Positions 1 to 64,000 of a DNA stretch of 64,000 nt are shown here, piece after piece; positions within the stretch are counted from its first letter, which is position 1, and the number at the start of each line of letters is the position of its first letter. A program made the position numbers and the translations under genes. The notes beneath the pieces were generated by a model. The model made no database searches. It was given only the letters and a program-made list of their open reading frames with translations, and was not told the DNA's origin. This DNA is from Lama guanicoe. Lineage: Eukaryota. The stretch covers positions 4,453,902-4,517,901 of the forward strand of contig MU053652.1 of assembly GCA_013239625.1 (NCBI GenBank), written 5' to 3'.

Positions 1-281
1 AAGGGGGCTGGGTCAGTAAGGACAGGGACTGCCTGAACCCGCCTCAGCCCGCCCCGCACCTTCCCACAGTCTCCCTGCTGAGCCCTACATCTCTGCCGTA
101 GGGGCCTGACTGGTGGAAGTCTGCCTTCCACCAGGATACCAGCCTCCCCAGGGCTTCCTGTGGTGTCTGCATACAGCAGGTGCTCAATAAGTATTTTTTG
201 ACAGAAGGCAGGCAAAGATGAAGTCACAGTGGGGCTCCTCTCAGCCCAACCAAGCCCAGCCCAGCCCAGCCGCCAACTCAC

Positions 282-422
282 CAGGGATGTGGTTGCCGTC
301 ATACTTGATCCCCATGTGGTGCAGGCCTTTCTCGGTGGGTGCGTACCTCACTGTGATGGTGCCATCCTTGTTGTCGGTGATGTTGGGCCGGGCCGTCTTC
401 CCGGAGGGCATCCGCACCTCCC
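282..422 (-). CDS. FLNC: FLNC exon 33, 141 nt
   Basis: [21 protein letters not shown]...DGNHIP. Confidence 0.96.
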
Positions 423-3400
423 CTGTAAGGCAGACACAGTTATGTGGGGGACCTCAGTTTCTCCTACCTCAACCCCCTTGCTGTCCCAGGCCCCCACTCC
501 TGTGTGGTTGTGCCTCCACCCCAGAGGTCCGGCACCAGGTGACAACCTGGAGCATCAGGACAAACCCCAAGCTGGGAGACAGAAGGCGTAAGTCTGAGTT
601 CCAGCTCTGCTCACATTGCTGTGTGATCCTGGGTAGCTCACACCCCCTTTCTGGGCCCCAGCTTTCATCTCAGACACAAGGAGCTGGGCCTGAATGCAGG
701 TGTCCTCCCTTTGACTCCTCAGGGCCCCAGGGCAGTACCTGTGAGCTCCCCTTTCTGCACGGTGAAGGGGATGACCAGGTTGAAGGGTCTCAGCATGGAC
801 TCCATTGGCTCCACAGGCACCACTGGCTCCTCGGTGGCCTGTGGCAGGTGAGAGGGGACAGTCACTGGCTGGAGAAGGCCTGGGAGCTTGGCCTGAGCCA
901 TGACTGAAGGCAGAGAAAATGAGGAAAGAACAAGATGGTTAATGTTGAAACTGGAAAGCAGGAGAGGCGCATCTGCTGCAGGAGAAGTGCTGTGCCCAGC
1001 TCGGGGGTCTGTCTCCCCAGCCTGACTCCCGCCTGCTCCCCAAGACGGCCCCCAAACCATGCCCCAGCCCTGGCTGCTGAAGAAGAGAAGGAAGAAGTGG
1101 AGGGAGAGGAGGAGGAGGGCGAGGTCTGGCCCAGGTGGGAGGTGGCAGTACCCAGTGTGTGGGGTAGGCGCTGGGCCGGTGCAGCTGCAGCACATCAGAG
1201 GGTTCCTCCACGTGGGGCATGGGGTCACACGCCTGGGAGGCAAGGCACGGAGAGCACAGGATGTGGCAGGCCAGTATTCACCAGCTCTAGTGACCAGGAG
1301 CTGACTCAGAATGGCCCAGGGACCCGAAATCCTGGGTTGCCCATGGGGCAGGATGGGTATCTTGGGTGCTTTACCCTCTGGAGGGCTTCATTGTCCTGCA
1401 GGGCCACCTTGGAGAGCTGTACAGGAACAGTGGGCTCAAGGGTCAGAGAGGAATATGGCAAATTCCACCAGAGAGGGCTGACCGACTGCCAGAGGGGCCA
1501 GAGGCAGGGCTGTGCTCACCTCCCAGGTTGGGAGGCTACTGGGAAAGCAAAGGCTCAACTCTGGAGCACTCTGGGACCAGAAGCCATCAGACATGGCGAC
1601 AGGTCCTGGATTCCTTGCTATTGCTAGTAAGGCTGGCCCCCCCACCTCCTCCAGCCACCATCTAGTCCTGCTGCGGCCGCGGAGCTTACCAGCACGTGGA
1701 AGGGGCTGTTGGGGATGTGCTCGCCTCCGAAGCGGATGGTGATGACGTACTTGCCCGGCTCAGGTGCAGTGTAGTAGATGTCGAAGGTACCATCGTGGTT
1801 CTCAACCACATCCACGTCGAGCTCTGCCCCATCCGGGGTGGACACTGTGCACGTCACCTTCCCCTTGCCTGCTGCCTTGGCGTCCACTGTGATCACTGTC
1901 TCCTCCCCAATCTGGATGCGGGGGCCCAGGCAGGCACCTGCCACACAGAAGCAACCGGTCATGGGTTCTGTAGGGGCCCTAGGCCCAGCCCCACTCAGTT
2001 CCCAACTGCCTCCACCACCTCAGCCCACAGCAAGAAGAGAAGGGGCACTCACCCAGGCCGTGACCTCCAATGGACACTGGAAACAGAGAAGAATGTGAGA
2101 CCATGAAACACTCAGGAGAGGGTGGGGGGCAAGGGATGGGTAAGGGCAGGGGAGGTGGGAGAGGGGACTGGGGCAGGGGAGGCGGAGTGGGTGCCCACCT
2201 GTGACGAGGCACTTGCTGGCGTCCCCAGTGGGCAGGGCATGGATGCGGAAGGGCGAGTAGGGGATCTCGTCACCACCGTACTTGATGGTGATGGTGTACC
2301 GGCCACTCATGTCTGGCAGATAGGACACGGTGTATGTGCCATCCCCGTTGTCTCGGATGTTGGCCTTCTTGGGCTTACCCTCGGGGTCCTGGGGGAGAAG
2401 CAGAGGTCAAGGCCGGTCTGTGCCCAGAGCCTGACCAGGGAGGTGGGCAGCACATGGACTTACCAGGATCTGGACAGTGAGCAAGCCCTCCCCAGCATCC
2501 CGGGCATCGATGGTGAACTCCACAGGCAGGCTGGCAGGGATGCCAGCGGCATTGAGGCCGGGGCCACTGGCCCGCACCTTGCTGGCATCATGGGCTGGAA
2601 GCACCTTAATCTTGAAGGGGCTTGAGGGGTAAAAGGATAGTTAGTTGGCTGAGGGTCGGGGGGAGGCAGAGTCTTGTCTCATTTTGGGCCTGGAGTCCTT
2701 CCCACATTCATGAGAAGGGGAGATGACTCCTGAGTAGGGAGGAGGGACCAGGTCACAGCCTGAGTCATGCGGGAGGGTCATTCGGGTGTGCCCCCAACCG
2801 AAGCCTGAGCATTTCTTCTCCATTCTCCAGGCAGATGCTGTGGTTTGTTTAAAGTGGAGGGTGCAGGAGGCTGCCCTCTCCCACCTGTTTGCAGCTACAT
2901 GGTCGGGGGAAAGCCCAGCCAGAGGAGGGTCCCTGAGGCTGTGCTGCCTCCAGGTTGGAAAAGACAGGCAGGGGGCCCTGAGAAAGAGTGGGAGGGGGCA
3001 GCAGAGACCAGATGAAGCCAAGACAAGTGGGAGGAGTGTTCCCAGGGCCCCACAGTGGCCCTGCAGGTGTGGCCTTGGTAGGAGCTCCCCAGAGCTCAGC
3101 ACAGCACAGGAGCCCAAAGCTGGTCCTCACCTGCGTGGCACCTCCTGGTCAGCATACTTGACGGCTACTGTGTAGGGCCCATCAGTGGCTGGGGTGTAGT
3201 GGACAGTGTGGGTGCCATCTCCATTGTCACGCACCTCCACAGGCTCAGCCACACCTGGGCAAGGGAGCAGGGTCAGCAAAGCCTCCTGGCACCCTGTCCC
3301 ATCTCTCTCCGCCCTGCCCATACATTCTCATACCTGTGGGGCCCAGCACGGCCACCTGCAGGGGGGCCCGGCCAGCTTGGCTGCAGTCTACCGTGAAGGT

Positions 3401-6400
3401 CTGGGGTACTCGGGCCCTGACACCAGCCCCCAGCCCCGGGCCCGAGCATTTGACCTTCCCAGGGTCCACCACATCCTTCACCGGCACCCGGAACGGGCTC
3501 CCTGCAAGGAGAGAGACGTCAGCCCCTACCCACCTGCCTGGGAGGGGCTCCCTGACACTGAGGAACCAGGAGGAGGAGGCCTTCCCTGCCTTTAAAATGC
3601 CCCAGGGAGGCCAGACCAAATGTGCAAACGCTTAGGAACTTGCTAAGAAAATGTAAACAAGGAGAAATAAACTTGGCTGCAGACCAAGGCTGTGCAAATC
3701 CACTTACTTAGGTCACAAGCCTGGAAGGCCTTTCTAAATTAATAGAATGTTAAAAGTGGAATATTTGTAAAAGAAAATACATTTTTGACAGTGTAAAATT
3801 AGATAAGGGGGGAAAATGTCCAATTTCAGCAGGCCCAAGTTATGCAATAATTGAAGGCATGACCCCTACCCTGCCCCCACCCCTGAGCAGCTTATCCCTG
3901 CAGGAGAGCAGGGGGGGTTCCTTGCTTTGTAAACAGTGAGAGCGAGAGGGTGTGAAAGGTGGCCCAGACTGTGTCTGAGAGACCAAACTCACAAGGTCTC
4001 GCGCTCCAGGCAAGGGGCCAGGACAGCAGTGCTGAGCTTCTGGGAATGAACTGCACCCACCGCCCTGCCTCTTGGCCATGACCGTGCCTGCCTGCTCAGC
4101 ATTCTCTCTGCTGGCTGGACTGGTGGCCATCCTGCTCTGGGGATGAGTCTCCACACCCAACTTCCCTTCCAGTTTCCCTATCAGTGAGCTGGCCTCCTAC
4201 TGCCCTCCCCAGCCCCACCCGCTCTCTGCACACCTGGGATGGGGCGGCCCCCAAAGGTGATGTTGACGTCGTAGTCTCCGGGGGTGAAGGGGATGTACTC
4301 CACGGTGCAGCTGCCGTCCTTGTTGTCCTTGCAGGACATCTTGGCTTCTGAGGGGCCCTCAATGGCTAGTCCTAGGCCCCCAGTGCCAGCTCCCCTACAA
4401 GAGGACCCCTCTGTCAGCCTCACTAGGACCACTGAGTGGAGATGAAGGAGCAGCTGAATAGGAGCTGAGGGCCAGGCTTAGAAGGGACCAGCTACAGGGG
4501 CTGCGACACTAGGGGAGGTTTGCACCCTTGATGGGGGATGGGCTGAGGATGAGGCACACGCAGACAGACAAAGGGGGAGGGCAAGTGGTTGGGATCAGGA
4601 TGGCCACAGCTTCAGGGTCAAGGTTAGGAAAGGGAGAGATACCTGGTCTCCACAGTGAAGCGGTTGGCCTTGTTGACCAAGCCACCCTCTAGGCCAGGCC
4701 CAAAGGCCCGGACGCGAGTTGGGTCACAGCCCTCGGTCACGCCCACTCGGAATGGGCTCTTGGGCACAGCTACATCATCATACAACACCTCCACCAAATG
4801 CACGCCTAGAACCCGACCACAGGGTGCAAGTCAGGATGTGCACGGCCCCCTCCACCCCGCCCCCATGAAAATGCTGAGATCAGATCCCCACTGTCCCCAC
4901 TCAGCCCAGTCCCTCACCCTCTTCATAGGCTGTATACTGCACTCGGTAGGTGCCATCCCCATTGTCTGTCACATAGGTGTCTGTCTTAGCACCCGAGGGG
5001 TTGAGCACGCGAGCTGTCACATGGTTCCCACCCGTGGCAGTGAGGGATCTTGCATCCACAGTGAACTCAGTGGTCACCTCACGCAGGACACCTGGGTGCC
5101 AGGAGACAAGAGCTCAGTGTGGGTTTGGGGCAGCCTTCACACAGCTGCTCACCTCATCCCTCCCTTCCCAGCTCCCAGGTGGCTCCTCCTCTCCTCCTGT
5201 ATTTCCCAGTCTGAGACCAGCCATCCTCTCAGGCCTGTGAGCTCCAGGCCCTGCCACCCACAGCCCCTGCCTCAGCTCCCTTCCCCACATGGTGACATTC
5301 TGTTCATGTAAGTCTCCCTACCAGGCTCTGGGCCCCTTGAGGGCAGGTATGGGTCTTACATCTTGCGCCCCCTGCCTCCATGCCCAGCCCAGGGTCTGGT
5401 CCCCAACAGATGGTAACTCACATTCACTGAACTGAGCTGAACTGTGTCCTGAATCCTGTCACCCACTACCCCACAGCTTTCCCTCTGCACTATGGAGAGC
5501 AAGGTTCTTAGCTTTTTCAGATCAGGGACCCCTTAAGCTGACGAAGGTTGAGGATCTCCCCAGCAAAATGCCCATGGGCAGATGCAGTTCTGCCACAAGA
5601 CCAGAGGCAAAGCTCCATGTCCTTCCCTTGGCTTTGGCTCCTCTGGGGTGTCTGAGCTCTAAGGACTCCAGGGCTGCCCCAAAGCCCCCCCGTTCACCTC
5701 ACACTGCCCCCCAACGCCTTCAGCACTGCTTCCCGCCCTCCCTGACTGGCGCCATGACAGGCTCCTGGCTCCTCCTCCATCACTCACCATGTGGCTCCAC
5801 ACCAGGCCCTGAGACCTTGACCCCACTGGTGTCAACAGCGGGCTGCACGTGGACACGGGTGGGGAATTTGGGTACGGGGTGCCCGCCATACTTGATGGTA
5901 ATGGTGTAGGTGCCAGGGAAGGCGGGGCTGTAGGTGATGTGGTAGGTGCCGTCAGCATTGTTGTGGATCAGCACCTCGGCCTTGACCCCGGCGTCCGACA
6001 GGATCTCGATGGTCAGCTCAGCCTCACCCGCCTCCGAGCAGTCCACAGTGAAGGTGGCAGCCTCGCCGGCCTTGCCACGCTCCAGGCCTGGCCCACTGGC
6101 CCGCACCTTGCTTGGGTCGAACACGGGCCGGATGGTAGCCTTGAAGGGCGAGCCGGGGATGTGGGCTTCGGCAAACAGGATGTTGATGGTGTACTCGCCC
6201 GGCTCCGTGGGCAGGTAGCTGACAGCACACGAGCCATCACCGTTGTCCTGGCACTCAATCTTGGCCTCGCAGGGGCCCTCCACGGTCAGCCCCAGACCAC
6301 CTGTGCCCGCCCCCTTGGTGTCAATGGAGAAGGGCGCTGGTGTGCCTACCAGCCCGCCCTTGAGACCAGGGCCGTAAGCACAGACCTAGAGGAAGGAGCA

Positions 6401-9400
6401 GGTGTGTGGGTTACCTACACCTGGCCTCTCCCATGCCCAGCCTTCATGGCTCCCTGTGAAAGCTAAGCACTTTCAACTGTAGCAGCTACTACAGACTGAA
6501 TCCTTATAACAATTCCACGTGAGGAAATGGAGGCAAAGAAATTGAATAATTTGTCCCAGTTGGTGGACCTGAGATTGAAGTCAGGCTCTTAATAACTCAG
6601 CTGTCTCAAAGGCAGGTCCTGAAGTGGGGGACTGCCTCGGCCCCGGGTCCTTGGCTGTGCTCCCTCCAGGACATAAGGCCCTCTGGTCTCTGCCCCTATG
6701 ACTTATTCATCTTTCCTACAAGCCCCCAATTCCCAGCTCCCACCAGCCCCCGTCTCCTCACCTTGGAGGGGTCAGGAGGTAAGACACCCTCCACAGTGAA
6801 GGGGCTGCCAGGCACCGGGTGACCATCATAGGTGATGTCCACCTTGTAGGGCCCCTCCTCAGGGGGCATGTAACGCACAGCCTGGGTGTCGGCTCCACCC
6901 CCAGGTTCCAGTTTGCAGGGGATGGGTCGTCGGGAGGGTGAGGTCATCCGCACGTCCAGCTGGCCCTGACCACCAGCCCCTCGTGTGTTCACAGAGAATG
7001 CCTGTTCTTGCCCCACAGCGACCTCTGTGTAGAGAGCAAGGGACACAGTGAGCAGAGACTCCAGCCCACCCCAGCCAACACCCCTCACTCTCAGGTCAGC
7101 TCTTGCCCTCACTTACTGCTGTTGAGGCCTTGAACTTTGACTTTGCTAAGGTCCAGCGGGGGTGCCACATTCACCACAAAGGGGCTCTTGGGGACAGGAT
7201 CTCCACCATAGGTCACTGTCACTGCCATGTTGCCCTATTGGATACAACAGGTCAGAATTGGGTGGCTTAGAAACAGCCTGGCAACATGCCCTTGGCCGAT
7301 GTGGGCCTGAGGCACAGAGATCCACAGCAAGAGAGGATGGGAGGCAGGAAAGAGGCCAGAATCCAGAACTGGCCCTATGAGCCTGGAGGAAGGAGACCTA
7401 GGATCCCAGCCAGGATGAGTAGGGCAAGGGAGGGGGTGGGCACACCTGCTGGACGGCCGTGTACTTGACAGTGTAGGAGTAGTCATGGTTGTCGATGATT
7501 TCAAAGTCCCGCACAGCCTCGCCCTTGGCGGCCCCAGCAAAGTGCACGTCCAGCTTGGCCTTGCCAGCTCCCTTGGTCAGCACCGTGAAGTGAGTGGGTT
7601 TCCCAACTTCCACACCTGGGGAGCCCACACCAAGATGGTGGTGAGGGACTGGCGGCCAATTACTCCTAATCCCAGCTCGGCCCAGCCCCTTCCCAGACAC
7701 CAACCTGTCCGGTTCAGCCCAGGGCCCTCAGCCTTGACTTTGCTGGCGTCATGGGATGGGTCCACCTTGATATGGAAGGGGCTGGCGGGGATCTCCTGGA
7801 GGGAGAAAAGGCTTGGTCAGGGTGGACATGAGCAGTCTCTGAGGTATACTGACTGCCCACAGGAAGTGCTCAATGGCTGTGGAACTGTTCCCAAAGGACA
7901 GCCTCTCAAGTTGCTGGCTGAGTCTAGGGGGTGCTGCCACCAATGACAACCAAAAGCCAGGTGTAGGGTACCTGGTTGGCAAACAGCACCATGATGGTGT
8001 AGCGGCCGGCCCCTGGGGGTGTGTACTTGACTGTGAAGGTGTCATTGTCATTCTTGATGATGTCAAAGTCGATGTCAGCCTCTGCAGGACCCACCACACC
8101 GGGGGCGCACTTGATGCCAATGCTCACATCGCCTGAAGGGAGGCAGGCAAGAGGCCATGAGTGTGGGCCTCAACACCCTCCTGCACTCTGCACCTCTGCC
8201 TTGAAATAGGCAGAGGTACTGGCTCCTCCCAGCCAGACCCCGCCCTGGCCCCGCCCCACTCCCCTCCCCACCTCCAGGCCCACCTTGCCCTGCCTCGCTG
8301 CAGTCCACAGTGAAGTAGGTGGGCTCATTAGCCTTGAGGCCTGTCTTCTCCACGCCTGGGCCATAGACTTTCACCCGCTCGGGGTGACTGCCCTCTCCCA
8401 CGTTTACCTGTGGGGAGGAGATGACGCTCAGCACAGCGCCCCTCCATCAAGTCCCATCCCCTCCCCCAGCACTACCAGCGCCGGCCTTAGTAGGACCAAT
8501 CTTAGCCTCTTCGCTGGGGCCTTGAGGTGGGGGTGCCATGACAGGGCTCACGGACAGCCAACATCTCCCGCGTGGGGCTCCGCCCTCCCTCTGGGGCCCC
8601 GGTAGTGGGTACAGTACAAGACGCAGAGGACGTACCCGGAAGGGGCTCTTGGGTACGTTGACACCTCCCCAGGAGATGATGATGGTGTGCTTAATGGGCT
8701 TGGTGGGCACATAGGAGCAGCGGAAGGTGCCATCGCCATTGGGGATGACTTTGATGTCGATAGGGCAGCCGTCTGCGTCCTGTGGGCATCACCCAAAGCA
8801 AGGTTCTTAGAACGCTCCGGCCTCCTCAGAGCACTGGCGCCCTCTGCTGGCCGACACACTCACAGGCCTCGCCCCTGCCACAGACCTCAGACCACAAGCC
8901 TAGTGCCACGAGCTCTGGTGGCCAGGGAGCACCCTGGAAGCCAGGAGATGGGGCTCTAGGCCATCTGTGTGGCCTGTTCTCTCCCAACCTAGGTCTCTGA
9001 AATATGTTGTCAGGGGAGAAGCTCAGCTAAATCAACGTTCCTAAAATTGAATAATGAACCGTTTAAAGAAGAATCATCCTCTTGGACCCAAGAATACATT
9101 CATTAACCTCTAGGGATCAATGGACAACAGTTTGAGAAATTCACCTGGGAAACCAATCTCTTACTCAATCAAATCATCTTTTAATTAAAAATTGTCACTA
9201 TACAAATACATTTTTGGTAAAATGTTTTTAAGATTATCATTAGGAAGAAAACACAAAACTTTAAATTCTCCACAGTTATTATGGATCCATGAGACTCAGT
9301 CCTGTGATGCCTGGATGCCCCTTTCTCTAACCTGCCCCATCCTCCCAGGGTCCCTGCTACAGCAGTGAGGGGCAGCGAGTTCAGGCAACACACTACCTGG

Positions 9401-12400
9401 GCATAGAGCTTCAGGTCTCCCTTGCCAGCTGCACGGGCATCAATGGTGAACTCTGCTGGCTTGTCCACGATGCAGCCAGTGGGCTCCAGGCCAGGCCCAA
9501 AGGCCTTCACCTGTGCAGGAGCAAGAGAAGAGGGCTGGGTTGGGTACTGGAGGAGAGCCATTCACCTTGTCCCGGGCCCACGGGCAGAAGCGGGGACCAC
9601 ACCTTGTCTGGGAAGCAGTCGGGTGGCGCTGGCTGGATGTGAGCAATGAAGGGTGAGTCACGGATGTCCTCATCGTCGCAGATGACATGCACAGCGTACT
9701 CCCCTGGCTCTGTGGGCCAGTACCGCACATCGCAGGAGCCATCTCCCTTGTCATCACACTCAATCTTGGCCTGCGAAGGCCCCTCAATGGAGAAGCCTAG
9801 GTGTGAGGTGGGGAGGGTTAGAGGGCACAAGAGGCAATTTGGACCCTCAGGCAGGTCCCCCATCACTCCCCTCCCCAGCATCACCACCCTGGTCACCCCT
9901 ATGTCCCATCTCCCCATCTCATCTCAGACTCGCCAGAATTCCTGCCTCCTGTTCCCCAGTCACTTCCCAGTGTCCCTCCATCACACCACTCCTCAGCACG
10001 CCCACCTGCTGCCATCCAGCCACTTACCCAGTGTTCCCACCTCGGTGCCAATGGCCTCCACCACAAAGTCAGCTGATTTTCCCACCTGGCCAGTTTCCAA
10101 ACCGGGACCCCAGGCCCGTACCTTCTGCACTCCTGCCTCTGGGCTCACCTGTACCTCAAAGGGGCTGAGGAAAGAGGGAGCTGGTGTCAATGCTGGGCGG
10201 TGCCCCCATCAGAGGTACTCCTCCTCCCTTCCCTCAGAGTCCCAGGCAGTCCGCCTCCCTCCTCCCACCCTATGAGGGCCCAAACAGGAAGGCACAGGGG
10301 TTGCATGGTGCTTACCTGCGGGGAATCGCATAGCCGCCCCACGTGATGGTCACCACGTACTTCCCGGGCACCACGGGGTAGTACTCACACTCGAACACAC
10401 CATCCCCAGCCTCCCGCACCTTCACTGGCTCCTCTGTGCCCTCTGAGGAGATGTGGGGAGTAGGGGTATCAATGGCCTGTGAGTCCCAGCTCCTCGATCC
10501 CCTTGGGATCCAGAACCCTGGGGACCCAGGCCCAGCCTGAGGGCAGTGTTGCTAGTAGGCAGTGCTGAAAGTCCAGGCAGGGACCACGCGTCATCCCCAT
10601 GCATAACACCCTGGGGTAGCCATAGGGCAGAGAGCAACATTTACAGCTTGCAGACAGTGAGACCGAGGCAGATATAAGACAATGTGCACTTTGTGTCTCT
10701 TTTAGAGCCCCAACAGGGGTACGTGGTGCTGGCTGTCACTGCCCTCAGGGAGTTAAACCACTGGCCGAATCTTCTCCCTGCACCCTGACCCTCACTGGCC
10801 CTGGGCCCTGCCACTCACTTGGTCCTTTGACTGTGACCTTGAGTTCCCCGCTGCCAGCACCCTTGGTGAACACCTTGAAGTCAGCCACCTCTTTGACACG
10901 TACACCCTTGGGCTGCAGGCCCCGCCCAGAGGCACGGCAGGCATTGGGGTTACAGGCTGGGAGGAAGAGAAGAGGCGGGGTTGGGGGCACTGAGGGGCCC
11001 TAGACAGATCCTCAGCCTCCCACCATTTGTCCCCCACCTCCCTGTGCACAGTCCTCCCGACACCCACAGGCACAGGCCATGGCCTCATGCAACCCTCCCC
11101 TGGGCTCCCTGGTGCCCCGGACACCACTGGGAGCCATGCTAGGCAGGGAGCCGGCCACAGCGCCCCTAGCCCCCCTCATCAGGCTGGTTATAAGAAACCC
11201 TTCCCGCTGGGCTTCTCAGAGTCAGTGTCGCCTGGGACAAAGGCATAGCAGAGCCTGGGCAGAGACTTGAGCAGAGACACAGGGAAGGGCGCCTTACCCA
11301 CCCCAAGGCCATCCACCTAGAACCATCTGAGCCTTCTCAGAGCTACCACAGCAGCTTTGGGAATGACATGCCACAAAACACTCAGCAACATCATGGAATG
11401 AGAGGTATTCATATAACAAGAAGCCTGCCACAGATCACAGGCAATTCATATAAAAGTCAGCCTGCCACAGAACACTGCCAGTGGCAATGAACCCAGACTT
11501 TGCTACTGAACACAGGCCAAAGAACAGTGATCTCAACCTGCCACGGAACAGATAAAATGGCATGGAACTTAAGGGTGCCACCAAACAGGCAATGACATAT
11601 AATCCAGGCCTGCCACAGAACAGACAATGGCACGGAACTGAGATCTTCATCACAGAACTCATCAGGCAAGTGGCAAGAAACGAGATCTGCCACAGAACAT
11701 AAGCAAAGGCATGGAACCTGGGGCCTGTCACAGAATGCCACGGAAGGGGGCGACTCCACACCGCTCGGGCCATGCCACACAGCACAGGTGAGGCCAGTCA
11801 GCTATGGCCATGCCTGGCCCCGCCTCCGCTGGCGTGTACTAACGTGGTGCCACTCTCCTGGCCTGGTGGACGATGGGCACAGAGGGGGCGAGAGGCGGCA
11901 AGGGCTCTGAGTGGTAGAGAGAGAACCGAGTGGGGGGAGTCACCACCTGAGGGCCTGCCCTACAGGGGCTCACCGTCCCTTTTCCCTCGCCCTTTCATGG
12001 TGGCGCCTGTCTGGTATCCTTCTCTGAGGCCTCCTGACCCTTCTCAGGGACGGGATGGACAGATGATCTCTCAAGAGCCCCACCCCTTGGCTCTTCCTTC
12101 TGCCCATTTTAAGCCTTCAGATGGCTCCCCTCAACCAACCCCTGGATTTAGTGCTTCATTTCCCATGAATCCTCAGACTCAGAATTTGGTGGAAATGCTC
12201 TCTGCGTCCTGGCCTCAGCGAGGGAGATGGTAAGGATGGGTGAAGGGCCTTTACCTTCTGCCACATGGACGGGGAAAGGACTGCGGGTGATGGGGGCACC
12301 AGCGAAGGCCACATGCACCGTGTGGGGCCCCTCCATCACAGGCCTGTATGTGCAGCGGAACGTGCTGTCGCCTTTGTCCTCCAGGGCCACCTCCACTGTG

Positions 12401-15400
12401 TCCCGCCGGCCCTGCGGGTCCACGATCACCACAGCAACATCACCAGTGCCAGCCCCTGTCACGACAATGGCGATTAGCCCCCATTCTGGACATGCACAGA
12501 TGCTCAGGGATCCCTCCCCCAAGACCACCCCTCTCTGGCTGGGACCCTGCCCCAGTCCCCCACGCACACCCTCCCCATGCTGTGAGGGGCTGCCCGCCTG
12601 AAACCTCCTAGGACCCTTCCTCACCTGCTGTGTAGATGTCAAAGTAGGTGGGTTTGTTGGCCACGTTGCCCACAGGCTCCAGGCCAGGACCACGGGCTGA
12701 CACCTTGTTGGCATCCCCCAGGGCCATGCCCACATTCACCTCAAAGGGGCTGCGTTCGATGTTCTGGCCAGCAAAGAGCACGGTCACCTGGGGGTCAAGG
12801 GCCAGAGATTAGCTAGAGGAGAGGAGCTAGAGGAGAGCAGCTCTGAGAGGGGGTGGAGGAGCAGAGCAGAGCCAAGGTGGGTGGGAGGTGGGTGGCCGGT
12901 GCACGGCCAGGATGTGAATGGAATGGGGAGGTCAGGGGAGGTCCTGCAGGGAGATACCTTGTGCAAGCCGGCGACCTTGGGCACATAGGAGACAGCGTAG
13001 GTGCGGTTCTTGTCATTGTTGGGAACCACTTTGGCCTATTGGGAACGGAAAAGACTGGCAATCACAGTGGCTGTAGCCCCTCCTGACCCCACAGCACCTG
13101 GAGGCCCAAACGGTAAGCACCCCGCCCCTGTCCCCAGCACAGTGGGTGACTCCAGCAGCCATCACCAGGCCAATGCTATTGTTGGCCTGTGGACTCTTGT
13201 CCCATCCCACGCTAATCCCCCTCGTCCCAGAGGCCTCTCCATACCTCCTCAGTGTGGCCCTCGGGATCCTCGATGTAGACCAGCACCTCGCCCACACCAG
13301 CATCCACCGTCTGCACGGTGAAGTGTGCGGGCTGCAGCACAGTGTTGCCCTGGGGCTCGATGCCTGAGGGACAGAAAGTGGAGACAGATAACTTAGGGAG
13401 ATCCTTCCAAGCCTGTGCCCAGCTGTCTGGGGCGGACTGCCAGGGGCTCAGCACATACCAGGCCCATAGGCAATGGCCTTCTTGGGGTTCAGCTGCTTGG
13501 AGCGAACAGGGGCACCAGGTTTGAGTTTGGCCTTGGGGAACTGGGACAGGTAGGTCATGACAGAATGCTCATCCACATTGGGGTCCACAATCTCCTCGGG
13601 GGCAATCACCTGCCACAGGGAGGAAGGGAGTTACAAGGTGCCCTCCTTACCCAGCAACCTCGGTTCTCCCCACATCCTGACCGGATATCCCTACAGACCC
13701 AACTCCATCCTTGGCCCTCTGGCCCCTAGACTCTCCCACTGCCTGATCCGTCAGCGTACCTGGGGCACCCCGAGCCAGTCGTCCGCCTGCTGCATGGCCT
13801 CCCGGGCGTTCTCCACAGGCTGGTTGGGGTCCCAGGCCTCCCAGTCAGGGCAGAGGCCTGGAGAGATGGCAGAGGGAGGCAATGATTAGGGGAAAGTGGT
13901 CAGCCAGAATACAGAGCATTTGCTGGCCCAAGACCGTCACAGGCTGTGAGTTCACGCTCCCTCCCACACAGCTCTGGGGCCCTGACCAGCCAGGTTTCTG
14001 CTGACCCTCTATGCTGTAGCCCATCAGCTGGGATGCCCATCGCTGTTTAGAGGAACGGCAGCCCTCCCGAGCACCAACAATGAGGCCTTTCTGTCCCAGC
14101 TGACGCAGCCTGGCACCAGCCCTGCCAGCCAGCCTCCTGCCTGCCCAGGCCCCAGCACTGATCCTGAACACCACACCCCTATAAGGGCACCCCTGGCAGA
14201 TCTCTCCTGCCTCATTCCAGCTGCCTCTGGGGTGGGCAGTCCCTGTCCGGCACAAGTCCCTGACCCATCTCCTGGAAGGTCTTCTCCCAGCTGCCCTGAA
14301 GCCCTAGATCTCCAAGCATTTCGCACATCAGCCTTGGGGCATGACTCTCTCTCCTTCCTAACTGCCCATTTGGGGAAACAAAGGCATTGAAGGGCCTATT
14401 GGGAGAGGATGGGTTCTTCTTTCTGGTCACCCAGAACCCAGCCCTTCTAATGGGAGGAATGCTGAGGTCACTCCTGGGAAGGCTTAATGCTAGGTTACTG
14501 GGTACTTGGTCCAAGCCAGAGCTGGAGAGGAGGGCAATGCTTACTGGTGGGGAGTGGACCAGCTCAAAGGCTGGAATCCATGACTGGCCAGAACAGCTGA
14601 GCTCACTGCTGGCAGTCGCATCAGCGTGGGCAATGGCTCAGCAGCTGGGAATGCTTCCCAGGCAGCCGGACGGTGCCCCCGCCTCCCACCCCCTGCTCCC
14701 GGGCTGACCCCAGGCTGGGGGAGGATTCCCCCAAGGGGCCATGGCTCCCTAGAGGCAGAGGGGAAGAGAAGACCTATCTTCCCAGGAGAGGAGGGTCAGA
14801 AAGGGAGTAACACATGGGGTAGGGCTCTAGTCCGTGATGCTTGTCTTCTTGTGGGCCCTGAGCTGCCCCCACCTGACTAGGCCGGGGCCTACACTGACTG
14901 AGGGTAGGGCTGGGTCACCTGCCACTGGGCAGGGTCACACCAGCCTCAGCCCACATCATCCTGGGTCTCATCCCCTTCTCAAAGCTGTCCTAGGGTCTCA
15001 TAAAGAGGAGCCTCTGTGGGTCTAAGTCCTGGCCTTCTTTCTACAAGTCCCACTGCATTTCCTCTCTCCCGGCTGAGCAGAAATGGCATCCTTATAGCAA
15101 ACTAGGAAGTTCACAGAGCAGGGAGTCGAGGTCTTGGGCTCTGGTTCAGTGCAGCCTCAGATAAGCTGTGTGATCTTGGACAAGTCACAGGCCTTCTCCA
15201 GACCTCAGTGACCTTGTCTGTAAAATCTTCTGCTATTGCAGGAATTGGCAACTCATCAGGGAGGGCCTAACTCTGGCAGTGGTTCCCAGCTGGACCAGGG
15301 GGTCCTGATCCCCCAGCCCTGAGACACTCATTCTGACAAACATAAGCCTCGGCACCACCAGTTCAGCTCAGCTCTCCCTCCAGGGTCAGGGGTCCATGGA

Positions 15401-18400
15401 GTGCTGCTGTCCTACTCACCGGGGGCACAGTTGTCCACCAGGGCGCCCAGCGCTTTGCCGTCCTGCCAGTCACGGTTAAAGTTGGTGATGGGCAACTGGG
15501 GCACCTTGTTCTGGATCCAGCCGAGCAGACGCTGCTTGGGGGTCTGCTTGCGGGCATCCTCATCATCCTCATCCTCCCACATCGGCATGGAGATGGAGTA
15601 GTGCAGGATCAGTGTCCAGATCAGGCCTAGGATCAGCTTCAGGTTCCCATCCACGATGGCCTTGCTGTCTGCAGAGCAGAGGGGACAAGCTGGGCTCGGG
15701 AGGGCTTGGGAGGGCCCGGGACTCTCTCCCGGCACAGTGCCCTCTCCCCTGCCCAGCTCCTGAGGCTGCTGCTAGTGCTGGGGTCAGGCCTCCTTCTGGA
15801 ACCTACCCCTTCTCTGCCCACCAAATTCTCTCCCTCCTGCGAAGCCTGGCCCAGAGACCCAGCCCTTGACAAATCCCCCCTTCTCCCTTCAGAAGGCTGT
15901 TTACCAATGTGTTCCTATGGCAAGTAATTTCACCTATAGCACCGCACTTATCAGGCTACAGGTATCCATGCAATTATGCGAGACTATAAGCCTCTTGGGG
16001 TCAGACACTGTTGTTTTGTTTCCTTTCATTTTTTAACACTTTGATTTGAGGTATGCTTGACATACAACAAACTGTACATATTAGAAAGTACAATTGGATA
16101 CGTTTTTTTTTTTGAGTCTGTATGTACCCAGAAAGCCATCGTCACAAATCAAGATAATAAATGTTTCTGTCTCTCCCCAAAGTTTTCTTTCCTTTGTGAC
16201 CTGTTCCTCCTGTCCCTTCTTGTCCATCCTTCCCAGGCAATAACTGATCTACTCTTAGTCACTACAGATTAGTTTGCATTCTCTAGAGTTCTACATGAAT
16301 AGAATCATACAGTATGTATTCTTTTTAGGTCTGGCTTCTTCCCTTCTAGATAGTATTTTATCTTTCTATACTCAGAGTCTAGAACTTAGTAGAATTTCAA
16401 TAAGTACTGGTTGAAAGAACGAATATTTTAAAACCTGAAGTTGGAGAGAAGTAGAACCAACCTGGTTCCAGCCAGATTCTACTCTGAACACTATAAAAGG
16501 CTTTTGGAACTAAGTTCTGGGAGGAGGGAGGGGGTATAGTGCATGTTCTGTTAAGGCCTGAAAACCATGCTTTCAAATGACAGGGGCGGCTAGTGAGATT
16601 TCACAAGAGCTGGAGGAGTGTTATCCATGTGGACTCAAGTCTCAGAAGCTGAGACTCTCAATTCATCCCCTCCTTTGAGGAAGACTATGGACCAGAACTG
16701 GTACCCCACGGTTTTGGGGGCCTAGTTCTCCTTTAATAGCCAGAGAGAAATATCCAGGAACTGCAGGTGGCATAGAGTATAGATCATTGGAAACCAGCTT
16801 ATTTGTAAAAGACAATGCTGGCCTGAAATCCATCAGCTTCCCTGAGCACTGCTTTTAGGAGGCTGGGAAGGGGTGGAAAACAGCCTTGTTTATTGGTGTT
16901 GCCTGAGAGATGGGAAGGGTGGGGCTGGAAGTGCCCCCTTCCACATCTTTTCCTGCCTGCCCCTAGATCTTGGGAGATAACCTTAGGAGAGTGAAGGCCT
17001 GGGGGAACCCCAGTATTCCACCCCCCACCCCCGACCTGCTTCAGGAGGGGAATCTCAGTCTCTCTGTCCCTCTGGCTTTGGGCCCTGGCCCCCATGGCTC
17101 CCCCACCCTTTCACTGATTCATCCTTCCTTCCCTAGCAGCTCCCCAGGCCCGCCCCTTCTCCCCCTGGCTCCACTGCAGCACAATGGTTTGGCAGCTTGC
17201 AGATTCCATGACACACTCAATCCCAGCCTCCCGGTGCTTTGGTGCATTCTCTCTCAAATACACACAGGCCCACAACACTTTCACACAGTCTTGACACCCA
17301 GGGCCTCACAGCCTCTCACAACCCTGACAGCCTCCAAAGCTGGTGCTCACACACCCAGATGCTTCTTACAAACTGGAGCCAGATCCCTGGGAGGGAGGTC
17401 TTGAGGCTGCTGGCACTGGGGGTTGGGAGGGGGGTCATTCATATTTGCTGCAGGGAGAGGTTTCTCCCCAGCAACTGGCCCTGGGCCAGACAGCAAGTGG
17501 TCCTGGTCAGCAGGAGAGGGGTGGATCCAGAGTCCCACTCTGGGAGCAGTGACCATCCTCTCCCTCCTCCCCCTCGGAGGCCAGGCAGAAAAGGGGAGTT
17601 CTGCTCAAGCCAGGCTTCATCCTTTGCACCCTACTGGGGATACCACCAAAAGGGTGGGAGGAGTCTGAGAGCCAGTCCCTGAGGCCACCCCAGGCCTCAA
17701 AGAGGAGGGGGAGGAGAGAGGGCCCAGTGAGGGAGGTGCCGGGACAGCTGCTGCCCCCTCCAGCCCCTCCCTCGGCGGTTGGCTCAAGGAGAAGGAATAG
17801 CAACTGGGGAACAGCTGCGGGACAGAGCTGCCTCATAGGCCTCTTTGTTCGGAGGGGCTGAGGGGGTGGTGGGGGTAAGGGCACACAGCTCCTTCCACCC
17901 AGGCTGAGAACCTGGACCTCCTTCAGGGGGACTGCTCAGCTACCACCCCACTCCTAGAAAGGGAAGTGGGGAGTCTCTGACCTCCTCCCAGGTGCCCAGA
18001 TGCTCAATTTCAATCCTAAGAGAATGCCCAGGAGGCCACCCCGACAGCCCCTTCCCACCACTAAGTGGGCAGAAGGAACTAGAGGAAGCAGGATGCCCAC
18101 CTGGCAGCGAACCCTTTACAATCACCTCGGGATTGGGCAGCCCCTGCCCCCTCCCTTCCAGCCTCAGCCTTGGGCCCAGCAGCTGAATTGCTGACAGCTT
18201 ATCTCACTCGGTGGCAGCGGCAGAGTGAGCCACTTGGCCCAAATGGGGAACAGTTCCCTTCTCCTCAAAAGGAACATAATGGAGGGTTCCCTCCAGCCCC
18301 CCAAACCAGTTTTTGCTTCTTCCCCCTCTCCTCCGAGCCGGCCTCTCCACATACAGTTGAGCCAAGGGGGCCGGAGCCAGGCACCACCATGGGGGAGGAG

Positions 18401-20350
18401 AGAGGTGTGCTCAGGAAGGATGAGGCCTGGAGAGGGGCTGGGCGCCCCCGCAGCAGGGAGGAGAGGGGAAGGCTGAGCCATTTCCTATAAAGTCTCTGTG
18501 AGGCCCCAGGCCCTCCCCTTGAGACCCCATATGGGACAGTCAATCCTGTCGGTCAAATCTCAGCTGCTGAGGGATGAAGGCCCCAGGGATAACTCCTCTC
18601 TGACCCCCCCCCAAACCACACCCGCTCTCAAGCAGCCCTCAGCCCCACTACACACACCAGGGCCCCCTCCCCCACCCCCTGTCCTCAGGCTTGTCCTTCT
18701 GGAAAGCTCAGAGACATCTGCTGTGTCACGGAGGCAGGGCTATTTCCAGGCCAGAGCGGGTTGGGGGGGGCAGTTTTGGGGCAGGAGGGGGTAAGGCCTA
18801 GAGAGGGGACTGGACAGGGCAAAGGGCCCCAGACTGACCTCAGCAGCTAATTCAGGAGGCCTAGAGATACCCTAAGGGAGAGTGGGGTTGGACAGACATT
18901 CAATTATCTGAAGAAGTCTCTGGGGCATCCTGGTGGGGCACCTGACCCCCTGTGAAACTCCCTTCCAGGGGCCCCGGAGTGCATCTACGCTCCCCCTCAC
19001 CACGCTCTTTCTTGCAAATCATAGCAGGGCTCTTAAGAGCTCACCACAGGGGTAGGGGGTCTTCCCCCACCCTCCAGCCTGCGGGGATGACTGCAGGCCT
19101 GTGAGGGGAGTGCCAGCCCCTCTCCTCTCAGAGTCCACCCTAGGCTCCCCAGCTCCCAAGCCTAAAGTGCCTCCCCACCCCCACCCAGCACTGACACACC
19201 TTCCAAATCTGGTTACACTCAATGACTTCCTCCCTTCTCTAGGCCTTCCCTCCCTCCTCTCAGCCCAGACCATTAGCTGCAGCCAATCCGGGTTTAGAAG
19301 GTGGGCTGAGGCCGGGCATGGACAGGAGGGAGCCCCCTCCCCCGCTGGCTGAAGCCGGTAGAGGACAGGCAGGGGTTAAGGCTCCCTGCGCTCGCTCAGG
19401 ACCTTTTTAGGTTTCCGAAGCTGGGCTCTACAGGCTCTGGCCCCTGGGCCTGAACCCAGCTGCCGAGGACATGCCTGCGGGGGCCCCAGGCCCCGCGCCC
19501 GCCCGGTCACCAGCTCTCCCCTGAGCCCTGTGATCGGGCAGTGGTTGGGACCTGCCTTCTGCTCCTCCTTCCCGTTGGAAGTGCCGGGAGGCTGGGAAGC
19601 CATTTGCTTTGTTTGGGGGGAGGTGCCCCCAGGAATCAATAATAGGCATTGGCCCTGTCCTCTCAAACAAGGGCTGGGGTTGCGGATGGCGGGAAAGGGG
19701 AAGATGAGTAGAGGCGGGTTGGTGGGAGTGTGCGGGGGAGACTGAAGCTGGAGGATTAAGAAACGGACTGGTCTGGACTCTCCCGGACCTCTTTGGGATG
19801 CCGGCCGTCCAGAGGGGTGTGAAGGCAGAGCCCGAGGGGTCTGCATCGGCAGGCGAGAGCCGGGCTGGGGTTCTCTCCCGGTGCCGTGGCGCTCTCTGCC
19901 CTTTCGGCTTCCCGCGCGCCCACCCAACACCTGAGTCCCCTGTCCCCATGGGTCAGCCCCGCCGCGGAGCACTACCCCTCCACACCCGCACTGACCGATG
20001 GACACGAGCTTGATGTGCTCGCGCTCAAGGAACTCGAGGGCCACAGACACATTCTCCAGCTTCATCTGGCGGAAGTTGGGGCGCGGGTGAAACTTGCGGT
20101 ACATGCGCTTCTGGCTGAGGACCTCGAGCAGCGCGATGAGGCGCAGCCCGTCGCTGAGGTCGCGCTGTAGGTCGGTCAGGCGCTTGCCCACGCACTTGAG
20201 GTGCTCGTTGCACCACCGCGTGAAAGTGTTCTGTTGGATCTTCTTCCATGGCGCGTCCTCCGCCAGGTCCTTCTCCGTGGACGGCATGTCGTCCGCTTCG
20301 TCGCCCAGACCGAGGCCCGGGGCCTCGGAGTAGCCGCTGTTGTTCATCAT
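282..20350 (-). CDS. FLNC: Filamin-C, coding exons 1-33 (gene continues beyond window start): actin-binding CH1/CH2 domains, Ig-like repeats 1-15, hinge 1, most of repeat 16
   Basis: Spliced translation [53 protein letters not shown]... matches filamin C; 33 exons with GT-AG ends and consistent phases; synteny with CCDC136/OPN1SW. Confidence 0.99.
739..838 (-). CDS. FLNC: FLNC exon 32, 100 nt
   Basis: [33 protein letters not shown]. Confidence 0.96.
1152..1232 (-). CDS. FLNC: FLNC exon 31 (hinge 1, alternatively spliced), 81 nt
   Basis: [27 protein letters not shown]; phase 0-0. Confidence 0.9.
1690..1937 (-). CDS. FLNC: FLNC exon 30, 248 nt
   Basis: [14 protein letters not shown]...NSPFHVL. 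Confidence 0.96.
2053..2076 (-). CDS. FLNC: FLNC exon 29, 24-nt microexon
   Basis: VSIGGHGL; ttccAG acceptor, G|GTGAGT donor, phase 1-1. Confidence 0.92.
2199..2388 (-). CDS. FLNC: FLNC exon 28, 190 nt
   Basis: [17 protein letters not shown]...SKCLVT. Confidence 0.96.
2464..2620 (-). CDS. FLNC: FLNC exon 27, 157 nt (AAG acceptor)
   Basis: [19 protein letters not shown]...LTVQIL; acceptor cccctcAAG. Confidence 0.95.
3131..3254 (-). CDS. FLNC: FLNC exon 26, 124 nt
   Basis: [14 protein letters not shown]...DQEVPR. Confidence 0.96.
3334..3501 (-). CDS. FLNC: FLNC exon 25, 168 nt
   Basis: [16 protein letters not shown]...VLGPT. Confidence 0.96.
4234..4394 (-). CDS. FLNC: FLNC exon 24, 161 nt
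   Basis: [18 protein letters not shown]...GGRPIP. Confidence 0.96.
4643..4805 (-). CDS. FLNC: FLNC exon 23, 163 nt
   Basis: [19 protein letters not shown]...RFTVET. Confidence 0.96.
4918..5091 (-). CDS. FLNC: FLNC exon 22, 174 nt
   Basis: [15 protein letters not shown]...YTAYEE. Confidence 0.96.
5788..6385 (-). CDS. FLNC: FLNC exon 21, 598 nt
   Basis: [14 protein letters not shown]...SGPGVEPH. Confidence 0.96.
6762..7024 (-). CDS. FLNC: FLNC exon 20, 263 nt
   Basis: [15 protein letters not shown]...PPDPSK. Confidence 0.96.
7117..7234 (-). CDS. FLNC: FLNC exon 19, 118 nt
   Basis: [19 protein letters not shown]...QGLNS. Confidence 0.96.
7446..7615 (-). CDS. FLNC: FLNC exon 18, 170 nt
   Basis: [16 protein letters not shown]...YTAVQQ. 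Confidence 0.96.
7705..7795 (-). CDS. FLNC: FLNC exon 17, 91 nt
   Basis: [30 protein letters not shown]. Confidence 0.96.
7972..8132 (-). CDS. FLNC: FLNC exon 16, 161 nt
   Basis: [15 protein letters not shown]...VLFANQ. Confidence 0.96.
8284..8407 (-). CDS. FLNC: FLNC exon 15, 124 nt
   Basis: [18 protein letters not shown]...SEAGQ. Confidence 0.96.
8636..8779 (-). CDS. FLNC: FLNC exon 14, 144 nt
   Basis: [17 protein letters not shown]...PKSPFR. Confidence 0.96.
9397..9510 (-). CDS. FLNC: FLNC exon 13, 114 nt
   Basis: [21 protein letters not shown]...LKLYAQ. Confidence 0.96.
9603..9796 (-). CDS. FLNC: FLNC exon 12, 194 nt
   Basis: [20 protein letters not shown]...CFPDK. Confidence 0.96.
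10028..10164 (-). CDS. FLNC: FLNC exon 11, 137 nt
   Basis: [22 protein letters not shown]...EVGTL. Confidence 0.96.
10316..10442 (-). CDS. FLNC: FLNC exon 10, 127 nt
   Basis: [22 protein letters not shown]...GGYAIPR. Confidence 0.96.
10819..10956 (-). CDS. FLNC: FLNC exon 9, 138 nt
   Basis: [17 protein letters not shown]...VTVKGP. Confidence 0.96.
11369..11777. repeat. Degenerate ~37-nt tandem array with internal inverted repeats in FLNC intron 8
   Basis: TGCCA-like anchors at 11426, 11463, 11501, 11539, 11576, 11611, 11648, 11688, 11726; consensus (+) CCTGCCACAGAACA-N~3-8-(T/A)GGCA(T/A)GGAAC. Confidence 0.85.
11844..11906 (-). CDS. FLNC: Putative alternative FLNC cassette exon 8a (63 nt, [21 protein letters not shown])
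   Basis: Acceptor ctcggttctctctctaccactcAG, donor C|GTTAGT, phase 1-1, length a multiple of 3, no stop in the FLNC frame. Confidence 0.7.
12255..12455 (-). CDS. FLNC: FLNC exon 8, 201 nt
   Basis: [16 protein letters not shown]...SPFPVHVAE; phase-1 donor G|GTAAAG. Confidence 0.96.
12625..12787 (-). CDS. FLNC: FLNC exon 7, 163 nt
   Basis: [17 protein letters not shown]...YFDIYTA. Confidence 0.96.
12958..13035 (-). CDS. FLNC: FLNC exon 6, 78 nt
   Basis: [26 protein letters not shown]. Confidence 0.96.
13245..13363 (-). CDS. FLNC: FLNC exon 5, 119 nt
   Basis: [15 protein letters not shown]...EGHTEE. Confidence 0.96.
13459..13609 (-). CDS. FLNC: FLNC exon 4, 151 nt
   Basis: [24 protein letters not shown]...AIAYGP. 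Confidence 0.96.
13760..13857 (-). CDS. FLNC: FLNC exon 3, 98 nt
   Basis: [33 protein letters not shown]. Confidence 0.96.
15420..15668 (-). CDS. FLNC: FLNC exon 2, 249 nt
   Basis: [18 protein letters not shown]...DNCAP; AG/GT ends. Confidence 0.97.
16025..16345 (-). mobile_element. Old L1 3' fragment (L1M-type)
   Basis: Resembles antisense L1 3' UTR (ttgacatacaacaaactgtacat...gaatcatacagtatgta); boundaries approximate. Confidence 0.6.
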
Positions 20351-20880
20351 GCTGGCGCAGGCTGGGGCGGGGGCTGTGCTGCCGTCTGGGCTCGGGCTGG
20401 GGGCGCTCTGGGCTCGGGCTGGGGGCGCTGTCGGGGCGCTGTCGCGACTCGCGGCTCTGCGCTGCGCGGCTCTCAACTTCTCTCGCGCCTCTGGCGGGAC
20501 TCGGCGGGCCTCCTTGGCTCTTCAGCCGCGCTCTCTCTCTCTCTGTCTTTCTCCCTCCGGGGGCGGAGCGGTGCTCGGGAAGTGCGGGCCGGGCTGGGGC
20601 GGGGGGTTTAAGAAGCCCCTGGGCCGCGTCCCCCCCGCCGCGCCCGCGGCCCCCGGGTCCACGTCAGAGCGCCGGCCTCCCAGGAATGCCGCCTGGCCCG
20701 CGGGTGGGGGCCGCGCCGACCCGGCCGGCCCCGCCTCCCTCCCTCCCCTCCCCCACGTGGCCGGCGGGCGGGAGGGGGCCCTCTCCCGTGGCCGGGGTCT
20801 GCGGCCCCGCGGGCTTGGGACCCAGGGCCGGCGCGCTGGAGAGGTGGATAGTGGAACTGAAAAGTGAGGCGGGGTGAGGG
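19780..20880 (-). promoter_or_regulatory. FLNC CpG island/promoter
   Basis: Very GC/CpG-rich around exon 1; GC boxes; CRE-like ACGTCA 20661-20666; MCAT/TEAD-type GGAATG 20683-20688. Confidence 0.85.
19996..20350 (-). CDS. FLNC: FLNC exon 1 (CH1), 355 nt
   Basis: ATG at 20350; ...EHIKLVSI; donor G|GTCAGT. Confidence 0.97.
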
Positions 20881-21232
20881 CTCCCAACCAGAACTAAGCA
20901 TTGCCAGCCAGAGATGAAATATACAGAGAGAAACTGAGGCCAGTGGTTAGGGCAAAACACACTCATCTGGTGTTGACAGAACTTTCTGGATCGGTTGATG
21001 GCAGGGCTGTTGACAGGGCCTGGGAGTCCTGGCTCCTAGCCCAGGGTATTGTCCACCTGCGGACAGGGAAGGGAAGTGTGTGTGCTTCTGTGCAGATAGA
21101 CTGAGAGGAAGTAGTGTCACTGCCCAGGCCAATTAGGGAGAGGCTTGGGGTGGGCGTGCTCCACTTTACAGGTAGAAAAGTCTAATTTGAAGCCCAAACC
21201 CAGGGTCCCAGGGGAAAGACTGAGGCCACCCC

Positions 21233-23132
21233 TGACTCAGTGTCCCTGTCACCAGCCCATTTGGCCTCATCCCCTCAAGAATGGAGCTGAGTGCCAGTGA
21301 GTCACACTGTGCTCCCCTCCAAGTCTGACTCAACCAAGGTGATGAGGAGGGTGGGAGAGGGATCCCCCCTGGGCGATGTGTCCATTTGGGCCACAGGGCA
21401 GAGCCTTCCAGTCAAAGGGCAGGTTAGCCAGACAGAAACAGGGAGAGCCCTGCCCAGAGCAGCAAAGGGGAAATGCGATGGGGGCTGGTGGGCAGGGAGA
21501 GCCCTAGGGAGCCCGCCAGGATGTCTGGGCAGGACTGGGCTCAGGGTGAGCCAAGGGCAGCTGCAGGCCTAGGGCATGGTGACAGCAGGGAAACTGAGGC
21601 ACTCCAACAGAGAAGCTGGCCTGGGATGAGGTGAAAGAACACATATAAAGAGAATATATATCCTGCAATTCTGTAGGATACATTCATTCCACACCTCCTG
21701 GTAACCCCTTTAGACCAAACTTCCTCAGCTTTCCCATCCTTCAGGCCCATAAATTTGGGCCCCAACTCAAGCAGTGTGATGATTGAAATTTGGGGAGTTT
21801 CTGATGAATTGTTCTACCTTATTCCTTTTCTCCCACTAGGCCTACTGAAAAGGAAAGGAATAGTGGGCATTTTTGAGGGCAGAATGAGGGGAATCCCTGT
21901 TATGGAGCTGGGGGAGAAGTTCAGGAGTCCTATGGTGGGTAGTGCTTATGGTAAAAGGGGTCCATGAATGGTTTCTTTCCCTTCTCATTAGTTAGGGAGG
22001 GGGAGGAGCAGAGAAGGGACCAGAAACAGAACAGGGACCTGCTGTGCGTGGCTTAGGAGGGGGGCAGCTGGGGGCCCTGATAGTGACAGGAGAGATATAA
22101 ATAGCTTGGGCCCTGAGGCTCATGTTCTGTCGGCTGCCTGTGACGAGGTGCTCAGGAATTCCACTCTCCTGTTGGCACCCCTCTTCCCTATCTCCAGAAC
22201 TCTCTCCCCCCATGCTACCTTTGTCCCATGGCCAAAACCAACCATCAGGTATCAGTGATCTCCATCTACTCAAGAGGCTGGACGCTCCTGTGGAGAGATG
22301 CCCAGCTCCTGGGGACACAGGACACGTAGCTGGGTCTCACGAGGGAACTCTGTGTGTGTGTGTAAAAAAGCAGGCTTCTGATACACAATCTGAGGTGCCA
22401 GTTCAGGGTTCAGTGTTGTCATCTCTAAAGCCCTGATGAAGAAACTGAGGTATAGATCTGAGCATGATTGATTCCTCTCCCAGAGCCTCTGGGAAGAAGA
22501 GAAAGGGGTAAAGTGGGATTGTCTGGAGCTGATAGCCCTTTACAGACCCTAAAGGCTCACAGTCCTATTTTGTGGGTGTTACCTAAGGCCCCCCAGTAAC
22601 TTGAGGGCCTTCTTTAAGTTGGGGGAAGTTCAGAGGGAAGCCATCAAGTGGACAAAGAACTTTCCTCTCCCCCTTCTCGTTCCCTCTCTCCAGGGGAGGG
22701 CTGTGTGCGGGCCCCAGGGGAATGAGTGAATGGTCGGCAGAGGGTGCCCAGTGCCAAGGATGGTTCCCGGCACCCCTCTTACCCCCCTTCTCCCCAGAAA
22801 CCTGAGCCTGTCGCTCTCCAGGATAAATCAGGGCCTGACTCAGGCCCCAGCCAGCCAGTCACAGTCAGCCTGACCCAGGCGCAGGCTGGTGACTCAGCCC
22901 TCAATATAGCCCATGAGCCCGGGCCCCTGGCCCAGCCAGGAGGGCTAGAACAGACCGTGCACAATGCTGGTCCTGGGGCCTGCCAAGCTTGGGCCCCCTC
23001 CCCAAGGAGAGCTGATGTGTTCCTCCCAGAGCTGGGCAGGGGCGCATAGAGGGGCTTGCAGGGGGTTTCATCAGCTGAGTATTTGGGACAGTGCTGGCTG
23101 TGGCCACAGGCTGTTTATAGCCCCCTGACTCA
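21233..23132. promoter_or_regulatory. Candidate FLNC upstream enhancers (AP-1 clusters, E-boxes, MEF2-like sites)
   Basis: TGA(C/G)TCA at 21233, 21298, 21326, 22836, 22890, 23126; CAGCTG at 22065, 23072; ATATAAATAG 22095, CTGTTTATAG 23111. Confidence 0.5.
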
Positions 23133-63579: not shown

Positions 63580-63899
63580 GTACTGCAGGAGACGGGGGCT
63601 GGGGGGAAGCAAAGGACCCTGCTCCAGGATTGGAGCCAGGGACCAGGCTGTTGGGTTACAGTGGGCCCCTCAAGAGGAGTCTGGGGGATAGAAGTTTGGT
63701 GTTCTTTTGAATACTGAGGTGCAAAGCAACCCACACCAGAAGTCTGACCACCTGAGTCCCAAAGTCTACTTGACTCATCATCAGTCCAACCCGCCTCCCA
63801 GCCCTCTGCCCCTGTGCTTTCTCCACCCCTGTATTCTGCTCTGTGTTCTGTCAGGATGAGTGGGGCTATTTACTCCATTACCCTCACATTTCATCACAG

Positions 63900-64000
63900 G
63901 TCTAGTGACAGGCTGGTCACTGGCCTTCTTGGCCTTTGAGCGCTACATTATCATCTGTAAACCCTTCGGCAACTTCCGCTTCAGCTCCAAGCATGCAGTG
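63900..64000 (+). CDS. OPN1SW: OPN1SW exon 2 (truncated by window end)
   Basis: cacAG|[34 protein letters not shown]; ERY motif. Confidence 0.97.

What the first reader, a model, noticed from the sequence alone, without database searches (positions are those of the whole stretch)
11340..11950. Exon 8a plus array may form a three-way switch (skip / in-frame insert / poison) at the position paralogous to the FLNA poison exon
Seen: the 8a donor overlaps an in-frame stop (CGT TAG), so using the acceptor without this donor ends translation right after Ig repeat 2 and puts the hairpin array in the post-stop RNA. The acceptor carries a CUCUCUCU tract (PTBP-type), and GCAUG (RBFOX-type) motifs lie downstream at 11809-11813, 11771-11775 and 11367-11371. 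Established, from recall and to be verified: FLNA has a PTBP1-repressed poison exon after its exon 9, which corresponds to FLNC exon 8 because FLNA exon 1 is non-coding. Inference: an ancestral filamin dosage/NMD module, elaborated in FLNC.
Basis: inference. Interest (0 to 1): 0.7.

Follow-up and report, generated by a model that had tools for sequence, protein, structure and literature searches.

The report
Filamin C's shrunken optional proline exon
This mammal's filamin C muscle gene carries a 63-base optional exon, already shown in mouse muscle to add 21 amino acids, that is likely the front half of a longer exon kept from sharks to lizards and lies in the same intron where filamins A and B have decay-triggering exons, but the proposed decay-triggering third form in filamin C has no support.

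Summary
The sequence features are real: FLNC (minus strand) has a 63-nt frame-keeping exon at 11906-11844, whose donor CAC|GTTAGT overlaps CGT TAG, with a CU tract, three GCAUG and a degenerate ~37-nt array. The exon is published. Mouse Flnc 'exon 8a' (63 nt, PMC10770608) is ~10% included in normal muscle, <1% in a DM1 model, and its detected junction peptide is what this window predicts. Position is confirmed: the 57-nt FLNA and 98-nt FLNB NMD exons lie in the equivalent intron. But 8a shows no DNA likeness to them. It matches the first half of a 40-45-residue proline-rich optional exon of non-mammalian filamin C, which this scan already noted in cartilaginous fish. The poison arm is unsupported: the mouse cluster has only skip and inclusion junctions, no Flnc event in this intron was found in two neural AS-NMD datasets, and Flnc rises on Ptbp knockdown while Flna and Flnb fall. 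A stop this close to a donor is common (5 of 20 constitutive donors). GCAUG is not enriched over local shuffles, and the hairpins are weak. No RNA of this species was examined. Verdict: a known two-way coding cassette; a third arm remains possible (~0.15).

The parts
12255..12455 (-). FLNC coding exon 8 (201 nt), closes Ig repeat 2; phase-1 donor AAG|GTAAAG
11907..11929 (-). Acceptor of exon 8a with CTCTCTCT tract (11923-11916) and AG (11908-11907)
   Evidence: sequence; matrix score 9.2, joint second of 96 AG in the intron
11844..11906 (-). Exon 8a, 63 nt, phase 1/1, adds 21 proline-rich residues between Ig repeats 2 and 3
   Evidence: 63-nt mouse exon and junction peptide in PMC10770608; match to vertebrate insert core
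11838..11843 (-). Donor GTTAGT of 8a; read through, it gives CGT then stop TAG (11841-11839)
   Evidence: 8 of 11 matches to the U1 consensus, best of 85 GT in the intron, matrix score 4.4; two unnamed ORFs end at the same Pro-Arg
11809..11813 (-). GCAUG 31 nt after the donor (GGCAUG)
   Evidence: not enriched over local shuffles
11771..11775 (-). GCAUG 69 nt after the donor (GGCAUG)
11350..11784 (-). Degenerate array of about 11 units, period mostly 35-40 nt, core TGTTCTGTGGCAG; UG-rich; role unknown, likely an intronic splicing element or neutral old repeat
11367..11371 (-). GCAUG in the last array unit
11292..11300 (-). Donor-like TGG|GTAAGG just past the array; if used with the 8a acceptor it would give a 609-nt stop-containing exon (untested)
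   Evidence: matrix score 6.9, second of 85 GT
10819..10956 (-). FLNC coding exon 9 (138 nt), start of Ig repeat 3

Best explanation
Exon 8a is a 63-nt frame-keeping optional exon of filamin C that is likely skipped or included in this species as in mouse muscle, where it adds 21 proline-rich residues between Ig repeats 2 and 3, and it is likely the shortened front half of a 40-45-residue optional exon kept from sharks to lizards. Shown in mouse: about 10% inclusion in normal muscle, translation across the 8a-9 junction, loss in a myotonic dystrophy model. Inferred: a decent acceptor and a weak GTT donor make skipping the default; MBNL activity (directly, or through muscle state) likely promotes inclusion, possibly through the UG-rich array downstream; the insert likely lengthens the Ig2-Ig3 linker. 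Mammals appear to have lost the ancestral second half with its PxKP[RK][RK] motif, a predicted SH3-type docking site. The stop under the donor is likely a by-product of a non-consensus +3 T at phase 1. Any read-through product would likely be degraded, but nothing shows that it is made or regulated.
For: [quoted passage not shown] Its cluster has 3 arcs with introns of about 340, 1250 and 850 nt, against 348, 1298 and 887 here. Peptide VAPPCNPNACR was found in 5 of 5 WT and 0 of 5 DM1 samples, identical to the junction this window predicts. Of 180 proteins of 400 residues or more, 82 carry an insert at this junction (81 of them 40-45 residues), 83 do not, 15 were not parsed; the same species have both forms (e.g. 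Anolis sagrei, Pleurodeles, Acipenser). Against a 12-column core of that insert, 8a scores 11.9 bits: best of 1263 12-mers in the three sense frames of intron 8, 68 of 20000 shuffles, third of 4836 AG-started peptides in the window, in the right frame, phase and offset. Two unnamed ORFs keep the peptide at 63-83% identity.
Against: No RNA of this species was examined. The whole-insert test without a chosen core was not significant (945 of 5000 shuffles), BLASTP against the gecko protein found nothing significant, and the core columns were picked after seeing the alignment. A 40-residue query holding 8a found no protein of 71-2000 residues, and none of the named or near-identical mammal-type filamin-C proteins retrieved carried the insert; full-length mammalian clusters were not among the 120 of 394 hits listed. 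YGCY is not enriched in the array over local shuffles (10 vs 10.2), so direct MBNL action is unshown. DM1 muscle also raises Flnc protein, so the change may be indirect.
Confidence: 0.78

Rival explanations
1. Three-way switch: besides skip and insert, the 8a acceptor is used without its donor, either to exon 9 (retained downstream intron) or to the donor past the array (609-nt exon). This puts a stop at about codon 494 and sends the RNA to NMD in a regulated way, like the FLNA and FLNB exons.
For: Same intron as two proven NMD exons. The donor is weak by matrix (4.4; 2 of 20 constitutive donors score lower), and GTT occurs in only 1 of 20 constitutive donors. Two unnamed ORFs also end at the same Pro-Arg, so a stop there is kept in 3 of 3 sequences seen. 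A donor-like site lies just past the array. NMD targets are hidden without inhibition, and cassette tables and LeafCutter miss retained introns.
Against: Only 3 arcs in the mouse cluster. Flnc has no row in the mouse brain table S2 and only the 99-nt hinge event in tables S3-S5 of PMC13078869 (one file cut when stored), and no hit in 12 of 13 files of PMC11188260, where Flna and Flnb appear. In Neuro2a, Flnc counts rise from 7.8/8.7k to 11.4/12.4k on Ptbp1/2 double knockdown while Flna falls from 38.5/38.8k to 17.0/18.7k and Flnb from 8.8/9.0k to 3.9/4.2k. The immediate stop adds nothing to NMD, since the next in-frame stop is 37 codons later. These data are neural, not muscle.
Confidence: 0.14
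2. Exon 8a is a decaying relic: low-level inclusion without function, with the array a neutral old tandem duplication.
For: Only ~10% inclusion in mouse. The ancestral second half is not detectable in the intron (best 2.6 bits, other frame). No insert in 29 of 30 bird proteins checked, 1 unparsed. Shorter in primates. Array stems are broken in several units.
Against: The peptide and frame are kept across mammals by the paper's statement and in two further ORFs; the product is detected as protein and changes with disease.
Confidence: 0.2
3. The extended form yields a stable short ABD+Ig1-2 protein through cleavage and polyadenylation inside intron 8.
For: The stop falls exactly after Ig repeat 2 plus 22 residues; the array is UG-rich.
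Against: None of 13 poly(A) hexamers and no TGTA in 11843-10957. No such protein was retrieved; the 504-residue tamarin model ends by reading through the exon 8 donor, not through 8a.
Confidence: 0.03

Closest known systems
Mouse Flnc cryptic 'exon 8a' (PMC10770608; passages, section 25, rows of supplementary files 1-4, file 5 whole)
   Same: 63 nt, between exons 8 and 9, similar intron lengths, identical predicted junction peptide: this is the ortholog.
   Different: The paper does not, in the parts read, link it to the non-mammalian exon, the FLNA/FLNB exons, the overlapping stop or the array.
40-45-residue proline-rich insert in predicted filamin-C isoforms of sharks, rays, bony fish, lungfish, amphibians and squamates (NCBI/UniRef models)
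   Same: Same junction; optional; core V/I-x-I-V/I-x-Q-S/A-x-x-x-P-P partly matched by 8a in frame and offset.
   Different: About twice as long; carries a basic, proline-rich second half (PxKP-basic motif in 61 of 82) that 8a lacks.
FLNA poison exon (exonN; Zhang et al. 2016, paper not held; seen through passages of reviews PMC13542418 and PMC8652244 and table rows of PMC13078869 and PMC11188260)
   Same: Lies between the 201-nt and 138-nt exons, phase 1, CU-rich acceptor; a 57-nt match with in-frame TAG is present in this genome.
   Different: The stop is inside the spliced exon, so inclusion itself triggers NMD; far longer CU tract; gene falls on Ptbp knockdown; no DNA alignment with 8a.
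FLNB 98-nt NMD exon (table rows of PMC13078869 and PMC11188260)
   Same: Same intron position and phase; a 98-nt match is present in this genome.
   Different: Frameshifting; cycloheximide raises inclusion from 0.16 to 0.84; aligns in register with the FLNA exon but not with 8a.

Membership tests
Poison (AS-NMD) exon | The spliced exon itself brings a premature stop or frameshift | tested here: not met
   63 nt, phase 1/1, open frame into exon 9; stop only if the donor is missed
Poison (AS-NMD) exon | Stop more than about 50 nt upstream of a later junction (for the hypothetical extended form) | tested here: met
   Stop at codon ~494 with at least 12 further mapped exons; 541 nt before the donor past the array
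Poison (AS-NMD) exon | Isoform stabilised by NMD inhibition | tested here: inconclusive
   No Flnc intron-8 event in two neural NMD datasets, which are not muscle and mostly list cassettes; no RNA of this species examined
PTBP1-repressed filamin poison exon (FLNA/FLNB type) | Located in the intron between the Ig2-closing exon and the 138-nt exon | tested here: met
PTBP1-repressed filamin poison exon (FLNA/FLNB type) | Sequence homology to those exons | tested here: not met
   FLNC-FLNA best score 47 (2 of 60 shuffles) lies in a G-rich stretch away from 8a; FLNC-FLNB 39 (19 of 60); FLNA-FLNB 51 (0 of 60), in register at the acceptor but partly pyrimidine-driven
PTBP1-repressed filamin poison exon (FLNA/FLNB type) | Gene level falls on PTBP loss | tested here: not met
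   Published Neuro2a counts: Flnc up, Flna and Flnb down
Frame-preserving alternative cassette exon | Skip and inclusion junctions both observed, product translated | tested here: met
   In mouse, from the paper; not observed for this species
Vertebrate FLNC Ig2-Ig3 proline-rich exon | Same junction and conserved core | tested here: met
   (68 of 20000 shuffles; best of 1263), with the weaker unanchored test not significant
Vertebrate FLNC Ig2-Ig3 proline-rich exon | Second half with PxKP-basic motif, 40-45 residues in all | tested here: not met
RBFOX-activated exon | Downstream (U)GCAUG beyond chance and response to RBFOX loss | tested here: inconclusive
   Not enriched over local shuffles, enriched over other FLNC introns; response not testable
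MBNL-dependent exon | Inclusion lost when MBNL is sequestered; direct binding | tested here: inconclusive
   Lost in HSA-LR muscle (that this model sequesters MBNL is recalled); YGCY not enriched; binding not testable
Structured RNA family (miRNA/snoRNA cluster) | Rfam match or folding beyond shuffles | tested here: not met
   14 matches at E 0.65-9.8, all far below gathering scores

The most novel reading that the evidence does not exclude
One intron of the pre-duplication filamin gene held a regulated exon that took three fates: poison exons in FLNA and FLNB and a coding exon in FLNC. In mammals the FLNC exon was cut in half by a new weak donor whose +3 T is kept because it doubles as a stop. 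The repeat array then tunes a choice between that donor and a second one just past the array, giving muscle a hidden NMD arm that sets filamin C dose and is disturbed in myotonic dystrophy.
Probability: 0.12. Interest if true: 0.65.

Novelty: already known. Interest (0 to 1): 0.3.

Why it matters
FLNC truncation and dose changes cause cardiomyopathy and myopathy (recalled), so a hidden poison arm would mark deep-intronic variants and an antisense target. On present evidence there is instead a minor coding isoform that is lost in a DM1 model. The modest new points are the statistical link of mammalian 8a to the ancient exon, the loss of its predicted docking motif, and the shared intron with the FLNA and FLNB NMD exons. 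I did not find these links in print in ten full-text searches, which cover open-access papers only; the scan's own notes had already made the first link from fish genomes.

Tried and rejected
Sequencing runs: 24 runs listed, 8 on record as RNA holding 0.26-0.40 of the words; no reads were laid, so this is no evidence and RNA use in this species stays open. Metagenome scan with a degenerate 8a motif: 1 hit, an unrelated chance match, so no orthologous mammalian DNA was obtained and conservation of the array, GCAUG sites and distal donor is untested. Rfam: nothing. Tandem Repeats Finder does not report the array; an ungapped lag test was marginal (lag 37, 57 of 1000 shuffles). Single-sequence fold of a shark protein with the insert: mean pLDDT 38, uninformative. 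PDB search: no solved Ig2. Pfam: nothing on the 8a frame. Two further hits (P0157, P0160) are unrelated repetitive proteins and were dropped. Zhang et al. 2016 is not held. Passages of PMC10842930 (FLNC there means full-length reads), PMC13478325, PMC4161394 and bioRxiv 2024.10.05.616792 did not concern this exon. The splice-site matrix is crude (20 donors, 19 acceptors of this gene): it scores the real FLNA and FLNB poison acceptors only -1.9 and 1.1, so its ranks are weak evidence either way. Rejected: the stop-donor overlap as a sign of poison function, and 'hairpin array' as an established structure.

Full report
Gene and anatomy. The window holds FLNC on the minus strand. Mapping a bat filamin-C protein gave 20 coding exons from the ATG at 20350; exon 8 is 12455-12255 and exon 9 is 10956-10819, a phase-1 intron of 1298 nt. 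Exon 8 closes Ig repeat 2. In the intron, an AG at 11908-11907 preceded by CTCTCTCT and a donor CAC|GTTAGT define 63 nt (11906-11844) that keep the frame into exon 9. Read past the donor, the frame is [22 protein letters not shown] then TAG. GCATG lies at the three stated places. A degenerate array with core TGTTCTGTGGCAG spans about 11784-11350.

What exceeds chance. The array does: an 11-mer recurs 7 times within one mismatch against at most 3 in 300 shuffles, and the stretch is single-copy in the genome. Its structure does not clearly: z -0.74 for the whole, -1.8 with short-range pairing, +0.9 to -2.0 for ten units. Five GGCA..UGCC pairs occur (0 of 2000 shuffles, but repeated units are not independent), with pairing probability 0.2 or less in context and broken stems in other units. 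GCATG is 3 against 2.0 in local shuffles (667 of 2000) but 3 against 0.39 on the background of other FLNC introns; none has the 5' U. TGTT and TGTG are high against that background (10 vs 1.4, 14 vs 3.0) but not against local shuffles (115 and 464 of 1000). The CU content upstream of 8a is far below that of the FLNA exon (6 vs 26 4-mers; 49% vs 80% pyrimidine), though its 9-nt CU run is longer than at 19 constitutive acceptors. A stop within three codons of the donor occurs at 5 of 20 constitutive donors, and without the TAG the frame would stop 37 codons later, so the overlap says little about NMD.

The exon is published. [quoted passage not shown] The cluster has three arcs only, with introns of about 340, 1250 and 850 nt, against 348, 1298 and 887 here. 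The peptide VAPPCNPNACR was detected in 5 of 5 wild-type and 0 of 5 DM1 samples and is what this window's 8a-9 junction encodes. Skip and insert are therefore established in mouse and inferred for this species, whose RNA was not examined.

Ancestry. A search with exon 8 returned a gecko model with a proline-rich insert at this junction. A search with that region listed 120 of 394 hits. Of 180 retrieved proteins of 400 residues or more, 82 have an insert (81 of 40-45 residues), 83 do not and 15 were not parsed; carriers are sharks, rays, ray-finned fish, lungfish, amphibians and squamates, often beside insert-free isoforms of the same species; 29 of 30 bird proteins lack it and one was not parsed. 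The sample favours insert carriers, because the query held the insert. Scored against the whole insert, 8a was not significant (945 of 5000 shuffles), as prolines dominate. Against the ungapped 12-column core, chosen afterwards, it scores 11.9 bits: first of 1263 12-mers in intron 8, 68 of 20000 shuffles, third of 4836 AG-started peptides in the window, in the expected frame and offset. The second half, with a PxKP-basic motif in 61 of 82 inserts (its reading as an SH3-type ligand is recalled), is not detectable in the intron. Two unnamed ORFs carry the 8a peptide at 83% and 63% identity over 30 residues and both end at the same Pro-Arg, so a stop there, and likely the +3 T, is kept in 3 of 3 sequences seen. 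That fits a conserved weak donor as well as a conserved stop.

Paralogs. This genome's FLNA and FLNB were fetched. In the equivalent phase-1 intron FLNA has a 57-nt candidate with an in-frame TAG and FLNB a 98-nt frameshifting one. Table rows of PMC13078869 list human FLNA 57-nt and FLNB 98-nt NMD_in exons between 201/198-nt and 138-nt exons, with upstream introns of 222 and 729 nt against 238 and 744 here; PMC11188260 lists both in mouse with PTBP1 predicted to inhibit them; two reviews confirm PTBP1 repression of the FLNA exon (passages). Position is thus verified. FLNA and FLNB introns align in register at the acceptor (51 vs 34.7 +/- 3.5, 0 of 60 shuffles, partly pyrimidine-driven); FLNC aligns with neither at 8a. 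Common descent of 8a and the poison exons is neither shown nor excluded at this distance.

The poison arm. For it: shared intron, weak donor (4.4; 2 of 20 constitutive donors lower), conserved stop, and a donor-like TGG|GTAAGG just past the array that would give a 609-nt exon with the stop 541 nt upstream. Against it: no fourth arc in mouse muscle; only the 99-nt hinge event for Flnc in PMC13078869 and no Flnc hit in 12 of 13 files of PMC11188260; and on Ptbp1/2 knockdown in Neuro2a, Flnc rises about 1.4-fold while Flna and Flnb fall about 2.2-fold. These data are neural and largely cassette-based, and the muscle data had no NMD inhibition, so the arm is unsupported rather than excluded. A short protein by intronic polyadenylation lacks any of 13 signal hexamers.

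Mechanism and verdict. Most likely a two-way, muscle-regulated coding cassette (0.78): skipped by default through its weak donor, included in a minority of transcripts when MBNL-type activity is intact (inferred from the DM1 model), lengthening the Ig2-Ig3 linker by 21 residues, and descended from the front half of an ancient exon. It works like a frame-keeping cassette, not like the FLNA/FLNB poison exons whose intron it shares. Earlier notes of this scan on cartilaginous-fish FLNC had reached the ancient exon independently and pointed me to a published mouse exon, which I then found and read. Already known; interest 0.3.

Noticed in passing
window 11864-11844, minus strand: An AG inside 8a scores as high as the 8a acceptor in the crude matrix (9.4); with the same donor it would give a 19-nt frameshifting exon, a second possible poison route.
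   Followed up: partly
window 11300-11292, minus strand: Donor-like TGG|GTAAGG right after the last array unit; would bound a 609-nt exon made of 8a plus the whole array.
   Followed up: partly
L005:5934-5990 (+): This genome's FLNA 57-nt poison exon with in-frame TAG and a long CU tract upstream; sizes match the published human event.
   Followed up: yes
L006:2438-2535 (+): This genome's FLNB 98-nt frameshifting exon; aligns in register with the FLNA exon at the acceptor, suggesting that the two poison exons share an origin.
   Followed up: partly
window 11091-11086, minus strand: The only full UGCAUG in intron 8 lies 130 nt upstream of exon 9, outside the finding; another GCAUG at 11139-11135.
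   Followed up: no
window 11750-11400: Array units appear to alternate between two types (repeat families with 72-77-nt spacing; lag 76 second), hinting at a dimeric unit.
   Followed up: no
proteins P0116, P0117, P0183-P0196 and other bird filamin-C models: No insert in 29 of 30 bird proteins checked (1 unparsed): birds may have lost the exon or leave it unannotated.
   Followed up: partly
window 11037-10957, minus strand: G-rich and C-rich arms just upstream of exon 9 give weak mirtron-like Rfam matches, far below thresholds; the G-rich part is also the best local match to FLNA intron sequence.
   Followed up: no

What the first reader, a model, noticed from the sequence alone, without database searches (positions are those of the whole stretch)
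11844..11906. Frame-preserving 63-nt proline-rich cassette exon between FLNC Ig repeats 2 and 3
Seen: acceptor ctcggttctctctctaccactcAG (AG at 11908-11907), donor CAC|GTTAGT, and phase 1-1 matching exons 8 and 9. Inclusion turns ...HVAE-ACNP into ...[29 protein letters not shown]. It is not among the canonical FLNC exons as I recall them, though it may exist in predicted isoforms. Inference: an extra hinge-like linker with PxxP (SH3-type) motifs and a V-P-I (I/V-x-I/V, small-heat-shock-protein-binding-like) motif. That would be notable because FLNC is a client of the BAG3-HSPB8 pathway.
Basis: partly seen in the sequence, partly recalled or inferred. Interest (0 to 1): 0.75.

Follow-up and report, generated by a model that had tools for sequence, protein, structure and literature searches.

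The report
Known optional FLNC exon 8a
This 63-base stretch is most likely this animal's copy of a little-known optional exon of the muscle protein filamin C, already reported in mouse, which adds a floppy proline-rich spacer between two of the protein's domains.

Summary
On the minus strand, 11906-11844 is a 63-nt open stretch in phase 1-1, with an AG acceptor behind a good pyrimidine tract and a weak GTTAGT donor. It lies between the exon that ends filamin repeat 2 and the exon that starts repeat 3.

Sequence alone is not beyond chance: 9-15 equally good in-frame open AG..GT pairs occur per strand of this window.

The exon is already in print. Solovyeva et al. [quoted passage not shown] It is included at about 10% in normal muscle and under 1% in a myotonic-dystrophy model, was confirmed by a junction peptide, and is called conserved in mammals.

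New here: partial filamin-C models of a shark, an eel, a bass and two snakes carry a 41-53-residue proline-rich insert at the same junction. Motifs from those inserts occur only once in the window's six-frame translation, in the open frame holding this exon. Profile scores are not significant.

The SH3 and small-heat-shock-protein ideas remain untested.

The parts
11844..11906 (-). Candidate FLNC exon 8a: 63 nt, phase 1-1, encoding (E)[20 protein letters not shown](P)
   Evidence: Read and translated. Best of 110 in-frame open candidates in intron 8. Same size and place as the published mouse exon 8a (PMC10770608).
11907..11930 (-). Acceptor AG with pyrimidine tract containing CTCTCT
   Evidence: Acceptor score 5.86 on a recalled weight matrix. 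CTCTCT occurs 2 times in the 348 nt upstream of the exon against 0.3 expected; 12 of 300 shuffles reach 2.
11838..11843 (-). Weak donor GTTAGT (C at -1, T at +3), with an in-frame TAG at 11841-11839
   Evidence: Donor score 0.29 against 3.59 for the upstream exon's donor. The ORF ends …VAPR*.
11863..11880 (-). VPIVHQ: the only match in the window to [IV]-x-I-[IV]-x-Q, the core shared by the shark, bass and snake inserts
   Evidence: 1 hit in 108,754 residues of six-frame open segments. The strict form with P at the fifth place has 0 hits.
11907..11994 (-). 29 open codons upstream of the acceptor in the exon's frame, holding [13 protein letters not shown] (11932-11970). Possible intronised 5' half of an older, longer exon.
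   Evidence: Open segment 11994-11842. The patterns PQ.{2,3}TPP and SP.{3,4}PQ.{2,3}TPP each have 1 hit in 108,754 residues, both here. The profile alignment covers it at 5.5 bits, which is not significant.
12255..12455 (-). FLNC exon 8 (second half of Ig repeat 2)
   Evidence: Pfam Filamin profile positions 40-92 of 93, E 5.7e-14.
10819..10956 (-). FLNC exon 9 (start of Ig repeat 3).
11360..11790 (-). Degenerate 37/76-nt repeat array starting about 50 nt downstream of the donor, with core …TGTTCTGTGGCAGG…
   Evidence: the repeat finder families D1-D5 with spacings of 37 and 72-77. GTGGCA 9 against 0.4 expected, 0 of 300 shuffles. TGTGGCAG 16 in the window against 4.4 expected, four of them here. 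TRF did not report it.

Best explanation
This is the copy, in this non-primate mammal, of the published mouse Flnc 'exon 8a'. It is a minor, regulated, frame-preserving cassette exon between FLNC exons 8 and 9.

Its weak donor keeps basal inclusion low. From the mouse data, inclusion is a feature of healthy adult skeletal muscle and is lost when muscleblind-type splicing control fails. That regulation is inferred, not shown here.

When included, the exon replaces the one-residue junction between Ig repeats 2 and 3 with a 21-residue proline-rich, probably disordered spacer, close to the actin-binding head.

It is probably the surviving 3' part of a longer (about 41-53 residue) FLNC-specific optional exon that still exists in gene models of a shark, teleosts and snakes.
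For: Shown in this window:
- Anatomy, frame and position at the repeat 2/3 boundary.
- FLNC identity.
- Rank 1 of 110 in-frame candidates in the intron.
- Weak donor.

Shown in print for mouse (PMC10770608, passages read):
- A 63-nt exon 8a lies between exons 8 and 9.
- Its abundance is about 10% of exons 8/9 in wild type and under 1% in the HSA-LR myotonic-dystrophy model.
- A peptide across its 3' junction was detected by targeted mass spectrometry in wild type only.
- In the window, the last trypsin site of the exon leaves three residues before the junction. That makes a short 3'-junction peptide and a very long 5' one, in line with the authors targeting only the 3' junction (inference).

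Shown from databases:
- 14 partial filamin-C-like models reach the end of repeat 2.
- 5 of them continue into a proline-rich insert: shark P0049 (43 residues, both junctions, same phase), eel P0009 (both junctions), bass P0062, and snakes P0001 and P0002.
- 7 of them join directly, and 2 read through the donor.
- 0 of 14 filamin-A/B-like or unclear models has such an insert.
- The shark, bass and snake inserts align well with one another.

Link to the window:
- The open frame 11994-11842 is the best intron-8 segment against the insert profile, and ranks 21st or 17th of 2,529 six-frame segments.
- It alone in the window holds [IV].I[IV].Q and PQ.{2,3}TPP.

Spacer: in an AlphaFold2 model of the shark partial, the insert has pLDDT 41-49 and no secondary structure, while the flanking Ig domains are near 90.
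Against:
- The RNA runs that hold 24-40% of the sampled words of 10800-12500 hold more than the two flanking exons could give (about 17%). That excess could be intron as well as exon 8a.
- I could not see the mouse exon's sequence, because supplements are closed and no mouse DNA is at hand. Orthology therefore rests on size, place and frame.
- Sequence alone is within chance expectation.
- Similarity to the fish and reptile inserts is not significant by standard measures. Smith-Waterman against shuffled tails: 208 of 2,000 and 474 of 2,000 shuffles reach the observed score. Profile E-values are 8.8 with composition correction and 0.06 without.
- The two unique motifs were each relaxed by one position after I had seen the window, so their rarity overstates the case.
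- The two motif matches imply two different alignments, which cannot both be the direct one.
- YGCY (muscleblind-type) motifs downstream are no more frequent than dinucleotide content predicts: 14 against 14.4.
- The partial models are automatic predictions of uneven quality. The 5' side of the eel insert is irregular.
Confidence: 0.7

Rival explanations
1. It is spliced in at a low level but has no function of its own. It would be a decaying relic or splicing noise that the cell tolerates because it keeps the frame. Its loss in the dystrophy model would be a by-product of general splicing change.
For: - Low inclusion in mouse, about 10%.
- Weak donor.
- The paper reports a shorter version in primates.
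- Birds, a frog and two teleost models join repeats 2 and 3 directly.
- The mammalian exon lacks the best-conserved …PPKP[RK][RK]P tail of the fish and reptile inserts.
Against: - The paper calls the exon highly conserved in mammals, and its peptide is detectable.
- An insert at the same junction in shark, teleosts and snakes with a shared core argues for long-term retention of something.
Confidence: 0.3
2. It is a chance pseudo-exon in this genome, neither spliced here nor the counterpart of the mouse exon.
For: 9-15 equally good in-frame open AG..GT pairs occur per strand of 64 kb. There is no read evidence here.
Against: - Exactly 63 nt, in the same intron and in frame, as in mouse.
- Best candidate in the intron.
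- The only window matches to two motifs taken from the fish and reptile inserts fall in its open frame.
Confidence: 0.1
3. Its main role is to lower FLNC output, as a poison-exon switch like FLNA exonN. This would work through longer, stop-containing variants that use the same acceptor with downstream donors in or near the repeat array.
For: - The same acceptor paired with a donor after 11762 gives a 145-nt stretch that is closed in all frames. Its donor score of 1.22 is better than the 63-nt form's 0.29.
- A TAG overlaps the 63-nt donor.
- A pyrimidine tract with CTCTCT resembles PTBP-repressed exons (the PTBP link is recalled knowledge).
Against: - The 63-nt form keeps the frame, and its protein product was detected in mouse.
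- No longer form is mentioned in the passages I read.
- I could not establish from any text held which FLNA intron carries exonN. Zhang et al. 2016 is not held.
Confidence: 0.07

Closest known systems
Mouse Flnc exon 8a (Solovyeva et al. 2023, Mol Cell Proteomics, PMC10770608)
   Same: 63 nt, between exons 8 and 9, frame-preserving and absent from reference annotation. The paper states conservation in mammals.
   Different: Inclusion and translation were shown in mouse only. Here there is only the genomic sequence, and the mouse exon's letters could not be compared because supplements are closed.
Proline-rich insert after repeat 2 in partial filamin-C-like models of a shark (P0049), eel (P0009), bass (P0062) and two snakes (P0001, P0002)
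   Same: Same junction. Same phase in the shark, where both junction codons are visible. Proline-rich, FLNC-specific and optional: 7 other FLNC-like models lack it. It shares the [IV]-x-I-[IV]-x-Q core and a basic end before the junction proline.
   Different: It is 41-53 residues instead of 21. It carries TPP[AS]D and PPP.[PL]PKP[RK][RK]P, which the window's exon lacks. In the window, an SP….PQ..TPP match lies upstream of the acceptor, in the intron. Similarity is not statistically significant by profile or Smith-Waterman.
FLNC hinge-1 exon (exon 31), the well-known optional FLNC exon
   Same: An in-frame optional exon that encodes a flexible, proline-rich inter-domain segment of the same protein.
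   Different: It lies between repeats 15 and 16, is commonly included and is annotated. In the window the hinge-1 coding stretch is seen near 1190-1280. The exon number is from recalled knowledge.
FLNA exonN, the neuronal poison exon repressed by PTBP1 and promoted by RBFOX
   Same: An unannotated-type optional exon in a filamin paralogue, with a pyrimidine-rich upstream tract.
   Different: ExonN is 58 nt by the mouse coordinates, and brings in a stop that leads to mRNA decay. The 63-nt FLNC exon keeps the frame. Whether the two lie in paralogous introns could not be established.

Membership tests
Counterpart of mouse Flnc exon 8a | Lies in the intron between exons 8 and 9 of FLNC | tested here: met
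   Exon numbering follows the count of coding exons read and the paper's wording.
Counterpart of mouse Flnc exon 8a | 63 nt, frame-preserving | tested here: met
   The paper states 63 nucleotides.
Counterpart of mouse Flnc exon 8a | Sequence aligns to the mouse exon | not testable with these tools
   The paper's main text gives only mm10 coordinates. Supplements are closed and no vertebrate genome collection is on hand.
Counterpart of mouse Flnc exon 8a | Spliced into muscle mRNA | not testable with these tools
The run listing cannot separate exon from intron.
Ancient FLNC repeat 2/3 proline-rich cassette (shark, teleost and snake models) | Insert exactly between the end of repeat 2 and the start of repeat 3, phase 1-1 | tested here: met
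   The shark P0049 insert of 43 residues is flanked by …NISE and C.P..CRA.G. In the window the position and phase are the same.
Ancient FLNC repeat 2/3 proline-rich cassette (shark, teleost and snake models) | Significant sequence similarity to the insert profile | tested here: inconclusive
   Rank 21 of 2,529 (E 8.8, 4.0 bits) with composition correction, and 17 of 2,529 (E 0.06) without. First among the intron-8 sense segments. Shuffle tests gave 208 of 2,000 and 474 of 2,000.
Ancient FLNC repeat 2/3 proline-rich cassette (shark, teleost and snake models) | Shared core motifs | tested here: inconclusive
   [IV].I[IV].Q and PQ.{2,3}TPP each occur once in 108,754 residues, both in this open frame. 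Each pattern was relaxed by one position after seeing the window. The strict [IV].I[IV]PQ has 0 hits, and the PPKP[RK][RK]P tail is absent.
SH3-domain ligand (class I [RK]xxPxxP or class II PxxPx[RK]) | PxxP core | tested here: met
   PLPP, PLAP and PSVP in the translation.
SH3-domain ligand (class I [RK]xxPxxP or class II PxxPx[RK]) | Basic residue at the class I or class II spacing | tested here: not met
   Read. No R or K lies three residues before, or two after, any of the three PxxP. The consensus forms are recalled knowledge. The shark, bass and eel inserts do hold PPKP[KR]R, which fits PxxPx[RK].
Small-heat-shock-protein docking motif (I/V-x-I/V) | [IV]-x-[IV] in an extended, unstructured segment | tested here: met
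   V-P-I-V. This is weak on its own, since [IV]P[IV] occurs 55 times in the window's six-frame segments. The shark has I-P-I-V, the bass V-Q-I-V and the snakes I-Q-I-I.
Small-heat-shock-protein docking motif (I/V-x-I/V) | Binding to an alpha-crystallin domain groove | not testable with these tools
   This needs a binding assay.
Poison exon (FLNA exonN type) | Inclusion brings a premature stop or a frameshift | tested here: not met
   The 63-nt form is open and divisible by three.

The most novel reading that the evidence does not exclude
The 63-nt exon is the surviving part of an FLNC-specific optional exon that dates back to the common ancestor of sharks and mammals. Its conserved [IV]-x-I-[IV] core, with a proline-rich basic flank, would be a splicing-gated docking site near the actin-binding head. 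Candidate partners are the groove of small heat-shock proteins, an SH3 domain, or a neighbouring filamin Ig domain by strand addition. Healthy adult muscle would then make a fraction of filamin C with different chaperone or partner handling, and would lose that fraction in myotonic dystrophy.
Probability: 0.12. Interest if true: 0.7.

Novelty: already known. Interest (0 to 1): 0.38.

Why it matters
FLNC is a major cardiomyopathy and myofibrillar-myopathy gene, and its turnover depends on chaperone-assisted autophagy. An optional insert near the actin-binding end that is made in healthy muscle and lost in a myotonic-dystrophy model is still missing from reference annotation. Variants in it are therefore ignored in diagnostics, and its function is unknown.

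This work adds a lead: a cassette at this junction is present in gene models from shark to snake. That would make it old rather than a rodent oddity, and it points to a short conserved core for binding tests.

For the scan itself, the lesson is that the finding is real in kind but not new.

Tried and rejected
- **Reads.** The look-up of sequencing runs on 10800-12500 listed 24 runs.
- **Chance test.** The splice-site scoring uses recalled approximate frequencies, not a trained model.
- **Muscleblind motifs.** In the 500 nt downstream, YGCY occurs 14 times against 14.4 expected, and GCATG 3 times against 2.0 (99 of 300 shuffles reach 3). Neither is enriched. The region is only in the upper range of YGCY density along the gene strand (12-15 per 450 nt against a median of 8).
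- **Repeat array.** TRF missed it. The repeat finder and motif counts show it. I did not work out its role.
- **Protein search reach.** Full-length FLNC isoforms (about 2,700 residues) are outside the length range of the search for homologous proteins, so annotated mammalian isoforms with the exon could not be looked for. The only two mammal-derived partials seen, from a tamarin, either stop short of this junction or read through the donor (P0004, P0064).
- **Homology tests.** Single-sequence Smith-Waterman and a five-sequence profile are not significant.
- **FLNA exonN paralogy.** The passages read do not name the intron. Zhang et al. 2016 is not held.
- **Papers.** The searches found only PMC10770608 for this exon. 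Many 'FLNC' hits mean 'full-length non-chimeric' reads. The 'exon 8a' belongs to ACTN2 and Clcn1.
- **Supplements.** Those of PMC10770608 (Fig. S3, Fig. S5, Table S3) would hold the peptide and the junction counts. They are closed.
- **Fillers without result.** The bacterial promoter/terminator scan is irrelevant for this genome. An RNA fold of 11780-11960 gave z = 0.55.
- **Errors.** One search failed because the word was in no finding. One search was a strand slip, corrected.
- **Spliced model.** The insert-bearing protein of this genome was therefore neither searched nor folded.
Full report
**What is there.** On the minus strand the window carries FLNC from its first coding exon (near 20350) down to about repeat 16 at the window's start. 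One downstream exon is 66 of 67 residues identical to human FLNC repeats 4-5 (PDB 3v8o, E 1.8e-45). The best FLNA chain scores less.

The exon ending at 12255 matches positions 40-92 of the 93-position Pfam Filamin repeat. The exon starting at 10956 matches positions 3-43. Two earlier repeat starts precede it. The 1,299-nt intron between them therefore sits exactly at the repeat 2 / repeat 3 boundary.

Inside that intron, 11906-11844 is 63 nt. It is preceded by ctcggttctctctctaccactcAG and followed by GTTAGT. It is open in the frame set by the upstream exon and returns to the frame of the downstream exon. An in-frame TAG overlaps the donor.

**Is it more than chance?** I scored splice sites with a simple weight matrix built from recalled, approximate mammalian frequencies.
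- The acceptor is decent (5.86).
- The donor is poor (0.29; C at -1, T at +3).
- Across the window, 97 (minus strand) and 77 (plus strand) AG..GT pairs of 30-200 nt do at least as well on both sites.
- About 15 and 9 of them are divisible by three and open in one given frame, real exons included.

A reader scanning all FLNC introns should meet one or more such stretches by chance. Within intron 8 this one is the best of 110 frame-preserving open candidates. That is suggestive and no more.

**The decisive test could not be run.** The look-up of sequencing runs on 10800-12500 found RNA runs holding 24-40% of the sampled words. I left those places out of all later searches. Nothing here shows splicing in this genome.

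**It is already in print.** A full-text search led to Solovyeva et al. 2023, Mol Cell Proteomics (PMC10770608). I read its abstract, outline, section 24 (part 1 of 2) and the matching passages. The paper reports the following:
- It is present at about 10% of exon 8/9 abundance in wild type and under 1% in the HSA-LR myotonic-dystrophy model.
- A targeted peptide across its 3' junction was detected in wild type only.
[quoted passage not shown] Same gene, same intron, same length, same frame-keeping: the window's stretch is very probably that exon in another non-primate mammal. I could not compare letters, because the peptide and junction plots are in closed supplements.

Further searches found no other paper on it. 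Earlier notes of this scan call the genome camelid-like. I did not test that.

**How it is probably controlled (inference).** The weak donor explains the low inclusion. Loss in the HSA-LR model suggests dependence on muscleblind-type factors or on adult-muscle maturity.

The sequence gives little direct support. YGCY motifs downstream are dense compared with the rest of the gene, but no denser than dinucleotide content predicts (14 against 14.4). GCATG is not enriched. CTCTCT sits in the acceptor tract (2 against 0.3 expected; 12 of 300 shuffles reach 2).

About 50 nt past the donor, a degenerate 37/76-nt repeat array begins. Its core is …TGTTCTGTGGCAGG…, with GTGGCA 9 times against 0.4 expected. 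Its role is open, and another note of this scan (s1-859701) concerns it.

**A deeper history (new here, from database models).** Full-length FLNC is beyond the length range of the protein search, so I looked for partial models that reach this junction (all three searches used).

Of the 65 proteins held, 28 contain the second half of repeat 2 (plus P0002, which starts inside it). Among the 14 that are filamin-C-like by name or junction sequence:
- 5 continue from the end of repeat 2 into a proline-rich insert. These are a shark (P0049, 43 residues, then the normal start of repeat 3, same phase), an eel (P0009, insert then repeat 3), a bass (P0062) and two snakes (P0001, P0002).
- 7 join directly: four birds, a frog and two teleosts.
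- 2 read through the donor.

None of the 14 filamin-A/B-like or unclear models has such an insert. The shark, bass and snake inserts align convincingly as …SP[VI]Q.I[IV]PQ…TPP[AS]D…PPP.[PL]PKP[RK][RK]P. The eel shares the last part.

**Is the mammalian exon a relative of that insert?** Standard statistics say not proven.
- Smith-Waterman scores of the snake tails against the window's open frame are reached by 208 of 2,000 and 474 of 2,000 shuffles.
- A profile of the five inserts gives the open frame 11994-11842 only 4.0 bits (E 8.8) with composition correction, or 10.9 bits (E 0.06) without.
- That frame is nevertheless the best of the intron's sense-strand segments, and ranks 21st or 17th of 2,529 segments in the window.

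Two short patterns taken from the inserts each occur exactly once in the 108,754 residues of the window's six-frame open segments. Both fall in this one open frame.
- [IV].I[IV].Q lies inside the exon, as VPIVHQ.
- PQ.{2,3}TPP lies 29 codons' worth upstream of the acceptor, within [13 protein letters not shown].

I relaxed each pattern by one position after seeing the window. The strict core has no hit, and the two matches suggest two different alignments. I therefore rate the relic reading at roughly 70%: the 63-nt exon as the 3' part of an older, longer exon whose 5' part is now intron.

**What the insert does.** An AlphaFold2 model of the shark partial (22-sequence alignment, mean pLDDT 79.4) gives confident Ig domains. 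The insert has pLDDT 41-49 and no secondary structure, which fits a flexible spacer.

By composition they should behave the same way.

- Three minimal PxxP exist, but none with the basic residue at class I or II spacing.
- V-P-I fits the loose I/V-x-I/V form. Alone it is weak (55 [IV]P[IV] in the window), but it is part of the one core shared with shark (IPIV), bass (VQIV) and snakes (IQII).

That makes a docking role worth testing. It does not show it.

**Verdict.** The interpretation as a real optional linker exon is supported by a published mouse study. The motif-based functions are untested, and the novelty is low because the exon is in print. What this work adds is a lead that the cassette is old and FLNC-specific, together with a short candidate core.

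Noticed in passing
window 11360-11790 (minus strand): A degenerate tandem array with 37- and about 76-nt spacing starts about 50 nt after the exon-8a donor. GTGGCA occurs 9 times against 0.4 expected. Many units end in …tgtggcag, which looks like a 3' splice site. TRF does not report the array. TGGCA is also the NFI half-site (recalled).
   Followed up: partly
window 11762-11906 (minus strand): The same acceptor paired with a better-scoring donor after 11762 would give a 145-nt, stop-containing exon. This is only a weight-matrix candidate. It bears on the 'three-way switch' of note s1-859701.
   Followed up: no
proteins P0001, P0002, P0049, P0062 and P0009: The fish and reptile inserts carry a strongly conserved tail, PPP.[PL]PKP[RK][RK]P. 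In shark, bass and eel it fits PxxPx[RK]. They also carry a TPP[AS]D site. Neither is in the mammalian exon.
   Followed up: partly
proteins P0003, P0013, P0026 and P0064: Several automatic gene models end by reading through a donor into the intron (for example, after exon 8 in a tamarin and a molly, and after exon 9 in a gull). Short filamin 'proteins' in databases are often truncated artefacts.
   Followed up: no
window 51462-51601: A run of 140 N (assembly gap or masked stretch). I left it alone.
   Followed up: no
window about 1190-1280 (minus strand): The coding stretch of the FLNC hinge-1 optional exon (…[26 protein letters not shown]…) is present. It looks a few residues shorter than I recall for human. 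I did not check this.
   Followed up: no
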